From contig LBQD01000001.1 in assembly GCA_000990585.1 (NCBI GenBank), positions 1 to 60,964 on the forward strand: a DNA stretch of 60,964 nt. Reading direction: 5' to 3'. The notes under the pieces are model-generated. The model made no database searches, was not told the origin of the DNA, and was given only the letters and a program-made list of their open reading frames with translations. The DNA is from Candidatus Moranbacteria bacterium GW2011_GWE2_35_2- (GTDB lineage: Bacteria > Patescibacteriota > Minisyncoccia > Moranbacterales > UBA9337). Positions 1 to 60,964 of the stretch are shown in pieces (within the stretch, counting starts at the first letter, position 1; every line of letters starts with the position of its first letter). A program made the position numbers and the translations under genes.

Positions 1-466
<466 letters not shown>

Positions 467-657
467 CTTAATTTATTTTTTTGGTTTAGTGCATTCACTA
501 TAGTGTGCATTACGCCGCGAGTTAACAGTTAATAGTTACTTTACATTTTATCCATAGAATATGAAGCATAAAATATGAAGCAATGAAATGATTTTTTTCA
601 TTATGACTTTGTGTTATGTGTTTTTATATTCTGTGCTATGTGAAGGATAGATTGCAT

Positions 658-775
658 CGTCTTGGTGGTTTTTGCGAAGGAGGTACACCTGATCCCATCT
701 CGAACTCAGAAGTTAAGCCCTTTAGCTCCAATGATACCCCGTTTATTCGGAGGAAAGTAGGTCGCCGCCAAGACA
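658..775 (+). rRNA. rrf: 5S rRNA
   Basis: 'cttggtgg...cacctgatcccatctcgaactcagaagttaagc...ccgccaagac' with a terminal helix; flanked by an extended precursor stem (attgcat...atgcaat). Confidence 0.88.
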
Positions 776-789
776 ATGCAATTTATTGA

Positions 790-820
790 AAATCCCGACG
801 TCGCGTCGGGATTTTTGTTT
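790..820 (+). terminator. Intrinsic terminator after the rRNA operon
   Basis: 9-bp stem atcccgacg/cgtcgggat followed by a T-run. Confidence 0.8.
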
Positions 821-893
821 TGAAAAATATCGCTGGCTTTTTTTTTGTTTTTTTTGTAAAATAAAGAAAGAACGAATTTTTTTAATAAAAACT

Positions 894-1706
894 ATGTCGA
901 ATACGGTCAAGAGAATTATCATAATTTCAATTTATTTTCTGGTTTTTTTCGGTATTGTTTTTTCTGTTTATAAATTTTTACAGCCGAAACCCACATGTAG
1001 TGATGGAATTCTTAATCAAAATGAAGAACAGGTGGACTGTGGAGGAGTGTGCGAAGCGTGCATTCGAGAAATTTCAGTTAATGAAATTGAAATAGTTGAA
1101 AGTGGTTTTGTTTATGGAGGAAATAATAAATTTGATGCTTTTGCTAAAATAAAAAATCCCAATCATCAATACGGAAGTTCTTTTTTTGAATATCATTTTA
1201 TTTTGAAAGATTCGGGTGGTAATATTGTTGGAGAAAAGAAAGAATCGGGTTTTATTTTGCCCTATGAAACAAAGTATATCATTGAAACCAATATAGAATC
1301 GAATCAAAGTCCCGTCGAATTGGAAGTAATAATTTCTAATGAGCAATGGGAAGAATTTTCCGGATATGAAGAGCCGGCGCTAGGAATTTATAATAAGCGT
1401 TTTAGTGATTCTGAGGGAGGTGTTTTCACTGCTGAGGCAGCAGGGCTTATGCGCAACGATAGTTATTTTGATTTTGGTTCAATAAAGGTCAATATTATAT
1501 TAAGGAACGAGCAGGAGGATGTTGTCGCAGTGAATACTTCAGTTTTAAATACTATAAAATCCGGAGAAGAACGTGAGTTTCGTGTTACTTGGCCATATCG
1601 TTTTGATTTTTCAGTGAGAAATTTTGAAGCGGAAGCGGAGGCTGATGTATATGATGCTGATAATTTCATTCAAGGATATCTTACTGGAAGACGCATAGAA
1701 AAATAA
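894..1706 (+). CDS. Hypothetical membrane-anchored secreted protein with a small Cys motif (CSDG..NQNEEQVDCGGVCEAC)
   Basis: ATG at 894 is chosen because the upstream part of the ORF overlaps the rRNA terminator. One N-terminal TM helix; no recognised family. Confidence 0.6.
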   Translation: MSNTVKRIIIISIYFLVFFGIVFSVYKFLQPKPTCSDGILNQNEEQVDCGGVCEACIREISVNEIEIVESGFVYGGNNKFDAFAKIKNPNHQYGSSFFEYHFILKDSGGNIVGEKKESGFILPYETKYIIETNIESNQSPVELEVIISNEQWEEFSGYEEPALGIYNKRFSDSEGGVFTAEAAGLMRNDSYFDFGSIKVNIILRNEQEDVVAVNTSVLNTIKSGEEREFRVTWPYRFDFSVRNFEAEAEADVYDADNFIQGYLTGRRIEK

Positions 1707-1720
1707 ATCTTGAATAAGTT

Positions 1721-2836
1721 ATGATAAACAGATTTTTAAAAATAGACTGGGTTTTGACTGTATCCGCAGCATTGCTTCTGGGTCTTGGTTTACTGGCTTT
1801 GTATAGCATTTCCACTGCTAAACAGGGAATGGAAATGAATATTTTTTCTAAGCAGGTATTGTTTTCTTTTATTGCCGTGGCAGTGGCGATTTTTTTTTCG
1901 ATTGTTGATTATCATTATTTTCAATCATATGGAAATGCTGTTTATTTTATTACTCTTGGGATTTTATTGGCAGTTATTTTTTTTGGTGTAAGTATTCGAG
2001 GAACTTCCGGTTGGATAGGCGTGGGACCTTTTCATATTCAGCCGGTGGAAATTTCCAAAATTTCGCTTATAATTTTTTTGGCAAGTTTCTTTTCAGCTAA
2101 AAGAATGGAATTAGGGGAGATGTCCAAAATCGTTGCTTCATTGGTTTTATCTTTATCGATGATTTTTTTGGTTATTAAACAGCCTGATTTCGGTAGCGCA
2201 ATGATTCTTTCGGGAATTTGGATTGGAATGACATTACTTTCCGGAATTAGTAAAAAAAATATAGTTGTTTTGTTTTTTCTTGGAATTTTTGTTGTTGCAT
2301 TTGGGTGGTTCTTTTTGGCTCCCTATCAAAAAGAAAGGCTGGCAAATCTTTTTAATCCACAGTCGGATCCTCAAGGAAGCGGGTATAATGTTATTCAGTC
2401 GATTGTGGCGGTTGGTTCTGGAGGAATGGCAGGTAAAGGTATAGGACACGGGTCTCAATCTCAACTTAATTTTTTACCGGAAAAACATACTGATTTTATT
2501 TTTGCAGTAATTGTCGAAGAACTTGGCGTTTGGGGAGCTTTTCTGGTTTTGTTTTTATTCGGGGTTATCTTTTATCGGATAAAAAAAATAGCCATAAGCG
2601 CTAAAGATAATTTCGGATATTTAATTGCTGTCGGAATTATGATAATGTTTTTTTTGCAGATTTTAATAAATATCGGAATGAATATCGGAATAATGCCGGT
2701 TACAGGAATTCCTTTGCCGTTTCTTAGTTACGGAGGAAGTTCTTTGGTGAGTGTTTTTGCTGCTATGGGAATTTTGATAAATATTCAATCAAGGGGCGAA
2801 AAAGGATCTGACTTGCCGGTAATGCAGTCATATTGA
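1721..2836 (+). CDS. SEDS-family peptidoglycan glycosyltransferase (FtsW/RodA)
   Basis: About 10 TM segments; motifs 'QPDFGSA', 'GSGYNVIQS', 'GHGSQSQLNFLPEKHTDFIFA', 'PVTGIPLPFLSYGGSS'. Confidence 0.9.
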   Translation: MINRFLKIDWVLTVSAALLLGLGLLALYSISTAKQGMEMNIFSKQVLFSFIAVAVAIFFSIVDYHYFQSYGNAVYFITLGILLAVIFFGVSIRGTSGWIGVGPFHIQPVEISKISLIIFLASFFSAKRMELGEMSKIVASLVLSLSMIFLVIKQPDFGSAMILSGIWIGMTLLSGISKKNIVVLFFLGIFVVAFGWFFLAPYQKERLANLFNPQSDPQGSGYNVIQSIVAVGSGGMAGKGIGHGSQSQLNFLPEKHTDFIFAVIVEELGVWGAFLVLFLFGVIFYRIKKIAISAKDNFGYLIAVGIMIMFFLQILINIGMNIGIMPVTGIPLPFLSYGGSSLVSVFAAMGILINIQSRGEKGSDLPVMQSY

Positions 2837-2862
2837 TTTTTATAAAAATAAAATAAAATAAA

Positions 2863-3489
2863 ATGGAGAATAATGTAATCATACTTTTGTTAGAGGTAGC
2901 AATTTCGTTTTTTTTGGTTGGTTTTGTTACTTGGTATGGAACTGGAATTGATGATTTGCTTTTTATGTCGATAGTATTCAAAAAGAAAAGCCACAAAGAA
3001 AAAGTGGCAATGTTTTTCGGCAATCTTTTTGCAGTAGGAGTTTTGGTTTCTTTAGCCGCCTATCTTTCTCATTTCAGTCAATATTTGGAGGAATATCCGA
3101 TGGCTTTGCGTCTTCCTGGATTGATTCCGATGATGATCGGATTTTCTGAAATCAGGCGGTTAGCACAAAAGAAAAGCGGAAAGAAAAAAGAAAAAAGCAA
3201 TATTCACACAAAGAGAGGGACAAATCTGTTTATGTTCTCTTTTTTTCTGTATGCTTTTAATAGTGTAGATGATTTTGTTGTCACATCTTCAATTTTTATC
3301 GCCAATAGTGAGATGATAAAAATTGTTTCTTACGGATTGGGATTTATTTTCGGTAGTGCAGTTTCTCTTTTTTTAGCTTCTAAATTTTCTAGAATAACGC
3401 AAAAAATACGCTTTTTGGAGTTTTTGGCGCCGGTAGTTATTGTTGCTATTGGAACGTTAATCCTTTCCGGATTTTTCCTGAATCATTAA
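2863..3489 (+). CDS. Integral membrane protein, possibly a CadD-like transporter
   Basis: Multi-TM; 'GTGIDDLLFM' near the N-terminus resembles the CadD-family 'NIDD' motif. Weak assignment. Confidence 0.4.
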   Translation: MENNVIILLLEVAISFFLVGFVTWYGTGIDDLLFMSIVFKKKSHKEKVAMFFGNLFAVGVLVSLAAYLSHFSQYLEEYPMALRLPGLIPMMIGFSEIRRLAQKKSGKKKEKSNIHTKRGTNLFMFSFFLYAFNSVDDFVVTSSIFIANSEMIKIVSYGLGFIFGSAVSLFLASKFSRITQKIRFLEFLAPVVIVAIGTLILSGFFLNH

Positions 3490-3582
3490 GATTTGTCGCT
3501 TGACTGTTCGGTAATAAAGTGATATTCTGAACAAAGGTTATTTATATGGTGCGCGATTGCGTTTTTTGTTTTTTCCGCTATA

Positions 3583-3912
3583 ATGGCGAATATGAAAAAT
3601 ATGGAAAAAAACCTGAAACATTTAATTAAATGTCCCGCTTGTCAGAAGAAATATCAGCATAGGCGGACAATAATAATAGAGGATAGTGGAGATCGGACGG
3701 TTTTTCATTTGACTTGCCAAAATTGTCAAACAGCGAGTTTGGTTTTTGTTTCTCGCAGTAAAATAGGAGTAGTGAGTTTGGGGATGGCGACCGATTTAAG
3801 TGCGGATGATGTTAGAATTTTTTTTGGTAAAGAACCGATATCCTCCAATCATGTAATAGATGTATATGAAAAATTAAAAAAAGAAGGCGTGAAATTGAGT
3901 AATTTTATTTAA
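3583..3912 (+). CDS. Hypothetical zinc-ribbon protein
   Basis: CPAC...CQNC pairs; no recognised family. Confidence 0.55.
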   Translation: MANMKNMEKNLKHLIKCPACQKKYQHRRTIIIEDSGDRTVFHLTCQNCQTASLVFVSRSKIGVVSLGMATDLSADDVRIFFGKEPISSNHVIDVYEKLKKEGVKLSNFI

Positions 3913-3933
3913 TTTAATAAATCTAAAAAATAT

Positions 3934-4602
3934 ATGACAAATAATATTTCTGTAAAAGCTCAGATTAGAGAAGAATCAGGGAAGAAGGTGAAGACTTTGC
4001 GCAAAGAAGGAAAGGTTCCAGCGGTTGTGTATGGAAAGAAAATCAAAGCTCAAAATCTTTGGGTGAATGCTCTTGATTTTCGTCGTGTGTATGAAAAAGC
4101 AGGGGAAAATACCTTGATTGATTTAGAAATTGGAGAGGGGAAAAAAATGAGTGTTTTGATTTATGATACTCAGGTTGATCCACTTGTTGGAAATTTTTCT
4201 CATGTTGATTTTTTTCAGGTGCGTATGGATGAGGAAATTGAAACCGAGATTCCTTTGGAATTTGTCGGAGAAGCTCCGGCGGTAAAAAATTTAGGTGGAA
4301 TTTTAGTTACAGGAATTGATGAAGTCCCAATTAGATGTCTTCCGGGAAATATGCCTTCTGAATTTAAAATTAATTTGTCTGTTTTGGAAACTTTTGAAGA
4401 TAAAATTGCTGTAAAAGATTTGCCGGCTTCTGATAAAGTCGAGTTTTTGGTTGATGCGGAAACAATAATCGCCTCTATTGCTGCTCCTCGAAGCGAAGAA
4501 GAATTGGCGGACTTGAATGAAAAAGTGGAGGAAGATGTGAGTAATGTGGCAGGAGTAGAAAAGAAAGAAGTGGAGGGAGAAAAGAAAGAAGAGAAAAAAT
4601 AA
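3934..4602 (+). CDS. rplY: 50S ribosomal protein L25 / Ctc form
   Basis: 'GKVPAVVYG', 'LIYDTQVDPL...HVDF', a two-domain Ctc-like length and an acidic/Lys-rich tail. Confidence 0.88.
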   Translation: MTNNISVKAQIREESGKKVKTLRKEGKVPAVVYGKKIKAQNLWVNALDFRRVYEKAGENTLIDLEIGEGKKMSVLIYDTQVDPLVGNFSHVDFFQVRMDEEIETEIPLEFVGEAPAVKNLGGILVTGIDEVPIRCLPGNMPSEFKINLSVLETFEDKIAVKDLPASDKVEFLVDAETIIASIAAPRSEEELADLNEKVEEDVSNVAGVEKKEVEGEKKEEKK

Positions 4603-4620
4603 TACTTTAAATATTATAGA

Positions 4621-4648
4621 AACCCCGGCGTAATGTCGGGGTTTTTGT
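4621..4648 (+). terminator. Intrinsic terminator after rplY
   Basis: ccccg...cgggg hairpin followed by tttttgtgttt. Confidence 0.7.
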
Positions 4649-4691
4649 GTTTGCAATGCGCTTTTAAAAATGATAAAATGTAGTCAAGGTT

Positions 4692-5978
4692 ATGATAATA
4701 AAAATAAAAAGAGCAGTCGTTTTGACAATTGCCATTTTTATGGTGAGTTTTTTGTTTTTTTCTTCTTTTTCTTTTCCTGTTGTTCAGCTTGCAAAAGGAG
4801 CAGATGATTTGTTGGAAGAATACAAGAATAAGGAAGATGATTTAACCAAGGATTTGGAAAAAGCTCAAGATGCTTATGATAGATATACAGGTGATGTTCA
4901 AAGGCTTCAAGGTGCGGTCAATAGTACTCAATCGGTAATAAATCAAGCGGCAAATGTGATTGAAACCGCTGAGGAAATTATTATTCGCAAGGAAGGAGAA
5001 ATTAAAAAAATTGAAGATACTATTGAAAAACAAAAAGAAATTCTAGTAAGACTTATTCAAGAGGCGTATTATAATTACAGCCGCCCGCTTTTTTATGTCG
5101 CCATAAATAATGATAATATTACGGAAACGTTTGCTATGCGGGATCATTTGTCAGGATTGAAAAAAAAAGTTGTAGTTATGATGGATGAAATAAAGCAGTC
5201 CCAGCAAGTACTTGAAAATGAAAAAGGAGAGTTGCAAGAAAAAAAGCAGGAACATGAAGAGATTTTGGAAGAAAAGCAGGATGAAAAAAATATTTTAGTA
5301 AATGAAAAAGAGGTTTTTGAACAAAAAGTTGCAGCAAAGGCGGCAACCATTAGTGAAATTCAGCAGAAACTTAGTGAATTGAAAAATGATTTGAATAAAA
5401 TTCTTGGAAAAAGTTATGATACCGGGGATGTTAAGGATGCAATAAAATTTGCCAATAAGCAAACGGGAGTAAGTAAAGGATTTTTATTTGGAATGCTGTC
5501 AATTGAATCGCGATTAGGTGCTTCTGTCGGTGGTTGTGATTATAAAGAGAGTCGTATGAGCGATTATCGCAAAACTTTATTTAAAGATATTTGCGAAGAA
5601 TTGAATTATAGCTACAAAAAAATGAAAGTTTCTTGTCCGCCAGCAAGTTATTCCGGAACCGGAGGGGCAATGGGAGCGGCACAGTTTATGTCTGATACAT
5701 GGATGGGATATAAAAGTCAAATTGCAGCAACTACCGGACATAATCCTCCTGATCCTTGGAATTTGGTTGATGGTGTTATGGCAATGGCTTTGAAATTGAA
5801 AAATGATGAAGCTACTGCTAAAGATGATATTCGGATAATAAGTCCGTGTTCAAATAAAAAAATATATGTAGATCCAGAGATTTACGCTTCAATGAAATAT
5901 CTCGGTTGGTCTTGTTATGCTTTGGAAAACTATGGACCAAGAATTCAATCTCTAAAAGATGGATACGATAAATTATGA
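4692..5978 (+). CDS. Secreted coiled-coil protein with a C-terminal MltB/SLT_2-like lytic transglycosylase domain
   Basis: N-terminal TM/signal, about 230 aa of heptad-rich E/K/Q sequence, then 'GFLFGMLSIESRLG' and 'GGAMGAAQFMSDTW' (the GxMGxxQFMPxT-type motif of MltB-like enzymes). Confidence 0.7.
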   Translation: MIIKIKRAVVLTIAIFMVSFLFFSSFSFPVVQLAKGADDLLEEYKNKEDDLTKDLEKAQDAYDRYTGDVQRLQGAVNSTQSVINQAANVIETAEEIIIRKEGEIKKIEDTIEKQKEILVRLIQEAYYNYSRPLFYVAINNDNITETFAMRDHLSGLKKKVVVMMDEIKQSQQVLENEKGELQEKKQEHEEILEEKQDEKNILVNEKEVFEQKVAAKAATISEIQQKLSELKNDLNKILGKSYDTGDVKDAIKFANKQTGVSKGFLFGMLSIESRLGASVGGCDYKESRMSDYRKTLFKDICEELNYSYKKMKVSCPPASYSGTGGAMGAAQFMSDTWMGYKSQIAATTGHNPPDPWNLVDGVMAMALKLKNDEATAKDDIRIISPCSNKKIYVDPEIYASMKYLGWSCYALENYGPRIQSLKDGYDKL

Positions 5979-6105
5979 TTTTTTATGTAAAAGTCTTATA
6001 AATCATAGTTCGAAACCGACCCTTGCGGTGGTTGGAAAGTTGTGGTAGAGTAGGAGTATTGAGCCTCGAAATGAGGCGGGTGATATTTTTTATTGTACCA
6101 TTTTG

Positions 6106-6777
6106 ATGGCTTCGGATAATTTTGACAGAGAAATAGATATTCAAGAAGACGTTTCATACGGCGTTGGCGGTTTTTTCGTGGAAATAATCAAAATATTCTT
6201 TTTAGCTTTGATTATTATTATTCCTATCCGTGTGTTTGTTTTTCAGCCCTTTTTTGTTCAAGGTGCTAGCATGGAACCGAGTTTCGATGACGGAGAATAT
6301 TTAATTGTTAATGAAATAGGATACAAAAAAACCGAAATTGGAATTGAAGATATGAAAATCGCCACACTTAATCCATTTCGCAAACTTGAAAGAGGTGATG
6401 TGATAGTTTTTCGTTACCCAAAAGATCCAAGACAATTTTACATTAAAAGAGTTATCGGTTTGCCTAAAGAAACAATAGAAATAAAGGATGGAAAAGTATT
6501 GATATATAATGATCAATGGTCGGGAGGAAAGGTGTTGGACGAGAGTGATTATTTAGACAAGAATGTCACAACGCAAACCCACGAAGGAGGATCTGATTTT
6601 ATCAAAACAATAGGTAAGGATGAATATTTTGTTATGGGAGACAATCGTCCAAACAGTTCTGATTCGAGATTTTGGGGAGCGATTCATAATACTGATGTTA
6701 TTGGAAAAGTATTGATTAGAGCGTGGCCGTTAAATAGAATGCATTTATATTTGCAGGCTACGGATTATCCTTTATAA
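6106..6777 (+). CDS. lepB: Signal peptidase I
   Basis: 'QGASMEPSF' (catalytic Ser box), 'YIKRVIGLP', 'GDNRPNSSDSR'. Confidence 0.92.
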   Translation: MASDNFDREIDIQEDVSYGVGGFFVEIIKIFFLALIIIIPIRVFVFQPFFVQGASMEPSFDDGEYLIVNEIGYKKTEIGIEDMKIATLNPFRKLERGDVIVFRYPKDPRQFYIKRVIGLPKETIEIKDGKVLIYNDQWSGGKVLDESDYLDKNVTTQTHEGGSDFIKTIGKDEYFVMGDNRPNSSDSRFWGAIHNTDVIGKVLIRAWPLNRMHLYLQATDYPL

Positions 6778-6814
6778 TTTTTAAGATGATTGAGTGTTAA
6801 TTTTCAAAAATAAT

Positions 6815-8227
6815 ATGCCAAGAAAAAAAATTACTGCAAAAAAGACCAGTATTGTTAAGGGGAACAAAGTTAAAAAAGCGGATCGAAAAAATTCCAATTC
6901 TATTCCTGAAGAGCCGATTCTTCTTCAAACCGTGCGAGGGATGCATGATATTTTGCCCGGAGAACAACCATATTGGAATCAAGTGCGTAATGTTTTGGAA
7001 AAATCTTGCCAAAAATTTGGATATCAGAGAATAGATGTTCCTGTTTTGGAATATGCCAATCTTTTTGTGCGTTCAATTGGAGAAGGAACGGATGTCGTGG
7101 ATAAAGAGTTATATTCTTTTGTGACTCGCGGAAAGGACAAAGTGGCGCTTCGCCCTGAATTTACTGCCGGAGTTGCGCGTGCGTATATTCAGCACGGAAT
7201 GAATGTTTATGCAAAACCGGTAAAACTTTTTTCTTTCGGAACCGTCTATCGTTACGATCGACCGCAAGAAGGAAGATATCGTGAGCATTGGCAGGCAAAT
7301 TTTGATGTTTTCGGAGAAGATGATCCGATTTTGGACGCGCAAGTTTTTCAATTAGCCGATGGAGTGCTTAGCAGTTTAGGAATAAAGGGTGTGCAATTCC
7401 AAGTCAACAGTATCGGATGTCCTCAGTGTCGGAAGGAATATTTGCAACTTTTGGTGAGCTATTTTGAATCGAAAAAACAGAAATTGTGCAAGGATTGCAA
7501 AACAAGATTGGAAATTAATCCTTTGCGAATACTTGATTGTAAAGAAGACAAATGTTCTCAGGTGGCTTCCGGAGCACCTCAAACAGTAGATCATCTTTGT
7601 ACTGATTGTCGAACACATTTCAAGAGCCTTTTGGAATATTTAGATGAATTGGAATTGTCATATACCATTAATCCGCATTTGGTGAGAGGTTTGGATTATT
7701 ATACTAGAACTGTTTTTGAAATTTGGACGCTGGATGAAGGAGGAAAAAAACATTCATTGGGAGGCGGTGGACGTTATAATGGATTGATTGAAAAAATTGG
7801 TGGAGAGAGTACGCCGGCGATTGGTTTTGGTTTGGGAATCGAGCGTTTAGTGATGGAAATGAAAAGAATTAATGCTAAATCATACAAGCCGCCTCGACCG
7901 AAAGTTTTCTTGGCTCAACTTGGAAGTTTGGCAAAAAAGAAAAGTCTTCGTTTATTTGCCGAGTTGGAAAGGAATGGAATACTTACTGCCGAGAGTTTCG
8001 GAAGAGGAAGTCTTAAGTCGCAAATGCGTGCGGCAAATCGTTTAGGAGTTGATATAACTTTGATCATAGGGCAAAAGGAAGCATTGGATGAGACTGTTAT
8101 TGTGAAAAATATGACAAGTGGAACGCAAGAAACGATGACTCAATCCAAATTAGTTGGTGCGATCAAAAAAGCGCTTAAGAGTAAATTAATAATCCGTAAT
8201 GGAAACGGTGAACATAAAAGCTATTAA
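6815..8227 (+). CDS. hisS: Histidyl-tRNA synthetase with a Lys-rich N-terminal extension and a Cys-rich insertion domain
   Basis: 'RGMHDILP', 'LRPEFTAGVARAY', 'YRYDRPQEGRYREHWQ', 'GGGGRYNGL', 'GFGLGIERL'. ATG at 6815 preferred over the upstream alternative start. Confidence 0.93.
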   Translation: MPRKKITAKKTSIVKGNKVKKADRKNSNSIPEEPILLQTVRGMHDILPGEQPYWNQVRNVLEKSCQKFGYQRIDVPVLEYANLFVRSIGEGTDVVDKELYSFVTRGKDKVALRPEFTAGVARAYIQHGMNVYAKPVKLFSFGTVYRYDRPQEGRYREHWQANFDVFGEDDPILDAQVFQLADGVLSSLGIKGVQFQVNSIGCPQCRKEYLQLLVSYFESKKQKLCKDCKTRLEINPLRILDCKEDKCSQVASGAPQTVDHLCTDCRTHFKSLLEYLDELELSYTINPHLVRGLDYYTRTVFEIWTLDEGGKKHSLGGGGRYNGLIEKIGGESTPAIGFGLGIERLVMEMKRINAKSYKPPRPKVFLAQLGSLAKKKSLRLFAELERNGILTAESFGRGSLKSQMRAANRLGVDITLIIGQKEALDETVIVKNMTSGTQETMTQSKLVGAIKKALKSKLIIRNGNGEHKSY

Positions 8228-8233
8228 AAATCA

Positions 8234-8626
8234 ATGTGTGTATTTTGTAAAATAGTAGCGGGGGAAATTCAAAGTCATAAAGTATATGAAGATGATAATT
8301 TTTTGGCATTTTTGGATATTCGTCCGCTTAATATCGGGCACACATTAATTATTCCGAAAAAACATTATCGCTGGGCATGGGACGTTCCGAATATCGGAGA
8401 ATATTATCAAGTAGCGGGAAAAATTGCTAATGCGTTGAAGAAAACATTTAAGACGGAGTATGTCATATCGTTGGTTTTCGGGGAAGAAGTGGAGCATGCG
8501 CATATTTGGTTGGTTCCGAGATTTCCCAATGATGGACATGGCGCCTCAATTGATCTAAATAATATTAAAGAACTGAGTGAAGATGAAATGATTCGAACGG
8601 CTAAAAAAATAAAGGATAATTTATAA
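8234..8626 (+). CDS. HIT-family (histidine triad) protein
   Basis: 'CVFCKI', 'NIGHTLIIPKKH', histidine triad 'EHAHIWLVP'. Confidence 0.88.
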   Translation: MCVFCKIVAGEIQSHKVYEDDNFLAFLDIRPLNIGHTLIIPKKHYRWAWDVPNIGEYYQVAGKIANALKKTFKTEYVISLVFGEEVEHAHIWLVPRFPNDGHGASIDLNNIKELSEDEMIRTAKKIKDNL

Positions 8627-8658
8627 ATATAGAATTAATTAAGAAAGGGGGTTTTTGT

Positions 8659-8913
8659 ATGATTGAAGTAAAAAAGAAGGATAGGGAAGCTTCGGACAGT
8701 TTGATTCGAAGGTTTTCTCGAATGGTTCAACAAAGCGGAGTTTTGGTGAAAGCCAGAAGAAGTCGTTTTCAGAAAGACGAGAAAAGCAAAACAGAAAAGC
8801 GAAAGGAAGCTCTGTATAAAGTAAAAATACGAAAAGAAATTGAAAAATTGAAGAAAATGGATAAATTTGACGAAGAAGCTCTGAGGAATATTAAAAGAAA
8901 AATGGAAAAATAG
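8659..8913 (+). CDS. rpsU: 30S ribosomal protein S21
   Basis: 'SDSLIRRFSRMVQQSGVL...ARRSRFQKDEKSKTEKRK', typical S21 pattern and size. Confidence 0.85.
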   Translation: MIEVKKKDREASDSLIRRFSRMVQQSGVLVKARRSRFQKDEKSKTEKRKEALYKVKIRKEIEKLKKMDKFDEEALRNIKRKMEK

Positions 8914-9046
8914 ACAGAATTCCAAAATTCAAATCTCAAAGCGCAAAATTACAAATTTAAGATGTAAAAATTGCGCTTTGTATTGTGGATTGTGAATAGA
9001 CAATAGATAGGAGAAATATCGATAAAATATTTATTTTAATAAAAAA

Positions 9047-9496
9047 ATGGAACTGAGAAAAAAAATTCAAGATGATATAAAAGAAGCGATGAAGGCCGGA
9101 GATGTCGTTTCACGCGATGTTTTGCGAATGCTTGATAGTATGATTAAAAATACTGAGATAGAAAAGGGAAAAAGAGAACAGGGGCTTGATAATGATGAAG
9201 TGGTGGAGTTGGTTGCTCGTTCAATTAAACAAAGAAAAGACAGTGCGGAGCAATATAGAAACGGAGGACGTGAAGATTTGGCGGAAAAAGAATACGGAGA
9301 AATAGGGATTTTAACGCAGTATCTTCCAGAGCAACTGGATGAAGACGAGTTGCGTCAAATTATCCGAAGCGAAATTGAAAAATCCGGAGCAAAAAGCAAA
9401 GAAGGAATGGGAAAAATTATGGGAGTGGTGATGGCGAAAGTAAAAGGGAAAGCCGAGGGAGGGATGGTGAAGAAAATTGTCGAAGAGGAATTATGA
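9047..9496 (+). CDS. GatB/YqeY domain protein
   Basis: 'IKEAMKAGD...RDVLRML', 'KQRKDSAEQYRNGGREDLAEKE..E', 'GKIMGVVMAK'. Confidence 0.88.
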   Translation: MELRKKIQDDIKEAMKAGDVVSRDVLRMLDSMIKNTEIEKGKREQGLDNDEVVELVARSIKQRKDSAEQYRNGGREDLAEKEYGEIGILTQYLPEQLDEDELRQIIRSEIEKSGAKSKEGMGKIMGVVMAKVKGKAEGGMVKKIVEEEL

Positions 9497-9990
9497 ATTT
9501 GATTTTGGAAATAAACAATAAGACGGGTTGCAAAGTGGAAAAATATTTGTTGGAAAAAATTTTTCAAAGCACTATCAGAAAAACAAAGAAATTTGAAATT
9601 TTATCCGGTAAAAAGGTTTCCGTGAGTGTGGCATTGGTGAGTTTGGATGAAATTCGGCAAATAAATAAAAAATATAGAAAAAAAGATACACCGACTGATA
9701 TTCTTTCTTTTTCCAATTTTGAGAATTTGAGCGAAAAGGAAAAAATAAAAAAAAATATTTTTCTCGGAGAAATAATACTTTGCTGTGAATATATAAAAAA
9801 ATCTGCTAAAATAAACAATATGAGTTTTTCTGCAGAATTATGTTATATATTTTCCCACGGAGTTCTCCATTTACTGGGGATTAGGCATGGAAAAGAAATG
9901 TTTTCGATTCAAGATTCTGTTGTCGGTTTGTTTTTTGCAAAAAAATGTTTGGATAATGATGAATATGTAAATCCTAAAATAAAAAAATGA
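9493..9990 (+). CDS. ybeY: rRNA maturation endoribonuclease YbeY
   Basis: 'TDILSF' and the zinc motif 'SHGVLHLLGIRHG'; ATGA overlap with the upstream gene. Confidence 0.88.
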   Translation: MNLILEINNKTGCKVEKYLLEKIFQSTIRKTKKFEILSGKKVSVSVALVSLDEIRQINKKYRKKDTPTDILSFSNFENLSEKEKIKKNIFLGEIILCCEYIKKSAKINNMSFSAELCYIFSHGVLHLLGIRHGKEMFSIQDSVVGLFFAKKCLDNDEYVNPKIKK

Positions 9991-10370
9991 AACAAGAAAA
10001 TCGAATTCGTAATTTTAGAAAAAGCTTGAGTCATGCTGCGCGCGGATTTTTTTATGCGTTCAAAAATGAGAGAAATTTTCAAATAGAATTATTAGCGGCT
10101 GTGGCGGTTTTGTTTTTGATTTGGTATTTTAAGATTAAAAATTGGGAGGCGATAATTTTAGTGTTGATGATTATGTGGGTTTTAGTGGCTGAACTTATAA
10201 ATACAGTAATGGAAAGAGTTGTAGATATGCTAAAGCCGCGGATTCATCCTTATGCGCGATTAATTAAGGATATTATGGCAGCGGTTGTTTTGATTTCTTC
10301 CGTAGTGGCCTTGGTAGTTGGAATAATAATTTTTTTACCGTATTTAAGAGACTTTTCAAATAGATTCTAA
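9987..10370 (+). CDS. dgkA: Diacylglycerol/undecaprenol kinase (DgkA family)
   Basis: Three TM helices; 'ERNFQIEL' and 'AELINTVMERVVD' motifs; 127 aa. Confidence 0.85.
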   Translation: MKQENRIRNFRKSLSHAARGFFYAFKNERNFQIELLAAVAVLFLIWYFKIKNWEAIILVLMIMWVLVAELINTVMERVVDMLKPRIHPYARLIKDIMAAVVLISSVVALVVGIIIFLPYLRDFSNRF

Positions 10371-10407
10371 ATGGATTTTATTTATTTTTCAAATTATTCA
10401 TATTTTT

Positions 10408-11676
10408 ATGTCTAAAAATGACAACATTATAGTCGGACTGGATGTTGGCAGCGCTAATGTGAGAACTATTATCGCTCAAAGTATTCCTGATGAAAATATT
10501 CCAAGAATTATTGGGGTTGGAGTGTCGCCATCTTCCGGAGCCAGAAAGGGTGTCGTGATTGACGTTGAGGATATGGCGAATTCAATCAAGGAATCAGTTA
10601 TGGCGGCTGAGTTAATGGCGGGTAAGAAAGTTTCAGTTGTGATTTCGAGTATTGGCGGAACGGGAATCGATTTTCAAAATTCAAAAGGCGTAGTGGCTGT
10701 GGGAAAAGCGGATGGTGAAGTTATTGAGAGTGATATTGCACGCGTAGTGGATGCTGCTCAGACTATTTCTATTCCGCCTAATCGGGAAATTTTGCATATT
10801 ATTCCAAAATCGTACCGCTTGGATGATCAGGATAATATCAAAGATCCATTAGGGATGAATGGTGTGAGGCTGGAAGTAGATGCTCTTGTTATTGAGGGAT
10901 TTTCTGGACATATCAAAAATCTAAATAGAAGTATTGAACAAAATGAAATCGAGGTGCATAGCTTGATTCTGAGTCCGTTAGCAGCAGCCAATGCTGTTTT
11001 GGATAAAAAGCAAAAAGAGCTGGGGGTTGCGTTGGTGGATATTGGAGGAGCAACCACTTCTGTTTCTGTCTTTGAAGAAGGTGATTTGATTCATTTGGCG
11101 ATTTTGCCTGTTGGAGCTAATCATATCACCAATGATGTAGCTATCGGACTTCGCACTTCAATTGAAACGGCTGAAAAAATAAAATTGGAATATGGTTGTG
11201 CTTTTGCCAATACGGTTGGAAAAAACGAAGATATTAATTTGTCAGAAATTGATTCACAGGAAGAAGGAGCAGTTTCTCGTTTTCATGTAGCGGAAATAAT
11301 CGAAGCGCGCTTAGAGGAGATTTTTGATTTGATTGGAAAGGAATTGAAAAAAATTGGAAAAGCCGGGTTGCTTCCGGCGGGAATTGTTTTGGTAGGTGGC
11401 GGTTCCAAACTTCCTCAGATTGTCGAATTTGCTAAGGATAGTTTGGGACTTCCGGCACAAATTGGTTATCCGGTAAGGCTTGGAGGAATTTTGGATAAAG
11501 TCGATGATCCGTCTTTTTCTGTGGCGATAGGTTTGATTTTATGGGCGCAAGAAGATGGTGCTCACAAAAATTCCTCAGGAGAGGTTGGCGGAATGAAATG
11601 GTTGGGAGATTTTTCTTCGGTATTAAAAACTATTTCGGATAAAATGAAAAAATGGATAAAAAAGTTTCTTCCCTAA
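10408..11676 (+). CDS. ftsA: Cell division protein FtsA
   Basis: Actin-fold motifs 'VGLDVGSANV', 'DIGGATTSV', 'GIVLVGGGSKLP'; C-terminal amphipathic 'KMKKWIKKFL'. Confidence 0.93.
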   Translation: MSKNDNIIVGLDVGSANVRTIIAQSIPDENIPRIIGVGVSPSSGARKGVVIDVEDMANSIKESVMAAELMAGKKVSVVISSIGGTGIDFQNSKGVVAVGKADGEVIESDIARVVDAAQTISIPPNREILHIIPKSYRLDDQDNIKDPLGMNGVRLEVDALVIEGFSGHIKNLNRSIEQNEIEVHSLILSPLAAANAVLDKKQKELGVALVDIGGATTSVSVFEEGDLIHLAILPVGANHITNDVAIGLRTSIETAEKIKLEYGCAFANTVGKNEDINLSEIDSQEEGAVSRFHVAEIIEARLEEIFDLIGKELKKIGKAGLLPAGIVLVGGGSKLPQIVEFAKDSLGLPAQIGYPVRLGGILDKVDDPSFSVAIGLILWAQEDGAHKNSSGEVGGMKWLGDFSSVLKTISDKMKKWIKKFLP

Positions 11677-11813
11677 GAGCTTATGCAGGTAGTCTCTTGA
11701 CAGTGGGATAAAAAAGAGGTATACCTTATTCCTCCTTGACATCAAGGGTTTTGATGTGGTAGATTTATAAACCAAGGATTTACAGTTTATTTATTTTTTT
11801 CACTTAAAATATT

Positions 11814-13055
11814 ATGGCGGAAATAAAACCGGAAATTGAAACTTTTGCGAAAATAAAAGTTGTTGGAGTGGGCGGCTCGGGAAGCAACGCTATTTCAAGA
11901 ATGATTGAATCAAAAATTAAAGGCGTTGAATTTGTTTCTATTAACACTGATGCACAGGCTTTGCATCATTCAAAAGCCGCAGAGAAAGTACATATCGGAA
12001 AAAATTTAACCAAGGGATTGGGTGCGGGAATGAATCCGGAAGTGGGGCGACAAGCGGCGGAAGAAAATCGGGATGAAATTCAAGAAGTACTCAAGGGAGC
12101 GGATATGATTTTTGTGGTATATGGAGCTGGAGGAGGAACCGGATCGGGAGCTGGTCCGATTGTTGCTGAGACTGCCAAAGAAATTGGAGCGTTGACAGTA
12201 GCAGTGATTACCAAGCCTTTTGCTTTTGAAGGCGCACAAAGAAAAACCATCGCCGAAGAATCAATCAATAACCTAAAAGAAAGAGTGGATACTTTGATTA
12301 CCATTCCAAATGACAAGTTGCTTTCTATTATTGATAGAAAAACTACTTTGATAAATGCCTTTCGAATTGTGGATGATGTTCTCAGACAAGGCGTGCAGGG
12401 AATTTCTGATTTGATTACCAAACCGGGAATTGTTAATGTCGACTTTGCGGATGTGCGAACGATTATGGCAGACAGCGGGTCGGCACTGATGGGAATCGGA
12501 ATTGCCAGTGGAGAAAACCGGGCGGCGGAGGCGGCGCAAGCGGCAATCAACAGTCCTCTTTTGGAGCTTTCTATTGATGGCGCGCGCGGAGTTTTGTTTA
12601 ATGTTTCCGGATCCAGCGATTTGACGATGCTTGAAATAAACGAAGCGGCAAATATTATTACGGAAAATATCGATCCGAATGCGAAAGTTATTTTCGGGGC
12701 GGTTACTGATGATCAAATTCGCAAGGGAGATATTCATATTACCGTGGTGGCGACTGGATTTGACGCAGAAAAAACCGGAAAATTTACAGCCGAAGAAATT
12801 TCTCGAATGTCTGTCAAAAAAGAAGATGTCCGACCGATGGAAAGAATTGAAAAGGTTAGAGTTGAATCGGAGGAAGATGCGGGAGATTTGAAAGAACAGA
12901 TAACTTTTCCAACCAGAAAGATTGAAAGCAAAATGATTATTGAAGAAAAAGTCCAGCCGCAGAGAATGTCTTTGCGGGGAGAAACAAAAAGAGAAGAAGA
13001 TGAAGATGATGAACTGGAAATTCCGGCATTCATTCGCAGAAAGATGGGGAAATAA
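11814..13055 (+). CDS. ftsZ: Cell division GTPase FtsZ
   Basis: 'VVGVGGSGSNA', 'GAGGGTGSGAGP', 'NVDFADV'; C-terminal peptide 'DDELEIPAFIRRK'. Confidence 0.97.
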   Translation: MAEIKPEIETFAKIKVVGVGGSGSNAISRMIESKIKGVEFVSINTDAQALHHSKAAEKVHIGKNLTKGLGAGMNPEVGRQAAEENRDEIQEVLKGADMIFVVYGAGGGTGSGAGPIVAETAKEIGALTVAVITKPFAFEGAQRKTIAEESINNLKERVDTLITIPNDKLLSIIDRKTTLINAFRIVDDVLRQGVQGISDLITKPGIVNVDFADVRTIMADSGSALMGIGIASGENRAAEAAQAAINSPLLELSIDGARGVLFNVSGSSDLTMLEINEAANIITENIDPNAKVIFGAVTDDQIRKGDIHITVVATGFDAEKTGKFTAEEISRMSVKKEDVRPMERIEKVRVESEEDAGDLKEQITFPTRKIESKMIIEEKVQPQRMSLRGETKREEDEDDELEIPAFIRRKMGK

Positions 13056-13065
13056 ATTTATACAA

Positions 13066-13093
13066 AGACACCGTTTCAAACGGTGTTTTTTTT
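13066..13093 (+). terminator. Intrinsic terminator after ftsZ
   Basis: acaccg/cggtgt stem plus an 8-T run. Confidence 0.85.
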
Positions 13094-13167
13094 GAAAGCA
13101 TTGCATCAAGAAAGGGTTTTTTGCGTAGTAGCTATTGACAGGGAGACATTATATTTTGGAGCAGGCA

Positions 13168-13196
13168 TTGACAAAGACGCTTTTTAGGCGTATAAT
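13168..13196 (+). promoter_or_regulatory. Sigma70-type promoter (TTGACA-17-TATAAT)
   Basis: Exact consensus hexamers with a 17-nt spacer, about 70 nt upstream of the CDS at 13264. Confidence 0.7.
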
Positions 13197-13263
13197 ATAT
13201 AGTTAAAATAAAAAAGTATTTTTACAATTAAATAAAAAATGACCAAACGGTCAAGGAGGCTGT

Positions 13264-13914
13264 ATGAAAAAAAGTTCTTTTTTCTTGGTTTCGTTTCTGT
13301 TGGTCATTTGGATGTTGCCCGTCGTTTGTTTTGGCGGGGAGATTTTTTTAAACTATTCAGAGGAGAGTGTTTCCTCTGGAGATTTGGAAGAATACAGACA
13401 CTCTTTCGAGACTTCTTTCGGGAAGTCGAAAGAGGATATTAGGAATCCTAGTGAGAAACTTTCAGGACTTCTCAAGAGCCTTGAGTGGCTCAGGGATGAG
13501 AGTGACCCCGAAAAAATTTTAAGAGAAATTCAAAAGATCGTGAATTCTCTTAAATATTTGCCGGAGGCGGTTGACCATTGGAGTACCATTGGGCAGACCA
13601 TCGATAGCGGCGGCGGCGATTGCGATGAGTTTGCCGTTGCAAAAGCGGTCCTCGTGGAGATTTTTCTCCCTGACGCCAAGATTTTCTTGGTGCAGGGGTT
13701 TAAAAGTATTTCCGACGACAATCATATTGTCGTCATTGTCAGAGTTGAGAAGGAAGTTTTTGTTCTTGATAATGACCGGGATGAGTTGGTAATTGCAGAT
13801 GATTGCGATTATCTCATCCCGTATCTGGCGATAGATGTAAGAAGTGAAAATTTCTTTATTTTATCGCCGGAAAAACAACCCGCCAGCTTGCTGGCGGAGT
13901 ATGAGGGGAAATAA
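13264..13914 (+). CDS. Secreted transglutaminase-like cysteine protease (BTLCP / LapG-like, Peptidase_C93 pattern)
   Basis: Signal peptide; 'GGGDCDEFAVAKAVLV' (Cys box), 'NHIVVIV' (His), 'VFVLDND' (Asp), 'YLIPYLAID'. Same order and spacing as the LapG Cys-His-Asp core as I recall it. Confidence 0.7.
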   Translation: MKKSSFFLVSFLLVIWMLPVVCFGGEIFLNYSEESVSSGDLEEYRHSFETSFGKSKEDIRNPSEKLSGLLKSLEWLRDESDPEKILREIQKIVNSLKYLPEAVDHWSTIGQTIDSGGGDCDEFAVAKAVLVEIFLPDAKIFLVQGFKSISDDNHIVVIVRVEKEVFVLDNDRDELVIADDCDYLIPYLAIDVRSENFFILSPEKQPASLLAEYEGK

Positions 13915-13940
13915 TTCCCCTTTCAAGTTTGAGATGCAGA

Positions 13941-13990
13941 GCCTTATGTTTGCGCACACTTCGTTTGTGTATGCGACATAAGGCTTTTTT
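13941..13990 (+). terminator. Intrinsic terminator
   Basis: gccttatgt...acataaggc stem followed by tttttt. Confidence 0.75.
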
Positions 13991-14171
13991 ATTTTTCCAT
14001 TTTTATACCCCTGTGGATAACTTTTGCGTTCTTTTTTTATAGAAATGCTATATAATATTATCAAGCGAGTTTTTAAATTGAGTGTTGTGGAATTTAGGTG
14101 AAAATAAACTTTTTTATTATTGAATACAATTTTAAAAAATATTTTCAATAATAAAAATAAAATATAAAGAA

Positions 14172-14423
14172 ATGGAAATCGAAAAATTAAAAAATAATAA
14201 AGTTCTACTTATTATCTTAATAACAGTGGGATCTTTTTTGCTAATATCAGCAATAACCTTCTTTTGTTTTAGTCAAATAACAAATAATACGAAAGTGGTT
14301 GAGCAAGAAAAAACAAATGTTAATGATCCGGGATTGATCAAAGTTATACATTCAGTTGGCTATCCTGAAGAAATGCCCGAGCAGCCTAAGCTACCGATCG
14401 ATGATTCTAGTATTAAGCAATAA
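14172..14423 (+). CDS. Small single-pass membrane protein
   Basis: One TM helix; 12-nt gap to the next gene; no family recognised. Confidence 0.5.
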   Translation: MEIEKLKNNKVLLIILITVGSFLLISAITFFCFSQITNNTKVVEQEKTNVNDPGLIKVIHSVGYPEEMPEQPKLPIDDSSIKQ

Positions 14424-14435
14424 AAATATAAAAAA

Positions 14436-16097
14436 ATGAGCAACAGTAAAAAGAAAAAACAAGAAGATGATTCTGATGATTATATAAAGATAAAAAATAA
14501 ATATCTTTACACTTGTCTTTTTTCTCTTGTTTTGTTTTTTTTATTCGGTGCTTTTTTGCCGGTCGCTCAAGCTGATTTGAGCAAGGCATCGGCTCAAATT
14601 GATTTTGATGGTACAGTGATTGGCGGTACTGCCATTGTTTCCTATTATCCTAAAAGCGAAGGAAATAGTTATTCGGAAGCGCAAATTTTCAATAAGTGGG
14701 ACCTTGGACTGTCAATTTTAAACGGTGGAACGGTGGGTTCTTATGATATAGAACTTGGCAGCTATCAAGACACATCCTCTGTTTTCAGTAAATATGATTC
14801 ATTAAGCGCGGGCAAAACATTTACAGATGGATTGATGACATCCGGAGTTAATTCTAAAACTATTCTTAAGGGCGATCAGCATTCTGTTCGTTCCGTAGGA
14901 ACAATGGGTCGAGTTTTAAAAGTTCTTTCTACTGGTACGGTAACTTTTTCTAAAAAATATACTTCTAATTTTATCAATATAAACGCCGCTAATGGTTATG
15001 GTTGGGGAACTACGTGGGGATATTTAACTTTAAGGTATTGGGATAAAACATATGGTGTGTATACTGAGGGTATGTATGAAGACTTCGGATTAGGTTGGAC
15101 GAGTTATTCTCCCCCGGTGGGTGAGATTGCGAAAGTTGATTCCGGTCTCGTTTATCATTCAACATTTACCTCTCCTCTTCAAACAAAAAATATTCTTATC
15201 TCTAAATATGTAAGGGCTGGAGATATTATCGCTATTCAAGCAGGCGTTGAATCAAGGGTGGCAGTATGGCAGGACATTGTTCCTAATGATCCCCCGACCG
15301 TTCCAAAAATTACAGGTCCAACGTTAGGAATTATAAACACTAATTATTCTTTTAAATTATATTCTACTGATCCAAACGGCAATCCTCTGAGATATGGAGT
15401 GGATTGGGATAATAATAACACCGTTGATCAATGGTATCCCGCAACGCTATATGTGAATTCGGGAGTTGCGCAAAATGCTGTTCGGCAGTGGCCTGATGTC
15501 GGAGCAAAAACGTTCAAAGTCAGGGCTTGCGATAATAAAAATAGCTGTTCTGCGTTTGCATCTCACACTATCACGCTTTCTCTTCCCGCCGCTATACCAA
15601 CTTTGACCTTTTCATCCTTTCCCGCGACAATAAATGAAGGGGAATCAGCAACTTTGAATTGGAATACGCAAAATGTTACTTCTTGCTGGGCGCAAAGTCC
15701 ATTATCATGGCAAGGCTGGAAGGCTTTTGCCGATGGATCTCATGTTGAAGTCGTGTCTCCGGTAGTAAATACGACTTACGATCTTGAATGCCAGGATGAT
15801 GCTCTTGAAATGTCTACTGGTAAAAAAACAGCAACTATTACAGTTATTCCATGTGTTCCCACTTATTCTGATCATTTTTGTTCTGCAAGTGAAGATATTG
15901 ATTGTGCTTTGTCTGAAAATTGTGGAAAGATATCGATAGTAACTGCGATTTGTATGGCTACTAATTCTTGTACTAGCGAAATTGATATAGTACCGAATTC
16001 TGATTGTGTGGATCTGGGAATTGATTGCGCTAATTCAACTTCAAATTGTTCAGCATGTCCGGAGAGTAATTATAATTGGAGAGAAGTCGCTCCATAG
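14436..16097 (+). CDS. Large secreted protein with a PKD-like domain and a Cys-rich C-terminus
   Basis: N-terminal TM/signal; 'YSFKLYSTDPNGNPLRYGVDWDNNN...GAKTFKVRACDNKNSCS' resembles a PKD domain; about 14 Cys in the last 100 aa. Confidence 0.65.
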   Translation: MSNSKKKKQEDDSDDYIKIKNKYLYTCLFSLVLFFLFGAFLPVAQADLSKASAQIDFDGTVIGGTAIVSYYPKSEGNSYSEAQIFNKWDLGLSILNGGTVGSYDIELGSYQDTSSVFSKYDSLSAGKTFTDGLMTSGVNSKTILKGDQHSVRSVGTMGRVLKVLSTGTVTFSKKYTSNFININAANGYGWGTTWGYLTLRYWDKTYGVYTEGMYEDFGLGWTSYSPPVGEIAKVDSGLVYHSTFTSPLQTKNILISKYVRAGDIIAIQAGVESRVAVWQDIVPNDPPTVPKITGPTLGIINTNYSFKLYSTDPNGNPLRYGVDWDNNNTVDQWYPATLYVNSGVAQNAVRQWPDVGAKTFKVRACDNKNSCSAFASHTITLSLPAAIPTLTFSSFPATINEGESATLNWNTQNVTSCWAQSPLSWQGWKAFADGSHVEVVSPVVNTTYDLECQDDALEMSTGKKTATITVIPCVPTYSDHFCSASEDIDCALSENCGKISIVTAICMATNSCTSEIDIVPNSDCVDLGIDCANSTSNCSACPESNYNWREVAP

Positions 16098-16261
16098 AGG
16101 AAACTGTAATTCATAGCTAAAAACTATAAACAATCCACGGCATTCATTTCGCGGGTTGTTTTTTGTTTTTATTGTAAATTATTTTTTGCCGTGTGTTATG
16201 ATTCGATACGTTGTTATTTTGCGTTGTGGATAACCTTATTTTTTGGCTTAAAATCAGAGGC

Positions 16262-16289
16262 TTGCAGTAATTTTGTCTTGTGGTATAAT
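16262..16289 (+). promoter_or_regulatory. Promoter of the nrd operon (TTGCAG-16-TGnTATAAT)
   Basis: Extended -10 'tgGtataat' at 16281-16289. Confidence 0.6.
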
Positions 16290-16302
16290 TTACCTGTGGT
16301 AT

Positions 16303-16316
16303 ACAATATATAGTGT
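16303..16316 (+). promoter_or_regulatory. NrdR-box-like palindrome
   Basis: 'acaatatatagtgt' matches the A/T-rich palindromic NrdR operator pattern (acaCwAtATaTwGtgt). It sits just downstream of the -10, upstream of nrdR-nrdD. Confidence 0.6.
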
Positions 16317-16331
16317 AATAGTTGTAAAATT

Positions 16332-16781
16332 ATGATTTGTCCGTTCTGTAATAACAATGAAACGAAAGTCGTGGATTCTCGCGATACCAATGATAGGAAA
16401 GCTATTCGCCGCAGGCGCGAATGCGAGAAATGCAACGGACGATTTAGTACTTATGAAGAAGTGGAAATTATGCGACTTACGGTTATTAAAAAAGACGGAC
16501 AAAAGAGAGAATATAGTCAAGATAAAGTTCGATCAGGAATCGCCAAAGCAATCGAAAAAAGGCCGATTAATGATGAAAAATTGGAAAAAATCTTGAATGA
16601 TATTGAATATGAAATTCATTCGCGAGAAAAAGATGAAATAACCAGTAAGGAAATCGGAAGAATAATTTTGAAAAAACTCAAAGAAGTGGATGAGGTTGCA
16701 TATTTGCGTTTTGCTAGTGTATATAAGTCATTTCGCAGTGTGGACAGTTTCAAAAAAGAGATGGAAAGACTTAAAACTTAA
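16332..16781 (+). CDS. nrdR: Transcriptional repressor NrdR
   Basis: 'MICPFCNNNETKVVDSRD....RRRRECEKCNGRFSTYE' zinc ribbon plus an ATP-cone. Confidence 0.95.
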   Translation: MICPFCNNNETKVVDSRDTNDRKAIRRRRECEKCNGRFSTYEEVEIMRLTVIKKDGQKREYSQDKVRSGIAKAIEKRPINDEKLEKILNDIEYEIHSREKDEITSKEIGRIILKKLKEVDEVAYLRFASVYKSFRSVDSFKKEMERLKT

Positions 16782-16842
16782 AACTTAAAATATAGTATAA
16801 AATATAATTTGCAATTAATCCGGGGGGTGAAAAACAAAAATT

Positions 16843-18987
16843 ATGGCTCAAAACAAGAAGGGAGCGAAAAAGGGGAAAAGCTCGAAAATAAAAAAAGTTG
16901 AAAAAAAATCGTTGAAAAAAACGGGTAAAAAGTTTTCCGTAAAGAATAAGAAAACGGGAAAAATAACCAAAGTTATTAAAAGAAGTGGAAAAATTGTTCC
17001 GTTTAAGGCGGAAAAAATAGTAATAGCGGTATCAAAGGCTTTTTCGGAAACGGGAGAAGGCGGAGAAAAAGAAGCAAAAAAAATTTCCAGTAAAGTTGCG
17101 CAACTTTTAGGAAAAAATCGTCAGAAAGGATATATTCCGGAAATTGAAGAGATTCAGGATATAGTGGAGAAAGTTTTGATGATTTTGGATTTTGAGGAAA
17201 CAGCTAAGGCATATATTCTCTATCGCGAACAGCATCGAAAAATCAGGGAAACAGAAGAGGCACTCAAAGAGGCGGTGGATTTGATTGATAATTATATTCA
17301 AGAAGCGGATTGGAGAGTGAAGGAAAATTCCAATATGGGTTTTTCACTTCAAGGGATGAATAATTTTATTTCTTCCGTAGTGAGTTCACGTTATTGGATG
17401 GACAGGGTGTATACAAAAGATATTCAACAAGCTCACGAAAGAGGCGATTTGCACGTGCATGATTTGCAGATGGTAGCGGCATATTGTTGCGGATGGGATT
17501 TACATGATCTTTTAATGCGAGGTTTCGGAGGAGTGCCGGGAAAAGTTTCTAGTGCGCCACCAAAACATTTTCGCAGCGCCTTGGGGCAGATGGTTAATTT
17601 CATCTATACTTTGCAGGGAGAAGCTAATGGAGCGCAAGCATTTGCTAATTTCGATACTTTGTTGGCGCCGTTTATTCGTTTTGATAAGTTGAACCAAAAA
17701 GAGATTAAACAAGCGTTGCAAGAATTTGTTTTTAATATGAATGTTCCGACGCGCGTCGGGTTTCAAACGCCATTTTCCAATATTACCTTGGATTTGCAAG
17801 TTCCCTCTACATATAAAAACGAATCGGTAATAATTGGTGGAAAACCGCAAAAAGAAAAATACGGTGATTTTCAGAATGAAATGAATATGATTAACAAGGC
17901 GTTTGCGGAAGTGATGAGCGAAGGAGATGCGCAAAATCGAGTATTTACTTTTCCAATTCCAACTTATAATATTACCAAAGACTTTGATTGGAACGACCGG
18001 GCACTTAATCCGATTTGGGAAATGACTGCCAAATACGGAATGCCATATTTTGCAAATTTTGTCAACTCGGATATGAGTCCAGATGATGCTAGAAGTATGT
18101 GTTGCCGACTCAGATTGGATAATCGTGAGCTAAATAAGCGCGGTGGAGGACTTTTTGGAGCTAATCCGATGACGGGTTCTATCGGAGTGGTAACTATTAA
18201 TATGCCAAGAATCGGGTATTTGGCAAAAGATGAAAAAGATTTTTTTCAAAGATTGGATTATTTGATGGATTTGGCGAAAGAAAGTTTGGAAACAAAAAGA
18301 AGATTTATTGAAAAATTAACCGAAACAGGACTTTATCCATATTCTAGGTATTATTTGAAATCCATCAAACAGCGGCGAGGCAGTTATTGGGGAAATCATT
18401 TTTCAACTATCGGTTTAGTGGGAATGAACGAGGCATTGGAGAATTTGATTGGAGAAAAAATAGTTACCAAAAAAGGAAATAAATTGGCGCAGAAAATTTT
18501 GGAACATATGCGAAAACGTATGGTGAAATATCAAAAGGAAACCGATAATATGTATAATTTAGAGGCTACTCCAGCGGAAGGCACAACCTATCGTTTGGCA
18601 AAATTGGATCAAGCGAAATATTCGAAGATAAAATTTGCCAATGATAGCGCGGTGAAGGAAAATGGGGCGGAGCCGTATTATACCAACTCTTCCCAACTTC
18701 CAGTGGGATATACCAGTGATATTTTCGAAGCATTGGAATTGCAAGATAATTTGCAGACAAAATATACCGGCGGAACGGTGTTGCATGGATTTTTAGGGGA
18801 AAAAATAAATGATATTGAAGTAGTAAAGAATTTAGTAAAAACTATTGCTACCAAGTATCATTTGCCGTATTTTACTTTTACTCCAACTTTCAGTATCTGT
18901 CCCGAACACGGGTATTTATCCGGAGAGCATCACACTTGTCCGAAATGCGCGATTAAATTGGCACAGGTGAAGTTTGAAAAAGCATAA
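16843..18987 (+). CDS. nrdD: Anaerobic ribonucleoside-triphosphate reductase NrdD, large piece (lacks the glycyl-radical loop)
   Basis: Lys-rich N-terminal tail, ATP-cone, 'CCRLRLD', 'GGGLFGANPMTGSIGVVTINMPR', 'NLEATPAEG'. Ends 'FSICPEHGYLSGEHHTCPKCA...' without an RVxGY motif. Confidence 0.92.
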   Translation: MAQNKKGAKKGKSSKIKKVEKKSLKKTGKKFSVKNKKTGKITKVIKRSGKIVPFKAEKIVIAVSKAFSETGEGGEKEAKKISSKVAQLLGKNRQKGYIPEIEEIQDIVEKVLMILDFEETAKAYILYREQHRKIRETEEALKEAVDLIDNYIQEADWRVKENSNMGFSLQGMNNFISSVVSSRYWMDRVYTKDIQQAHERGDLHVHDLQMVAAYCCGWDLHDLLMRGFGGVPGKVSSAPPKHFRSALGQMVNFIYTLQGEANGAQAFANFDTLLAPFIRFDKLNQKEIKQALQEFVFNMNVPTRVGFQTPFSNITLDLQVPSTYKNESVIIGGKPQKEKYGDFQNEMNMINKAFAEVMSEGDAQNRVFTFPIPTYNITKDFDWNDRALNPIWEMTAKYGMPYFANFVNSDMSPDDARSMCCRLRLDNRELNKRGGGLFGANPMTGSIGVVTINMPRIGYLAKDEKDFFQRLDYLMDLAKESLETKRRFIEKLTETGLYPYSRYYLKSIKQRRGSYWGNHFSTIGLVGMNEALENLIGEKIVTKKGNKLAQKILEHMRKRMVKYQKETDNMYNLEATPAEGTTYRLAKLDQAKYSKIKFANDSAVKENGAEPYYTNSSQLPVGYTSDIFEALELQDNLQTKYTGGTVLHGFLGEKINDIEVVKNLVKTIATKYHLPYFTFTPTFSICPEHGYLSGEHHTCPKCAIKLAQVKFEKA

Positions 18988-19034
18988 ACGCAAATAAATA
19001 AATTTATATAATTAAAAAGTAAAAACAAAAATAT

Positions 19035-19337
19035 ATGGAAGACAAAAAATTGATTTGTCATGATTGCGGGAAAAAACTTCAAAAAGGGGAAGAGTATGTT
19101 AATTATACTCAAGACGAAAAAAATTATTTGGTGAAATGTCGTGAGTGCTATGAAAAAAATCCGGTAATGGAAAATTATCAACCTTGCGATGTGTATTCTC
19201 GCGTAGTCGGGTTTCACACTCCGATCAACCGTTGGAATAAAGGCAAGGTAGCGGAATGGGAGGATCGCAAGACGTTCGAAGTGGAGAATAAAAAAGAAGA
19301 TGAATGTGATGGGGATTGCAGCAAGGGCTGTTGCTAG
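19035..19337 (+). CDS. Stand-alone NrdD C-terminal module: zinc ribbon plus glycyl-radical loop
   Basis: 'CHDCG...CREC' followed by 'VYSRVVGFHTPINRWNKGKVAEWEDRKTF', the class III RNR glycyl-radical signature; Cys-rich tail 'ECDGDCSKGCC'. Confidence 0.8.
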   Translation: MEDKKLICHDCGKKLQKGEEYVNYTQDEKNYLVKCRECYEKNPVMENYQPCDVYSRVVGFHTPINRWNKGKVAEWEDRKTFEVENKKEDECDGDCSKGCC

Positions 19338-19466
19338 TTTAGTTACGTTGTAAAAAAAGGATAGAGGGGTGATTCCATTTAAAACTGGGATCGCCCTAAT
19401 TTTAAACAATTTGAAATTTATAATTTTCAATGAATTTTAATTGATTAAGTTTTAAATTAAAAATTT

Positions 19467-20165
19467 ATGGTGTTAGGTGGTTTCGAGAAATTTACAATGG
19501 TGGATTATCCAGGGAAATTAGCGACAACTGTTTTTACGGTTGGATGCAGTTTTCGCTGTCCTTTTTGTCATAATCCAGAATTTGTGGAACATGGAACATG
19601 GAATATGGAACATGGAATAATAGAGAAGAGTTTTTTTGAGTTTTTAGAAAATAGGAAGGGGAAGCTGGAAGCGGTTTGTATTACCGGAGGAGAACCGACG
19701 ATTCAACCGGATTTAATTTCTTTTATTGAGAAAATAAAAAAAATGGGATTTTTAGTTAAATTGGATTCCAATGGTACGCGTCCGGATGTTTTGAAAAAGA
19801 TAATTGACAGAAAAATTGTAGATTATATTGCGATGGACATTAAAAATATTCCGGAAAAATATAGTGAAACGGCAGGAGTAAAGGTGGATATAGAAAGAAT
19901 AAAGTTGAGTGTAAAATTAATAATAAACAGCAGAATTGACTATGAATTTCGTACCACAGTAGTGCCGGGGTTTCATAATGAAAAAGATTTTGAGAAAATT
20001 TCCGAATGGATTGATGGTGCGCGTGCTTATTTTCTGCAAGAATTTCGAGATTTCAAAGTTCTTGATTTGCAGATAGAAGAAAAGACGCAAGGAAAAAAAG
20101 TAGATTTGGAAAAAATAAAAAATAAAATAGGGGGAAAGTTTGGAAAAATAGGAATAAGGAGATAA
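19467..20165 (+). CDS. nrdG: Anaerobic RNR activating enzyme (radical SAM)
   Basis: 'DYPGKLATTVFTVGCSFRCPFCHNPE' (CxxxCxxC), 'ITGGEP'. Confidence 0.9.
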   Translation: MVLGGFEKFTMVDYPGKLATTVFTVGCSFRCPFCHNPEFVEHGTWNMEHGIIEKSFFEFLENRKGKLEAVCITGGEPTIQPDLISFIEKIKKMGFLVKLDSNGTRPDVLKKIIDRKIVDYIAMDIKNIPEKYSETAGVKVDIERIKLSVKLIINSRIDYEFRTTVVPGFHNEKDFEKISEWIDGARAYFLQEFRDFKVLDLQIEEKTQGKKVDLEKIKNKIGGKFGKIGIRR

Positions 20166-20232
20166 TGAGGTGCTTGACAAGTATGAATACTCTGATATTA
20201 TTGCATTAAGTTTTTATAAAATTTAACTTAAA

Positions 20233-20258
20233 ATACTGCTTGCTGGCAGTACTTTTTT
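20233..20258 (+). terminator. Intrinsic terminator after nrdG
   Basis: tactgc/gcagta stem followed by cttttttat. Confidence 0.65.
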
Positions 20259-20288
20259 ATTGATAATCTAATTACTAAAATAAAAAAA

Positions 20289-20744
20289 ATGACACGATTA
20301 ATCACGAAGGATGGACTTAAAAAACTTCAGGGTGAATTTGAAGAACGTAAAACAAAGGTGCGGCAGGAGATAGCACAGGCAATCAAAGAGGCGAAAGAGC
20401 AGGGAGATTTGAGTGAGAACGCTGAATATTCTGAAGCTAAGAGACAACAAGCTGAAAATGAAACACGGATCGCACAACTTGAAGTTATGATTAAAAATTC
20501 AGAAGTCGTTGAGCGTAATGGCAATAGTGATTGTGTTGAGATTGGTTCATTTGTGAAAGTAAAATTCAATGGAAGCGAGATGGAATTTCAACTTGTCGGT
20601 TCTAATGAAACTGATCCGGCGAATATGAAAATTTCTAATGAATCTCCGATGGGGAAATCTTTTATGGGCAAGTGTAAGGGAGAAAATGTTTCCGTGGAAA
20701 CTCCGGGAGGAAAGGTTAAGTATGAAATTTTAGAAGTCAAATAA
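20289..20744 (+). CDS. greA: Transcription elongation factor GreA
   Basis: 'GDLSENAEYSEAKRQQ', C-terminal 'ISNESPMGKSFMGK'. Confidence 0.93.
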   Translation: MTRLITKDGLKKLQGEFEERKTKVRQEIAQAIKEAKEQGDLSENAEYSEAKRQQAENETRIAQLEVMIKNSEVVERNGNSDCVEIGSFVKVKFNGSEMEFQLVGSNETDPANMKISNESPMGKSFMGKCKGENVSVETPGGKVKYEILEVK

Positions 20745-20824
20745 TTTTCTTCATACTTTTACACTGTTTTTTTATTTTATTTTAATTGGTTTAATTTTAA
20801 TTGGCGATTAGCGATAGTGAAAAA

Positions 20825-20880
20825 AGAAAAAACCTCGGAAAAAAATATATATATTCCGAGGTTTTTTATTTAAATAATAG
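20825..20880. terminator. Bidirectional terminator between convergent greA and rpmA
   Basis: 10-bp stem aacctcggaa/ttccgaggtt flanked by an A-run and a T-run. Confidence 0.8.
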
Positions 20881-20888
20881 CTGAATTA

Positions 20889-21185
20889 TTATTTTTTAGC
20901 AGTTTCTTTTTTTTCTATGATATTTACGAAACGTCTTTTTTCCAGTTTTCCCGTGAAGTTTCGCATCTTCTTTTTAGTAAACTCTATAATTCCGTCCTTG
21001 AGAGCAAAAAGTGTGTCATCTTCCGCTCGTTTGACATTTTTTCCAGGATGGAACTTGGTTCCTCTTTGACGAACGATAATGTTTCCAGCTTTTACTTTTT
21101 GACTTCCGAAGAGTTTTACTCCCAGACGCTTGGAAATTGAATCGCGTCCCAGTTGGGTAGATCCACCAGCTTTGCGATGTGCCAT
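20889..21185 (-). CDS. rpmA: 50S ribosomal protein L27 with a C-terminal extension
   Basis: '[29 protein letters not shown]...[13 protein letters not shown]'. Start set at the conserved MAH, not the upstream alternative. Confidence 0.93.
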
Positions 21186-21290
21186 ATTTATAAGTGCAAA
21201 ATCAAAATGCAAAATGCAAAGTGACAAAGCAAAATTAAAAAATTTATGATATAATTAGTTGCAAAGTCAAGTATATCAAAAATATAAAAA

Positions 21291-21731
21291 TTGTCAATAA
21301 TCGGCGTGAAAAAAGTAAAAAATTGGAAAAAACAGGCAAAAGAAGTTTTTTTTAAATATGAATTGAAAATTGTAGTGTTTTTGGGAATGGTTTTAGTGGC
21401 CGTCATTTCATTTGAAATGGGTATTTTGCAGGGTCAAAAGTGGCAACAAGAACCGATGATTGTTGAGGTTCCGGCGGTAGCAGTGGCGGGTGGACAATCT
21501 GATTCGGAAATTAATGATGGCGCGAAAGAGGTCGAGAATAACAATCAGCAAGACGCGGGAAATGAAAATTTGGAAAAGTGCCTTTTTGTGGCAAGCAAGA
21601 ATTCAGACAAATATCATCCGGCGACAAATTGTCGTTGGGCAGACCAAATAAAAAAGGAAAACAAGGTTTGTTTTTCTAGCGAGCAAGAAGCGGAAAACAA
21701 GGGTTATGTGAAGTCAAGTTGTTTCAAATAG
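21291..21731 (+). CDS. Membrane-anchored protein with a C-terminal Ada-Zn-binding-like ('sunset'-type) domain
   Basis: One TM; C-terminal 'NSDKYHPATNCRWADQIKKENKVCFSSEQEAENKGYVKSSC'. Start codon uncertain (TTG 21291 or GTG 21306). Confidence 0.6.
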   Translation: MSIIGVKKVKNWKKQAKEVFFKYELKIVVFLGMVLVAVISFEMGILQGQKWQQEPMIVEVPAVAVAGGQSDSEINDGAKEVENNNQQDAGNENLEKCLFVASKNSDKYHPATNCRWADQIKKENKVCFSSEQEAENKGYVKSSCFK

Positions 21732-21743
21732 CTTCAAAGGTCG

Positions 21744-21773
21744 GCATTTGACCGCAAGGCGGTAATTGGATAA
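21744..21773 (+). repeat. 30-bp direct repeat, copy 1 (promoter-like TTGACC-17-TAAGAT)
   Basis: 'gcatttgaccgcaaggcggtaattggataa'; 28/30 identical to 22130-22159. Confidence 0.85.
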
Positions 21774-21779
21774 GATTTA

Positions 21780-22116
21780 GGCAAAATAGTTCTTCATTAG
21801 AGGTGAGAAGATGAAAACAAGAAAAGGTAGTCCAGCGGAAAAACTCGGGATTGATTTTAGCGGTAATCCTGATGTAAAGAACGATGACAGTAGGGTGTAG
21901 GGTTTTCATGCAATATTGGATTCTCCCGGGCGCCATCTCGTAGGAGGCTTGAGCGGGGTAAGGATCGGACATAATATGTGCACCTCAACCTTAGAGTTGG
22001 ATGGTGGTGTTCCAAGCGACGAGGAGATGTTTGATCTTCTCTCGACTAGACCGCAGTGCTCGGAAATTTAGTTCTTGCTGGTAAGGGGATGTGTTGAAGA
22101 ACCCATCCCTTTTTTA
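21780..22116 (+). ncRNA. Candidate structured RNA or leader of unknown class upstream of tyrS
   Basis: GC clearly above the surroundings. Starts after promoter-like repeat copy 1 and ends at a 9-bp stem plus T6 terminator (22083-22115). Long-range stem 21805-21818/21902-21925 and an alternative GTTCTT/AAGAAC pairing. Confidence 0.5.
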
Positions 22117-22129
22117 TTTGGATAATTAA

Positions 22130-22159
22130 GCATTTGACCGCGAGGCGGTAATCGGATAA
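22130..22159 (+). repeat. 30-bp direct repeat, copy 2 (promoter-like TTGACC-17-TAAACT, immediately upstream of tyrS)
   Basis: 'gcatttgaccgcgaggcggtaatcggataa'. Confidence 0.85.
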
Positions 22160-22171
22160 ACTTTAATTATT

Positions 22172-23377
22172 ATGGATAAAAAAGAACTTGAAAAAAAGGT
22201 GGATGAAATTTTGGAACGCGGGGTTTTGGTGGAATTTTTGCCGACTAAAAAAGAATTTCGAGAGAAATTGCTTTTTGGTGAAAAGCTTCGATTTTATATC
22301 GGCGCCGATCCAACCGCTAAAGCGCTTCATTTGGGGCACGCGCAAAATTTGATGATATTGGAAGATTTTCGAAAGTTGGGACACGAAGTGATTTTTCTTA
22401 TCGGAGATTTTACGGGAATGATTGGAGATCCGACTGATAAAGGCGCGGCTAGGGTGCGGCAGACGCGAGAAGGTGTTGAGGAGAATTTCAAGAATTGGCT
22501 TGAGCAAACGAAAAACATTCTTTCTTTTGATGATAAAGATAATCCGGTAAAAGTAAAATATAATTCCGAGTGGCTTTCTAAATTGAATTTCGAGCAAGTG
22601 ATTGATATTGCTAGTAATTTTACGGTCCAGCAAATGCTTGAGCGGGATATGTTTGAAAATAGAATGAAGGAAGGAAAGCCGATTCATTTGCATGAATTCT
22701 TGTATCCTTTGATGCAGGGATATGACAGTGTGGCAATGGATGTGGATGTGGAGCTTTGTGGAACTGATCAGATTTTCAACGCGTTGGCCGGAAGAACTTT
22801 GATGCAAAAAATCAAAGGCAAAGACAAGTTTGTGATTTCTGCCAAATTGATTGCTGATGAGAAAACCGGAATGTTGATGTCAAAATCCAATGGAACCGGA
22901 ATTTTTCTTGATTTGGATTCCAATGATTTGTTTGGAGCGATTATGTCTCAACCGGATGGAATGATTCATCCCTTGCTTTTGGGCTGTACAAGAATTTCTT
23001 TGGATGAAATCAAAGAGTTGATGAAATTGGAAAATCCGCGGGATGCGAAGGTGCGGTTGGCGCATGAGATTGTGAAAATTTATCATGGGGAAGAAAAATC
23101 CCAAGAAGCGGAAGAATATTTTGTGAATACTTTTTCTAAAAAAGAAATTCCGGAGGAAGTGCGAGAGGTGAAAGCAGGAGGAGATATAAATTTTATTGAT
23201 TTTTTGGTTTTGGCAAATGTGGCAACAAGCAGAGGGGATGCGCGCCGGAAAATCGAACAAGGCGGAGTTTCAATTGAGGGTGAAAAAATAACAGACCCGA
23301 ATAAAGTTTTAGATATTTCTTTTTCCGGAAAAATAATCAAAGTTGGCAAAAAAGATTTTGTGAAAATAGTTTTTTAG
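22172..23377 (+). CDS. tyrS: Tyrosyl-tRNA synthetase (short type with C-terminal S4 domain)
   Basis: 'YIGADPTAKALHLGHA' (HIGH), 'YPLMQGYDSVAMDVDVELCGTDQIFN', 'MSKSNG' (KMSKS-like), C-terminal S4-like 'SRGDARRKIEQGGVSIEGEKI'. Confidence 0.88.
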   Translation: MDKKELEKKVDEILERGVLVEFLPTKKEFREKLLFGEKLRFYIGADPTAKALHLGHAQNLMILEDFRKLGHEVIFLIGDFTGMIGDPTDKGAARVRQTREGVEENFKNWLEQTKNILSFDDKDNPVKVKYNSEWLSKLNFEQVIDIASNFTVQQMLERDMFENRMKEGKPIHLHEFLYPLMQGYDSVAMDVDVELCGTDQIFNALAGRTLMQKIKGKDKFVISAKLIADEKTGMLMSKSNGTGIFLDLDSNDLFGAIMSQPDGMIHPLLLGCTRISLDEIKELMKLENPRDAKVRLAHEIVKIYHGEEKSQEAEEYFVNTFSKKEIPEEVREVKAGGDINFIDFLVLANVATSRGDARRKIEQGGVSIEGEKITDPNKVLDISFSGKIIKVGKKDFVKIVF

Positions 23378-23424
23378 ATTAAGTATCTTGGTTTTTAATT
23401 TCAGGATGATAGAATAATGCAAAT

Positions 23425-23850
23425 ATGAAGTTTTTATTTGATTGGCTTAAAAATATATTGTCCAGTGAAAAACTGGTCGCAAAAGAAACCGGAAAGCCGG
23501 CGATTGGTTTTGAAAATGTTGTGGTGGGAAGAATTTTGGAAATCCAAAAACATCCAAATGCTGATAGGCTGCAAATTACAAAAACAGATGTCGGCGGAGA
23601 AATTTTACAAATTGTGTGTGGCGCAAAAAATATCGAAGTTGGACAAAAGGTTCCGGTTGCGTTGGTTGGCGCAAAACTTCCGAATGGATTAGAGATAAGA
23701 GAAACCCAGATTCGCGGAGAAAAATCTTTCGGGATGTTGTGCGCCAAGGACGAGTTAGGTTTGGGGGATGATCATTCCGGAATTTTTATTCTGGATAAAA
23801 ACGCCGAAGTTGGAATGAAATTTGCAAAATATATCAATTTAAATAAATAA
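23425..23850 (+). CDS. Stand-alone PheT N-terminal (B1-B2) tRNA-binding domain protein
   Basis: 'MKFLFDWLKN', 'VVVGRILEIQKHPNADRLQITKTDVG...IVCGAKNIEVGQKVPVALVGAKLP', 'IRGEKSFGMLCAKDELGL' match the start and OB-fold of the bacterial PheRS beta subunit. Only 141 aa. Confidence 0.85.
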   Translation: MKFLFDWLKNILSSEKLVAKETGKPAIGFENVVVGRILEIQKHPNADRLQITKTDVGGEILQIVCGAKNIEVGQKVPVALVGAKLPNGLEIRETQIRGEKSFGMLCAKDELGLGDDHSGIFILDKNAEVGMKFAKYINLNK

Positions 23851-23871
23851 CTCAGTGAAGTAAATAAAAAT

Positions 23872-25014
23872 ATGCGAAAGATTGTTATTGAGGATCCAAA
23901 TGAAAAAGCTTTGATCGAAGAAGTAAATAAAAGAAGCGATATTAAGGCTGAGCGTATAAAAAGATTTGTAGCCTTGCCTGATCTGACAAAAAAAGATAAC
24001 TCGCCTATAAAAATTTTAGTTGACCAGATTTTGAGTCTTCCGAGATTTGCCAATTTTGATATCGTTGAAATTCCCAAAATAACAACAGTGGAAAGAGAGT
24101 TTGATATTTTGAATTCTCCCAAAGATCATCCTTCACGCAAAGAAACCGACACTTTCTTCTTAGATAATACAAATCATTTGCGCACCCAGATGACAGTGAT
24201 GTGGTCATATTATCTGACTAACAAAGAAATTCTGGAAAAACTCGAGCGAGATGGAGAGGTTATGGCGCTTGCGCCAGGTCTTGTTTATAGAAAGGATGAG
24301 ATAGACAGGAAACATTTTCCAGCATTCCATCAGATTGATGGTCTTTTGCTCTGCAAGAAAGACAAAAAAATAATAACGCTGGATGATTTGAAAGAAGTGG
24401 AGATAGAGATGACAAAAAGCATTTTCGGAGAAAATATAGAATATAGGTTTTTAGTCGATGCTTTTCCTTTTACTGATCCATCTGTTCAAATTGAAATGAA
24501 GTTTAATGATGACTGGATCGAGGTTGTCGGTTCTGGCTTGGTGCATCCTCAGGTATTAAGAAATTTAAATATTGATCCGGAGGTTTATAATGGTTGGGCA
24601 TTCGGCTTTGGAATAGAGAGATTGGCTATGGTCAAATTCGAGATACCGGATATTCGAATTTTTTGGTCGAATGACGAAAGGATTACAAGCCAATTCAAGG
24701 ATATCAATAGCAAGTTTACCGAGGTTAGCAAATTTCCCGCAACCATCAGAGACATCTCGTTTATCATTGATAAAGATATAAATATTAATAATTATTATGA
24801 AATTGTTCGAGATTATGCGGACAATCTGATCGAGGAGGTGAAACTTTTGGATGAATATGAAAATGATGAAAAGTTCGGTAAAAACAAAAAAAGCTACACC
24901 TTCCGTATCGTTTATCGTTCATCTGAAAGAACTTTGACCAACGAAGAAATCAATGAAATACAGGCGAAGATCCGCGCAAAAACTGAAAAGGAACTGGAAG
25001 CTTTATTGAGGTAA
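23872..25014 (+). CDS. pheS: Single-chain PheRS: alpha-type catalytic core fused to a C-terminal FDX-ACB (B8) anticodon-binding domain (mitochondrial FARS2-like architecture)
   Basis: 'DHPSRKETDTF', 'LVYRKDEIDRKHFPAFHQIDG', 'FPFTDPS', 'GWAFGFGIERLAM..EIPDIRIFWSNDERITSQF', then 'SKFPATIRDISFII...YTFRIVYRSSERTLTNEEI'. Confidence 0.88.
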   Translation: MRKIVIEDPNEKALIEEVNKRSDIKAERIKRFVALPDLTKKDNSPIKILVDQILSLPRFANFDIVEIPKITTVEREFDILNSPKDHPSRKETDTFFLDNTNHLRTQMTVMWSYYLTNKEILEKLERDGEVMALAPGLVYRKDEIDRKHFPAFHQIDGLLLCKKDKKIITLDDLKEVEIEMTKSIFGENIEYRFLVDAFPFTDPSVQIEMKFNDDWIEVVGSGLVHPQVLRNLNIDPEVYNGWAFGFGIERLAMVKFEIPDIRIFWSNDERITSQFKDINSKFTEVSKFPATIRDISFIIDKDININNYYEIVRDYADNLIEEVKLLDEYENDEKFGKNKKSYTFRIVYRSSERTLTNEEINEIQAKIRAKTEKELEALLR

Positions 25015-25026
25015 GAAAATGATGAA

Positions 25027-25056
25027 AAGCAGTCCAATTGGAGGATTGCTTTTTTG
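25027..25056 (+). terminator. Intrinsic terminator after the PheRS gene
   Basis: gcagtcc/ggattgc stem (one G-U pair) plus tttttt. Confidence 0.7.
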
Positions 25057-25145
25057 TTTGACAAAACGTGTAAAAAGTATTATTATTGTTTGGACGTATT
25101 AAGTTAAGTATTGTTTGATACATTGAAAATTTTGCTTTATATCAA

Positions 25146-25549
25146 GGTAAATCGGGCAATTGCTCTGCTGATGTTTTGCATTGGCGGAGAGGAAAGTCCG
25201 GACATTCCCCTGGTTTTATACTAGGGAGCAGGGTAGCGGCTCCGACGCTCGAAAGGGTGCGGAGTTCCGACATTGAAAAATCGTCGGAGGTAATGCCCGT
25301 CATGGGGAAACCCAAGAGGTGCGAGCAGAGACGTTTTATTTCGAAAGAAATAAAATATCCCCCTCACGAGGGATAAGCTCTTATAGTAATATAAGAGGTG
25401 AAACGGCTAAATCCTTACCTGAATGCAAGGTCGTACTCTGACGTTATGTCAGGGGGTGCCGCTTGACTCCGACGGTAACGTCGGAGCTAGATAAATGATT
25501 GCCACTCCGACCTTGCGTCGGAGGACAGAATCCGGCTTATAGATTTGCC
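25146..25549 (+). ncRNA. rnpB: RNase P RNA (bacterial type)
   Basis: 'gagaggaaagtccggac' (CR-I), 'acagaatccggcttat' (CR-V), P1 pairing 25146-25153 with 25541-25549. GC-rich island in an AT-rich context; TTGACA-17-TATTAT at 25058-25086 upstream. Confidence 0.9.
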
Positions 25550-25604
25550 TTGGTATGAAGTTGAATTTTTGTTGAAAGTATTTGTGGTGTATAATAGAAA
25601 TAAT

Positions 25605-27041
25605 ATGAAACGATCCGAATTATTTTTTAGTGCTATTCAAGTTCCGGCTGATTTTGCGATGATAGTTTTGGGCGCTATCAGCGCTTTTTTTATTCGTGAA
25701 AATTTGGAAGTGACGAAATTTTTCAACCTTCAGCCGCTTAAATTTCATAATGTGCATTTTGAAGAATACATTAATATCGTTTTTATTTCCGTTCCTTTTT
25801 TTCTGCTTATCTATGCTTTGGAAGGATTGTATGATATTCGGGCGACGCGAAAATTTTGGAAAGAAACTTTTAAGGTTTTTACTGCCACTTCAATTGGCTT
25901 GGTGATTATAATTATTGCGATATTTCTCAAGAGAGAATGGTTTTCTTCTCGTTTTATAATTTTGGCGGCGTGGTTTATTGCCGTTTTTTATGTTGTTGCG
26001 GCTAGATATATTTTGCATAGAATTCAGCTGTGGCTTTTGAAAAGTCGAGGAATTGGCATTCATCGCGTGCTTTTGATTGGACATAATGGAAAGGTGAAGG
26101 AGATTTCTCGAATGATAAGGAGGAATCGCAATTTAGGTTATCGTATTGTGGATATTATTAATACGGCTCAATTAAAAGTGATCAAGCAAATAAAGAAAGA
26201 AAAAGGAGTTGATGAGGTAATTTTGTGTTCATCGTCTATTCCGGATGATGAATTGGAAAAACTGATTGATTTTTGCGCCATCAATAATATTTCATATAAA
26301 TTTGTTCCAACAACTTTGCAAACCTCAAAGTATAAAATAGGCGTGTTGGGCGGGGAGCCGATTATAGAAGTTTTGCATACTCCGCTAGACGGATGGGGGA
26401 GAATTACCAAGAGAATTTTCGATATCATTTTTTCAGTTGTTTTAATTATTCTTACTTTCCCAATCATGCTGCTTGTAGCGCTTTTGATAAAATTGGAAGA
26501 TAGGAATGGACCGATAATATACAAAAACGAAAGAATCGGAGCTGAGGGAATAAAATTTTTTGCGTACAAATTTCGTTATATGAAGTGGGAATATAGTATT
26601 TCCAAAGATAATCCTAATTTTGAAAAAGCATTTGAATTCGAAAAAAAACTGATTACTGAAAGGAGTGTGCGTCAAGGACCACTATATAAAATCAAAGATG
26701 ATCCGCGAAAAACAAAAGTCGGAAGATTTATTGAAAAATATTCCATTGATGAATTTCCTCAGTTTTTCAATGTGCTTTTCGGTTCAATGAGCTTGATTGG
26801 CCCGCGTCCACATCAAAAACGGGAAGTGGAGAAATATATGGAATATCATAGAAGATTACTCACAATTAAACCTGGCGTAACTGGAATGGCACAGGTTTCA
26901 GGTCGATCCGATTTGGATTTCGAGGATGAATATAAATTAGATTTATTTTATATTGAAAATTGGTCATTGACATTGGATATTCAAATAATTTTCAAGACAA
27001 TCGGAGTCTTGCTTCATAGAAGAAAAAATAATAGCAATTAA
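25605..27041 (+). CDS. Polyprenyl-phosphate sugar phosphotransferase (WbaP/EpsL-like bacterial sugar transferase)
   Basis: N-terminal TM bundle; C-terminal 'KRIFDI', 'GPIIYKNERIG..G..F..YKFR', 'DEFPQFFNVLFGSMSLIGPRP', 'KPGVTGMAQV'. Confidence 0.9.
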   Translation: MKRSELFFSAIQVPADFAMIVLGAISAFFIRENLEVTKFFNLQPLKFHNVHFEEYINIVFISVPFFLLIYALEGLYDIRATRKFWKETFKVFTATSIGLVIIIIAIFLKREWFSSRFIILAAWFIAVFYVVAARYILHRIQLWLLKSRGIGIHRVLLIGHNGKVKEISRMIRRNRNLGYRIVDIINTAQLKVIKQIKKEKGVDEVILCSSSIPDDELEKLIDFCAINNISYKFVPTTLQTSKYKIGVLGGEPIIEVLHTPLDGWGRITKRIFDIIFSVVLIILTFPIMLLVALLIKLEDRNGPIIYKNERIGAEGIKFFAYKFRYMKWEYSISKDNPNFEKAFEFEKKLITERSVRQGPLYKIKDDPRKTKVGRFIEKYSIDEFPQFFNVLFGSMSLIGPRPHQKREVEKYMEYHRRLLTIKPGVTGMAQVSGRSDLDFEDEYKLDLFYIENWSLTLDIQIIFKTIGVLLHRRKNNSN

Positions 27042-27070
27042 AAAGTGAAATCTCTTTACTTATTTATATA

Positions 27071-27094
27071 AAATCGCCAACCTGGCGATTTTTT
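27071..27094 (+). terminator. Intrinsic terminator
   Basis: atcgcca/tggcgat stem plus tttttt. Confidence 0.75.
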
Positions 27095-27108
27095 GGTATA
27101 ATTTGGGT

Positions 27109-28335
27109 ATGAATAAGAATGCAGGGACAAAAAAAATAGAAAAAAATAATTTGATAAATAATGATGTTTTTCAAATTTCCTCTAATCCCCCTTTTTCAAA
27201 AAGGGGAATTAAAATTGCTTTGGTCCATGATTATTTAGTTCAATATGGAGGCGCGGAAAGAGTGCTGGATAGTTTTTGCGAACTTTTTCCTGAAGCGTCG
27301 ATTTATACTATTGCATATGACAAAAAGTCTATGCATGGACATTTCGAAGGAAAGAAGATTCAAACTTCTTTTTTACAAAAGATTCCTTTCGCACGCAGTC
27401 GTCATAGAATGTTTCCAGTTTTGATGCCGATGGCAATCGAGAAATTTGATTTTTCTAATTATGACGTGGTACTTTCTGATTCTTCCAGTTTTGCCAAGGG
27501 AATTATTACCGGACAGGAGACGCTCCATATTTGCTATATGCATACTCCTATGCGTTTTGCATGGGATGATTGCCAAAAATATACGGAAGATTTTTATTTC
27601 CCCAAGTTTATAAAAAAACTGATTCCTTTTTTTATGAATTATGTTCGTCTTTGGGATAGATCCAGCGCTGAGCGTCCGGACAAAATTATCGCTAATTCAA
27701 AGTTTATTTCCAGAAGAATTAAAAAATATTACAAAAGAGATTCGATAGTTATTAATCCTCCGGTAAATGTGAATAATTTTTATGTAAGCAAAAAACAGGA
27801 GGATTATTTTTTATTGGTTGGAAGATTGATGGTGTATAAAAGATTTGATATTGTCATTGAAGCTTTTAAGCAATTGGGATTGAAATTGAAAATTATCGGT
27901 CGGGGACCAGATGCGGAAAGATTGAAAAAAATGGCTCATGGATATGGAAATATTGAATTTCTTGGCAGGCTTTCTGATAAACAATTATTTGATTATTATT
28001 CGCGATGTCAAGCGTTTATTTTTCCGCAAGAAGAAGATTTTGGTATTACGGCAATTGAGGCGATGGCGTCAGGAAGACCATTGATCGCTTTTCGCGGCGG
28101 GGATATTCCTGAACATATGGAAGAAGGAAAGAGCGGGACATTTTTTGACAAACAATCTTCTGAAGCGATTGTGGAGGCAGTAGAAAAATTCAAAAACATA
28201 CATTTTGACGGGGAGTATATTCGTAACAAAGTTCTAAAATTCGACCGCGAGATTTTTAAAGATAAAATCAAAGAATTTATTGAAAATGAGACATCCGGGT
28301 TTATCGAGAAGCAGATGCGTTGTTTTAAAGAGTAA
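27109..28335 (+). CDS. Glycosyltransferase, GT4-type (GT-B fold)
   Basis: 'YGGAERV', 'FPQEEDFGITAIEAMASGRPLIA', 'SGTFF'. Confidence 0.85.
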   Translation: MNKNAGTKKIEKNNLINNDVFQISSNPPFSKRGIKIALVHDYLVQYGGAERVLDSFCELFPEASIYTIAYDKKSMHGHFEGKKIQTSFLQKIPFARSRHRMFPVLMPMAIEKFDFSNYDVVLSDSSSFAKGIITGQETLHICYMHTPMRFAWDDCQKYTEDFYFPKFIKKLIPFFMNYVRLWDRSSAERPDKIIANSKFISRRIKKYYKRDSIVINPPVNVNNFYVSKKQEDYFLLVGRLMVYKRFDIVIEAFKQLGLKLKIIGRGPDAERLKKMAHGYGNIEFLGRLSDKQLFDYYSRCQAFIFPQEEDFGITAIEAMASGRPLIAFRGGDIPEHMEEGKSGTFFDKQSSEAIVEAVEKFKNIHFDGEYIRNKVLKFDREIFKDKIKEFIENETSGFIEKQMRCFKE

Positions 28336-28440
28336 TATTCCGATAACTGGTTTATGCGTACCTGCAAATTTGGCTTGGTTGTTGGATTGTGGTATGATTT
28401 CTGTATAATTAAATGTACGTATTTTGAAATTAAAAATAAT

Positions 28441-29034
28441 ATGGAATTGAAAAGGTATATTGAGATTTTTAGGAAAAATATCTGGTTTTTTTTGATGACG
28501 GTTTTCGTTTTTTTGATTGCTGGTGTGATTTATTACGTCTATACTCCGGAAAAATATGTAGCAGCAATGGATCTGAATATTACTCGTGTCGGACAAGCAG
28601 AAAACAAAGAATACGATTATGACGGATTTTATCGCTTGCAAGCCGATGAAAAATTCGCGGAAACCATTGTTTGGTGGCTCAAATCGCCGCGAATTGTAAA
28701 AGAAATATGTCGTTTGGCGGAAATTTCTCAATGTTCAGCAGTTTACGATGCAAAAAAACTGTCTTCTCAATATTTGCAGGTAAATTTTTCTGTTAAAAAT
28801 TCAGAGAATGCGGAAAAAATCGCCCGATCATTAGTGGAGGTTATCGGTAGTGAAACGTCAAATTTAAATTTGAAACAGAAAAAAGTTGATTGGTTTGAAG
28901 TTCAGGGAAATTTGCCGGATGTGCAAAAAGTGAAAATAAACTTGGAAAAATTATTGATAGGCGCTTTTCTGTTGGGATGTTTTTTTGGATTTTGGGTGGT
29001 TTTAGGCAGGCATTATTTTGACAAAAATGTATGA
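28441..29034 (+). CDS. Wzz-like chain-length determinant / polysaccharide co-polymerase (short)
   Basis: N- and C-terminal TM helices flanking a soluble domain; 'MELKRYIEIFRKNIWFF' typical start. ATG at 28441 preferred. Confidence 0.55.
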   Translation: MELKRYIEIFRKNIWFFLMTVFVFLIAGVIYYVYTPEKYVAAMDLNITRVGQAENKEYDYDGFYRLQADEKFAETIVWWLKSPRIVKEICRLAEISQCSAVYDAKKLSSQYLQVNFSVKNSENAEKIARSLVEVIGSETSNLNLKQKKVDWFEVQGNLPDVQKVKINLEKLLIGAFLLGCFFGFWVVLGRHYFDKNV

Positions 29035-30182
29035 AAATTGGCGTTGATGTGCGGTGTTTTTCGGAGGGAAAGTTCACAGGCGTGGAAGAATATGCCAAAA
29101 GATTATTGCAAGAGATTTTTCTTCGAGATAAAAAAAATAAATATATTCTCTTTTTTAATTCATGGAAAGAATCCACGATTGATTTTTCGTGGGCGATAAA
29201 GTATCCAAATGTGAAATTGAAAATTTTTCGCTTTCCGAATAAGTTGATAAATTTTCTTTTTTGGTATTTGCGTTGGCCGAAAATAGACAAAATGCTTGGA
29301 GGAGTGGATGTTTTTTTTATGCCCAATATGAATTTTTCCGCAATCTCCAAAAAAGCGAAAACTTTTTTGACAGTGCATGATCTTTCATTTGAATATTATA
29401 AGGAAACTTTTTCTGTTAAGCGTAGATTGTGGCACTGGTTTATCGATTTGCGCTCAATGGCAAGAAAAGCAAATCGTGTTATTGCAATTTCACAATCGAC
29501 GAAAGAAGATTTGAAAGTAATTTATGGAATTAAAGAAAGGCGGATGAGAAATATTCCTAGCGCGATTTCAGACAGTTTTTCCCAGATTAATCGCAATGAT
29601 TGGAAATTGATTGAAATTAAAGAAAAATATAAACTGCCGTTTAAGTTCATTCTTTTTTTGGGAACAATCGAACCGAGAAAAAATATTTCTGCGTTAGTAA
29701 GAGCATATGATCTTTTACGAGAAGAATCACGGGAAAAATTCGGAGATTATAAATTAGTAATTGCCGGATCAAAAGGATGGAAATTCGGAGAAATTTTCAG
29801 GACAATTAGAAAATCCAAATTCCGCAAAGATATTATCTTGACTGGATTTATTGATGATGACGATAAGCCGGCATTATACAATCTGGCTTCGGTTTTTGTT
29901 TATCCTTCTCTTTTTGAAGGGTTTGGCTTCCCTCCCTTAGAAGCGGCTAAATGTGGAACGCCGGTGATCGTTTCTAATAATTCTTCTTTTCCCGGAGTAA
30001 TCGGAAAAGGTGGAATTATGATTGATCCGCATAAGTCCGAAGAAATATTTTTAGCGCTTCGCGAAATCCTTTCAAGTCGCGCTTTGCAAGAGAATCTCAA
30101 ACGCCAAGGTCTTAATTATGCAATGAAATTCAGCTGGGAACAAACAGCGAAATTATTTTTAAAAATGATTAAGGAAGCATAA
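29031..30182 (+). CDS. Glycosyltransferase, GT4-type
   Basis: 'LGTIEPRKN', 'PSLFEGFGFPPLEAAKCGTPVI'. Confidence 0.88.
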   Translation: MKIGVDVRCFSEGKFTGVEEYAKRLLQEIFLRDKKNKYILFFNSWKESTIDFSWAIKYPNVKLKIFRFPNKLINFLFWYLRWPKIDKMLGGVDVFFMPNMNFSAISKKAKTFLTVHDLSFEYYKETFSVKRRLWHWFIDLRSMARKANRVIAISQSTKEDLKVIYGIKERRMRNIPSAISDSFSQINRNDWKLIEIKEKYKLPFKFILFLGTIEPRKNISALVRAYDLLREESREKFGDYKLVIAGSKGWKFGEIFRTIRKSKFRKDIILTGFIDDDDKPALYNLASVFVYPSLFEGFGFPPLEAAKCGTPVIVSNNSSFPGVIGKGGIMIDPHKSEEIFLALREILSSRALQENLKRQGLNYAMKFSWEQTAKLFLKMIKEA

Positions 30183-30194
30183 AAGAGGAAGAAT

Positions 30195-31448
30195 ATGCAA
30201 GAAATTTTGATTTCAATTAAGTTGGCGGCGCGAAATTTGCGTTCAAATATCGGCAGAACGATTTTATCTTTGACTGGAATTGTGATTGGCGTGGCGGCGG
30301 TGATAGTTGTTTTGTCGTTGGGAGCGGGACTTAAAAATTTTGTATTTGGACAGATTGAATCTTTCGGCAGTGATATTATTGAGGTTGAAGTGAAGGTTCC
30401 GAATGTTTCTAAAACATCTACGCAAAATGCCGGAGGAATTGCCGGCGGAACGGTAATAACCACGCTTAAAGCTAAAGACGCGGAGGAGATTTCCGAATTG
30501 AGCAATATTCAATCTTGGTATGCGGGAATAATCAGTCAGCAATTAGCAAGCTATCAGAGAGAAAATAAGCAGTTGATTATTTTCGGCGCTACTGCGGGAG
30601 TTTTTGAAGCGGATGAAAAAGTAGAAATTGAATCCGGAACAATATTTTCCAAAGAGGATGATGATAATCTTAAACAAGTTGTTGTTTTGGGAAGTGAAGT
30701 AAAAAAGACTTTTTTCAGGGAAGATGAAGCGGTGGGAAAGATGATAAAAATAAAAAATCAGAGTTATCGGGTCGTTGGGGTTTTGAAAGAAAGAGGGTTG
30801 GTAGGATTTTTCAATTTTGACGATATTATATATATGCCGCTTGAAACATTGCAAAAAAAGATAATGGGAATCGATCATATCCAATTTGCGATTTTCAAAC
30901 TCAAAAATACCGAGTTTACAAATATGACTGTTTCCGAGGCGACCGCGATTATGCGGGATCGGCATGATATTGATGATCCGGATGACGATGATTTTGCGGT
31001 AAGTTCGATTGAAGAATTTCGGGTTATTTTAGATAAGGTTTTTTTGATAATTAATATTTTACTCTTAGCGCTTACTTCTATTTCTTTGGTTGTTGGAGGT
31101 GTTGGGATTATGAATGTTATGTATGTTTCTATTACGGAAAGAACGGCCGAAATTGGATTGAGAAAAGCGGTAGGAGCGAAAAAATCCGATGTTTTAAAAC
31201 AGTTTCTTTTCGAGTCGATATTTTTGACTTTACTGGGAGGGATTATCGGAATAGGTTTTGGTTTAGCTCTTTCTTGGTTTGCGACTTATGCGGTTTCTCG
31301 CCTTGGGATTGTGGTTGAATTTCAAATTGAAGCGAATTCTTTGTTGATAGCGGGAATTTTCTCCTTGATAACCGGAATTGTTTTTGGATTATATCCGGCA
31401 AGAAAAGGAGCTGATTTGAGTCCGATGGAAGCACTAAGAAAAGAATGA
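30195..31448 (+). CDS. MacB/LolCE-type ABC transporter permease (FtsX-like fold), no adjacent ATPase
   Basis: N-terminal TM, large extracytoplasmic domain, C-terminal 3 TM with 'ERTAEIGLRKAVGAKKSDV' and 'PARKGADLSPMEALRKE'. Confidence 0.85.
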   Translation: MQEILISIKLAARNLRSNIGRTILSLTGIVIGVAAVIVVLSLGAGLKNFVFGQIESFGSDIIEVEVKVPNVSKTSTQNAGGIAGGTVITTLKAKDAEEISELSNIQSWYAGIISQQLASYQRENKQLIIFGATAGVFEADEKVEIESGTIFSKEDDDNLKQVVVLGSEVKKTFFREDEAVGKMIKIKNQSYRVVGVLKERGLVGFFNFDDIIYMPLETLQKKIMGIDHIQFAIFKLKNTEFTNMTVSEATAIMRDRHDIDDPDDDDFAVSSIEEFRVILDKVFLIINILLLALTSISLVVGGVGIMNVMYVSITERTAEIGLRKAVGAKKSDVLKQFLFESIFLTLLGGIIGIGFGLALSWFATYAVSRLGIVVEFQIEANSLLIAGIFSLITGIVFGLYPARKGADLSPMEALRKE

Positions 31449-31554
31449 AATAAAGATGAAATATTAATGGCACAAAAACGCAATATGTCAATATTGCACG
31501 ATATTTTCTTGATTGCTATACTAGATAAAAGAAATTTAATTTTTTAAAAAATAT

Positions 31555-31908
31555 ATGGAAACTGAAACGGAGAAAAAAAGTTTTGATGTTCGAGAGAGAG
31601 CTAAAAATTTAATAAATGATCGAAGATTCGAATTGGCACTTTTTTTGATTCTGGGATTTTTACTCGGAATAATGCTGAAGACGGAAGCTTCAAAAAAATT
31701 GACTATCGGATTCGATGATTATTTGGTGGAAGCAGTCGAAAATGAGATAAATATAAATCAAATTCAGAAAAATGCAATAGAGAAACAGAAGGCCGAGCAA
31801 GAAGAGCGAGAAAAGGCTTTGCAGGATCAACAAGAGAATGTAAATCAACAGAATCAAAAAAAGAATGTTGATGAACAAGAATGCGAAGGTGATTCATGTG
31901 AACAATAG
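31555..31908 (+). CDS. Hypothetical single-pass membrane protein with an acidic/Gln-rich tail
   Basis: One TM; low-complexity tail; no family recognised. Confidence 0.5.
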   Translation: METETEKKSFDVRERAKNLINDRRFELALFLILGFLLGIMLKTEASKKLTIGFDDYLVEAVENEININQIQKNAIEKQKAEQEEREKALQDQQENVNQQNQKKNVDEQECEGDSCEQ

Positions 31909-31959
31909 AGTATAATAGTAAAAGTTTATTCGTAATAATAAAAAATAATAAAAAATATT

Positions 31960-33054
31960 ATGGAAGAAGAAAAGATTGTAAATGAAGCTTCAATAGAAAA
32001 TTCGACTGAATTTAACCAAGCGGAAGAATCTTGCGAGTGCAAAGGAGATAAAAATAAAATTAAAAATTTAATCGCGCTTTCTATTTTGTTGGCAGGTTTG
32101 TTGATTGGAAGTCTTTTTATTGACTTTGGACAACTAATCAAGGGAGGTGGAATTTCTCAACGAGTTCTTAATGAAAAGGATGTTTTTACTCTTAATGATA
32201 AGACGTGGGTTGCGTATGAAGAGCCTATTGTTAATGTTAGGGTTATTAATGATGATTCTTGTGAAAATTGTAAGGCGGATGATTTTTTACTCCAACTTCG
32301 AAGTGCTTTGCCAACGATTTCCACTTCATCTGTGGCATTTGATTCTGAAGAGGGAAAAAAATTGATTGGAGATTTCAAAATTAAGACACTTCCTGCTTTT
32401 GTTTTTGAAAAAAATATTGAAAATACAGGACTTTTCGGACAAGCATCGGCTATTTTCAAAAAAGAAGGGGAAATGTATTCAATAGATACCGCTCAAATAG
32501 GAGTTCCAGCTGGAAAATATCTAGAACTTCCGCAGATTAAGGAAGGGGATATTGTTATTGGTTCAAAAGACACAAAAGTTACCTTGATTGAGTTTTCTGA
32601 TTTTCAATGCCCTTATTGTCAGAAATTTCAAGAGTCAGTTGATCAGGTATTGAAAGAATACGGGGATAAAATTACTTTTGTATATAAACAACTTCCTCTT
32701 GTGTCGATTCATCCCAGCGCAATGAGTGCGGCGCTGGCTTCGGAATGCGCCAATGAGCAAGGAAAGTTTTTGGAATATTCCGGAAAGCTTTTTTCCGAGC
32801 AAGCAGTTTGGAGCAAGGAAGCAGGAGTTTCGAGGTTCAAAGCTTATGCTTCTCAGCTAGGGCTTAATTCCGGTGAATTCGGAAAATGTTTGGATGAAAA
32901 GAAATATCAAGAAAAGATTGACGCAGATGTAGCAGAGGCGCAAGCTTTTGGTATTTCCGGAACCCCAGCTTTGTTTATCAATGATCAATTTCAACCAGGA
33001 GTAGTTTCTTTTGAGGCGATGAAGGAAATAATTGATGCTGAGTTAGCTAAATAA
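31960..33054 (+). CDS. Membrane-anchored DsbA-family thiol:disulfide oxidoreductase
   Basis: TM anchor; 'LIEFSDFQCPYCQKF' (CxxC), 'GISGTPALFIND'. Confidence 0.85.
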   Translation: MEEEKIVNEASIENSTEFNQAEESCECKGDKNKIKNLIALSILLAGLLIGSLFIDFGQLIKGGGISQRVLNEKDVFTLNDKTWVAYEEPIVNVRVINDDSCENCKADDFLLQLRSALPTISTSSVAFDSEEGKKLIGDFKIKTLPAFVFEKNIENTGLFGQASAIFKKEGEMYSIDTAQIGVPAGKYLELPQIKEGDIVIGSKDTKVTLIEFSDFQCPYCQKFQESVDQVLKEYGDKITFVYKQLPLVSIHPSAMSAALASECANEQGKFLEYSGKLFSEQAVWSKEAGVSRFKAYASQLGLNSGEFGKCLDEKKYQEKIDADVAEAQAFGISGTPALFINDQFQPGVVSFEAMKEIIDAELAK

Positions 33055-33111
33055 TGTAGCAAAAGAGGCGGGTATTGACTTTTAGAGTAAATAAGTTATT
33101 CTTAAGTAGCT

Positions 33112-33192
33112 ATGAAAAAAATGCAAACAACAAATTGGTTTTTCTTTTTCTTCTTTACCGGGCAAAGAAGGTCGATTTGTTTTTGCGGATAA
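33112..33192 (+). CDS. Possible 26-codon mini-ORF with six consecutive Phe codons
   Basis: ATG..TGG TTT TTC TTT TTC TTC TTT..TAA = MKKMQTTNWFFFFFFTGQRRSICFCG. No clear SD; followed by a terminator. Confidence 0.25.
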   Translation: MKKMQTTNWFFFFFFTGQRRSICFCG

Positions 33193-33215
33193 GTTCAATA
33201 CTTCTCAATAAAAAC

Positions 33216-33242
33216 AAACCGGTCTTCGGACCGGTTTTTTTG
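33216..33242 (+). terminator. Intrinsic terminator (UUCG-loop hairpin plus T7)
   Basis: accggtc-ttcg-gaccggt followed by tttttttg. Confidence 0.85.
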
Positions 33243-33289
33243 TTCTTTTTATGAATTATAGAATTTGCGCGCTTGAAAAGTATTCGTAC

Positions 33290-33370
33290 GGTTTCTCGAA
33301 AAAATATCTTTTTCTCCGGCCCTTTCGAGGGACACGGGCAGCTACGAAAAAAATATTTTTTCGGGAAACC
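33290..33370 (+). other. 81-nt extended hairpin element
   Basis: 18-nt arms ggtttctcgaaaaaatat / atattttttcgggaaacc (one G-U pair) enclosing a GC-rich insert with a ccct-ttcg-aggg hairpin. Confidence 0.6.
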
Positions 33371-33447
33371 TAGTGTCTTTTGTCGAAGTGCGTGAATTTT
33401 AGGTAATTATACGATCAGAAAAACAATGAAAAAAGGAGAATGTTACT

Positions 33448-33663
33448 ATGTCCATTTCAAAGAAGCTAAACGGGATTAGGGACGGGATTTATCCCGGAAA
33501 CGCTTCAGTGAAAGTTGTTGTTTCCGGATTTATTCGCAGGACGTTTGTTGTCGGAGAATTGTTGGTCGTCGGAAATCATCTTCGTACCGAGACGGTAGAA
33601 TTTTCGACGGAAATTAGTCGAATTACTGGCATTGAAATTTCCGGTTATGATGCGGATTTTTAG
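33448..33663 (+). CDS. Hypothetical small protein (71 aa)
   Basis: Strong SD 'aaaggag' 9 nt upstream; followed by a hairpin plus T8 (about 33683-33720). No family recognised. Confidence 0.5.
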   Translation: MSISKKLNGIRDGIYPGNASVKVVVSGFIRRTFVVGELLVVGNHLRTETVEFSTEISRITGIEISGYDADF

Positions 33664-33764
33664 CTGATATTACTCGGTAGACTCCGGTGTTCCAAATCTT
33701 TGGGATGCCGGTTTTTTTTATTTTAAAATTTTTGTGATATAATAATATTGCAAATGAAAAATTG

Positions 33765-33944
33765 ATGTTGGAAAAAATAAAAACGACAATGAATGATTTT
33801 TTAAATCAAAGAGTTTCTTCTGTTTTGGCGATATTATTGTTGATGGTTTTGAGTTTTGCAGTAGCATTATTTTCATTGTCCGCCGGAAAAAGAGCAGTAG
33901 CGGATTTTCCTCGTATTGAAATGCGCAATTCTATCGGAAAATAA
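33765..33944 (+). CDS. Hypothetical small membrane protein
   Basis: One TM helix; just upstream of the por operon; weak support. Confidence 0.35.
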   Translation: MLEKIKTTMNDFLNQRVSSVLAILLLMVLSFAVALFSLSAGKRAVADFPRIEMRNSIGK

Positions 33945-33962
33945 ATAAAGTGCGATAATTTT

Positions 33963-34535
33963 ATGAATCAGGATAAAAATATATTTGAAATAATTTTTCA
34001 CGCGCGCGCCGGGCAAGGAGCCAAGAGCGCGGCGGAGATTTTGGCGCAAGCGGCGATGAATGAAGGAAAATATATACAGGCTTTTCCTTATTACGGACCG
34101 GAAAGAAGCGGCGCGCCAACAAAAACCTATGTCCGCATATCAAACAAGGAAATTCGTACGCATGAACCAATCGTTGATCCGGATTTGTCAGTGGTACTGG
34201 ATGATACATTACTTGAAAGCACAGATGTGGCGAAAAATATTACTCGAAATGAAAATTTGATTATTAATACTAAGAAAAGCAAAGAAGATATTACGGAGGT
34301 GCTAGGCGGTTTTGATGGAAATTTGAAAATTATTGATGCAACGGATATTGCTATGAAAACCGTAGGATTGCCTGCTTCGAATTCAGTTATTTTAGGAAAG
34401 ATTATCCAGGTGATAGGAGTAGTAAAGTTGGATAGTTTGAAGGAAGAATTCAGAAAAATATTCGAGGGAAAAATTGGAAAAAAAATGACAGAAAAGAATA
34501 TTTTAGCGATTGAAAGAGGATATGATAGCCTATAG
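33963..34535 (+). CDS. porC: Pyruvate/2-oxoacid:ferredoxin oxidoreductase, gamma subunit
   Basis: 'HARAGQGAKSAAEILAQAA...GKYIQAFPYYGPERSGAP'. Confidence 0.9.
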   Translation: MNQDKNIFEIIFHARAGQGAKSAAEILAQAAMNEGKYIQAFPYYGPERSGAPTKTYVRISNKEIRTHEPIVDPDLSVVLDDTLLESTDVAKNITRNENLIINTKKSKEDITEVLGGFDGNLKIIDATDIAMKTVGLPASNSVILGKIIQVIGVVKLDSLKEEFRKIFEGKIGKKMTEKNILAIERGYDSL

Positions 34536-34599
34536 GAATAGGTAATTTCTAATTTTCAATTTCTAATTTCTAAACAATTTTAAATTTTTGAATTCTAAA

Positions 34600-34878
34600 A
34601 TGAATAAAAAACTTGTTGGGGCGACAATAGAACATGATTTATCAAAAGCGCCCAAAACTGGGAATTGGCGGAATGTGCGTCCGGAAGTGGACAAGGACAA
34701 GTGTACCGGTTGCGGTACTTGTGTTAAGTATTGTCCGGAAGCGGTGATTAATTTACGGGAAAGGCGAGATGATTCAAAATTCAAAAAGCTTGCCAAGATT
34801 GATATGGATTTTTGCAAAGGCTGTGGAGTCTGTGCGGTGGAATGCCCGTTTAAGGCGATTAAGATGGAGAAAGAGTAG
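34600..34878 (+). CDS. porD: Pyruvate:ferredoxin oxidoreductase, delta subunit (2x[4Fe-4S] ferredoxin)
   Basis: 'CTGCGTCVKYCPE' and 'CKGCGVCAVECP'. Confidence 0.9.
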   Translation: MNKKLVGATIEHDLSKAPKTGNWRNVRPEVDKDKCTGCGTCVKYCPEAVINLRERRDDSKFKKLAKIDMDFCKGCGVCAVECPFKAIKMEKE

Positions 34879-34918
34879 AGTTAGGAATTAAGAATTAGGA
34901 ATTAAGGTAGGGATTTAT

Positions 34919-36094
34919 ATGAAGGATAAAAATACAAAATCAAAAAGAATAGCGCTGACTGGTGGGGCGGCGGCTGCTGAGGCTTTGCGTCAAATCAATC
35001 CTGATGTGGCGCCGGTATATCCGATTACTCCGCAAACCCCGATTATTGAAGGATTTGCCAAATTTGAGGCGGATGGAAAAGTGGACACAGAGATTATTAC
35101 GGTTGAATCTGAGCATAGCGCTATGAGCGCGGCAATTGGCGCTAGCGCGGCGGGAGCGCGAACTATCACGGCAACCAGTTCGCAGGGATTGGCACTGATG
35201 AATGAGGTTTTGTATATTGCCAGCGGAACAAGACTCCCGATTTTGATGTTGGTTTCCGCCAGAGCGCTCAGTGCTCCAATTAATATTCACGGTGATCACA
35301 GTGATGTAATGGGCGCGCGAGACAGCGGATGGATTCAGATTTTTTCCGAAAATGCGAAAGAAGTATATGACAATACGATTATTGGGATGAAATTGGCAGA
35401 AAAGGTTGAGTTTCCGGTAATGGTGATTATGGATGGATTTACTACTTCACATAGTGTGGAGATTTTGGAAACCTTACCAGATGAAGTGGTGGAAAAATTT
35501 GTCGGGAAATTTAATCCAAGTCGCAGTCTTTTGGATTTGGATAATCCGGTAACTTTTGGGCCAGTGAGCTTGCCTGATTCATATTTTGAATTTAAAATCG
35601 AGCAAAGCAAAGCAATTTTTGATGCCAAGGATGAATATTTGAAAATAGTGAAAGATTTCGCGAGTGTTTCCGGGCGATCCTATGATATTTTTGAAAAATA
35701 TAAAACCGAAGATGCCGAACATATTATTGTTCTTATGGGATCGACTGTTGGAACTGCTAAGAATGTGGTGGATGAGTTGCGAGAGCAAGGAAAGAAAGTC
35801 GGACTTCTTAAAATAAAATTGTTCCGCCCCTTTCCATATAAGGAGGTTGCAGAAATTTTAAAAAACGCCAAGAACGTGGCGGTGATGGATCGCGCCATTT
35901 CTTTTGGTTCTGTTCCCCCTTTATATTCTGAAATAATCAATAGTGTTTTTAGCTTTCAGCTTTCAGTTTTCAGCTATGTGTATGCTTTGGGAGGACGTGA
36001 TATCTTTGCGGAAAATATTGAAAGTGTTTTTGAAGATATGATAAAAGGGGAAAAATTTGAAGGAACAAAATATTTGAATGCGAAAAATTTATGA
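34919..36094 (+). CDS. porA: Pyruvate:ferredoxin oxidoreductase, alpha subunit
   Basis: 'YPITPQTPI', 'ESEHSAMSAAIGASAAGAR', 'TSSQGLALM'. Confidence 0.92.
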   Translation: MKDKNTKSKRIALTGGAAAAEALRQINPDVAPVYPITPQTPIIEGFAKFEADGKVDTEIITVESEHSAMSAAIGASAAGARTITATSSQGLALMNEVLYIASGTRLPILMLVSARALSAPINIHGDHSDVMGARDSGWIQIFSENAKEVYDNTIIGMKLAEKVEFPVMVIMDGFTTSHSVEILETLPDEVVEKFVGKFNPSRSLLDLDNPVTFGPVSLPDSYFEFKIEQSKAIFDAKDEYLKIVKDFASVSGRSYDIFEKYKTEDAEHIIVLMGSTVGTAKNVVDELREQGKKVGLLKIKLFRPFPYKEVAEILKNAKNVAVMDRAISFGSVPPLYSEIINSVFSFQLSVFSYVYALGGRDIFAENIESVFEDMIKGEKFEGTKYLNAKNL

Positions 36095-36999
36095 ATAAAA
36101 AACTAACTGAAAAATTGGCGCCGGGGCACTCTACTTGCGCGGGATGCGGAATTCCTTCGATTGTGCGGACGGTTTTAGGGGCAACTGAAGATCCGGTGGT
36201 TGTAATAAACGCAACCGGATGCTTGGAAGTGACGACAACTCTTCATCCATACAGCGCGTGGAAGGTGCCATATATTCACAATGCTTTTGAAAATGCCGGC
36301 GCGACTGCTTCCGGAGTGGAAGCGGCGTACAAGGTTTTGAAGCGTAAGGGATTGATTAAAAAGAATGTGAAATTTGTGGCGTTTGGCGGAGATGGCGGAA
36401 CATATGATATCGGACTGCAAGCGCTTTCCGGAATGCTTGAACGCGGGCATCAAGTCTTGTATGTGGCGTATGACAACCAGGGGTATATGAACACCGGTGG
36501 ACAAAGATCGGGGGCGACTCCTATGGGGGCGAATATGGAAACTACTCCAAGCGGAAAGGAATCTTTTGGAAATCAAACTGATAGAAAAGATATTATGCAG
36601 ATTGTAGCGGCGCACCATGTCAAATATTTGGCGCAATCCAATGTAGCGTATATTGAAGATCTTGCTAAAAAAGCCAAAAAAGCTTTCGAAACAGAAGGTC
36701 CTTCTTTTTTACTTGTACTACAACCTTGCACCAATGTTTGGAAATATCCGACTTCACAATATGTACGCATTGGAAAGTTGGCAACGGAAACAAATTTTTG
36801 GCCGCTTTTTGAAATAGAAAATGGAAAATATGTTTTGAATTTAGACATAAAAAAACCAAAACCGATTGAAGATTTTTTGCAAACACAGAAAAGATTTAAG
36901 CATCTTTTTGCGCCGGAAAATGTCGAAGTCATAAAAACAATTCAGAAGAACATTGACCGAAAATGGAAGGAGCTTTTGAAGAAAACATCTAATAAATAA
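36091..36999 (+). CDS. porB: Pyruvate:ferredoxin oxidoreductase, beta (TPP-binding) subunit
   Basis: 'GHSTCAGCG', 'GGDGGTYDIGLQALSG', 'YDNQGYMNTGGQRS'. Confidence 0.92.
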   Translation: MNKKLTEKLAPGHSTCAGCGIPSIVRTVLGATEDPVVVINATGCLEVTTTLHPYSAWKVPYIHNAFENAGATASGVEAAYKVLKRKGLIKKNVKFVAFGGDGGTYDIGLQALSGMLERGHQVLYVAYDNQGYMNTGGQRSGATPMGANMETTPSGKESFGNQTDRKDIMQIVAAHHVKYLAQSNVAYIEDLAKKAKKAFETEGPSFLLVLQPCTNVWKYPTSQYVRIGKLATETNFWPLFEIENGKYVLNLDIKKPKPIEDFLQTQKRFKHLFAPENVEVIKTIQKNIDRKWKELLKKTSNK

Positions 37000-37011
37000 A
37001 ATATTTTAACG

Positions 37012-37084
37012 AGCCACCTGCCGGAATCGAACCGGCGACCTATGCGTTACGAGTGCATTGCTCTGCCAACTGAGCTAAGGTGGC
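37012..37084 (-). tRNA. tRNA-Thr (anticodon CGU)
   Basis: Reverse complement gives GCCACCT..AGCTCAGTTGGCAGAGC..ct-CGT-aa..GGTTCGATTCC..AGGTGGC cloverleaf; CCA not encoded. Confidence 0.92.
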
Positions 37085-37222
37085 TTTTTTGCTTACTACT
37101 CATACAAAGACTATTCTAATATTATTTCAATAAAATTTCAACATTTTTAAATATTGATCGCATGGGTTTGTCTTGGACGTTTTTTTGTGGCTGGAAAAAA
37201 GAAAATGTGATAAGATAGAAAT

Positions 37223-38146
37223 ATGAATGAAAGAGATAAAACGAAAGTTGAAGAATTTTTTAAATCATTGAATTCGAGTAAGGATGGAAAAAAGGGAAGT
37301 CCTTGGATCGCAGTGATTGCTTTGCTTTTTGTCATTTTTAATATTCTTGCCGATAGCGGTATTTTTTTAATAATTATTAAATATATAAAATCTATGGGAT
37401 TTTTGACAACACTGCTGATTATTGCAGTTGCAATCGTGATAATTTCAATCAGACAAATTAATCAATATCAAAGAGGAGTGAAATTTACTCTGGGACGGTA
37501 TACCGGGATTATGGAGCCGGGATGGCGTTTGATTTTTCCAATTATTCAGAGTCATCAAAAAGTGGATATGCGTATCAAAGCGGTGGATGTTCCGGATCAG
37601 GAGGCTATTACTAAAGATAATATTTCCGTGAAAGTAAACGCGGTGATTTATTATAAAGTTTCCAATGCGGAAAAAGCGATTATTGAAGTGGAAGATTTCT
37701 TTTTTGCGGTTTCTCAATTGGCGCAAACTACAATGCGAAATGTGGTGGGCGAAGTGAATTTAGACGAACTTCTTTCTAATCGAGATGAAATTGCCGAAAG
37801 GATTCGCTTGAGTGTCGACAAAGCAACGGATGCTTGGGGAATCAAGGTTAATTCTGTGGAGCTCAAGGATGTGACGTTGCCGGAAGAAATGAAGAGAGTG
37901 ATTGGAAAGCAGGCAGAGGCAGAAAGAGAAAAGCGATCAGTGATTATCAAAGCGGAAGGAGAAGTGATTGCGGCGGAAAATTTGGCGAAAGCGGCAAATA
38001 CTTTGTCAGCTTCCAACGGCGCTTTGCATTTGCGAACATTGAATACCTTGAATGATTTGAGTAGCGATCAGTCCAATACGGTGATTTTCGCGCTTCCTAT
38101 TGAAGTTCTTCGCGCGTTTGAAAAAATGGGAGGAGATAAGAAATAA
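37223..38146 (+). CDS. SPFH/band-7 (stomatin/prohibitin-like) membrane protein
   Basis: 'QYQRGVKFTLGRY..PGWRLIFP', 'ITKDNISVKVNAVIYYKV', 'AEAEREKRSVIIKAEGE'. Confidence 0.88.
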   Translation: MNERDKTKVEEFFKSLNSSKDGKKGSPWIAVIALLFVIFNILADSGIFLIIIKYIKSMGFLTTLLIIAVAIVIISIRQINQYQRGVKFTLGRYTGIMEPGWRLIFPIIQSHQKVDMRIKAVDVPDQEAITKDNISVKVNAVIYYKVSNAEKAIIEVEDFFFAVSQLAQTTMRNVVGEVNLDELLSNRDEIAERIRLSVDKATDAWGIKVNSVELKDVTLPEEMKRVIGKQAEAEREKRSVIIKAEGEVIAAENLAKAANTLSASNGALHLRTLNTLNDLSSDQSNTVIFALPIEVLRAFEKMGGDKK

Positions 38147-38192
38147 GCGAGGATTTGAAAATTAGTATTTAATCTACGATTTCTTTGGAATT

Positions 38193-38711
38193 ATGAAAAC
38201 ATTTATTTGTGAAATTTGCGGGGATGCTTATTTAGGCATGGAAGCGCCGTCGAAGTGTCCGTTTTGCGGAGCAGATCATTATTATATTAAACAAGGAAAC
38301 GAAGCTAATCCGGTTTTTCTTCGAGAAGGAGAAATTAGTGAAATTTCTAAGAAAAATTTATTAGAGACTTTGGATTTGGAAATGAAAGCTAGTGCGATTT
38401 ATCTTTGTATGGCGGGAAAAGCATCCTCTTATGAAGTTGAAAAAATGTATAAGCGCTTGGCGAAAGTGGAACTTGAGCATGCGACAATAGCGACTAAATT
38501 TTTGAAAATCGCGATGCCGGAAATCTTGACTGAACAATGTTCGGATGAAGATCTTGAAAATTTCAAAAAAACAATCAAACTCGAGGAACATGCAACAGGA
38601 TTATATTCCAAATTTGCCAAAGAGGCGGATGAGCAAAAAATAAAAATTTTCTTTACCGCGCTTGCAAAAGTCGAGGCGGAGCATATTGAGCTGATTAGAA
38701 ACTATATTTAG
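38193..38711 (+). CDS. Rubrerythrin-like ferritin-fold protein with an N-terminal rubredoxin-type zinc ribbon
   Basis: 'CEICG...CPFCG' followed by E..H-type diiron helices ('VELEHA', 'LEEHA', 'VEAEHIE'). Confidence 0.7.
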   Translation: MKTFICEICGDAYLGMEAPSKCPFCGADHYYIKQGNEANPVFLREGEISEISKKNLLETLDLEMKASAIYLCMAGKASSYEVEKMYKRLAKVELEHATIATKFLKIAMPEILTEQCSDEDLENFKKTIKLEEHATGLYSKFAKEADEQKIKIFFTALAKVEAEHIELIRNYI

Positions 38712-38794
38712 TTTTTTTAGGATTTAACTTTTAGCTTCTTAGCTCTGCAACTTTTCCAAAAAGCTAAAAAACTAACTTCTACAAACTGAAAAAA

Positions 38795-39541
38795 ATGATT
38801 TGGATTTATACTTTAATTTCCGTAGCAATCGTGAGTCTCATTTCTTTGGTCGGGATTTTTACTTTATCTTGGAATCAGAAAAAATTATATCGCCGGCTTT
38901 TGTTTTTAGTGAGTTTTTCCGCGGGAACACTTCTAGGGGATGCTTTTATTCATTTGATTCCCGAGGCGTATGAAAATTCTTCTAGTCGTATTGCAGTTTC
39001 GATATGTATTTTGTCTGGAATTTTACTGTTTTTTATTTTAGAAAAAATTGTTCATTGGAGACATTGCCATAAAAGAGCCTGCGAAAAACATCCTCATCCG
39101 TTCGCGTATAATATTTTGGTCGGTGATTCTCTGCATAATTTTATCGACGGAATGGTTATTGCTGCCAGTTTTTTAGTGAGTGTTCCGATTGGAGTTGCCA
39201 CGGCTGTTGCCGTTATTTTTCACGAAATTCCACAGGAAATTGGTGATTTTGGTTCATTGGTTTATGGCGGATTTTCCCGAATGAAGGCTCTGATTTTTAA
39301 TTTTTTGACTGCTCTTACGGCGATTCTGGGTGCCATCATTGTTTTAATTATTGGTAAAAGTTCGACAGAAATAATTTATTTTTTAATTCCACTCACTGCC
39401 GGAGGATTTATATATATTGCTGCTTCTGATTTGATTCCCGAGTTGCATAAAGAAAATGACATAAAGAGATCAATTGGTTGTTTGATATTTCTTGTTGCCG
39501 GTGTTATGCTGATGTTTAGTTTATTATATCTGGAAGTATAA
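38795..39541 (+). CDS. ZIP-family divalent metal transporter (ZupT-like)
   Basis: 'LHNFIDGM', 'HEIPQEIGDF', about 8 TM. Confidence 0.88.
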   Translation: MIWIYTLISVAIVSLISLVGIFTLSWNQKKLYRRLLFLVSFSAGTLLGDAFIHLIPEAYENSSSRIAVSICILSGILLFFILEKIVHWRHCHKRACEKHPHPFAYNILVGDSLHNFIDGMVIAASFLVSVPIGVATAVAVIFHEIPQEIGDFGSLVYGGFSRMKALIFNFLTALTAILGAIIVLIIGKSSTEIIYFLIPLTAGGFIYIAASDLIPELHKENDIKRSIGCLIFLVAGVMLMFSLLYLEV

Positions 39542-39545
39542 ATTT

Positions 39546-40641
39546 ATGGAGGATATTAATCAAAAATTAGAAGAGTTGAAAAATAAAATCCCGAAACTTC
39601 GGGAATATCTTTGACTTGCCACAAAAAAAACAGAAAATTCTTGAATTGGAAGAAAAATCGGCGCAGGTCGGTTTTTGGGATGATGCACGTTTTGCCGGGG
39701 AGGTTATGAAAGAATTGGAAAATCTAAAAAAGGAAGTGGATGATTTTGAGAAAATTGAGCAGTGGGTAGATTATTTGGAGGAATTTTCATTGGTTGCGCA
39801 CAGCAAAGAAGAGGAAGATGAAATTGAAAAAGAATTGGGAAAATTGGAAAAAGAACTTGCAAAGTTGGAATTTCAACTTTTACTTTCCGGTGAATATGAT
39901 CGCAATAACGTTATTTTGGCGCTTCATGCCGGCGCCGGAGGAGTTGATGCACAGGATTGGACCGAGATGCTACTTCGAATGTATTTGCGTTTTGCGGAAA
40001 AAAACAATTTTAAAGCGAGAATAATTGATGAGGCGCGCGGAGCTGAGGCGGGAATAAAAAGCGTGACAATGGAAATTGATGGAGTATGGGCGTATGGAAA
40101 ACTTAAGGGTGAGGCAGGAACACATCGTTTGGTGCGGCTTTCTCCTTTCAATTCCGATAATTTGCGGCAGACATCTTTTGCTTTGGTGGAAATTTTGCCG
40201 GTGATTGAAGAAATAAAAGAGGTGGAAATTAATGATGGCGATATTCGAGTGGATGTGTATCGTTCGTCTGGGGCGGGAGGACAGAGCGTGAACACAACCG
40301 ATAGCGCGGTGCGTATTACGCATATTCCAACAGGAATTGTGGTGACTTGTCAGAATGAGAGATCGCAACTGCAAAATAAAGAAAAGGCGATGAAAATTTT
40401 GAAGGCGAAACTGCATCAAAAATATTTGAAAGAAAAAGAGGAGGAAAAGAAAAAATTGCGAGGAGAATATCGCAGTGCCGAATGGGGAAGCCAGATTCGT
40501 TCTTATGTTATTCACCCATATAAAATGGTCAAGGATCATCGGACGAAATTTGAAACTACCGAGCCGGAAGAAGTTTTGGACGGTGAACTGGGAGAATTTA
40601 TTGAAAGTTATTTGCGATTTTTGGCAGTTGCAGAGAAATAA
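39546..40641 (+). CDS. prfB: Peptide chain release factor 2, requires programmed +1 frameshift: join(39546..39611,39613..40641)
   Basis: Frame-0 ORF MEDINQKLEELKNKIPKLREYL stops at TGA 39612-39614. The +1 frame continues DLPQKKQKILELEE...; 'RLSPFNS' (SPF) and 'SGAGGQSVNTT' (GGQ). Confidence 0.93.
39600..39615 (+). promoter_or_regulatory. RF2 autoregulatory +1 frameshift site
   Basis: 'cgg gaa tat CTT TGA C', the canonical CUU UGA C slippery/stop context with an upstream purine-rich SD-like 'cggga'. Confidence 0.85.
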
Positions 40642-40701
40642 AAAAATGGTATAATAAAAAGCAGAAAAGGCATAAGTTCTAAAATAATATAAAAAATAAA
40701 A

Positions 40702-41382
40702 ATGATCAGATACGAAAATGTTGGAAAGATTTTCTCCGGAGATTTTGTGGCACTTGAGGATGTGAATCTTCAAATTGAAAAAGGGGAATTTGTCTCTGTG
40801 ATAGGGCATAGTGGCGCAGGCAAGAGTACCTTGCTTAAACTTTTGTATGCCGAAGAGCAACCAACTTCCGGGCAAGTGCTTTTTGACGGACGGGATTTGG
40901 CGACAATTAAAAAAAGGCATTTGCCATATTATCGCCGAAATATCGGAACGGTTTTTCAGGATTTCAAGCTTCTTAGCGAAAAGACGGTTTTTCGTAATGT
41001 TTCTTATGCTTTGGAAGTGATTGGAAAAACGAGTCAAGAAATCAATGAGGAAGTTCCTGAGATTTTGGACATTGTCGGTTTAGCGGATAAAATGGAAAAA
41101 TATCCCAATCAGCTCAGCGGAGGGGAACGACAAAAAGTTTCTTTGGCGCGCGCTCTTATTCATCGTCCAGCGGTAATTGTGGCGGATGAGCCGACAGGAA
41201 ATCTAGATCCGAATTCTAGTTGGGATATTATAAAATTGCTAGTGAAAATAAATGATCTGGGAACAACGGTTATTCTGGCGACTCATGATCGGGAGGTGGT
41301 GGATAAATTAAACAAAAGAGTAGTAGTTTTGGAAAAAGGAAAAATTGTGAGTGATTGCAAAAAGGGAAAATATGTGTGTTGA
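40702..41382 (+). CDS. ftsE: Cell division ABC ATPase FtsE
   Basis: 'GHSGAGKST' (Walker A), 'LSGGERQKVSLARAL', 'VIVADEPTGNLD'; directly upstream of ftsX. Confidence 0.92.
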   Translation: MIRYENVGKIFSGDFVALEDVNLQIEKGEFVSVIGHSGAGKSTLLKLLYAEEQPTSGQVLFDGRDLATIKKRHLPYYRRNIGTVFQDFKLLSEKTVFRNVSYALEVIGKTSQEINEEVPEILDIVGLADKMEKYPNQLSGGERQKVSLARALIHRPAVIVADEPTGNLDPNSSWDIIKLLVKINDLGTTVILATHDREVVDKLNKRVVVLEKGKIVSDCKKGKYVC

Positions 41383-41439
41383 GAAGATATGTAACATATG
41401 ATTTGCAATGTAGTCGAATAATAAAATTAAATAATAAAA

Positions 41440-42360
41440 ATGTTAAAAGAAAAATTTCTAAAATTAGGAAGGACTTTCAAGGAAGGATTGAATAATTTTT
41501 TTTATAATTTTTGGCTTAGTTTTGCTACTGTGAGTATTTTGGCATTGTCGCTGTATGTTGTGAGCGCGACAGCTCTTTTGGGAATAACAGGAAACTCAAT
41601 TGTTAATAATATTAAAAATAATATCAATATCAGTATTTACTTGAATCCGGATGTTTCCACGGAGGATGTGGATTTGATTCGCCAAGAAATTACAAATATT
41701 TCGGATGTTGCTTCAGTGGATTTTGTTTCAAATGATCAAGCTCTGGACAATTTCATTAATAATACGGGAGATGATCCGGTTATTTTGGATGCGATCAAAG
41801 AAATTGGCGATAATCCGCTTTTTTCTTCTTTGGTTGTGACAGCAAAAGACAGCGCTAAGTATGACGGAATCGCTTCTTCTATTGAAAAATCTTCTTTTAC
41901 GGATAAAATAAATTCTGTCAATTACACTAGAAACAAAGAAGATATTGATAAAATTAATGTGGCAGTGGAGGATGCGGGAAAAGCAGGGATAATCTTAGGA
42001 GGAATTTTTATTTTAATTTCAGTGCTTATTACATTTAACACGATTCGCTTGTCTATGTATTCTCGTAAGCAGGAATTTGAAATTATGCGTTTGGTTGGCG
42101 CTTCAAATATGTATATTCAAATGCCGATGATTTTTGAAGGAATTTTGTATGGATTTTTTGGTTCTTTGATTGCGCTTGCGCTTTTGCCACTCACGACAAA
42201 GTTTGTTTCTTCTTTGGCGGGAAGAATTATTTCCCAGGAGAGTTTGCATGCTTTTTATTTTCAATATCTCTGGATGATTTCGGGAGCGGTCTTGGCATTT
42301 GGAATTTTGTTGGGAGTGATTAGTAGTTTCATTGCAATTCGAAGGTATTTGAAAATATAA
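41440..42360 (+). CDS. ftsX: Cell division permease FtsX
   Basis: 1 TM plus an extracytoplasmic domain plus 3 TM; 'EFEIMRLVGASNMYIQMP'. Confidence 0.9.
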   Translation: MLKEKFLKLGRTFKEGLNNFFYNFWLSFATVSILALSLYVVSATALLGITGNSIVNNIKNNINISIYLNPDVSTEDVDLIRQEITNISDVASVDFVSNDQALDNFINNTGDDPVILDAIKEIGDNPLFSSLVVTAKDSAKYDGIASSIEKSSFTDKINSVNYTRNKEDIDKINVAVEDAGKAGIILGGIFILISVLITFNTIRLSMYSRKQEFEIMRLVGASNMYIQMPMIFEGILYGFFGSLIALALLPLTTKFVSSLAGRIISQESLHAFYFQYLWMISGAVLAFGILLGVISSFIAIRRYLKI

Positions 42361-42364
42361 AAAA

Positions 42365-43045
42365 ATGTCGGAAAGTAAAAAAGCACGAAAAAAAGTTGCA
42401 AAAAAATCGAAACCTTTAAATATTTCTACCGAGGGCAAGTTTTTGCTTGTTTTGGAGGAGATGAGGGATGAGATAAAAATAGTCGCTGAGGGTCATTCTG
42501 TTTTAGCAAGAGGAATGGATGAATTGAAGGATAAAATGGGCGGCATGGAAAAAAGAATGGATGGAATGGAAAACAAAATGGGCGGTATGGAAAAAAGAAT
42601 GGATGGAATGGAAAACAAAATGGGCGGCATGGAAAACAGAATGGATGGGATGGAAAGCAAAATGGGCGGCATGGAAAACAGAATGGATGGGATGGAAAGC
42701 AAAATGGGCGGCATGGAAAAAAGAATGGATAATTTTGAAAGCGAATTGAAAGGATTGAGAAAAGAAGTGAATGATAAATCGGAAGGATTGAGAAGGGAAA
42801 TAAATGATAAATCGGAAGAATTGAGAAAGGAAATGAATCAAGGGTTCAGAATGGTTTTTAATTATACGGAAAGAATTGAAGATGAAATCAAGGATGTAAA
42901 AAAAGAAATCGAAATTCTGCGCAAGGAATTGAAAAGTAAAGCAGATGTTCAAAGATTGGAAATTTTGGAAAAACGCGTCCAAAGAATAGAGCGGGATTAC
43001 GCCATTATAATGGACAAAAGCGATAAAAAATACAAAACGCAATAA
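42365..43045 (+). CDS. Repeat-rich coiled-coil protein with Met-rich 14-aa tandem repeats
   Basis: Lys-rich N-terminus, 5x (MGGMEKRMDGMENK)-like units, then 11-aa repeats (GLRKEVNDKSE). Starts 4 nt after the ftsX stop; no signal peptide or TM seen. Confidence 0.75.
   Translation: MSESKKARKKVAKKSKPLNISTEGKFLLVLEEMRDEIKIVAEGHSVLARGMDELKDKMGGMEKRMDGMENKMGGMEKRMDGMENKMGGMENRMDGMESKMGGMENRMDGMESKMGGMEKRMDNFESELKGLRKEVNDKSEGLRREINDKSEELRKEMNQGFRMVFNYTERIEDEIKDVKKEIEILRKELKSKADVQRLEILEKRVQRIERDYAIIMDKSDKKYKTQ
42536..42745 (+). repeat. Five tandem 42-bp in-frame repeats
   Basis: 'atgggcggcatggaaaa(a/c)agaatggatgg(a/g)atggaaa(a/g)caaa' units with only a few substitutions. Confidence 0.9.
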
Positions 43046-43058
43046 CCTTGTCTTGATA

Positions 43059-43087
43059 TTGACAGATTTTTTTAAAGTGATTATTAT
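43059..43087 (+). promoter_or_regulatory. Consensus-like promoter TTGACA-17-TATTAT
   Basis: ttgaca 43059-43064, 17-nt spacer, tattat 43082-43087. Confidence 0.65.
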
Positions 43088-43094
43088 TAAGTTG

Positions 43095-43530
43095 CAAGTT
43101 GAAGTTCTTCTTTTTGTTTACGCTCCGGAAGTGGAATGCCCGGAGCTGGACCCTCAACCGCCTTTACCGGCAAAGGAGAAGATATGATGATGCATCATCC
43201 CGTTCCCCCCCGGTCGTCCTGTCGTGGACGACCCGAAAAAATGGTTACTATCGGGACCATGCTTGAGCGCTTCCAAGACACCACCGCCTGTTCAACAACT
43301 GCTGACAATGTCTGCTGATGAAGAAAGCGGAAAATTTTCCGCGGGGAGGTTAAATGACTAAGGTCGGACGCTAGGAGCCCCATAGATAGAAGTTTTATGG
43401 GTAAAAACCAATATCGATATTGGGCTTAGATATTGGTGCTCCCGAAAAACTGCCCCCTCTTGTTGTCGGTGCGGGTCCCTTGCTGATCGATTAGAAAAGC
43501 AAGGGACTCTGTTTCTCTGTCTATTTTTTC
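43095..43530 (+). ncRNA. Candidate structured RNA / orphan transcription unit of unknown class (may embed a 44-codon ORF at 43184-43318)
   Basis: GC-rich island bounded by the promoter above and a 10-bp terminator stem (43475-43484/43498-43507). At least seven hairpins, including gctccgg/ccggagc, ggtcgtcc/ggacgacc, gcggaaaattttccgc and ccaatatcgatattgg. Confidence 0.5.
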
Positions 43531-43774
43531 AAAAAGGAAAAAGGAAAGAAATAGGTTCAGCAAATGAACTTCATTCCTGTTTTTCTCTCGAAAAACAAAT
43601 CCTGAAAAAATAGACAAAAAACCTTGTTCTTTTTTATAAAGAAGGCGATGGATGTCTTCTTATCGCGCAAGCGAGCAAATGCTATTGGAAAATCCCGTAG
43701 CATTTTTTATTTGTTTTTTTCTTGATTTTTAAAAAAGTTTGGTATAGTATTTATTAAGTGTGAAATTGCAATAT

Positions 43775-43845
43775 TGGGGATTAGCCAAGCGGTAAGGCAC
43801 AAGGTTCTGGTCCTTGCATCGGGGGTTCGAATCCCTCATCCCCAA
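43775..43845 (+). tRNA. tRNA-Gln (anticodon CUG)
   Basis: TGGGGAT..AGCCAAGCGGTAAGGC..tt-CTG-gt..GGTTCGAATCC..ATCCCCA; extended -10 'tggtatagt' upstream. Confidence 0.92.
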
Positions 43846-43922
43846 CATTAAATAAAAAACCAATTTATTTCGTTGGATATTTTTTCTTTGCATAAATCTC
43901 TGTTTAGTGTAGTATTTGTTAT

Positions 43923-44666
43923 ATGAATGAAATTAAAAATGCAGAAAAAAACGAGTATCCGATGAGAATTAACAAATATTTGGCGCAAAAAGGAATTTGT
44001 TCCCGGCGGGAGGCAGACGTCTTGGTGGCGCGTTCGTTGGTCAAAATCAACGGCAGAAACGCCAAAGTTGGCGACAAAGTTTCCGAGGGCGATCAAGTGG
44101 ATGTGAGCAAGAAAGTTAAAAATTTCAAGAAATTGCAATATTTTGCCTTTAATAAGCCAGTAGGAATCGTGACAGTGAGCCCAGTTGAGGGAGAAAAAAG
44201 CGTGGCGGATATTGCCGATTTTCCCGAGGGAGTTTTCACGGTTGGGCGGCTCGACAAGGATTCGCACGGGCTTATTGTCGCAACTAATGACGGAAGGATT
44301 ACAGGAAAACTTCTTGATCCGAAATATGATCACGAGAAAGAATATCGTGTACGCGTAGACAAAAAGCTTAAAGATCGGTTTTTCCGTATTGTTTGCGGGG
44401 GAATGGATTTGGAAGGTGGAGAAATTACCAAGCCGTGCAAAGCTCGGAAAATTGATGATTATACTTTTAATATTATTCTTTCCGAAGGAAAGCGCCATCA
44501 AATCAGAAGAATGTGCGCCGCTTTGGGATACGAAGTACTCGATTTAAAAAGAGTAAGAGTGATGAGCATATATTTGGGAAATTTGCGATCCGGCGAAAAA
44601 AGGGAAATTGTCGGGAAAGAGCTGGCAGAATTTTTGCGTTTGTTGAATGTCGATAGCAGAAATTAA
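43923..44666 (+). CDS. Pseudouridine synthase, RsuA/RluB family (S4 plus catalytic domain)
   Basis: 'MRINKYLAQKGICSRREAD' (S4), 'GRLDKDSHGLIV' (catalytic Asp), 'EGKRHQIRRM'. Confidence 0.9.
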   Translation: MNEIKNAEKNEYPMRINKYLAQKGICSRREADVLVARSLVKINGRNAKVGDKVSEGDQVDVSKKVKNFKKLQYFAFNKPVGIVTVSPVEGEKSVADIADFPEGVFTVGRLDKDSHGLIVATNDGRITGKLLDPKYDHEKEYRVRVDKKLKDRFFRIVCGGMDLEGGEITKPCKARKIDDYTFNIILSEGKRHQIRRMCAALGYEVLDLKRVRVMSIYLGNLRSGEKREIVGKELAEFLRLLNVDSRN

Positions 44667-44763
44667 ATATTATATTTCTCGTAATGATAATTGCGAGTAA
44701 ATTTAAAAATTGTAAATAATACTCTAATATACAATAAAGAAGATTATAAAAAATTTGCAAATT

Positions 44764-44800
44764 AAAAAACAGGCTTCCCGTCGTGGCGGGATGCCTGTTT
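44764..44800 (-). terminator. Intrinsic terminator, best oriented for the minus strand (could serve both convergent units)
   Basis: acaggc..tcccg/cggga..gcctgt stem; T6 on the minus strand, only T3 on the plus strand. Confidence 0.65.
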
Positions 44801-44813
44801 GCAACTGTGCATA

Positions 44814-45059
44814 TCATTTTTCCATTATCGACAGAATAGATTCTGCTGGGAAAAAAGCACAGAGGATTCCAATGGGTATTCCTGTTGGGTGGGATACCTT
44901 AGTTGCGGGAGAGATTTGGAGAATCTCGTCCACGCAGTCTTTGCTTACGAATCTGCGACCAGTCGAGTCGCAGAGTAAAAAATCCTCTCCGTTCCCGAAA
45001 ATAGTGCAACTATTTTCGGTGATTATCAACAATAAAACGATCGGTCCTGAAATTGTCAT
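44814..45059 (-). CDS. Hypothetical small protein (81 aa)
   Basis: ATG with an 'agggg' SD 8 nt upstream and a terminator downstream on the same strand. Locally GC-rich; no family recognised. Coding status uncertain. Confidence 0.4.
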   Translation of the reverse strand: MTISGPIVLLLIITENSCTIFGNGEDFLLCDSTGRRFVSKDCVDEILQISPATKVSHPTGIPIGILCAFFPAESILSIMEK

Positions 45060-45213
45060 AAGCTTACCCCTATTTTTGTTTTTTGAAAAAGTACTGCGGT
45101 TTATTTGACTTTTTAGTATAATATAATATTTAAATAAAGTCAACAATTGCTGATTTTTGCCATTGATAGTATTATTAGAATAGTTAATAATAAAACAATT
45201 TAACAATGAAATT

Positions 45214-46458
45214 ATGAAAAATCTCAAAAAACAAGATCCGAAAGTGTACAAAGCGATTCAAGGAGAAATCAAGCGGCAACAGGAAGGAATGGAATTGATT
45301 GCCAGTGAGAATTATGTTTCTGAGGCGGTGCTGGAAGCGTTGGGAACGGTTTTTACCAACAAGTATAGTGAAGGCTATCCGAAAAAGCGATATTACGGCG
45401 GACAGGAATATACTGATGTTGTCGAGCAATTGGCAATTGACCGGGCGAAAAAACTTTTCGGTGCCGAGCATATCAATGTCCAACCGCTTTCAGGAGCGCC
45501 GGCTAATATGATTGCCTACAGTGCGGTGCTTCAGCCGGGCGACAAAATTTTGGGAATGGATCTTTCTCACGGAGGACATTTGACGCACGGTCATCCTGTT
45601 ACTCTTTCCGCGAAGGTATATAATTTTGTTGGATATAAAACCGGAGCGGATGGAAAGATTGATTATGACGCGTTGGAAAAAATGGCGATGGCGGAAAAGC
45701 CAAAAATGATTTTGGCGGGATTTTCCGCTTATACTCGACAACTTAATTACCGAAAATTTCAACAGATTGCCAAAAAAGTCGGGGCGATTACAATGATTGA
45801 TGTTGCTCATATTGCAGGACTGATTGCCGGAGGAGCGATTCCCAATCCGGTTCCATATTTTGACATTGTTACAACTACGACGCACAAAACGCTTCGCGGT
45901 CCGCGTGGAGGAATGATTATGTGTAAAGAAAAATTTGCCAAAGCAATTGATAAAGCAACTTTTCCTGGATTTCAGGGTGGTCCACATATGAATAATATTG
46001 CCGCCAAGGCGGTGGCATTTGGCGAAGCGCTCAAGCCGTCTTTCAAAAAATATGCCACTCAAGTAATTAAAAATGCCAAGGTTTTAGAAAAAGAATTGAA
46101 AAAATATGGGTTCAAATTGATGTTTGGGGGAACGGATAATCATATGGTATTGGTGGATGTTTTTGGATCGAAGGGTGTGAGCGGAAAAGAAGCGGAAGTA
46201 GCATTGGACAAAATCGGAATCACGCTCAATAAAAATATGATTCCTGATGATCCTAGAAGCCCGATGGATCCAAGCGGAGTGAGAATCGGTGTTCCGGCCG
46301 TAACAAGCCGCGGGATGAAGGAAAAAGAAATTGAAAAAATCGCCAAATGGATCAATGACGCAGTCGAAAATCACAAAGATGAAAAGAGATTAAAAGAAAT
46401 TCACAAAGAAGTGATTGCTCTTTGCAAAAAATTTCCGTTGTATAAAAATTTGAAATAG
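45214..46458 (+). CDS. glyA: Serine hydroxymethyltransferase
   Basis: 'ELIASENY', 'YSEGYPKKRYYGG', 'VQPLSGAPAN', 'TTTTHKTLRGPRGG'. Confidence 0.97.
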   Translation: MKNLKKQDPKVYKAIQGEIKRQQEGMELIASENYVSEAVLEALGTVFTNKYSEGYPKKRYYGGQEYTDVVEQLAIDRAKKLFGAEHINVQPLSGAPANMIAYSAVLQPGDKILGMDLSHGGHLTHGHPVTLSAKVYNFVGYKTGADGKIDYDALEKMAMAEKPKMILAGFSAYTRQLNYRKFQQIAKKVGAITMIDVAHIAGLIAGGAIPNPVPYFDIVTTTTHKTLRGPRGGMIMCKEKFAKAIDKATFPGFQGGPHMNNIAAKAVAFGEALKPSFKKYATQVIKNAKVLEKELKKYGFKLMFGGTDNHMVLVDVFGSKGVSGKEAEVALDKIGITLNKNMIPDDPRSPMDPSGVRIGVPAVTSRGMKEKEIEKIAKWINDAVENHKDEKRLKEIHKEVIALCKKFPLYKNLK

Positions 46459-46514
46459 TTGAGTGTGCGTTATGTCTTGGAAATACCAATACACAAGGAT
46501 TTAGCATTTAATAT

Positions 46515-47327
46515 ATGAAAAAGAAGAAAATAAAAGGAATAATCTTGGCGGGCGGAACGGCTACCAGACTTTTCCCGCTTACAGCAACAACGTCCAAGCA
46601 ACTGCTTCCTGTATATGACAGACAGATGATTTTTTATCCGCTTAATGTTTTGATTAAAGCGGGAATAAAGGATATTCTTATCATCGTAGCACCAGAACAC
46701 AGTGGCCAATTTTTAAATTTACTCGGATCAATTTTTGAAAAGCATGGTATTCGAATTGAATTTAAAGTGCAAAAAATTCCAAAAGGATTAGCAGATGCTT
46801 TTATCACAGGAGAGGATTTTATTGATGAAGGAAATGTGGCGATGATCTTGGGTGATAATATTTTTGAAAAAGATTTCTCCGCAGAAATAAAAAATTTCAA
46901 ATCCGGAGGAATGATTTTCGCTAAAAAAGTTCCTGATCCGGAACGTTATGGTGTGGTTAAATTCGATGAAAACAATAAAGTTGTCCAGATAGTTGAAAAG
47001 CCAAAAAATTGGATTAGCGATTATGCCATTCCGGGTATTTATGTCTATGATTCACGGTGTGTTGAAGCCGCCAAACAAGCCAAACATTCCGAGCGTGGAG
47101 AAATAGAAATTACTGAAATTCATAATTACTATCTTGATAAGGATGAATTATCTGTTTCTGTATTTGACGGAGAATGGATGGATGCCGGCACTTTCGATTC
47201 TCTTCTTGAAGCGGGAAGGATCGTCAAAGAAAAAGAAATATATAAAAATTTCGATCATATTATCGATGAAGCTATTAAAGAATTCAATAATGAAATCAAA
47301 GAAATAGCCAAGAAAAGATTGAGATAG
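46515..47327 (+). CDS. Sugar-1-phosphate nucleotidyltransferase (RfbA/glucose-1-P thymidylyltransferase-like)
   Basis: 'GIILAGGTATRLFPLT...SKQLLPVYD..MI.YPL', 'GLADAF', 'ERYGVV', 'GEIEITE'. Confidence 0.8.
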   Translation: MKKKKIKGIILAGGTATRLFPLTATTSKQLLPVYDRQMIFYPLNVLIKAGIKDILIIVAPEHSGQFLNLLGSIFEKHGIRIEFKVQKIPKGLADAFITGEDFIDEGNVAMILGDNIFEKDFSAEIKNFKSGGMIFAKKVPDPERYGVVKFDENNKVVQIVEKPKNWISDYAIPGIYVYDSRCVEAAKQAKHSERGEIEITEIHNYYLDKDELSVSVFDGEWMDAGTFDSLLEAGRIVKEKEIYKNFDHIIDEAIKEFNNEIKEIAKKRLR

Positions 47328-47339
47328 GAAATATTTATT

Positions 47340-48197
47340 ATGGAAGATAAAAAAATAAAAATTACAATTGTAGTTTTGAATTATCAGAAAGCTCGACGAA
47401 CAGTGAAGAATGTAAAATCGATTTTTTCTCAGAAAATAAATTTTCACTTCAAGGTTTTTGTTATTGAAAATACTGCTCACAAGAAAGATGAGGGAGAGTT
47501 GTTAAAAAAAGAGTTATCTGGTCTTGAAAACTTGGAAATTATAATTAATAAAACAAACATCGGATATTCTCGAGGGAATAACATTGTCAAAGGTCGCGAG
47601 GAAGGAGATTATGTTTTCGTGGTCAATCCGGATATTATTTTTAAAGATAGTGATTCATTACAAAAAATTGTTGATTATATGGATGCCAATCCGGATATTG
47701 CTATTCTTGGTCCGCAGCAAATAAATGATGATGGAGGCATCACAATGAGCGTAAGGGCTTTTCCGAAATTTTATTTGCAAGTAGCTAGGCGGACGTTTTT
47801 ACGCAATCTTCCAATTTTAAAAGAAAAGGTCGCCTATGATGAAATGAGGCATTTGGATTATTCTAAGATACAGGATGTTGATTGGCTGCAATCTTCCTGT
47901 TTTGTTGTTAGGCGTGATTTTTGGGAAAAAGTTGGCGGTCTTAATGAAGAATATTTTCTTTTTATGACAGATGCTCAAATGTGTTTTGATGCTTGGAACA
48001 TGGGATACAGAGTTGTCTATTATCCGGAAGTCAAAGTTTATGCGGATGGGAGGAGAGTGAGTGACGGGGGTTTTTTGAAATTTTTCAGAAGCTGGGTTCT
48101 GCGAGCCCATGTTTTGGATGCGTTGAAATATCAATTTAAAAATTTTTGGCTGGAAAATCCGAGAAAAAAATATTATCAAAATAAAAAAAACAAATGA
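47340..48197 (+). CDS. Glycosyltransferase family 2
   Basis: 'ITIVVLNYQ', 'NIGYSRGNN', 'FVVNPD', 'DWLQSSCFVVRRDFWEKVGGLNEEYF'. Confidence 0.85.
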   Translation: MEDKKIKITIVVLNYQKARRTVKNVKSIFSQKINFHFKVFVIENTAHKKDEGELLKKELSGLENLEIIINKTNIGYSRGNNIVKGREEGDYVFVVNPDIIFKDSDSLQKIVDYMDANPDIAILGPQQINDDGGITMSVRAFPKFYLQVARRTFLRNLPILKEKVAYDEMRHLDYSKIQDVDWLQSSCFVVRRDFWEKVGGLNEEYFLFMTDAQMCFDAWNMGYRVVYYPEVKVYADGRRVSDGGFLKFFRSWVLRAHVLDALKYQFKNFWLENPRKKYYQNKKNK

Positions 48198-49375
48198 AAT
48201 CTTTTATTGTAAAAATTCAAAAAGCTTGGCGGATGTGGAAGAAGAGCGGATTTTTTAGGGGAATAGGCATTGGGCTTGAATACGCCCACACTTTTTTATC
48301 CGCATTTTTTGTTGGTAGCGGGGACATTCTTTTTATTTCTACTGGAGTGGGAGATAGTGCTTATTATCGGACACATAATATTGCGGAAGAGCTTGAAATT
48401 CATGGTTTTAAAGTTGCGAAGACTGTTTCTGATAACCCAAATCTATCTAAATTAGCAAATAAATTCAAAATATTTATTCTTCATAGAACTGTTTATAATA
48501 AAAACATAAAAAAATTAATCGAAAAAGCAAAACAACAAAAAAAGGAAATTATTTTTGATACGGATGATTTGGTACACGATCCGCAATATTTGACGCATAT
48601 GGATTATTTCAAAAAAATGAGCAAAATAGAACAGGATGAGTATAGAAATGGAATCGGGGCGGAGATTGTCAATGATCCATATGTGAAAGTTTGTACGACT
48701 ACTGTTTCATATCTGGCAGATAAATTGAAAGAAAAAGGAAAAAGGGTAATTATCGTGCCAAACAAATTTTCCGAGCATGAGTTGAATTTGGCGAATAAAA
48801 TTTTCAAAAAGAAAAAAAATAATGATGGATTTGTGAAAATAATTTATAGCAGTGGGACGCTTTCGCACAACAAAGACTTTGCTACTATTAGAAATGTGAT
48901 AGTTGATGTTTTAAAAAAGCATAGGAATGTAAAATTATTGCTTATGGGGCCTTTGGACGTTCCCGATGATATTTCTTTTCCAAAAGAACAAGTGAAAATT
49001 ATTCCGCGTGTTTCACGCAACGAATTATACGCGCAACTTTATCGGGCTGACATAAATTTGGTTCCTTTGGAGATTGGAAATCCTTTTTGTGAGTCAAAGT
49101 CTGCGATAAAATTTACAGAATCTTCTATTGTCGGTGTTCCGTCGGTAGCGGTGCGCAATCGGACTTTTTCCGAAGCAATTTCAGACGGAGTGGATGGATT
49201 TTTGGCGGATAATCCGGAAGAGTGGATGAATAAAATTGAAAGATTGATCGAAGACGAAAAATTAAGAAAAGAAATGGGAAAAAATGCCAGAGAAAAAATT
49301 ATCAGGCAATATACAAATAAAAACAGTCGAAATGATGAATATTATCAATATATAAAAAGCAAAATTAAAGAATGA
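48194..49375 (+). CDS. Glycosyltransferase, GT-B (GT1/GT4-like)
   Basis: C-terminal 'NPFCESKSAIKFTESSIVGVPSVA' (E-x7-E-like region); overlaps neighbours by 4 nt on both sides. Confidence 0.65.
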   Translation: MKSFIVKIQKAWRMWKKSGFFRGIGIGLEYAHTFLSAFFVGSGDILFISTGVGDSAYYRTHNIAEELEIHGFKVAKTVSDNPNLSKLANKFKIFILHRTVYNKNIKKLIEKAKQQKKEIIFDTDDLVHDPQYLTHMDYFKKMSKIEQDEYRNGIGAEIVNDPYVKVCTTTVSYLADKLKEKGKRVIIVPNKFSEHELNLANKIFKKKKNNDGFVKIIYSSGTLSHNKDFATIRNVIVDVLKKHRNVKLLLMGPLDVPDDISFPKEQVKIIPRVSRNELYAQLYRADINLVPLEIGNPFCESKSAIKFTESSIVGVPSVAVRNRTFSEAISDGVDGFLADNPEEWMNKIERLIEDEKLRKEMGKNAREKIIRQYTNKNSRNDEYYQYIKSKIKE

Positions 49376-50172
49376 TGGAAAATTCTAAAAAAATATCAAT
49401 TATTATCACTTCATATAATAATCAAGAGCATCTGAAAAAAAGCATTGATTCGATTTATGAAAAATTTTCAAATTTTTTTGATTGGGAAATTATTATTGTT
49501 AATAATGATGAAAAACAAGTTATTTCAGATTTTTTGTTGGATTTTTCCAAAGTAAAAATAGTTGATCACAAAAAAAATGTTGGATTTGGGAGCGGGATAA
49601 ACTTGGGCGCTAAAGAGGCAAGCGGAGAATTTTTGTTTATATTGAATCCGGATACGGAATTATTGACTGATAATGTCGCGGCTGTTTTGGATGAATTTGA
49701 AAAAGATAATAATTTGGGAATAATCGGCGGTGGAGTTGTTGATGAAGAAAATAGGAGACAGCCGTGGAGCGCCGGAAAAGAATTGTCAATTTATGATTTA
49801 ATTAGAAACAATTTGGGTGTTAGTCGAAGTAAAATTATTTGGAATAGCCAGGAAAAATCTCAATGTGATTGGGTTTCAGGTACGGCAATGTTTATTAAAA
49901 AAGATTTGTTTGATGAGTTGGGCGGGTTTGATGAGAGATTTTTTATGTATTTTGAAGATATGGATTTGTGCAAGAGAATGCGAAATATTGGAAAAAGAAT
50001 TTTGTTTTTCCCGCAGTTTAAGGTTTTTCATCGTGGAGGGGAAAGTTATAGCGATAAACGATTGCAAAAAAAACATTATTATGATTCGATGGAATGTTAT
50101 TTTGAGAAAAATTACAATTTTTTTTGCCAAGCAGTTGTAAAAAATATTAGGAAAGCTATAATTAGAAAGTGA
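49372..50172 (+). CDS. Glycosyltransferase family 2
   Basis: 'ISIIITSYNN', 'NVGFGSGINLG', 'FILNPD', 'DWVSGTAMFIKKDLFDELGGFDERFFMYFEDMD'. Confidence 0.88.
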   Translation: MMENSKKISIIITSYNNQEHLKKSIDSIYEKFSNFFDWEIIIVNNDEKQVISDFLLDFSKVKIVDHKKNVGFGSGINLGAKEASGEFLFILNPDTELLTDNVAAVLDEFEKDNNLGIIGGGVVDEENRRQPWSAGKELSIYDLIRNNLGVSRSKIIWNSQEKSQCDWVSGTAMFIKKDLFDELGGFDERFFMYFEDMDLCKRMRNIGKRILFFPQFKVFHRGGESYSDKRLQKKHYYDSMECYFEKNYNFFCQAVVKNIRKAIIRK

Positions 50173-50196
50173 GATTATAAATTATTTTTGAAAAAT

Positions 50197-51075
50197 ATGA
50201 CAAGAAAGAAAATAAAAAAAGCCATTATTGCGGTTGCCGGATCTGGAACAAGATTATTGCCAGCAACAAAATCTATGCCGAAAGAAATGCTTCCGATTGT
50301 GGATAAACCGATTATTCAATTGGTAGTGGAGGAATTGGTAGCGGCGGGAATCGAGGATATAATTTTTGTCACTCGTTGGGATAAAAAGCCGCTGGAAGAC
50401 CATTTTGATCATAGTGTCGCTTTAGAAGATGATTTGAGAAAAAATAACAAAAATGAATTGGCTGAACAAATCGCAAATCTTGCGGAAATGGCAAATTTTA
50501 TTTATGTTAGGCAAAAGGGTCCATATGGAAACGGAACCCCGGTTTTATCAGCGGCAAGCTTGGTTGATGATGAGCCGTTTGTGTTTGTATGGGGTGATGA
50601 TTTGGTGAAGTCTAATATTTCATTTACTAAACAGATGATCGAAGATTATGAAAAAAATGGAAAGTTGATGATTGGCGTTCAAGAAGTTCCTTTGGAAGTA
50701 GTGAATCGTTATGGAATTGTGAAGCTGAAAAAGGACACTAATGAAATTGAAGATATTGTTGAAAAACCTTCTATTGAAGAAACTCCTTCTCGTTTGGCTG
50801 ATTTCGGAAGAATGATTTTAGATCAAAATTTTATTGACGTTTTACGAAAAACTTCTCTTGGAAAAGGAAAAGAACTTTGGATTACTGACGCTATAAAAAA
50901 GTATATTCAAGATGGCGGAATTTTTTTGGCCAAGGAACTAAAAGACGGTCAATGGCTAACAACAGGAGACCCACTTAATTATTTGAAAGCGACTTTTTTG
51001 TATGCTATTGAAAGGGAGGATATAGGAAAAGAAATATCTGAATATTGCCAGGAAATACTCAATGTTAAAAATTAA
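50197..51075 (+). CDS. galU: UTP-glucose-1-phosphate uridylyltransferase
   Basis: 'KAIIAVAGSGTRLLPATKSMPKEMLPIVDKPIIQ..VEE', 'RYGIV'. Confidence 0.9.
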   Translation: MTRKKIKKAIIAVAGSGTRLLPATKSMPKEMLPIVDKPIIQLVVEELVAAGIEDIIFVTRWDKKPLEDHFDHSVALEDDLRKNNKNELAEQIANLAEMANFIYVRQKGPYGNGTPVLSAASLVDDEPFVFVWGDDLVKSNISFTKQMIEDYEKNGKLMIGVQEVPLEVVNRYGIVKLKKDTNEIEDIVEKPSIEETPSRLADFGRMILDQNFIDVLRKTSLGKGKELWITDAIKKYIQDGGIFLAKELKDGQWLTTGDPLNYLKATFLYAIEREDIGKEISEYCQEILNVKN

Positions 51076-51157
51076 AAATAATTTTTTTGGGAATTAAAGG
51101 CACTTGAAATATTTATATCGATGTGTTAGATTGAAGTACTTTGAATAACAATAAATA

Positions 51158-51835
51158 ATGTACTGGATTTATTTGATTATTTTTACCTTGGTCGTTTTTA
51201 TTCCGGATATTATTACGGAAGGTATTTGGGGTTTGCCGGAAGAAAAAACTGAAGAAGGAGCTATTTTTTTACTTGGAATGGTTGCTTTTTATTTATTTAT
51301 TGTGCGAGATAATCAATTAAGTCAAAACATTAAAAAAAGGATTGACATTCAAGAAAAATATAATACCATTTCTAAAGATTTAACTGAGTCTTATTCATAT
51401 ATCGGTGAGATCAATAGGAAGTTGGAAATTTTGGAAAATATATCCTTGCGCTTGATTGATACTTCAAAAATAAATCGCAAGGAAAGAAATGAAATTGAAG
51501 AAATGATTGTGGACGCAATTCGTCTTCTTGCTAAAACGGATAAATTTGTAATACGGTTTAAGGATCATGAAACTAATCAGCTTTTTAGTCAGATAGAAGG
51601 GGGAGATAAGGATTTTTCTGCGAGAACGAAAAATTTGTTCATTGTAATGAATAATTCCAAAAGTATTACCAAGCAAGAAGGTTTTTTGATTGTACGATCA
51701 GCAAAAAATATCCAGAATGTTACTGCCTTTTTGGTTTTTGACGGAAAAGGAGAAAAGTTGCCGGAAAATATTGAAATGATTCAGATGCTGGCGACTCAAG
51801 CTTTGCTTTTATATAATTTGGGAAGAAAATTCTGA
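51158..51835 (+). CDS. Hypothetical membrane protein
   Basis: Two N-terminal TM helices plus a soluble domain; TTGAAA-17-TAGATT upstream; no family recognised. Confidence 0.55.
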   Translation: MYWIYLIIFTLVVFIPDIITEGIWGLPEEKTEEGAIFLLGMVAFYLFIVRDNQLSQNIKKRIDIQEKYNTISKDLTESYSYIGEINRKLEILENISLRLIDTSKINRKERNEIEEMIVDAIRLLAKTDKFVIRFKDHETNQLFSQIEGGDKDFSARTKNLFIVMNNSKSITKQEGFLIVRSAKNIQNVTAFLVFDGKGEKLPENIEMIQMLATQALLLYNLGRKF

Positions 51836-51930
51836 CATATTTTCATATTATTGACAAGTAAAAAGAAAGTATTATAATATAAATATGGAGGCGTGCCTTC
51901 ATTTTAATCAGTAATTTAAGAAGAATCGCT

Positions 51931-52278
51931 ATGACGGAACAAAAGACAACCGACAAGGATTTTATTGAGCAGGTTGTGAAAATGCTCGTGGATAATCCTG
52001 AGGATGTGAAGGTTGAAAGAAAAATCGACGAGATGGGCGTTCTTATTACTTTGGATGTTAATTCAAAGGATATGGGGATGGTTATCGGTCGAGAGGGAGC
52101 GACAGCAAAAGCCCTGAGAACTCTTCTTCGAGTTATCGGAGCCAGAAATAACGCTCGTGTAAACTTGAAAATCAATGAGCCGGAAGGAAGTGAAAGAGCT
52201 CAAAGGAATTCAGGTGACAGAAAAAAGGAAGAAAAGAAAAGTATTGACGACGTAGTTTACGATATCAACAATTTGTAA
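51931..52278 (+). CDS. KH-domain RNA-binding protein (KhpA/YlqC-like) with a basic C-terminal extension
   Basis: 'LVDNPEDVKVE', 'DMGMVIGREGATAKALRTLL'. Confidence 0.85.
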   Translation: MTEQKTTDKDFIEQVVKMLVDNPEDVKVERKIDEMGVLITLDVNSKDMGMVIGREGATAKALRTLLRVIGARNNARVNLKINEPEGSERAQRNSGDRKKEEKKSIDDVVYDINNL

Positions 52279-52303
52279 TTTTCTTTCGAATTAGTTTATA
52301 GCA

Positions 52304-52334
52304 AAAAACCGCTTGAAAACAGGTGGTTTTTTGA
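52304..52334 (+). terminator. Intrinsic terminator
   Basis: aaccgc/gtggtt stem (one G-U pair) plus tttttt. Confidence 0.7.
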
Positions 52335-52347
52335 TGATTTTTTTCAT

Positions 52348-52374
52348 TTAGCACTCGGACTTGACGAGTGCTAA
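52348..52374 (+). promoter_or_regulatory. CIRCE operator (HrcA binding site)
   Basis: Exact consensus TTAGCACTC-N9-GAGTGCTAA. Confidence 0.95.
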
Positions 52375-52427
52375 TCTTCTGTATATAATAAAATTACAAA
52401 AAATAAATTGTGGAAAATTTTAAGAAT

Positions 52428-53171
52428 ATGAACAAGAGACAGGAAAAGATTTTAGCGGCAGTAATTGAAGAATACACAAAAACGGCGATACCGGTCGGGT
52501 CAAAAATTTTAGTGGAAAAATATCTTTCCGAAGTGAGTACAGCAACTGTTCGTAATGATATGGCGCATTTGGAAAAGGAGGGATATTTGCAACAGATGCA
52601 CATCAGCTCCGGAAGAATTCCAACGGATAAAGGTTATCGTTATTTCGTTGAAAGCATAATGGACGATAAAGAACTTTCCAAAAAGGAACAGCAGAAATTG
52701 CAAACTGAGATGCTTAAAATGCAAGCCAAAAATAATCGTCTTTCGCGCACAACCGCCAAGTTATTGTCAGTACTATCAGGTAATATGGCGGTGAGTGGAA
52801 TTATGGATAAAAATGAATTTTCCGATTTTGGAATGAGCGAACTTTTGGATCAGCCGGAGTTTCGAAAAATGGATGAAATTTGTCGTTTAGCGGAAACTTT
52901 GGATTACATTGATGAACTTTTTGATAAATTATCAGCAGAAATGAAAGATGGGAAAACAAAGATTTTTATTGGAAAAGAAAATCCCATCAGTGAAATTTCC
53001 AATTGTTCAATGATCGTTTCGCCTTACAAATCTAAGACCGGAGAGCGAGGAATTTTAGCGTTAATTGGTCCAAAAAGAATGAGATATGCTAAAAATAAAT
53101 CACTAATTGAGTATATGAAAAAGATTCTTGGAGGGACAATGGTAATAATTATTATAATAAATATAATTTGA
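52428..53171 (+). CDS. hrcA: Heat-inducible transcription repressor HrcA (short form; alternative GTG start at 52410)
   Basis: 'RQEKILAAVIEEYTKTAIPVGSK', 'STATVRNDMAHLEKEGYL...HISSGRIPTDKGYRYFV'; CIRCE upstream. Confidence 0.9.
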   Translation: MNKRQEKILAAVIEEYTKTAIPVGSKILVEKYLSEVSTATVRNDMAHLEKEGYLQQMHISSGRIPTDKGYRYFVESIMDDKELSKKEQQKLQTEMLKMQAKNNRLSRTTAKLLSVLSGNMAVSGIMDKNEFSDFGMSELLDQPEFRKMDEICRLAETLDYIDELFDKLSAEMKDGKTKIFIGKENPISEISNCSMIVSPYKSKTGERGILALIGPKRMRYAKNKSLIEYMKKILGGTMVIIIIINII

Positions 53172-53178
53172 TAGAAAA

Positions 53179-54087
53179 ATGAATAATATGAAAAATAAAA
53201 AAAATAAAAAACCTGAACCATGGCCGATACTACTTACGGTTAAAGCGGTTATTATAAACGAAGATAAAAAAGTTTTACTGCTTCGACGTGCCAAAAATGA
53301 AAAAACTCACGCTGAATATTGTGATTTGCCGGGAGGGACAATGGAAAAAGGAGAGAGTGTTTTGGCGGCTCTGAAAAGAGAAATTGAAGAGGAAACAGGA
53401 ATAAAAGATGTGGAAATAGGTTCGGTGATAAAAATAAGTGAATATCCGGAGGGGCATGAAAAATTTGACGAGTTGAAAGCTTTGAGATTTCTTGTTTATT
53501 GCAAGAGCGGTGAAAATGTGAAATTGAATTCGGAAGAGCATAGTGGTTTTGAGTGGTTGGATATTGATAAAGCGATTGAAAAAATCGAAACCAAAAACGG
53601 CTTTGAGAAAGAAAAAAGAGATACATTAATTGCGGCGAAAAGATATTTGGAAATGAAAAATAGCTTGGAGGGCTGGAAAAGGTGTTTGGCGGATTTTGAA
53701 AATTACAAAAAACGCCAAGAAGAAAGTCGCAAGGATTTATTGAGATATTCGACGGAGAGTATTGTGTTGCAAATAATTCCGGTGCTGGATAATTTTCAGT
53801 CAGCAACGACACATATTCCCAAAGATCAAAAGGAAGGTGCTTGGGTAGTTGGAATAATGTATATTCAAAAACAATTGGAAAATGTTTTGCGAGAAAATGG
53901 GTTGGAGGAAATCGAGGTTAAGATTGGAGATAATTTTGATACAAAATTTCATGAGGCGGTACACACAAAAGAATGCGCCGCTTGCGCAAAAGGGAAGAAA
54001 TTCGAAAATAAAATCAGCGAGATTGTTTTGAAAGGGTATAAAATCGGAGAAAGAGTGATTCGTCCGGTGAGAGTAGTGGTTAAATAA
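53179..54087 (+). CDS. grpE: Nudix hydrolase - GrpE fusion protein
   Basis: N-terminal Nudix box 'PGGTMEKGESVLAALKREIEEETGI'. C-terminal GrpE 'ADFENYKKRQEE', 'IIPVLDNFQSA', 'FDTKFHEAV', 'VLKGYKIGERVIRPVRVVV'. One uninterrupted 302-codon ORF. Confidence 0.85.
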   Translation: MNNMKNKKNKKPEPWPILLTVKAVIINEDKKVLLLRRAKNEKTHAEYCDLPGGTMEKGESVLAALKREIEEETGIKDVEIGSVIKISEYPEGHEKFDELKALRFLVYCKSGENVKLNSEEHSGFEWLDIDKAIEKIETKNGFEKEKRDTLIAAKRYLEMKNSLEGWKRCLADFENYKKRQEESRKDLLRYSTESIVLQIIPVLDNFQSATTHIPKDQKEGAWVVGIMYIQKQLENVLRENGLEEIEVKIGDNFDTKFHEAVHTKECAACAKGKKFENKISEIVLKGYKIGERVIRPVRVVVK

Positions 54088-54300
54088 AAAAATCCGGTCA
54101 ATACAATATCATTTGTATTGACCGGTGCTCCGAGATAAAGGAGGAATTAAGTCTCGGAGGTTAGAGGGTGTTGATAGAATTTAACAGGAAATAAAATAAT
54201 TTGTCAAGGGCAATTTGTAAAATTATTAAATCATTAAATCGTTGAAGTATTAAAACAATTTTTTAAATATATTGTTTCAATGCTTTGATGCAAAAATATT

Positions 54301-56217
54301 ATGGGAAAAGTATTAGGAATTGATTTGGGAACAACTAATAGTGCGATGTCAGTTGTAGAAGGAGGAAGTCCGGTTATTGTTGAAAATAAAGAGGGTGTGC
54401 GTACTACTCCTTCAATGGTGGCTCTTTCAAAAACTGATGAAAGATTGGTGGGACTTTTAGCCAAGCGTCAGGCAGTGACCAATCCGGAGAATACTTTGTT
54501 TTCGATCAAACGCTTGATTGGACGACATTTTGATGATCCGGAAGTGGCGCGCGATATGAAAACGATGCCATACAAAATTGTCAAAGCCGGAGAAGGTGTG
54601 AAGATTTTGATGGGAGGTAAGGAATATACCCCGCAAGAAATTTCTGCAATGGTGCTGGGAAAACTCAAAGCGGATGCGGAAGAGAAATTAGGACAATCTA
54701 TTACTGAGGCGGTAATCACTGTGCCGGCATATTTTGATGACTCGCAGAGAAAAGCGACTATTGAAGCAGGAGAAATCGCAGGTTTAAAAGTTTTGAGAAT
54801 TATCAATGAGCCAACCGCTGCAGCATTGGCCTATGGATTTAATAAAAAGAAAGATGAAAAAATTGCGGTCTATGATCTCGGAGGTGGAACATTTGATATT
54901 TCAATCCTAGAAGTTTCCGAGGATACTGTGGAAGTAAAATCCACCAACGGCGACACTCATCTTGGAGGAGATGATTTTGATCAAGTTTTGATTCATTGGA
55001 TTATTGATGAATTCAAAAAACAAGAAGGCGTGGATTTGAGTAAAGATCCTTTAGCGCTTCAACGAATCAAGGAATCGGCGGAAAAAGCTAAAATCGAACT
55101 TTCCACTGCAATGGAAACTGAAATTAATCAGCCTTTTATCACTGCTGATGCGTCCGGACCAAAACATTTGGTAATGAAAATTACTCGCGCGAAATTGGAA
55201 GAGTTGGTTGGTGATTTAGTGCAAAAAACATTAGAACCGACCAAAAAAGCCTTGGCTGATGCTAAGCTTTCCGTGTCCGATATTAATGAGGTTGTGTTGG
55301 TCGGAGGAATGACCAGAATGCCTTTGGTTTTGCAAACCGTGGAAAAATTTTTCGGCAAGAAACCAAATATTTCTGTTAATCCTGATGAAGTAGTGGCGAT
55401 GGGAGCGGCAATTCAAGGTGGGGTTTTACAAGGCGACGTGAAAGATGTTTTGCTTTTGGATGTGACTCCTTTGACTTTGGGAATTGAAACTATGGGTGGA
55501 ATTAGAACCCCCCTAATTGAAAGAAATACAACTATTCCGGCGACCAAATCACAAATATTTTCCACAGCTGCTGATAATCAACCATCGGTGGAAATTCATG
55601 TTTTGCAAGGTGAGCGCGAAATGGCATCTGATAATAAAACACTTGGTAGATTTATTTTGGATGGAATTCCGCCGTCCCCAAGGGGCATTCCGCAAATTGA
55701 AGTTTCTTTTGATATTAATGCTAATGGTGTTTTGTCGGTGAAAGCCAAAGATAAAGCGACTGGAAAGGAACAATCTATTCGTATTGAAGCCTCCACCGGA
55801 CTTTCTAAGGAAGAGATTGAGAAAATGAAAAAGGACGCTGAGGCGCATGCGGATGAAGATAAGAAAAAGAAAGAAAATGTGGAAACAAAAAATATGGCGG
55901 ATACTTTAGTTTTCACCACGGAAAAAGCTCTGAGGGATGCCGGGGAAAAAATTTCCGCAGACAAGAAAAAACCGGTTGAAGAAAAAATCGAAGCTTTGAA
56001 AAAGATCAAAGATAGCGACGACATCGAAGCCATCAAAAAAGCCACTCAAGAACTTTCGGAGGAAGCGCAAAAGATTGGTGAAGAGTTGTACAAAGCGACT
56101 CAACCTGAACAGCCGGCGCAAGGAGCAACAGGTGAAGCTCCAAAAGAGGGCGAAGCTCCAAAGGAAGCAGAAACCGAACCGACAGATGAAAAGAAGGATG
56201 AGGGTAAAAAAGAATAA
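54301..56217 (+). CDS. dnaK: Chaperone DnaK (Hsp70)
   Basis: 'GIDLGTTNS', 'DLGGGTFD', '[10 protein letters not shown]', '[14 protein letters not shown]'. Confidence 0.98.
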
Positions 56218-56231
56218 CAAACTAAAAAAAA

Positions 56232-56259
56232 GAGCGAGGCACAAAGCCTTGCTTTTTTT
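56232..56259 (+). terminator. Intrinsic terminator after dnaK
   Basis: gcgaggc/gccttgc stem (one G-U pair) plus ttttttt. Confidence 0.75.
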
Positions 56260-56422
56260 ATAATCATCATTTTTTCTAAACTGTGCATAACTCACCTGTG
56301 AAATACTTGACAATATTTTGGTTTTCTGATACAAAAGAAAATCAAATGAATGTTGTTTAACAACTTTAGGCGTAGAGGTATTCTCTGCGTTGAAAAATGA
56401 AAAAAAAGAAAGGAGTAGTAAA

Positions 56423-57286
56423 ATGAAGAAAAGTCTTTTAGTAACATCTTTGTTGATGGTTGGTCTGTCTTTCTCAGTACCCTCTTTTGCACAGCAGAAT
56501 GGGGGTCCGACCACGACGGCAACCGCGACCGGTGTTGGGCAGGCAACTGCCACCAACGCTCCCGTTACAACCACGACGATTGCGCCAACGGTTCAAGCAG
56601 GGGCAGGGGTTGAGATTATTGACAATGGTGTCAATAATTCAAGAACAACAGTCGTTAACAGACAGATTCCAATGATCGGAGTCCCTGGTGGTCCCGATGC
56701 TATGCAGTATTTCGGGGCGTGGAAAGATGTTCCGGCATGGAATGTCTTCCCGCCAAGTATCGGGATGAAGTGGGTGAAATCAGGCGAGAAGGTTACCGAT
56801 ACTCCGTATCGGGAAATCTTCAAGAAGATTTATACCACTTATCCCCGGAGCGAGGCGGTGTCAATGGTCGGATTTGGTGCCGGCAAGGGCGAGCTTATTG
56901 GTCAGATGGCGGTTATCCTTAATTCTGATCAAGGTACGCCAGATGCTGAGGCTATTGTAGTAACCGAAGCGTTACACATTGGGGCAACGTTGGTGGAAGT
57001 ACTGTCATCATCCTCTAACCAGTTGCCAACCTCATCGGGTTGGCATATCGGTTTTGGCGGTGGTGCCGGCGGAGTTGTTGGCGGAGACGAAAAAGCTGCC
57101 TTGTCCGGAGCTGGTGGAACTGGCTACGGAAAATCGGATTTGGAGATTAAGAGTCTCCCGTTTATGCAGGTGCGTTTTTGGCGCAACGAAGATGTTAATC
57201 AATCTTCGGTAACCAAAGCGGAAACCCCGGTCGCCACATCTTCATCAGTGGTTCCTGTCCCTCAGAAATGGGAGGCTGGAAAATAA
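56423..57286 (+). CDS. Secreted Thr/Gly/Ala-rich protein, unknown family
   Basis: SD 'aaaggag'; signal peptide MKKSLLVTSLLMVGLSFSVPSFA|QQ; locally GC-rich. Confidence 0.65.
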   Translation: MKKSLLVTSLLMVGLSFSVPSFAQQNGGPTTTATATGVGQATATNAPVTTTTIAPTVQAGAGVEIIDNGVNNSRTTVVNRQIPMIGVPGGPDAMQYFGAWKDVPAWNVFPPSIGMKWVKSGEKVTDTPYREIFKKIYTTYPRSEAVSMVGFGAGKGELIGQMAVILNSDQGTPDAEAIVVTEALHIGATLVEVLSSSSNQLPTSSGWHIGFGGGAGGVVGGDEKAALSGAGGTGYGKSDLEIKSLPFMQVRFWRNEDVNQSSVTKAETPVATSSSVVPVPQKWEAGK

Positions 57287-57443
57287 TCATTTTATATTTA
57301 TTAATTAAGTGAAAATATAAATCAATAAAAGGAGGTGATTGATACTTTTTTTCTGAAGTAAAATGAAAACGGCACGGAGGTGTTCTCTGCGCTAAATGAC
57401 AATAAAAAAGGGAGCACAAAATGCTCCCAGTAAGGAGATCGAA

Positions 57444-57875
57444 ATGAAAAAGTTTCTTTCAACAGTTGCCGTAGTCGCCATTTTTGCCTTTTCCGCCTCT
57501 GTCGCAAGTGCCTGTGGAGGGTATTCGTATGTCGGAGGGGACGTTTCATCTTCCCTTTACGGCGGCGTAAGTGGCGGCGCGTTGCAGGTTGACAGTTACT
57601 ATGGTGGGAGTATCTATGCGTACACCCCGACCGGGACTGTTTATGCTGGGATGTCGGTGCAGAATTCCATTGGCGCCAATGCCGGATATCGCGGTTCCGT
57701 CGATGTTTCCACATCGGGCGGTGCCGGATTTTTCGATAATGGAGGTGCCGGCATTTCGACCTGGTCCGGCGTATCGGCCAATGTCGTTGCGTCCAATGGG
57801 TCGGCGGCATGGGGCTCCACTCAGGCAAACGTCTGGGCGGAAAAATACGGCAGTGTTGCTACCGTAGCCCGTTGA
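57444..57875 (+). CDS. Secreted (possibly lipid-anchored) Gly/Ser/Tyr-rich protein, unknown family
   Basis: SD 'aaggag'; signal peptide ending 'SVASA|CGG'; low-complexity G/S/A/Y sequence; GC-rich. Confidence 0.6.
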   Translation: MKKFLSTVAVVAIFAFSASVASACGGYSYVGGDVSSSLYGGVSGGALQVDSYYGGSIYAYTPTGTVYAGMSVQNSIGANAGYRGSVDVSTSGGAGFFDNGGAGISTWSGVSANVVASNGSAAWGSTQANVWAEKYGSVATVAR

Positions 57876-57906
57876 TTTTGTGGGTGAATTAGCGAAAGCT
57901 AATTCG

Positions 57907-57948
57907 GACGTTGTTTGGATTATTCATATCTGAGCAACGTCTTTTTTT
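57907..57948 (+). terminator. Intrinsic terminator
   Basis: gacgttg/caacgtc stem plus T7. Confidence 0.75.
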
Positions 57949-58053
57949 GTATCCGAAATTTTTTGTGGTATGATGAATTTACAAACGGATATTTTATGAA
58001 AAAATATATGTCAACACGAAAGCGACAATTTGATGACAGGCTTGAAATATGAG

Positions 58054-58080
58054 CGCATCTTTGATTGGGATGCGTTTTTT
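58054..58080 (+). terminator. Leader terminator upstream of the PBP1A gene
   Basis: cgcatc/gatgcg stem plus T6, starting 2 nt after the stop of an 18-codon mini-ORF (57996-58052). Confidence 0.55.
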
Positions 58081-58119
58081 CTTGAAAAAATGCAAATTTA
58101 TAATATGGAATAAAATAAT

Positions 58120-60114
58120 ATGGGGGACAAGAAAAGAAAAAAGAAGAATAGGAGAAATATTTTTTATTACTTCAAACAAACAGTTTTGGGTATTTTTGAT
58201 GCTGGAATGATTTTAGCAGGGGTATTTGTCATTGTGGCTGCGCTTTTCTATTTGGATACGCCGAAAATCGGAGATTTATCAAAACGGGAAATTGCGCAAA
58301 CATCAGTGATTTATGACCGAACCGGTGAGCATATTTTATATGAACTTTTTGGAGAAGAAAATCGGCAGATTTTGAAACATAATGAAATTCCCGATATCGT
58401 AAGAATTGCGACTATTGCCGCCGAAGATGACGCGTTTTATTCGCACATTGGGATCGACTTCAAATCAATTTTACGTGCTGCCAAAGTCAACGCCGAAAGT
58501 GATTCAATCGAACAAGGTGCGTCAACTATCACCCAGCAATTGGCGCGAAGCATATATTTGAATAATGAAAAAACTTTGCAAAGAAAAATCAAAGAAATGA
58601 TTTTGGCGCTCAAGATTGAAAGAAAATATTTCAAAGACGAAATTTTAGATATGTATTTGAATGAAGTGCCTTACGGATCCAACGCGTACGGAATCGAAAA
58701 AGCGGCACAAACTTTTTTTGGTAAGAGTGCCAAAGATTTGACATTAGATGAAGCGGCGTTATTGGCGGCACTTCCTAAAGCGACAACACACTATTCTCCT
58801 TATGGAAAAAATAAAAAAGAACTTGTGCGTAGACAGAGAAATATAATCAAAAGAATTGGAGTGCTCGGTTTGGCAGGAAGAGAAGATGTAAAAGAAGCTC
58901 TGGCGCAGGATACGCTTGCAAAAGTAATTCTACTGAAAAGAAAAATTGTCGCGCCACATTTTGTTTTTTATGTTTTAGAAAAGTTGGAAAAAAATCACAA
59001 GAGAAGCGATTTGGAAAAAAATGGATGGAAAATATTTACCAGTTTAGATTGGGAAATGCAAAAAGAGGCGGAAAAAATTGTGCGCGAAGGCATAGAAGCT
59101 GATGAAAAAAAATATCGGGCGACTAATGGTTCGGTGGTGGCGATTAATCCAAAAACCGGAGAGATTCTAGCGATGGTCGGAAGTCGGAATTATTTTGACG
59201 ATAAAATTGATGGACAAGTCAATGTTGCGCTTCAACTCCGTCAGCCTGGTAGCGCATTTAAACCGATTGTATATGCGCGGGCATTGGAAGAGGGCTATCA
59301 ACCGGAAACAATGCTCTATGATGAGCAAACAAATTTTGGTCCGGACGGTGGAGGTAGAAGCTATATCCCTCGGAATTATGACGGCAAATTTCATGGAGCA
59401 GTTTCCGTTCGGCAGGCATTGGCAATGTCACTCAATATTCCAGCAGTTAAAGCTTTGCGCTTTGCAGGAGTCGATGATGTTTTGGAATTAGCAAAAAGAA
59501 TGGGAATTACCACGCTCACAGATACGAAAAATTATGGATTTTCATTGGCTTTGGGTGGCGGAGCTATAAATCTTCTTGAAGGAACTTCCGCTTTTTCTAT
59601 TTTTGCCAATGACGGGGTGCGCAATAAACCAGTTTCAATTCGAAAAATAACTGACTCCAAAGGAATAGTCGGATATGAATTTGAGCCGAATATGACCAGG
59701 GTGATTGATGCGCAAATTGCCAGAAAAATCAATTCAATTCTTTCTGACAATCAGGCGCGCACACCAATTTTTGGTCCCAGCAGCGCATTATATATTGCTG
59801 GAACTCAGGTTGCCGCCAAAACTGGAACCAACCAAGAATATCGCGATGGTTGGACAATCGGATATACTTCCGGTTTGGCGGCGGGAGTTTGGGTGGGAAA
59901 TAATGATAACAGTCCGATGAAATATGGAGCGGCGGGGACTTTTGTGGCGGCTCCAATTTGGCACAATTTTATGGTAAAATTCATAAATAAGTTTTCTGTG
60001 GAAAAATTTGCTGATTATGATAGAAAAGACTTATCGAAGAAATTGGTTTTCGGCGAACCGCAGAAACCGGAAATTAAAGATAAAAAATCCAAAAAAAATA
60101 AAAAGAAAAAATAA
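58120..60114 (+). CDS. Class A penicillin-binding protein (PBP1A-type transglycosylase/transpeptidase)
   Basis: GT51 motifs 'EDDAFYSHIGID', 'GASTITQQLAR', 'RKIKEM'; transpeptidase 'SAFKP', 'KTGT'; N-terminal TM; Lys-rich tail. Confidence 0.93.
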   Translation: MGDKKRKKKNRRNIFYYFKQTVLGIFDAGMILAGVFVIVAALFYLDTPKIGDLSKREIAQTSVIYDRTGEHILYELFGEENRQILKHNEIPDIVRIATIAAEDDAFYSHIGIDFKSILRAAKVNAESDSIEQGASTITQQLARSIYLNNEKTLQRKIKEMILALKIERKYFKDEILDMYLNEVPYGSNAYGIEKAAQTFFGKSAKDLTLDEAALLAALPKATTHYSPYGKNKKELVRRQRNIIKRIGVLGLAGREDVKEALAQDTLAKVILLKRKIVAPHFVFYVLEKLEKNHKRSDLEKNGWKIFTSLDWEMQKEAEKIVREGIEADEKKYRATNGSVVAINPKTGEILAMVGSRNYFDDKIDGQVNVALQLRQPGSAFKPIVYARALEEGYQPETMLYDEQTNFGPDGGGRSYIPRNYDGKFHGAVSVRQALAMSLNIPAVKALRFAGVDDVLELAKRMGITTLTDTKNYGFSLALGGGAINLLEGTSAFSIFANDGVRNKPVSIRKITDSKGIVGYEFEPNMTRVIDAQIARKINSILSDNQARTPIFGPSSALYIAGTQVAAKTGTNQEYRDGWTIGYTSGLAAGVWVGNNDNSPMKYGAAGTFVAAPIWHNFMVKFINKFSVEKFADYDRKDLSKKLVFGEPQKPEIKDKKSKKNKKKK

Positions 60115-60115
60115 T

Positions 60116-60679
60116 ATGCAAAGAAGGAGGGAAATAAAAATCAACGACAAAAAAATCAACTATACTATCCGCAAGAGTTCGCGGACACGCTGTTTGCGAT
60201 TGACGATTTGCAATGAAGGAATGCTCTCGATTACTATTCCTCGCGGAATCACATTGCTTCAAATAGAAAAATTTATTTTGCAAAAAGGAGGTTGGATTTT
60301 GGACAAACTCGATTTTTTTCAAAAAAGAAGGAAGGATTCTTATTTTGTTTCCAGTCGGGAAGAATATGTGCAAAAGAAGAGTGAGGCGGAAGAAATTATT
60401 CGGGAGAAGGTGAAATTTTATTGCGATAAATATGATTTTAAATATAAAAAAATCTCTATTCGCAATCAAAAGACTCGCTGGGGGAGTTGTTCAAGCAAAG
60501 GAAATTTGAATTTCCATTACAAATTGGCAATGATGCCGGAGAGGTATATTGATTATGTTGTGGTGCATGAACTTTGTCATCTGAAAGAAATGAACCATTC
60601 CGGGAAATTTTGGAAGCTAGTTTCTCGGATAATTCCGGATTATAAAAATGTGACAAAGGAGATGAAAAAATTCACTTGA
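60116..60679 (+). CDS. YgjP-like (DUF45/M48-type) metal-dependent hydrolase
   Basis: 'RWGSCS', 'VVHELCHLKEMNHS' (HExxH). ATG 1 nt after the PBP stop is preferred to the overlapping upstream start. Confidence 0.85.
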   Translation: MQRRREIKINDKKINYTIRKSSRTRCLRLTICNEGMLSITIPRGITLLQIEKFILQKGGWILDKLDFFQKRRKDSYFVSSREEYVQKKSEAEEIIREKVKFYCDKYDFKYKKISIRNQKTRWGSCSSKGNLNFHYKLAMMPERYIDYVVVHELCHLKEMNHSGKFWKLVSRIIPDYKNVTKEMKKFT

Positions 60680-60792
60680 ATTTATCAATGGGCATTTGAC
60701 AAGTTCGCAAATATTTTATAATATAAATCCTGCTAGGTTTCTAGCGGTTTTTGTTTTTGAATTTTTAAACAATTTTTGATTATTACTCAAAT

Positions 60793-60964
60793 TATGCCAA
60801 CAATCAACCAACTGAAAAGAAAAGCAAGAAAATCAATTAAGAAGAAAACAAAGTCTCCGGCGATGACCTTTGTTTTTAATACTATTAAGAATCGTCCGGT
60901 GGATTCGCAGTCTCCTTTTAAGCGCGGAGTATGTCTTAAGGTTTCTACAACCACTCCAAAAAAA
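60793..60964 (+). CDS. rpsL: 30S ribosomal protein S12 (5' part, runs off the window)
   Basis: 'MPTINQL.RK.R', '...[15 protein letters not shown]'. Confidence 0.93.

What the first reader, a model, noticed from the sequence alone, without database searches (positions are those of the whole stretch)
18880..19337. NrdD is split: the glycyl-radical loop sits on a separate 100-aa zinc-ribbon protein
The 714-aa NrdD ends '...FSICPEHGYLSGEHHTCPKCAIKLAQVKFEKA*'. This is just after the C-terminal zinc site and before the point where class III RNRs normally continue into the 'YSRVxGY..P...WN.GK..E...R' glycyl-radical segment.

After a 47-nt A/T spacer with stops in all frames, a new ORF (19035-19337) begins. 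It carries its own CxxC...CxxC ribbon and then 'VYSRVVGFHTPINRWNKGKVAEWEDRKTF'.

The radical-bearing glycine would therefore be supplied in trans. This is formally analogous to the GrcA/YfiD spare-part protein for pyruvate formate-lyase, and the activase NrdG follows directly. The spacer is too short for an intron or homing endonuclease. The duplicated zinc ribbon argues against a simple sequencing frameshift.
Basis: partly seen in the sequence, partly recalled or inferred. Interest (0 to 1): 0.7.

Follow-up and report, generated by a model that had tools for sequence, protein, structure and literature searches.

The report
Two-piece anaerobic ribonucleotide reductase
In this bacterium the oxygen-sensitive enzyme that makes DNA building blocks keeps its radical-bearing glycine on a separate 100-residue protein, a conserved arrangement also found in other phyla and, as a lone gene, in many viruses, and it bears on the open question of whether enzymes other than pyruvate formate-lyase have stand-alone radical "spare parts".

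Summary
The nrdD ORF (16843-18987, 714 aa) has the ATP-cone, the barrel, the Cys loop and a C/H/C/C zinc site, but no RVxG[YF] motif. After a 47-nt spacer with stops in all three frames, a 100-aa ORF (19035-19337) carries its own four-Cys ribbon and CDVYSRVVG59F. Gly59 aligns with the RIVG621Y glycine of Thermotoga NrdD. nrdR lies upstream and nrdG downstream.

It is not an artefact:
- The same four-gene order occurs in 25 species-representative Moranbacteria genomes.
- Spacers range from 44 to 297 nt and use all frame offsets.
- dN/dS is 0.15 for the small ORF and 0.06 for the large one.
- All 68 closest large-subunit clusters lack the glycine.

The large-ORF tail VKFEKA is a degenerate copy of the EVYSRV strand of unsplit sister enzymes, and it stops one residue before the glycine column. 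The small protein's ribbon is unrelated to NrdD's own zinc site. It belongs to a large family of stand-alone proteins; the best 150 representatives are all 42-159 aa. This family includes orphan genes on viral contigs, such as the archaeal virus ANMV-1. Other phyla, including cultured Seleniivibrio, split nrdD with ribbon-less peptides of 44-61 aa.

Best reading: an obligate class III reductase whose glycyl radical is supplied in trans. I found no description of this in the searchable literature. Biochemistry is untested.

The parts
16332..16781 (+). nrdR, the transcriptional repressor of RNR genes (zinc ribbon plus ATP-cone). First gene of the conserved nrdR-nrdD'-small-nrdG block.
   Evidence: TIGR00244 at 8.7e-55; Pfam Zn_ribbon_NrdR plus ATP-cone. 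Same position in L001-L034.
16843..18987 (+). Truncated class III RNR catalytic subunit (NrdD', 714 aa). It has a Lys-rich N-terminal extension, an ATP-cone (nt 16969-17238) and the NRDD barrel (nt 17323-18951). It has no glycyl-radical motif.
   Evidence: Pfam NRDD 9.5e-188 and ATP-cone 2e-22. NF006126 at 1045 bits over profile positions 2-649 of 684. The AF2 model matches all solved NrdDs with Foldseek E from 1e-29 to 1e-20. No RVxG[YF] motif. dN/dS 0.06.
18100..18105 (+). Cys420-Cys421 of the SMCCRLRLD finger loop, the presumed thiyl-radical site that must receive the radical from the glycine.
   Evidence: Invariant in 70 homologues. Aligns with ASCCRL of T. maritima NrdD. The role is inferred from established NrdD mechanism.
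18898..18948 (+). Native NrdD zinc site, retained on the large subunit: C686, H689, C699, C702 (CPEH...CPKC).
   Evidence: All four residues are invariant in A4. Aligns with the CEDGH...CPVC site of T. maritima NrdD.
18967..18987 (+). Tail VKFEKA plus stop codon. This is a vestigial copy of the strand (EVYSRV) that precedes the radical glycine in unsplit sister enzymes. The ORF ends one residue before the glycine column.
   Evidence: The MAFFT alignment of split and unsplit CPR NrdDs places VKFEKA(K) under EVYSRV(V)G. xKFExV is conserved in the 68 closest clusters. Tail dN/dS is 0.20.
18988..19034 (+). 47-nt A/T-rich intergenic spacer with an A-rich leader and no Shine-Dalgarno sequence.
   Evidence: Stops in all three frames. 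No Rfam family. Homologous spacers are 44-297 nt with all frame offsets. In this window 38 of 46 long ORFs have the same type of leader without Shine-Dalgarno.
19035..19337 (+). Small radical-bearing subunit (100 aa): an autonomous NrdD-type glycyl radical domain.
   Evidence: Pfam NRDD 510-562/562 at 3.2e-9. 46 homologous clusters. dN/dS 0.15, and 0.048 against L010. AF2 mean pLDDT 81.
19056..19148 (+). Four-Cys zinc ribbon of the small protein (C8, C11, C35, C38), followed by the linker YEKNPVMENYQP.
   Evidence: The four Cys are invariant in 117 family members. AF2 predicts strands 6-8, 21-23 and 33-35. Foldseek finds only generic zinc ribbons. Homologous to the ribbons of other stand-alone proteins, not to the NrdD zinc site.
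19185..19277 (+). Glycyl-radical segment CDVYSRVVG59FHTPINRWNKGKVAEWEDRKTF. The Gly59 codon GGG is at 19209-19211.
   Evidence: Y54, S55, R56, V57, V58, G59, F60, W67, N68 and K71 are invariant. Aligns with KVDEYMRIVG621YLVPVSAFNK of T. maritima NrdD. pLDDT 83-91.
19305..19334 (+). Cys-rich C-terminal tail CDGDCSKGCC. It may act as a redox shuttle (speculative).
   Evidence: Two or more Cys in the last 14 residues in 34 of 46 Moranbacteria homologues. Archaeal counterparts carry a fused glutaredoxin instead.
19467..20165 (+). nrdG, the radical-SAM activase expected to abstract the hydrogen atom from Gly59.
   Evidence: TIGR02495 NrdG2 at 5.4e-64; Pfam Radical_SAM and Fer4_12. It follows the small gene in 23 of the 25 GTDB Moranbacteria loci; no NrdG ORF lies downstream in L019 and L022, and L030 ends just after the small gene.

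Best explanation
This is an obligate two-polypeptide class III ribonucleotide reductase.

The 714-aa protein is the catalytic body. It carries the ATP-cone, the ten-stranded barrel, the Cys420/421 finger loop, its own zinc site and a degenerate stub of the pre-glycine strand. The only radical glycine (Gly59) is on the 100-aa protein, which is a self-contained glycyl radical domain: zinc ribbon, Gly loop and tail.

Proposed steps:
1. NrdG binds the small protein and uses SAM to make the Gly59 radical.
2. The small protein docks on the large subunit and inserts the Gly loop into the barrel next to the Cys loop.
3. The radical shuttles from Gly to Cys to substrate, as in ordinary NrdD.
4. Oxygen cleaves glycyl-radical proteins at the glycine. 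In this system only a 100-residue protein is lost and has to be remade.

In effect the genome hard-codes the oxygen-cleaved form of NrdD plus a permanent spare part.

Shown: gene structure, conservation, selection, motif homology, and the fact that the small protein's family is autonomous. Inferred: complex formation, activation in trans, and the oxygen-repair rationale.
For: - Anatomy: the large ORF covers NF006126 positions 2-649 and the small ORF covers 643-683 of 684. Together they rebuild one NrdD.
- The large ORF has no RVxG[YF] motif. Gly59 aligns with G621 in the RIVGY motif of T. maritima NrdD.
- The order nrdR-nrdD'-small-nrdG is found in L001-L006 and in 25 GTDB species, L010-L034 (nrdG present downstream in 23 of the 25). 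Spacers are 44-297 nt with all frame offsets.
- dN/dS is 0.15 for the small ORF, 0.06 for the large ORF and 0.20 for the large tail.
- All 68 closest large-subunit clusters lack the glycine and end in xKFEKV. Unsplit sisters read CPKCVVEQKTEVYSRVVGY. Twelve further clusters show other degenerate tails, and the three I checked are each followed by a zinc-ribbon/glycyl-radical gene. Two unsplit sisters have no small gene.
- The catalytic Cys pair and the zinc ligands are invariant. The model has the NrdD fold.
- The small-protein family is autonomous: the best 150 of 1.84 billion representatives are all 42-159 aa.
- Precedents: the glycyl radical domain of P. copri NrdD is mobile, and the radical still forms when the domain is disordered (PMC11226230). 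PFL is rescued by YfiD/GrcA, and cleaved PFL keeps an overlapping strand (PMC13450708).
Against:
- Only 61 kb of the genome is visible, so a second, intact RNR elsewhere cannot be excluded.
- The AF2 model of the large subunit is weak (pLDDT below 50) in the Cys loop and the C-terminus. This could reflect a missing partner or simply a shallow alignment.
- It is not known how a second zinc ribbon docks beside the retained native zinc site.
- The oxygen-economy rationale is conjecture. Many CPR relatives in similar habitats keep an unsplit enzyme.
Confidence: 0.8

Rival explanations
1. Artefact or recent pseudogene. A sequencing or assembly error, or a fresh nonsense or frameshift mutation, broke an ordinary nrdD, and the second ORF is just its out-of-frame remainder.
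For: MAG-type assemblies do contain such errors. For example, L018 has a truncated small ORF and a frameshifted nrdG.
Against: - The same split occurs in 25 species representatives and 46 to 68 protein clusters from independent projects.
- Spacers are 44-297 nt in all frames.
- The small ORF has its own start codon, an N-terminal ribbon absent from unsplit NrdD, and a second copy of the pre-glycine strand.
- dN/dS is well below 1.
Confidence: 0.01
2. The two ORFs are joined again after transcription or translation, by a self-splicing intron, a split intein, ribosomal frameshifting or bypassing. The mature enzyme would then be an ordinary single chain.
For: Phage nrdD genes are often interrupted by group I introns, inteins or homing endonucleases (PMC3653736). 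T4 gene 60 bypasses a 50-nt gap, which is similar in size to this 47-nt spacer.
Against: - No Rfam intron in the window or in the related loci searched.
- The spacer is too short and has no conserved length or sequence.
- The large tail has no intein N-fragment. Pfam finds only ATP-cone and NRDD.
- The small protein's N-terminus is a conserved zinc ribbon beginning at a conserved Met, and it also exists as a free-standing gene in viruses with no nrdD nearby.
- Joining the two would duplicate both the ribbon and the strand.
Confidence: 0.03
3. The truncated large protein is not the working reductase. An intact RNR elsewhere in the genome does the job. The small protein is then a facultative spare part or regulator, and the large one is a decaying or repurposed paralogue.
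For: Only one window is available. True GrcA-type spare parts coexist with full-length enzymes (PMC13450708). Virus-borne orphan copies must act on someone else's enzyme.
Against: - The large ORF is under strong purifying selection (dN/dS 0.06), with invariant catalytic Cys, zinc ligands and ATP-cone.
- It sits in the canonical nrdR-nrdD-nrdG operon position, syntenic with the unsplit gene of sister lineages.
- The truncation has been stable across a whole clade.
- CPR genomes are small and rarely keep redundant enzymes; this last point is general knowledge and was not tested here.
Confidence: 0.08
4. The small protein is a decoy or a radical buffer rather than the catalytic cofactor. It would soak up NrdG activity or store the radical, so it would regulate the enzyme rather than complete it.
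For: Its glycyl-radical segment is predicted to be largely extended on its own. Viral orphan copies could in principle be inhibitors of host dNTP synthesis.
Against: In that case nothing in the operon would supply a glycine to the conserved catalytic subunit. The motif conserved around Gly59 is the full NrdD insertion loop (VYSRVVG.x.P...WN.GK..E), not just an activase recognition site. The T4 Y06I precedent for phage-encoded glycyl radical domains is rescue, not inhibition (reference 50 in PMC13450708).
Confidence: 0.05

Closest known systems
GrcA/YfiD of E. coli and Y06I of phage T4 (autonomous glycyl radical cofactors for pyruvate formate-lyase)
   Same: A small stand-alone protein that consists essentially of a glycyl radical domain. 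It is presumably activated by the cognate radical-SAM activase and inserted into a catalytic body that lacks a working glycine. The body keeps a strand that overlaps one in the spare part (PMC13450708, compared with the VKFEKA stub). Virus-encoded versions exist for both.
   Different: - The sequence family differs: NRDD-type, not PFL-type Gly_radical.
- It carries a four-Cys zinc ribbon.
- In this genome it is the only source of the glycine, so it is obligate, whereas GrcA is a facultative rescue factor for a full-length enzyme.
- The target is a ribonucleotide reductase. The 2026 review states that spare parts are known only for formate lyases.
Canonical single-chain class III RNR with its activase (NrdD-NrdG: T4, E. 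coli, T. maritima, P. copri)
   Same: ATP-cone, barrel, Cys finger loop, zinc site, Gly loop motif, adjacent nrdG and control by NrdR. 70-74% identical to unsplit CPR NrdDs. Same fold.
   Different: The Gly loop is on a second polypeptide with an extra ribbon. The large chain ends one residue before the glycine column.
Interrupted or fragmented nrdD genes of phages (group I introns, inteins, homing endonucleases; Aeromonas phage phiAS4 fragments)
   Same: nrdD annotated as more than one ORF (PMC3653736).
   Different: Those are interruptions that are spliced out, or unexplained recent fragmentation. Here there is no intervening element. The break is at the glycyl radical domain, both pieces carry extra sequence, and the state is ancient and under selection.
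Class I RNR (catalytic alpha subunit plus a separate radical-generating beta subunit)
   Same: The stable radical is kept on a small separate subunit and delivered to the catalytic Cys. The Cys-rich C-terminal tail on the small protein recalls the redox tails of class I and II enzymes.
   Different: There is no homology between the small subunits. The radical type is glycyl rather than tyrosyl or metal-centred. Delivery is by loop insertion rather than long-range transfer.
Split nrdD with ribbon-less mini-peptides (Deferribacterales including Seleniivibrio woodruffii, Halanaerobium, archaeal MAGs), found here
   Same: The same break, after the native zinc site, with the glycine on a separate ORF beside nrdG.
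   Different: - The small ORF is only 44-61 aa, with a helical N-terminus instead of a ribbon.
- The large tail is helical rather than a vestigial strand.
- The ORFs overlap by 4-14 nt and the small one has a strong Shine-Dalgarno sequence.
- Some archaeal versions are fused to glutaredoxin.
- These look like independent fission events.

Membership tests
Class III ribonucleotide reductase catalytic subunit (NrdD) | NRDD ten-stranded alpha/beta barrel domain | tested here: met
   Pfam PF13597 at 9.5e-188. NF006126 at 1045 bits against a cut-off of 548. Foldseek E of 1e-29 to P. copri NrdD and 1e-23 to T. maritima NrdD.
Class III ribonucleotide reductase catalytic subunit (NrdD) | Finger-loop cysteine that becomes the thiyl radical | tested here: met
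   C420/C421 in SMCCRLRLD are invariant in 70 homologues and align with ASCCRL of T. maritima NrdD.
Class III ribonucleotide reductase catalytic subunit (NrdD) | C-terminal structural zinc site | tested here: met
   C686, H689, C699 and C702 are invariant and align with the T. maritima site. Metal binding itself was not tested.
Class III ribonucleotide reductase catalytic subunit (NrdD) | Radical glycine (RVxGY) on the same polypeptide | tested here: not met
   The 714-aa ORF has no such motif. The motif is on the separate 100-aa ORF. The locus is therefore a class III RNR system, but the large ORF alone is not a complete NrdD.
Class III ribonucleotide reductase catalytic subunit (NrdD) | Cognate radical-SAM activase NrdG encoded alongside | tested here: met
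   TIGR02495 at 5.4e-64, at 19467-20165.
Class III ribonucleotide reductase catalytic subunit (NrdD) | NTP reduction that depends on a glycyl radical | not testable with these tools
   Requires anaerobic biochemistry and EPR.
[quoted passage not shown] | Small stand-alone protein made essentially of a glycyl radical domain | tested here: met
   A 100-aa ORF. Stand-alone homologues are 42-159 aa.
[quoted passage not shown] | Homology to the PFL C-terminus (Pfam Gly_radical) | tested here: not met
   The only Pfam hit is NRDD. There is no PF01228 hit at E of 0.01 or better.
[quoted passage not shown] | Coexists with a full-length enzyme that has its own glycine (facultative rescue) | tested here: not met
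   The partner here has no glycine, and the same is true for the whole clade. Virus-borne orphan relatives may meet this criterion, but their hosts' enzymes were not examined.
[quoted passage not shown] | Radical installed by the activase on the free protein, restoring activity to a glycine-less body | not testable with these tools
   Needs in vitro reconstitution.
Intron-, intein- or endonuclease-interrupted nrdD | An intervening self-splicing or mobile element between the pieces | tested here: not met
   The spacer is 47 nt. Rfam finds nothing there. Pfam finds no intein or endonuclease domain in either ORF. Spacers in relatives are non-coding and variable.

The most novel reading that the evidence does not exclude
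The zinc-ribbon/glycyl-radical proteins would be a large, undescribed family of autonomous glycyl-radical cofactors for class III ribonucleotide reductase.

- In several CPR lineages they would have become the enzyme's obligate radical subunit. The catalytic chain is frozen in the form that oxygen cleavage would produce.
- In many bacterial and archaeal viruses the same module is carried alone. There it would serve as an auxiliary gene that re-arms oxygen-damaged or glycine-less host NrdD, keeping dNTP synthesis going during infection.

This would be the first spare-part system for a glycyl radical enzyme other than pyruvate formate-lyase, and a natural example of a radical cofactor traded between viruses and cells.
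Probability: 0.5. Interest if true: 0.88.

Novelty: new variant of a known kind. Interest (0 to 1): 0.8.

Why it matters
Every biochemically and structurally studied class III reductase, and every glycyl radical enzyme except PFL with GrcA, carries its radical glycine on the catalytic chain. A June 2026 review of the field states that spare-part proteins are known only for formate lyases, and that whether they exist for other glycyl radical enzymes is undetermined (PMC13450708).

This locus and its relatives provide natural systems in which that question can be tested directly:
- An enzyme essential for DNA synthesis whose radical domain is a separate, cheap, replaceable protein.
- At least two docking designs: a ribbon plus a vestigial strand, or paired helices.
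- Cultured organisms to work with (Seleniivibrio woodruffii).
- Virus-borne orphan copies, which suggest a new class of auxiliary metabolic gene.

It also has consequences for genome annotation. The large ORF is routinely named as a complete reductase, while the small one is named either a hypothetical protein or a reductase. It could also inform how anaerobes with tiny genomes cope with transient oxygen.

Tried and rejected
I therefore could not measure the distance between the Gly loop and the Cys loop.
- phmmer of the small protein against PDB sequences found only noise. A family profile was needed to reach T. maritima NrdD.
- Foldseek on the small-protein model returned only generic zinc ribbons, with no E-value at or below 0.001. 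It says nothing about the glycyl-radical part.
- PHROGs has no family for the small protein. It gives only weak hits to the C-terminus of phrog_487 NrdD.
- Rfam scans of the window (gathering threshold) and of five related loci (E-value threshold) found no intron or riboswitch in any spacer.
- The box shared by long spacers in relatives (CAATTAATTGCTC..GAGCGTTTAAAATAA) gave only a three-pair RNAalifold hairpin. It is absent from this window. I dropped it as irrelevant to the window.
- The promoter and terminator scan of 16000-20600 found no more sites than shuffled sequence, and none in the spacer. There is a weak hairpin at 19318-19334 at the end of the small ORF.
- Literature searches for a split or trans-acting glycyl radical domain of NrdD, and for NrdD in CPR bacteria, found nothing relevant. 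Papers in subscription journals are not covered.
- A search for an intermediate state (intact NrdD plus a small gene) in two unsplit sister loci was negative. The sample is too small to decide between capture of a spare part and tandem duplication.
- Ribosomal bypassing as in T4 gene 60 was considered and rejected, because spacer length varies and the small ORF has a conserved N-terminus of its own.


Full report
**1. What is in the window**

- The + strand carries four consecutive genes: nrdR (16332-16781), a 714-aa nrdD-like ORF (16843-18987), a 100-aa ORF (19035-19337) and nrdG (19467-20165).
- The large ORF matches Pfam ATP-cone and NRDD (E=9.5e-188, profile positions 1-528 of 562). It matches NCBIfam NF006126 "ribonucleoside triphosphate reductase" at 1045 bits, but only over profile positions 2-649 of 684.
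- The small ORF matches the end of the same models: NRDD 510-562/562 at E=3.2e-9, and NF006126 643-683/684. Together the two ORFs account for one NrdD.
- The large ORF contains no R[VITC]xG[YFW] motif anywhere. The 47-nt spacer has TAA stops in all three frames.
- A profile of the small-protein family aligns its VYSRVVG59F with DEYMRIVG621Y of the solved T. maritima NrdD. That this is the Thermotoga radical glycine is from my own knowledge of that structure.

**2. It is not an error or a pseudogene**

- The small protein has 46 homologous clusters (at 90% identity) of 67-110 aa. Where named, they are Candidatus Moranbacteria or Patescibacteria.
- Contigs encoding two of these homologues show the same order, nrdR, nrdD (698-701 aa), small gene (93-104 aa), nrdG.
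- A scan of one genome per GTDB species found the arrangement in 25 species representatives, L010-L034.
  - In all of them the small ORF is separate from the large one.
  - Spacers range from 44 to 297 nt.
  - The small ORF is in frame 0, +1 or +2 relative to the large one.
- Pairwise dN/dS (NG86) is 0.15 (median) for the small ORF and 0.048 against the closest relative, L010. It is 0.06 for the large ORF and 0.20 for its last 20 alignment columns.
- The A-rich leader without a Shine-Dalgarno sequence, found in front of the small ORF, is the norm here: 38 of 46 long ORFs in the window have the same kind of leader.
- Rfam finds nothing in the spacer, and Pfam finds no intein or endonuclease domain.

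**3. The large subunit ends where the glycine should be**

Among the 120 best homologues of the large ORF:
- The 68 closest clusters (73% identity or more) all lack a glycine motif and end CPKC-x6-8-[VAP]KFEKV.
- The next tier has 40 unsplit CPR enzymes that read ...CPKCVVEQKTEVYSRVVGYIRPVEQWNKGKQAEF...
- There are 12 other truncated or degenerate tails, such as ETYSKAI*, EMYFKVGEE... and EVFLKVGER....

MAFFT places VKFEKA(K) under EVYSRV(V). The window's ORF therefore stops one residue before the glycine column, and several relatives stop exactly at it. The tail is thus a conserved, degenerate copy of the strand that leads into the radical loop.

Three of the lineages with degenerate tails were checked. 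Each has a 96-105 aa zinc-ribbon/glycyl-radical gene between nrdD and nrdG. Two unsplit sisters in the same synteny have nrdR-nrdD-nrdG with no small gene.

The catalytic Cys pair (C420/C421, in SMCCRLRLD) and the native zinc ligands (C686, H689, C699, C702) are invariant. The AF2 model (mean pLDDT 73) matches every solved class III RNR with Foldseek E from 1e-29 to 1e-20. Its low-confidence segments include the Cys loop (418-443), the zinc site and the tail, as well as the N-terminal 38 residues, 155-171, 302-310 and 642-652. A missing partner could explain the low confidence in the Cys loop, zinc site and tail, but so could a shallow alignment.

**4. The small protein is an autonomous module, not a leftover**

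- It has four invariant Cys (C8, C11, C35, C38), a linker (YEKNPVMENYQP), the Gly loop and a Cys-rich tail.
- AF2 gives a mean pLDDT of 81, with ribbon strands and a well-scored but mostly extended Gly segment. Foldseek recognises only generic zinc ribbons.
- A profile search of 1.84 billion representative proteins gave 3522 hits. The best 150 are separate clusters at 50% identity.
  - All are 42-159 aa, and 143 start with Met.
  - 115 have the architecture of a four-Cys ribbon plus a glycyl radical domain.
  - The other 35 lack a four-Cys ribbon by my pattern; they are mostly short peptides (42-142 aa) that carry the glycine motif.
- A profile of only the N-terminal 49 residues of the Moranbacteria proteins hits 119 of 134 of these proteins after their glycyl-radical part is removed. 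It hits none of 120 NrdD C-termini.

So the "duplicated" ribbon is not a copy of NrdD's zinc site. It is the signature of a distinct family of small proteins. Both the ribbon and the pre-glycine strand are present twice in the system. This argues against a simple stop-codon fission in this lineage. It favours acquisition or duplication of a complete glycyl radical module, followed by loss of the in-cis one. The direction of transfer between cells and viruses is unresolved.

**5. The same idea elsewhere**

- The genome scan also found split nrdD in other groups: Deferribacterales, a Halanaerobium MAG (order nrdD-nrdG-small), a gammaproteobacterial MAG and archaeal MAGs.
  - There the small ORF is 44-61 aa and has no ribbon.
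  - It often overlaps the large ORF's stop codon by 4-14 nt and has a GGAGG Shine-Dalgarno sequence.
  - Both the large tail and the small N-terminus look helical.
- NCBI lists the 55-aa version for the species Seleniivibrio woodruffii.
- In two archaeal MAGs the small subunit is fused to a glutaredoxin-like domain.
- In IMG/VR, 309 stretches encode relatives of the small protein. I fetched 80 of them.
  - In 71 the glycine motif is on a small ORF with no NrdD barrel and no NrdG within 10 kb.
  - Eight have ordinary full-length NrdD.
  - One of the small-ORF genes lies between the major-head and head-closure genes.
- The 38.5-kb archaeal virus ANMV-1 has a 144-aa CDS annotated "anaerobic ribonucleoside triphosphate reductase" and no other RNR gene. 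Its paper labels it nrdD without comment.

**6. How it most likely works**

*Shown.* There are two conserved genes under selection. One holds everything of NrdD except the glycine. The other holds a complete NrdD-type radical loop on an autonomous ribbon module. An activase gene follows.

*Inferred from established mechanism.* NrdG makes the Gly59 radical on the small protein. The loop inserts into the barrel next to Cys420/421, and catalysis then proceeds as in NrdD.

Two published facts make supply in trans plausible:
- In P. copri NrdD the glycyl radical domain (zinc site, Gly loop and tail) becomes so mobile with dATP that it disappears from cryo-EM maps, yet the radical still forms (PMC11226230).
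- PFL cleaved by oxygen is re-armed by YfiD/GrcA, and the cleaved enzyme keeps a strand that overlaps one in the spare part (PMC13450708). The VKFEKA stub has the same geometry.

*Conjecture.* The benefit is economy under transient oxygen, because only a 100-residue protein is destroyed. The Cys-rich tail, or the fused glutaredoxin in archaea, may help deliver reducing equivalents.

**7. Comparison with what is known, and novelty**

- Functionally the closest system is GrcA/YfiD, together with T4 Y06I. The small protein is not a member of that family: it gives no PFL-type Pfam hit, it has a ribbon, and it is obligate here.
- The locus is a class III RNR system, but the large ORF fails the family's criterion of carrying the glycine on the same chain.
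- Earlier reports of "split nrdD" concern introns, inteins, endonucleases or unexplained fragments in phages (PMC3653736).
- My other full-text searches found no description of a trans-acting glycyl radical domain for NrdD. Subscription-only papers were not searchable.
- I rate this a new variant of a known kind, with high interest.

**8. Limits**

- Only 61 kb of this genome is visible, so another RNR cannot be excluded.
- The origin scenario rests on short sequences and on only two unsplit loci.
- The role of the viral orphan genes is inferred from context alone.

Noticed in passing
L053 (ANMV-1 virus KP703175.1) 25525-25959 (-); L054-L133 (IMG/VR); L007-L009; L052: Orphan NrdD-type glycyl-radical proteins, mostly a zinc ribbon plus the radical domain at 100-145 aa, are common on viral contigs. 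In 71 of 80 sampled loci there is no NrdD barrel and no NrdG within 10 kb. ANMV-1 has none in its 38.5 kb. One such gene lies between the major-head and head-closure genes, and another lies next to an HNH endonuclease. These are candidate virus-borne spare parts for host NrdD.
   Followed up: partly
L035-L046, L051 (for example L035 3941-4108; L039 1393-1527): nrdD is also split in Deferribacterales (including the species Seleniivibrio woodruffii, and Geovibrio), Halanaerobium, a gammaproteobacterial MAG and archaeal MAGs. There the peptides are 44-61 aa with no ribbon, are often translationally coupled (4-14 nt overlap, GGAGG), and have helical segments on both partners. In Halanaerobium the order is nrdD-nrdG-small.
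   Followed up: partly
L044 3980-4399; L043 2140-2586: In Methanosarcinales and Woesearchaeota MAGs the small radical subunit is fused to a C-terminal glutaredoxin/thioredoxin-like domain with a CPNC motif (PF00462 at 28 bits against a cut-off of 22.9).
   Followed up: partly
window 19305-19334: The small protein ends in CDGDCSKGCC. Of 46 Moranbacteria homologues, 34 have two or more Cys in their last 14 residues (CxxC, CxC or CC). This recalls the C-terminal redox tails of class I and II RNRs. Function unknown.
   Followed up: partly
P0236; L041 1141-3972; L100 2537-10198: Some large subunits carry big insertions. P0236 (split type, 1014 aa) has intein and LAGLIDADG Pfam domains. L041 (split type, 943 aa) has an insert of about 240 aa with no Pfam hit. 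L100 (viral contig) has a 2553-aa open frame that contains an unsplit, full-length NrdD.
   Followed up: no
L001 4716-5012, L012 3719-3994 and 11 other long nrdD-to-small spacers (alignment A5): Long spacers in relatives share a box, CAATTAATTGCTC-loop-GAGCGTTTAAAATAA, made of a 10-bp palindrome and a short GC hairpin, about 100 nt upstream of the small gene. RNAalifold supports only three pairs. It is absent from this window's 47-nt spacer. It could be an operator, a weak terminator or an internal promoter.
   Followed up: partly
window, whole; 16843-16960: Of 46 ORFs of 200 aa or more, 43 lie on the + strand and 38 lack a Shine-Dalgarno-like motif. GC content is 36.9%. NrdD carries a Lys-rich N-terminal extension of about 40 residues (pLDDT below 50) ahead of the ATP-cone.
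   Followed up: no
L010, L011, L020: Records titled "uncultured Bdellovibrionales bacterium" (binchicken co-assemblies) carry a Moranbacteria-type nrdR-nrdD'-small-nrdG block whose small protein is 70-90% identical to the window's (L010 90%, L011 81%, L020 70%). This is probably a taxonomic mislabel. L010 is the closest relative of the window found.
   Followed up: no
L047 3983-4186: A Leptospirales MAG has a 67-aa orphan ORF with the NrdD glycine motif and no NrdD or NrdG within 4 kb on either side. It could be a cellular stand-alone copy or a prophage gene.
   Followed up: no
window 1-470, 661-773, 25144-25555, 37012-37084 (-), 43775-43845: Rfam finds the 3' end of 23S rRNA, a 5S rRNA, an RNase P RNA (bacterial class A) and two tRNAs, so the window is chromosomal.
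   Followed up: no
window 14436-16097: Just upstream of nrdR lies a 553-aa ORF with a Lys/Asp-rich N-terminus, a hydrophobic segment and a very Cys-rich C-terminal region. It looks like a secreted or surface protein. Not examined.
   Followed up: no

What the first reader, a model, noticed from the sequence alone, without database searches (positions are those of the whole stretch)
23425..25014. Mitochondrial-type single-chain PheRS plus an orphan PheT N-terminal tRNA-binding module
Canonical bacterial PheRS is an (alpha-beta)2 enzyme with a roughly 800-aa beta subunit. Here the 380-aa CDS at 23872-25014 joins two parts:
- An alpha-type catalytic core, with motif 2 'YRKDEIDRKHFPAFHQIDG', motif 3 'GFGIERLAM' and 'DIRIFWSNDERITSQF'.
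- A C-terminal ferredoxin-fold anticodon-binding (B8/FDX-ACB) domain, with 'SKFPATIRDISFII...YTFRIVYRSSERTLTNEEI'.

This is the domain layout, and even the local motif style, of human and yeast mitochondrial PheRS (FARS2).

Immediately upstream (21-nt gap) is a 141-aa protein corresponding only to the B1-B2 start of PheT (MKF..WLK, OB-fold 'HPNADRL...VCGAKN'). No B3/4 editing domain is present in the window. This implies a minimal, probably editing-deficient PheRS with a possible trans-acting tRNA-binding helper.
Basis: partly seen in the sequence, partly recalled or inferred. Interest (0 to 1): 0.75.

Follow-up and report, generated by a model that had tools for sequence, protein, structure and literature searches.

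The report
One-piece mitochondrial-type PheRS in CPR bacterium
This ultra-small (Patescibacteria/CPR) bacterium encodes its phenylalanine-tRNA charging enzyme as one short chain, the form known from mitochondria, instead of the textbook two-subunit bacterial enzyme; a leftover tRNA-binding piece of the lost large subunit sits just upstream as a separate small gene.

Summary

**The 380-aa ORF (23872-25014)**
- It carries a class-IIc PheRS catalytic core plus a C-terminal FDX-ACB domain.
- It keeps the Phe-pocket and ATP motifs.
- Its AlphaFold model (pLDDT 95) superposes on human mitochondrial PheRS in the closed form (TM 0.78-0.80).

**The 141-aa ORF (23425-23850)**
- It is a free-standing PheT B2 OB-fold, 48% identical to E. 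coli PheT B2 (rmsd 1.5 Å), with a vestigial B1 tip.

**Wider context**
- No B3/4, B5 or B6/7 sequence is found in the window or within ±10 kb in 42 related loci.
- The organism is a Parcubacteria-type CPR bacterium. The single-chain enzyme is widespread there (43-99% identity in the loci fetched).
- It forms its own clade (95% bootstrap).
- That clade groups with eukaryotic mitochondrial PheRS, huge-virus copies and the 'SrmL' paralog. Canonical PheS falls outside this group (99.5% for the catalytic domain, 91% for FDX-ACB, NJ trees).
- The B2 gene occurs only in one sublineage. In every context examined it lies directly upstream of the PheRS gene, usually in a tyrS-B2-pheRS cluster.

**Not tested**
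- Whether a canonical pheS/pheT exists elsewhere in this genome.
- Monomeric state.
- Lack of editing.
- The helper role of B2.

I found no paper describing this enzyme in bacteria.

The parts
23872..25014 (+). Single-chain PheRS ('PheRS1'), 380 aa: short N-terminal helices, class-IIc catalytic module, hinge, and a C-terminal anticodon-binding domain
   Evidence: ORF. Pfam tRNA-synt_2d plus FDX-ACB. Best PDB sequence hit is human mt PheRS at 198.7 bits, against 161 bits for E. coli PheS. AF2 pLDDT 95.2, pTM 0.90. Foldseek top hits are 5mgw and 3cmq, TM 0.78-0.80.
23986..24696 (+). Catalytic module (aa 39-275). Contains motif 2 (24286-24342), the FPFT Phe-ring clamp (24463-24474), motif 3 GWAFGFGIERLAM (24592-24630) and the C-terminal DIRIFWSNDERITSQF hinge lead-in (24649-24696).
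   Evidence: Pfam PF01409, 198 bits. Motif positions. The alignment shows the canonical PheS and mt PheRS signature residues retained, whereas SrmL has HPYT in place of FPFT.
24727..25011 (+). FDX-ACB (PheT-B8-like) anticodon-binding domain, aa 286-380
   Evidence: Pfam PF03147, 91.3 bits. Matches pheT_bact profile positions 681-798. In an NJ tree the single-chain FDX domains split from four canonical PheT B8 domains with 91% bootstrap.
23425..23850 (+). Free-standing PheT-derived tRNA-binding protein ('B2p'), 141 aa: a vestigial B1 N-terminal peptide (aa 1-~29) plus a B2 OB-fold (aa ~30-131; 23518-23817)
   Evidence: Pfam tRNA_bind, 77 bits. pheT_bact positions 40-157 at 153 bits; YtpR 131.5 bits (cut-off 100); TapR 61 bits (cut-off 120). 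PDB: E. coli and Salmonella PheT residues 39-154 at 107-108 bits. AF2 core pLDDT 83-96 in blocks, N-terminal 29 aa below about 50. Foldseek: E. coli PheT B2, rmsd 1.5 Å, 48% identity. In the 26-sequence family alignment, 35 columns are invariant and the N-terminal W7 and K9 are conserved in at least 90% of sequences.
22172..23377 (+). tyrS (bacterial-type TyrRS with S4-like C-terminal domain). Probable first gene of a tyrS-B2p-pheRS1 transcription unit.
   Evidence: Pfam tRNA-synt_1b plus SYY_C-terminal plus S4. The same gene order is seen in L001, L006, L008, L010, L014, L021, L031 and. No terminator-like site lies in the two intergenic gaps (23378-23424, 23851-23871).
22134..22162 (+). Promoter-like site (TTGACC-17-TAAACT) just upstream of tyrS, preceded by a terminator-like hairpin plus T-run at about 22083-22118. 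A weak consensus match only.
   Evidence: Scan; sequence read.

Best explanation
**What the 380-aa gene encodes.** It encodes the housekeeping phenylalanyl-tRNA synthetase of this Parcubacteria-type CPR bacterium, in the single-chain 'mitochondrial' (PheRS-M) form.
- One polypeptide carries the class-IIc catalytic module. This module activates Phe with ATP. F198/F200 of FPFT and A243/G245 of motif 3 would shape the Phe pocket, and R140 and R250 would bind ATP.
- After a hinge comes a ferredoxin-fold domain homologous to PheT B8, which reads the GAA anticodon.
- As in human mt PheRS, the resting enzyme is predicted to be closed. It would have to swing the anticodon-binding domain open to accept tRNA-Phe.
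- No B3/4 editing domain lies in the chain or nearby, so Tyr and m-Tyr would be rejected only at the synthetic site.

**What the 141-aa gene encodes.** It lies 21 nt upstream and is the surviving N-terminal piece (B1 tip plus B2 OB-fold) of a lost PheT. In this sublineage it is most likely retained as a trans-acting tRNA-binding accessory co-expressed with the synthetase.

**Shown here:** domain content, active-site conservation, predicted fold, clade membership, gene-order conservation.

**Inferred:** monomeric state, being the only PheRS in the genome, absence of editing, the hinge mechanism, and the helper role of B2p.
For: **Architecture and fold**
- Architecture.
- Human mt PheRS is the best sequence match (198.7 bits against 161 for E. 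coli PheS).
- It is also the best fold match. The closed forms 3cmq and 5mgw give TM 0.78-0.80 and rmsd about 3 Å. The open tRNA-bound form 3tup gives TM 0.59.
- The model is high-confidence.

**Active site**
- FPFT, the motif 2 Arg, HQxDG and GWAFGxGxER are all retained.
- The H-to-Q change in LRTQMT also occurs in a canonical Lachnospiraceae PheS.

**Distinct from SrmL**
- The window protein scores 241 bits against a cut-off of 300.
- True SrmL proteins score 400-415 bits and have HPYT in place of FPFT.
- One genome (L026) carries both PheRS1 and an SrmL.

**Strong purifying selection**
- The protein is 73-99% identical among the top 120 hits.
- In the same genome pairs it is more conserved than TyrRS: L010 74% against 49%, L014 73% against 43%, L021 75% against 46%.

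**Housekeeping neighbourhood**
- L27, greA, tyrS and rnpB lie nearby here.
- leuS or valS lies directly downstream in relatives.

**No PheT core**
- None was found in the window or within ±10 kb in 42 related loci.

**Phylogeny (NJ, 200-300 bootstraps)**
- Single-chain proteins against canonical PheS (including three CPR canonical PheS): 99.5%.
- CPR clade: 95%.
- FDX-ACB against four canonical B8 domains: 91%.

**B2p**
- It is the closest thing to a true PheT B2.
- It lies 4-21 nt upstream of PheRS1 in every context examined.
- The pairing persists where tyrS is 1.9 kb away (L049) or absent within 10 kb (L002).
Against: - Genome-wide absence of canonical pheS/pheT was not tested; only 61 kb of this genome is visible.
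- Other Patescibacteria, including some labelled Parcubacteria or Moraniibacteriota, do have canonical pheS-pheT (Minisyncoccus, PMC10936435 supplement). Many CPR PheT proteins lack B2 (PMC5370408). A B2-less PheT elsewhere in this genome is therefore conceivable.
- The window protein falls below NCBIfam's curated cut-offs for pheS_mito (238.5 against 258.35) and pheS (179.5 against 237.45).
- B2p is absent next to PheRS1 in 33 of 43 genome loci, so the enzyme does not need it in general.
- B2p's position after tyrS also fits a TyrRS-linked role.
- The trees are simple NJ trees on 225 and 98 columns. Shared loss of the beta-subunit interface could pull single-chain proteins together artificially.
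Confidence: 0.75

Rival explanations
1. PheRS1 is an extra paralog. A canonical (possibly B2-less) alpha/beta PheRS elsewhere in the genome does the housekeeping, and the single-chain enzyme has a specialised or redundant role.
For: - Canonical pheS-pheT loci exist in other Patescibacteria and in cultured Minisyncoccus.
- CPR PheT often lacks B2 (PMC5370408), which would fit a separately encoded B2.
- PheS-family paralogs do occur in these genomes (SrmL in L026).
Against: - PheRS1 is more conserved than TyrRS in the same genome pairs and keeps a full PheRS active site.
- No canonical PheS or PheT was found in the 61-kb window or in 42 related loci of up to about 21 kb.
- None of the B3_4-bearing PheT fragments lies on a contig whose length matches a PheRS1 contig, whereas several B2p hits do. 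This is a weak test.
Confidence: 0.18
2. The 141-aa B2 protein is not a PheRS1 helper. It either serves the upstream TyrRS (like NCBIfam 'TapR' or the B2-TyrRS fusions of some CPR), or it is a general Trbp111/YtpR-like tRNA-binding protein.
For: - tyrS lies directly upstream here and in most relatives.
- B2 is fused to TyrRS and to LysRS in other CPR (PMC5370408).
- It passes the YtpR cut-off (131.5 bits against 100).
- Stand-alone tRNA_bind proteins such as Trbp111 and YgjH appear among the fold matches.
- Most PheRS1 lineages lack B2p.
Against: - The TapR score of 61 bits is below the cut-off of 120.
- The B2p-PheRS1 gap is always 4-21 nt, whereas the tyrS-B2p spacing varies: four ORFs intervene in L049, and no tyrS lies within 10 kb in L002.
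- Its sequence is closest to authentic PheT B2 (48% identity to E. coli).
- It keeps the PheT N-terminal 'WLK' peptide under selection.
Confidence: 0.3
3. The 380-aa protein is not a tRNA-Phe synthetase at all, but a PheS-derived ligase of another function, like the related 'mystery ligase' SrmL.
For: The top NCBIfam hit by score is SrmL (241.2 bits), and no equivalog cut-off is passed.
Against: - It scores below the SrmL cut-off, while true SrmL proteins score 400-415 bits.
- It forms a separate clade (SrmL 100%, CPR 95% bootstrap).
- SrmL has an altered Phe-pocket and motif 2 loop, whereas the window protein keeps the PheRS residues.
- Close CPR relatives pass the pheS_mito cut-off: P0241 at 264 bits and L033 at 265 bits.
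Confidence: 0.04

Closest known systems
Mitochondrial PheRS (human FARS2, yeast MSF1; 'PheRS-M'; PDB 3CMQ, 3TUP; TIGR00469)
   Same: - One chain with a PheS-type catalytic module plus a C-terminal FDX-ACB (B8-like) domain.
- No N-terminal coiled coil and no editing domain.
- The predicted fold superposes on the closed human enzyme (TM 0.78-0.80).
- About 45-50% identity (my reading of the printed alignment, not a computed figure) over residues 171-367.
- Same clade in both domain trees.
   Different: - Encoded by a bacterium, with no targeting peptide.
- Lacks the insertion in the catalytic module that splits the eukaryotic matches into two stretches.
- Forms a separate, well-supported CPR clade (95%).
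- Scores just below the eukaryote-trained TIGR00469 cut-off (238.5 against 258.35).
- In this sublineage it is paired with a free-standing B2 gene.
Canonical bacterial (alpha-beta)2 PheRS (PheS TIGR00468 plus PheT TIGR00472; e.g. E. coli 3PCO, T. thermophilus 1PYS)
   Same: - The catalytic residues and motifs of PheS.
- An anticodon-binding domain homologous to PheT B8.
- B2p homologous to PheT B2 (48% identity to E. coli).
   Different: - No Phe_tRNA-synt_N coiled coil.
- No B3/4 editing domain, B5, or B6/7 catalytic-like module.
- B8 is fused to the alpha-type core, and B2 is a separate 141-aa protein encoded upstream rather than downstream.
SrmL, 'PheS-related mystery ligase' (NCBIfam NF051887)
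   Same: - Same two-domain single-chain layout.
- Found in the same bacterial group (L026 carries both).
- Part of the same single-chain clade.
   Different: - SrmL has HPYT instead of FPFT and a changed motif 2 loop and motif 3.
- The window protein scores 241 bits against the cut-off of 300.
- SrmL is a distinct clade (100% bootstrap).
Stand-alone tRNA_bind/OB proteins (Trbp111, YgjH, YtpR, CsaA) and the B2-aaRS fusions of CPR bacteria (PMC5370408)
   Same: - A free or appended EMAP-II-like OB-fold that binds tRNA.
- B2p passes the YtpR HMM cut-off.
- Structural matches to 3bu2, 3ers and 8vtz.
   Different: - B2p is far closer to genuine PheT B2 than to Trbp111 or CsaA.
- It lacks the YtpR N-terminal domain (it matches only profile positions 71-185).
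- It carries a PheT B1 N-terminal remnant.
- It is tightly linked to a single-chain PheRS gene.
Single-chain PheRS genes of huge phages and giant viruses (IMG/VR contigs)
   Same: Same catalytic core plus FDX-ACB layout, about 340-380 aa, 32-42% identical to the window protein.
   Different: - Viral context.
- They group with the eukaryotic mitochondrial branch, not the CPR clade, in the NJ tree.

Membership tests
Mitochondrial-type single-chain PheRS (PheRS-M / TIGR00469) | One polypeptide with a class-IIc PheS-type catalytic module followed by a C-terminal FDX-ACB (B8-like) domain | tested here: met
   Pfam PF01409 at aa 39-275 (198 bits) plus PF03147 at aa 286-380 (91 bits)
Mitochondrial-type single-chain PheRS (PheRS-M / TIGR00469) | No PheS N-terminal coiled-coil domain and no B1-B7 modules in the chain | tested here: met
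   No PF02912, PF03483, PF03484 or PF17759 hit. Canonical CPR PheS proteins do show PF02912.
Mitochondrial-type single-chain PheRS (PheRS-M / TIGR00469) | Score at or above the curated TIGR00469 cut-off (258.35 bits) | tested here: not met
   238.5 bits. The model was trained on eukaryotes. CPR clade-mates P0241 (264.3 bits) and L033 (265.2 bits) do pass.
Mitochondrial-type single-chain PheRS (PheRS-M / TIGR00469) | Three-dimensional similarity to solved mt PheRS across both domains | tested here: met
   AF2 pLDDT 95.2. Foldseek 5mgw and 3cmq: TM 0.78-0.80, rmsd 3.1-3.4 Å over about 390-407 columns.
Mitochondrial-type single-chain PheRS (PheRS-M / TIGR00469) | Shares the fused ancestor with mt PheRS, meaning both domains cluster with mt PheRS to the exclusion of PheS and PheT-B8 | tested here: met
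   NJ bootstrap 99.5% for the catalytic domain and 91% for FDX-ACB. The method is simple, so an ML test is still needed.
Mitochondrial-type single-chain PheRS (PheRS-M / TIGR00469) | Conserved Phe- and ATP-binding residues of PheRS | tested here: met
   FPFT, R140, HQIDG and GWAFGFGIER are retained.
Mitochondrial-type single-chain PheRS (PheRS-M / TIGR00469) | Active as a monomer, charging tRNA-Phe without a beta subunit | not testable with these tools
   Needs biochemistry (SEC-MALS, aminoacylation assays).
Mitochondrial-type single-chain PheRS (PheRS-M / TIGR00469) | It is the only PheRS of its compartment or genome (no canonical pheS/pheT alongside) | not testable with these tools
   Only the 61-kb window and ±10 kb of relatives could be searched, with none found.
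Canonical bacterial PheS (TIGR00468) | Score at or above 237.45 bits and presence of the N-terminal Phe_tRNA-synt_N domain | tested here: not met
   179.5 bits; no PF02912; outside the canonical PheS group in the tree.
SrmL, PheS-related mystery ligase (NF051887) | Score at or above 300 bits, plus the SrmL-type pocket (HPYT, altered motif 2 loop) | tested here: not met
   241.2 bits. The window protein has FPFT, not HPYT. SrmL forms a separate clade at 100%.
PheT, bacterial PheRS beta subunit (TIGR00472), for the 141-aa protein | Full B1-B8 architecture, score at or above 402.65 bits | tested here: not met
   153.2 bits, covering only profile positions 40-157 of 798.
YtpR family tRNA-binding protein (NF045760), for the 141-aa protein | Score at or above 100 bits over the full-length model, including the N-terminal domain | tested here: inconclusive
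   131.5 bits passes the cut-off, but only profile positions 71-185 of 185 match, so the YtpR N-terminal domain is absent.
TapR, TyrS-associated PheT N-terminal domain-related protein (NF045867), for the 141-aa protein | Score at or above 120 bits; adjacency to tyrS | tested here: not met
   61.2 bits. tyrS adjacency is present here, but it is looser than the link to PheRS1 in relatives.

The most novel reading that the evidence does not exclude
The fusion of a catalytic module to a B8 domain that defines mitochondrial PheRS (FARS2/MSF1) would not be a eukaryotic invention. It would have arisen once, and is shared by a large bacterial radiation (Parcubacteria-type CPR), their SrmL paralogs, huge phages or giant viruses, and mitochondria. 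On this reading, early eukaryotes acquired their mitochondrial PheRS by horizontal transfer from a CPR-like bacterium or a virus, rather than by remodelling the alphaproteobacterial pheST. A whole branch of Bacteria would then translate Phe codons with a monomeric, editing-free enzyme.
Probability: 0.3. Interest if true: 0.8.

Novelty: new member of a known kind. Interest (0 to 1): 0.6.

Why it matters
**Textbook expectation.** From my own knowledge of the field, and from PMC3275996 and PMC11580382: textbooks and aaRS classifications treat bacterial PheRS as an (alpha-beta)2 enzyme, and treat the monomeric catalytic-core-plus-B8 chimera as a mitochondrial speciality. This window shows that a widespread bacterial lineage carries that form as a highly conserved, apparently housekeeping gene.

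**If it is the sole PheRS, four things follow.**
1. It gives a prokaryotic relative for asking where FARS2 came from.
2. It adds a natural case of a bacterium without PheRS editing, relevant to how far quality control can be stripped in reduced genomes.
3. It offers a compact, single-gene bacterial PheRS for engineering.
4. It affects annotation and completeness scoring:
   - JGI labels the two genes 'alpha chain' and 'beta chain'.
   - NCBI often labels the enzyme 'hypothetical protein'.
   - The protein fails the TIGR00468 and TIGR00472 cut-offs, so marker sets relying on pheS/pheT models would miss it. As I recall, GTDB bac120 includes both models; I did not verify this here.

Tried and rejected
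1. **A series of free-standing B1-B2-B3/4 trans-editing proteins.** One search listed many 190-370-aa 'PheT N-terminal' proteins in Patescibacteria. Context look-ups showed that these are fragments of canonical pheT, cut by contig ends or split by frame changes. Each sits downstream of a canonical pheS. The idea was rejected.

2. **A B2-PheRS1 fusion protein (Rosetta stone).** Long representatives had no tRNA_bind domain. None was found.

3. **tRNA-Phe genes, to compare identity elements.** None were found in the window or in 47 loci.

4. **T-box or another leader upstream of tyrS.** There was no Rfam match.

5. **Literature.** Nine full-text searches combined PheRS, monomeric and mitochondrial terms with CPR, Patescibacteria and Parcubacteria terms, and also tried SrmL, TapR, YtpR and pheT. 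None returned a paper describing a bacterial single-chain PheRS. The nearest was PMC5370408, on B2 fusions and B2-less PheT in CPR.

6. **Whole-genome test for pheS/pheT.** This was not possible. Matching contig lengths between hit lists gave only a weak negative.

7. **Deep relationships among the CPR, SrmL and mitochondrial/viral groups.** Unresolved, with bootstrap support of 58% or less.
Full report
**Observation.**
- The two ORFs are real and sit at the stated coordinates. ORF 23425-23850 (+) encodes 141 aa and ORF 23872-25014 (+) encodes 380 aa, separated by 21 nt.
- All quoted motifs are present.
- In the 380-aa protein, Pfam finds tRNA-synt_2d at aa 39-275 (198 bits) and FDX-ACB at aa 286-380 (91 bits). 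In the 141-aa protein it finds tRNA_bind at aa 32-131 (77 bits).
- I probed the window with a full-length canonical PheT from a Lachnospiraceae locus. It matched only the small ORF (PheT residues 44-170) and the C-terminus of the large ORF (PheT residues 663-800). Nothing corresponded to B3/4, B5 or B6/7.
- The other long ORFs in the window are NrdD, DnaK, a class-A PBP, FtsA and similar proteins, and none is PheT.

- The window is bacterial and AT-rich (about 36% GC). It carries the 3' end of 23S rRNA, a 5S rRNA and RNase P RNA.
- Close homologues of both proteins come from Patescibacteria/CPR MAGs labelled Moranbacteria, Staskawiczbacteria, Taylorbacteria, Paceibacteria and Parcubacteria.
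- The gene directly upstream of the small ORF is a bacterial-type tyrS (22172-23377).
- No terminator-like site lies in either intergenic gap (tyrS to B2p, B2p to the PheRS gene). A promoter-like site precedes tyrS, and a strong one precedes rnpB downstream.
- The likely transcription unit is therefore tyrS-B2p-pheRS1. This is an inference.

**What the 380-aa protein is.**
- By sequence, its best solved relative is human mitochondrial PheRS, matched over both domains at 198.7 bits. E. coli PheS scores 161 bits over the catalytic domain only.
- An AlphaFold2 model built on a 48-sequence alignment is very confident (pLDDT 95.2, pTM 0.90).
- By Foldseek its best PDB matches are the closed form of human mt PheRS (5mgw, 3cmq), with TM 0.78-0.80 and rmsd about 3 Å over the whole chain. 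The open, tRNA-bound form (3tup) matches only domain by domain, with TM 0.59.
- The active site is that of a genuine PheRS. The FPFT clamp, the motif 2 Arg with the HQxDG segment, and motif 3 GWAFGxGxER are all retained.
- The lineage-specific LRTQMT, in place of LRTHTS, also occurs in a canonical Lachnospiraceae PheS.
- NCBIfam places the protein between two models without passing either cut-off. SrmL ('PheS-related mystery ligase') gives 241 bits against a cut-off of 300. pheS_mito gives 238.5 bits against 258.35.
- True SrmL proteins score 400-415 bits, carry HPYT instead of FPFT, and form a separate clade. One genome (L026) encodes both an SrmL and a PheRS1.
- CPR clade-mates P0241 and the Harrisonbacteria copy (L033) do pass the pheS_mito cut-off.

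**Distribution and phylogeny.**
- The word-indexed search scored 8,000 candidates and found more than 4,700 hits at E ≤ 0.001. That total also includes more distant PheS-family proteins. The top 120 are all 367-406 aa with the same two domains and are 73-99% identical to the window protein.
- A scan of one genome per GTDB species returned 42 loci with the single-chain gene. Their labels include Moran-, Staskawicz-, Paceibacteria, Jorgensen-, Harrison- and Zambryskibacteria.
- In matched genome pairs, PheRS1 is more conserved than the adjacent TyrRS, for example 74% against 49% in L010. This fits an essential role.
- The exhaustive representative search produced a diverse set. Within it I could identify four groups:
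  - eukaryotic mitochondrial enzymes from Schizosaccharomyces, Allomyces, chytrids, Salpingoeca, a fern and a locust;
  - viral copies;
  - SrmL proteins;
  - canonical PheS proteins.
- NJ trees with bootstraps gave the following support values:

| Split | Support |
|---|---|
| All single-chain proteins against canonical PheS, including three CPR canonical PheS (catalytic domain) | 99.5% |
| CPR PheRS1 clade | 95% |
| SrmL clade | 100% |
| All single-chain FDX-ACB domains against four canonical PheT B8 domains, two of them CPR | 91% |

- The CPR FDX-ACB domain is 36% identical to the mitochondrial/viral group and 25% identical to canonical B8.
- Both domains therefore point to a single fusion ancestor shared by the CPR, SrmL, viral and mitochondrial enzymes.
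- The branching order among these groups is unresolved, with support of 58% or less.
- These are simple distance trees and need ML confirmation.

**What the 141-aa protein is.**
- Its OB-fold core is closest to authentic PheT B2. It scores 107-108 bits against E. coli and Salmonella PheT residues 39-154. The model superposes on E. coli PheT B2 at rmsd 1.5 Å with 48% identity.
- The first 25-30 residues keep the PheT N-terminal 'MKxxxxWLK' peptide. W7 and K9 are conserved in at least 90% of the 26 family members aligned. This segment is modelled with low confidence.
- The protein passes the YtpR HMM cut-off, but only over the C-terminal OB part of that model. It fails the TapR cut-off and the full PheT cut-off.
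- The family is small, with about 470 homologues, and is restricted to one sublineage. It is adjacent to PheRS1 in 10 of 43 genome loci, all among the closer relatives (73-99% identical), although other loci of similar identity (L004, L005, L007) lack it.
- Wherever I looked, it lies 4-21 nt upstream of PheRS1.
- tyrS is usually, but not always, immediately upstream. In L049 it is separated by four ORFs, and in L002 it is absent within 10 kb.
- The tighter link is therefore to PheRS1.
- Its nearest full-length relatives are N-termini of canonical Patescibacteria PheT, at 54-69% identity. This fits a remnant of an ancestral pheT.

**Mechanism (inferred).**
- The single chain activates Phe and transfers it to tRNA-Phe.
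- The FDX-ACB domain reads the anticodon after a hinge opening, like that documented for the human enzyme. The model is in the closed state.
- No editing module is present, so fidelity would rest on the synthetic site.
- B2p most likely supplies extra, non-specific tRNA affinity in trans in this sublineage. That would compensate for the lost PheS coiled coil and the lost beta subunit.
- A TyrRS-linked role or a general tRNA-chaperone role remains a serious alternative.

**What is not established.**
- I could not search the rest of this genome.
- Canonical pheS-pheT operons clearly exist in other Patescibacteria and in cultured Minisyncoccus, whose PheT is 681 aa and lacks B2 (supplement of PMC10936435). 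Replacement is therefore lineage-specific, and coexistence in this genome is not excluded.
- Monomeric state, lack of editing and the B2p function all need experiments.

**Novelty.**
- The architecture is that of a known enzyme class, so this is a new, bacterial member of a known kind.
- Database curators evidently know related proteins. NCBIfam has the SrmL model, and some NCBI records name the protein 'Phenylalanine--tRNA ligase'.
- Nine full-text searches found no paper describing a single-chain PheRS in bacteria or its relation to FARS2.
- Current aaRS classifications list PheRS-M only with FARS2 (PMC11580382).

Noticed in passing
L055-L095 (IMG/VR), L044 8001-9065, L053 8001-9047: Single-chain (catalytic core plus FDX-ACB) PheRS genes occur on 41 viral contigs, many of 200-536 kb, plus two giant-virus MAGs. 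In two contexts examined the gene lies in a region of mostly unannotated genes that includes a PcfJ-like gene, directly upstream in L053 and about 5 kb downstream in L044. In the NJ tree the viral copies group with eukaryotic mitochondrial PheRS, not with the CPR clade.
   Followed up: partly
L026 17943-19040 (-): A second PheS-plus-FDX-ACB gene lies about 7 kb from PheRS1 in the same Patescibacteria genome. It is a true SrmL 'mystery ligase' (400 bits against a cut-off of 300), with HPYT replacing the FPFT Phe clamp. Its substrate is unknown.
   Followed up: partly
L051 5001-6877; L052 5001-7425; L054 6001-8246: In three independent Patescibacteria contigs the canonical pheT is split into two adjacent or overlapping ORFs in different frames, inside the B3_4 domain. 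The first parts are 334, 298 and 261 aa. Many 260-340-aa 'tRNA_bind plus B3_4' proteins appear. These could be real split genes or assembly frameshifts.
   Followed up: no
window 23425-25014 and homologues P0013, P0122 and others: JGI annotation names the 141-aa B2 protein 'phenylalanyl-tRNA synthetase beta chain' and the single-chain enzyme 'alpha chain'. NCBI often names the enzyme 'hypothetical protein'. KEGG-style inventories would therefore wrongly report a canonical alpha/beta PheRS in these genomes.
   Followed up: no
window 21291-22120: A 146-aa ORF with no Pfam hit is followed by about 390 nt of non-coding sequence ending in a terminator-like hairpin (about 22083-22118), with no Rfam match. 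The closest relative (L001) has a gap between L27 and tyrS that is about 420 nt shorter, so this stretch looks like an insertion.
   Followed up: partly
window 25144-25555 (and 25058-25086): Bacterial class-A RNase P RNA (115.5 bits) lies 129 nt downstream of the PheRS gene. A near-consensus promoter-like site (TTGACA-17-TATTAT) precedes it. The listed TTG start of the next ORF (25545) overlaps the 3' end of the RNA, so that start is probably called too far upstream.
   Followed up: no
L001, L006, L009, L013 and others (record titles): Several MAG records that carry this Parcubacteria-type locus are titled 'uncultured Bdellovibrionales bacterium' or 'uncultured Candidatus Saccharibacteria'. 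These labels do not fit the Moranbacteria- or Staskawiczbacteria-like gene content and look unreliable.
   Followed up: no
window 16843-20165: An anaerobic ribonucleotide reductase NrdD (714 aa, with an ATP-cone) and its radical-SAM activase lie a few kb upstream, consistent with an anaerobic lifestyle.
   Followed up: no

Follow-up and report, generated by a model that had tools for sequence, protein, structure and literature searches.

The window, that is the whole stretch of 60,964 nucleotides analysed here, derives from a groundwater Patescibacteria MAG and has an overall GC of 36.9%. It is identical to contig DODQ01000006 of GCA_003508935.1 and to several ENA and JGI contigs, and the genomes of its relatives carry the names Candidatus Moraniibacteriota or Parcubacteria. 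The region of interest is flanked by the housekeeping genes ftsEX, rluB and glyA. On the upstream side are placed prfB (39616-40641), ftsE (40702-41382), ftsX (41440-42360) and a gene for a Met-rich repeat coiled-coil protein (42365-43045). These are followed by a candidate RNA element on the plus strand, extending from a promoter to a terminator-like hairpin (approximately 43059-43712), by tRNA-Gln(CUG) on the plus strand (43775-43846, identified by ARAGORN and Rfam), by an rluB-like gene (43923-44666) and by glyA (45214-46458). A promoter-like site for the tRNA-Gln, TTGATT-17-TAGTAT, is found at 43722-43750 (plus strand). A preliminary description of this DNA had proposed a novel structured RNA, or a dual-function RNA with a 44-codon ORF, between the Met-rich gene and the tRNA.

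Further alleles of the element were sought at the same position among the members of the 90% RluB cluster. The allele of the window is designated A, and the others are A' (L012, L014 and L015), B (L006 and L007) and B' (L017). Contigs with an exactly identical RluB protein carry an identical element, and L031 has the window sequence. At least two more B-type alleles were deduced by contig comparison, in the runs X8 and X15/X16. Synteny is lost below approximately 63% RluB identity. The preliminary description had called for a search for homologues, and this search returned syntenic alleles whose stems are kept via compatible or compensatory changes. The structural comparison covers four full sequences from two lineages, a number that precludes a statistical covariation test. 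The features kept in all four alleles are the promoter, a Shine-Dalgarno sequence (SD) with AUG, an invariant core, a large stem-loop or multibranch domain, an AT-rich domain (D4) and a final hairpin with a U run.

Transcription is expected to start near 43094, downstream of the promoter TTGACA-17-TATTAT (43059-43087, plus strand), which has 11 of 12 matches to the sigma-70-like consensus. A promoter scan of 42800-44000 returned it as the sole sigma-70-like site and found no promoter-like site on the minus strand. This promoter had already been proposed, and its conservation bears the proposal out: in allele A' (L012) 39 of 39 positions are identical to the window, and in the B alleles the same place is occupied by TTGACA-17-TAATAT (L006) and TTGACA-17-TAGTAT (L017), surrounded by different sequence. 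The geometry TTGACA-17-TAnnAT is thus kept in the four alleles.

The 3' boundary is probably not the one initially assigned, a terminator at 43475-43507. The 10-bp stem is indeed present. It has a 13-nt loop, the U6 run begins approximately 13 nt after the stem, and the terminator scan made no call there. Bases 43603-43616 form a conserved helix with the U tract, and 43475-43507 is more likely an internal stem-loop than a terminator. Downstream, the folds place two small hairpins on the plus strand (43639-43661, and 43663-43674 with a GCAA loop). These are followed by a terminator-like hairpin (43677-43685/43697-43705) with a U run, which occupies 43677-43712 of the plus strand and is the probable 3' end. 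In L006 and L017 a strong G+C hairpin with U6 stands at this position, immediately upstream of the tRNA-Gln promoter. Since D4 uses the U tract of the supposed terminator and the stronger terminator of the B alleles follows D4, the transcript probably ends near 43712, approximately 190 nt past the end first given. The earlier extent of approximately 430 nt is consequently probably too short: with the conserved D4 and the second terminator included, the transcript would reach about 620 nt. The span from promoter to terminator is 619 nt in the window and 657-816 nt in the relatives, with ends read from the sequence.

The GC of 43095-43520 is 49.8% against 36.9% in the window, where intervals of 200 nt have a standard deviation of 6%. 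The 200-nt peak reaches 56% and belongs to the top 1% of such intervals. The raised GC that had first drawn attention to the segment is therefore real, though not unique within the window: values of 55-60% are also reached in coding stretches (12.3, 35 and 56.4-57.9 kb), at the end of the 23S and in the RNase P RNA. The high GC marks the fast-changing 5' two-thirds of the element, and the part with the best structural support across lineages is AT-rich. A G+C content of 50-67% persists in the non-homologous modules that occupy the 5' part in a genome of 37% GC. Perfect palindromes of at least 14 nt are concentrated in the same part, with three of the 14 found in the window lying within 43186-43423, where approximately 0.06 would be expected. 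These three are loop-less and could be DNA-level sites instead. Three hairpins have self-complementary loops.

The minimum-free-energy (MFE) z-score is -3.1 for 43095-43525 (431 nt, against shuffles). For the full length it is -6.8 in the window (43094-43712), -13.4 in L006 and -6.8 in L017. In the window the minus strand reaches a fold of about equal stability (-224 against -216 kcal/mol), and the plus strand gives the better fold in three of the four alleles. Each feature of the preliminary description lies at the coordinates it gave, and every hairpin in it was reproduced in the MFE folds of the plus strand, namely 43122-43128/43140-43146, 43161-43176, 43212-43219/43226-43233, 43327-43342, 43379-43386/43394-43401, 43408-43423 and the 10-bp 43475-43484/43498-43507. 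The window MFE also contains a long-range pairing between 43261-43289 and 43643-43672, which is absent in L012 and probably spurious.

The 5' domain of the folds (43094-43183, plus strand) comprises the hairpin 43122-43146, the motif CUGGACC (43146-43152), which is also present in L006 and L017, and the hairpin 43161-43176, which overlaps the first SD (SD1, AAAGGAG, 43172-43178, plus strand). Two substitutions fall in the first of these hairpins in L012: C43126>U leaves a G·U pair, and by A43129>G the hairpin gains a pair. The invariant core (43316-43357, plus strand) consists of (C)UGA(UGA)AGA, the hairpin 43327-43342, GGAGGUUA (43345-43352) and AUGA (43354-43357). By sequence, GGAGGUUA with AUGA is an SD (SD2) plus a start codon. 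The pattern (C)UGAAGA-NN-hairpin-GGAGGUUA-N(1-2)-AUGA occurs in all four alleles, and the core is the sole long motif common to both A-type and both B-type alleles. Its hairpin is longer in B (12 bp) than in A (6 bp), and a G·U pair of L006 is G:C in L017.

The core overlaps the start of domain D2 of the A lineage (43343-43456, plus strand; fold z = -3.0), in which GGGG.GGUU (43343-43351) pairs with AACU.CCCC (43448-43456) and a further helix (43374-43378/43438-43442, plus strand) encloses two hairpins. A covariance model of the A-type D2 does not detect the B alleles, and D2 outside the core is therefore regarded as lineage-specific. A D2 architecture shared by A and B (GGAGC/GCUCC versus GUGGC/GCCAC, with CGAAAA after both) had seemed promising in a comparison by hand and was rejected on the same ground and because the B folds prefer other pairings.

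Downstream of D2, the MFE folds place a large stem-loop, T1 (43471-43512, plus strand), which contains the stem 43475-43507. The T1 stem of L012 is extended from 10 to 14 bp by 11 inserted nucleotides on its 5' side together with changes on its 3' side. Relative to the window, L012 also carries C43500>U, U43508>C and A43614>G, which preserve pairs only if the plus strand is the RNA, the first two of them through G·U. The B alleles have a multibranch domain in the position of T1. There, seven of the seven paired-column substitutions between L006 and L017 preserve the pair via G·U and none breaks it, a count to be read on the assumption that roughly half of random transitions are pair-compatible.

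D4 (43513-43620, plus strand) lies outside the coordinates of the preliminary description. It is an AT-rich three-way junction with a 14-bp pyrimidine/purine closing helix (43518-43531/43603-43616), an inner helix (43542-43546/43574-43578) and the hairpins 43554-43570 and 43579-43596, all on the plus strand. The z-score of its local fold is -5.9 in the window, -5.5 in L006 and -3.9 in L017. The length of the closing helix is 14 bp in the window, 16 bp in L017 and, in L006, 12 bp to which extensions are added, and its sequences are all different; in the four alleles, a pyrimidine tract pairs with a purine tract approximately 85-110 nt downstream. A covariance model built from the L006 D4 alone finds the syntenic D4 in L017 (E 5e-17), L012 (2e-4) and the window (2.4e-3). 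In an alignment of the four sequences that was fitted to the model, approximately 13 of 44 pairs are changed on both sides and nearly all 44 stay standard. By eye, a D4 hairpin changes from AAGCUC/GAGCUU in L006 to AAGUUC/GAACUU in L017, and GUUUUUC/GAAAAAC in A becomes GUUCUUC/GAAGAAU in B.

A scan of 185,579 species genomes with the core-motif pattern returned three Moraniibacteriota MAGs and four chance sites located at ordinary gene junctions. The core motif gave chance matches only in the JGI metagenome contigs. In IMG/VR there was no match to the core, and two chance matches to the D4 motif both failed the covariance model. No second copy of the element was found in the 61-kb window or in the three genomes. 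Since the scan found three Moraniibacteriota genomes only, the RNA family appears, by its sequence, to be confined to one small genus-level clade of this group, with one copy per genome.

Rfam 15 was searched at the gathering threshold with the whole window, at E<=10 with 42950-43780 and at E<=1 with L006, L017 and L012. No family matched any of the four alleles on either strand, as the preliminary description, which had failed to match tmRNA, SRP RNA, 6S RNA or any riboswitch, had led one to expect of the Rfam search it suggested. The element has no match to tmRNA, SRP, 6S, RNase P, riboswitches, T-box, GOLLD, ROOL, OLE, HEARO or group I/II introns. The search at E<=10 gave low-complexity chance matches only, downstream of 43460 and far below threshold, and that at E<=1 gave tRNA only.

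The element may be read in a different manner, and this is the main rival of a non-coding RNA: a structured small-ORF mRNA or dual-function RNA, in which ORF1 and/or a mini-ORF2 are translated and structure gates the ribosome-binding sites. The peptide would then be fast-evolving or irrelevant and translation itself would be the signal. ORF1 (43184-43318, plus strand) has the 44 codons previously reported, exists in a 60-aa version from 43136 and lies in the fast-changing GC-rich module. Frames of 44-48 codons stand behind a properly spaced SD and AUG in all four alleles despite their sequence differences, and the A/A' indels in the first 21 codons are readable as multiples of three. Mini-ORF2 (43354-43374, plus strand) reads MTKVGR from the sequence and stops at UAG. 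Its SD and AUG form the most conserved block of the element, and in both A and B the final base of its UAG is the one that opens the next helix. SD1 and SD2 are predicted to be paired in the folds. The SD and AUG pairs at ORF1 and ORF2 are equally compatible with an mRNA.

On the other hand, the coding tests are negative. The other frames of ORF1 are equally open, as the stretch is poor in stops. GC1, GC2 and GC3 are about equal (0.52-0.57, 0.54-0.67 and 0.50-0.73, versus 0.50, 0.34 and 0.36 in the genes of the window), and no frame shows codon bias, the codon-adaptation index being 0.48-0.52 throughout, compared with 0.64-0.72 in real genes. A manual count of the differences between L006 and L017 spreads them evenly across the three codon positions. 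L012 has other sequence in place of the second half of ORF1, and its stop lies in a different frame. No homologue of ORF1 was found among 5.8 billion clusters or 1.84 billion representatives and no Pfam match was obtained, in agreement with the earlier remark that the peptide has no recognisable family. ORF1 has no signal peptide or hydrophobic segment, and no maturation enzyme is encoded nearby. The counterparts of the mini-ORF2 peptide are MILVVGV in L006 and MILIFDGFGVIG in L017; this peptide is not conserved, and inspection by eye shows a shift of a short D4 frame from L006 to L017. The suggestion of a coding or dual-function ORF is thus not supported, for lack of a coding signature and of a conserved peptide, and SD with AUG alone is kept. 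As the coding tests are negative while SD and AUG persist in the alleles, the conserved items are ribosome-binding sites and not peptides. The small-ORF mRNA is accordingly considered unlikely.

A further alternative is a type I toxin-antitoxin-like locus, in which the RNA would be a stable, locked message encoding a small toxic peptide, as in hok/sok. The element resembles hok/sok-type mRNAs in being long (0.6-0.8 kb), very stable and tightly folded, with two small ORFs whose ribosome-binding sites are buried, and a pairing of the 5' and 3' ends is predicted in the B alleles. Its narrow distribution and fast turnover also fit. It differs in having neither a hydrophobic toxin nor an antisense RNA promoter nor a conserved peptide. 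The ORF1 peptides are hydrophilic, proline-rich and without a membrane helix, the scan of the minus strand was negative, and the locus is single-copy. Membership of this class was rejected for the peptides and the missing minus-strand promoter-like site, and the reading is hardly probable at all. The element also recalls dual-function RNAs such as RNAIII of Staphylococcus, a structured regulatory RNA of approximately 0.5 kb in which a short ORF preceded by an SD is translated; the product of that ORF, delta-haemolysin, is conserved, whereas neither ORF of the element is.

Whole modules of the element are exchanged between alleles. The window and L006 are 65-68% identical at third positions, and outside the core the primary sequence of their elements is close to random, yet G+C, the density of hairpins and the fold z-scores are maintained. 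L006 and L017 have 82% identity at rluB third positions, 89% in the core block and 92% in the stem-loop domain. The window and L012 have 73% identity at ftsX third positions and differ by one substitution in 43297-43472 (168 of 169 aligned positions identical, with three indels). The adjacent 43246-43296 is swapped in L012 for 77 unrelated bases. A 5' hairpin has an additional GC-rich hairpin inserted in its tip in L017 and X15/X16. X8 and X15 have replacements in the ORF1 region (160 by 114 nt; 239 by 203 nt) and downstream of the core (108 by 86 nt).

Such turnover also suits a functionless spacer rich in hairpins or a mobile-element scar, foreign GC-rich sequence that arrived with the tRNA-Gln and acquired its clustered perfect palindromes by template switching. 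The locus is variable: L013, L019 and L030, which belong to the same 90% RluB cluster, are without the RNA and without the tRNA-Gln there and have other genes instead, one of which (in L013) encodes a Bro-N domain. L017 further contains a 17-nt, att-like direct repeat of the tRNA-Gln 3' end. Against a scar, the promoter, the core and the D4 structure are kept across lineages with 65-68% synonymous-site identity, the single substitution in 43297-43472 between A and A' stands against 73% synonymous-site identity, and G+C is maintained against the AT bias of the genome. No similarity of the element or its modules to phages was found by BLAST against phage records or with the core against IMG/VR, and a foreign or phage origin of the modules was rejected on the BLAST result; the lack of a second copy also counts against a scar. 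A functionless origin of this kind is improbable. A diversity-generating retroelement template or a REP-like repeat was discarded since there is no second copy and the modules differ in length and at all bases.

The constant company of the tRNA-Gln raises the alternative of a cis-acting part of its expression, either a structured leader or a co-transcribed precursor that controls read-through or processing. The RNA and the tRNA-Gln always occur together: the tRNA is 100% identical across all alleles, it starts 63 nt past the terminator U run in every one of them, and the relatives lacking the RNA also lack it at the locus. GOLLD, moreover, is sometimes covalently linked to tRNAs (PMC12286853). 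However, a terminator-like hairpin with a U run, strong in B, and a separate conserved promoter-like site intervene between the two, there is no T-box match, and no consistent complementarity to the tRNA exists. This role is very improbable. A T-box-like or sponge-like binding of tRNA-Gln was rejected as well, the best duplexes shifting place between alleles and being no better than shuffles in two of the four.

Other identities were considered and rejected. A box C/D-like k-turn (UGAUGA plus CUGA) was ruled out by eye in the A alleles, since there the two motifs overlap and the turn is impossible. A CsrB-like GGA sponge is unconvincing, with approximately 15 GGA against approximately 10 expected in a rough count by eye. 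tmRNA (RF00023) is likewise structured, contains a short reading frame and often lies beside integration sites of mobile elements; the element differs from it by the lack of a tRNA-like domain and by a frame with SD and AUG, which are absent from tmRNA. In the window ARAGORN finds two tRNAs only, which together with the negative Rfam search dismisses tmRNA.

The closest likenesses are to the large ornate RNAs of bacteria. GOLLD and ROOL are large RNAs found near tRNA genes, often in prophages (PMC12286853, PMC5737381). In GOLLD the 3' region is conserved and the 5' region variable, and the RNA is reported to pull down ribosomes (PMC12286853, PMC5737381). ROOL averages 581 nt, has multistem junctions, lies near tRNAs and has no known protein partner (PMC5737381, PMC12286853). 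The element likewise extends over several hundred nucleotides between its putative ends, has many conserved stems and junctions and is adjacent to a tRNA. With GOLLD (RF01998) it shares the length of hundreds of nucleotides, the many stems, the tRNA, a variable locus and the layout of conserved 3' and variable 5' parts. It differs in failing the RF01998 model even at E<=10, in being shorter (620-820 nt), in lacking phage genes right beside the window copy and in being known from one Moraniibacteriota clade. With ROOL (RF03087) it shares a similar size, multistem junctions and the proximity to a tRNA, but it fails the RF03087 model, and ROOL spans several phyla whereas the element is found in one genus-level clade. 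Because it fails both models, the element is not a member of either family.

A wastewater cDNA library (X9) contains one 160-nt contig formed by a 141-nt insert with adaptors at both ends. The fragment is identical to allele A' over 43306-43451 (window numbering), with a word depth of 13.7, and X9 gives the flanking genes no coverage, whether in 20 kb of the window or in 4 kb of L024. The groundwater metatranscriptomes belonging to the source study (X10-X12) are of too small a size to inform on expression. This indication of expression is suggestive only, as the fragment is possibly one amplified molecule and the library possibly contains DNA.

Taken together, it is somewhat probable that the element is a gene of its own for a large, highly structured non-coding RNA of approximately 620 nt, and of 660-820 nt in the relatives, encoded on the plus strand from 43059-43087 to 43677-43712. 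The novel structured RNA of the preliminary description is in this way largely upheld, by the absence of a family match, the synteny and the stems, whereas its boundary and terminator are revised and its ORF is not upheld as a protein. The 5' two-thirds of the RNA would be made of GC-rich hairpins whose sequences turn over fast and whose modules are swapped, with stability and G+C retained. Embedded in this GC-rich part would be the invariant core CUGAAGA-hairpin-GGAGGUUA-N-AUGA, followed by the large stem-loop and then by the AT-rich three-way-junction domain, whose structure appears conserved in both lineages.

The RNA may act in trans as a stable folded particle. Its core, a perfect ribosome-binding site that the folds hold in a helix, would dock 30S subunits or ribosomes, as the pattern of conservation suggests. 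A docked ribosome might either be held or translate a mini-ORF of 6-12 codons and irrelevant sequence, after which the downstream domain would refold. The variable GC-rich hairpins would serve as structural padding that evolves by hairpin turnover, and the RNA would travel with the tRNA-Gln as one cassette in a variable locus. In a bolder form, which is tentative and rather unlikely, the RNA would be the Patescibacteria counterpart of GOLLD and ROOL: a tRNA-linked cassette with a buried, ribosome-docking SD-AUG core, perhaps capable of self-assembly via its self-complementary loops, with modules diversified, for example, in the phage or host-cell conflict of episymbionts.

The bacteria of the candidate phyla radiation have tiny genomes with little non-coding DNA. 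Given such genomes, and a G+C content held high against the genome bias, it is unlikely that an RNA gene of 0.6-0.8 kb kept beside a tRNA is idle. The narrow distribution and the uncultured host set practical limits. If real, the family would be a new addition to the few large bacterial RNAs whose function is unknown (GOLLD, ROOL, OLE and raiA), and the first from its phylum. Its mosaic build, in which the core and the 3' domain are fixed and the hairpin modules can be exchanged, would be a natural experiment on which parts of such RNAs matter.

The space upstream of rluB is, on the sequences compared, a variable hot spot. In three relatives from the same 90% RluB cluster, unrelated genes lie 5' of rluB in place of the RNA and tRNA-Gln (contigs L013:1978-2853, L019:1329-2843 and L030:730-1551), and one 291-aa protein among these replacing genes, on L013, has a weak match to the phage-associated Bro-N domain. 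In L017, the contig carrying allele B', the 3'-terminal 17 nt of tRNA-Gln (AATCCCTCATCCCCAAC) are present twice, at 2779-2795 and 2859-2875, the second copy being located 63 nt 3' of the tRNA-Gln gene and separated from the first by a short GC-rich hairpin insert; the same segment is single-copy in the window, L006 and L012. The duplicated end looks like the scar of a site-specific integration or excision at this tRNA.

Directly upstream of the RNA, the coiled-coil protein encoded at 42365-43045 is built of Met-rich MGGMEKRMDGMENK repeat units and matches no Pfam family above threshold. Its length is strain-dependent (226, 204, 170, 169 and 148 aa across the window, L004, L006, L012 and L014), and the protein is absent from L017.

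The RNA contains three perfect palindromes with self-complementary centers: UGCA (43186-43199), AAUU (43327-43342) and AUCGAU (43408-43423). As RNA hairpins, these could mediate loop-loop pairing between two molecules; at the DNA level, template switching could have produced them, or they could serve as sites for proteins. Two copies of GAUAUUGG (43416-43423 and 43429-43436) are each able to pair with CCAAUAUC.

Across the window, GC content peaks, at up to 60%, in coding DNA at 56390-57286 and 57396-57875, which encodes two small Gly/Thr/Ser/Ala-rich proteins of 298 and 159 aa, respectively, each with a hydrophobic signal-like N-terminal segment. The RNase P RNA (25144-25555) scores 115.5 in Rfam, barely above the gathering score of 100. 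It is absent from the RNA runs X9 (wastewater cDNA), X11 and X12 (groundwater metatranscriptomes), where RNase P is represented by conserved-core fragments only, all from other organisms.

In the groundwater run X8, a B-type allele of the RNA (L022:250-1250) occurs at 74x depth, with three modules replaced. The same contig also carries the end of the Met-repeat gene, with 5 differences in 137 nt from that of the window. Because a B-type allele and a window-like Met-repeat gene end are thus found on one contig, alleles of the RNA may be swapped among otherwise close genomes.
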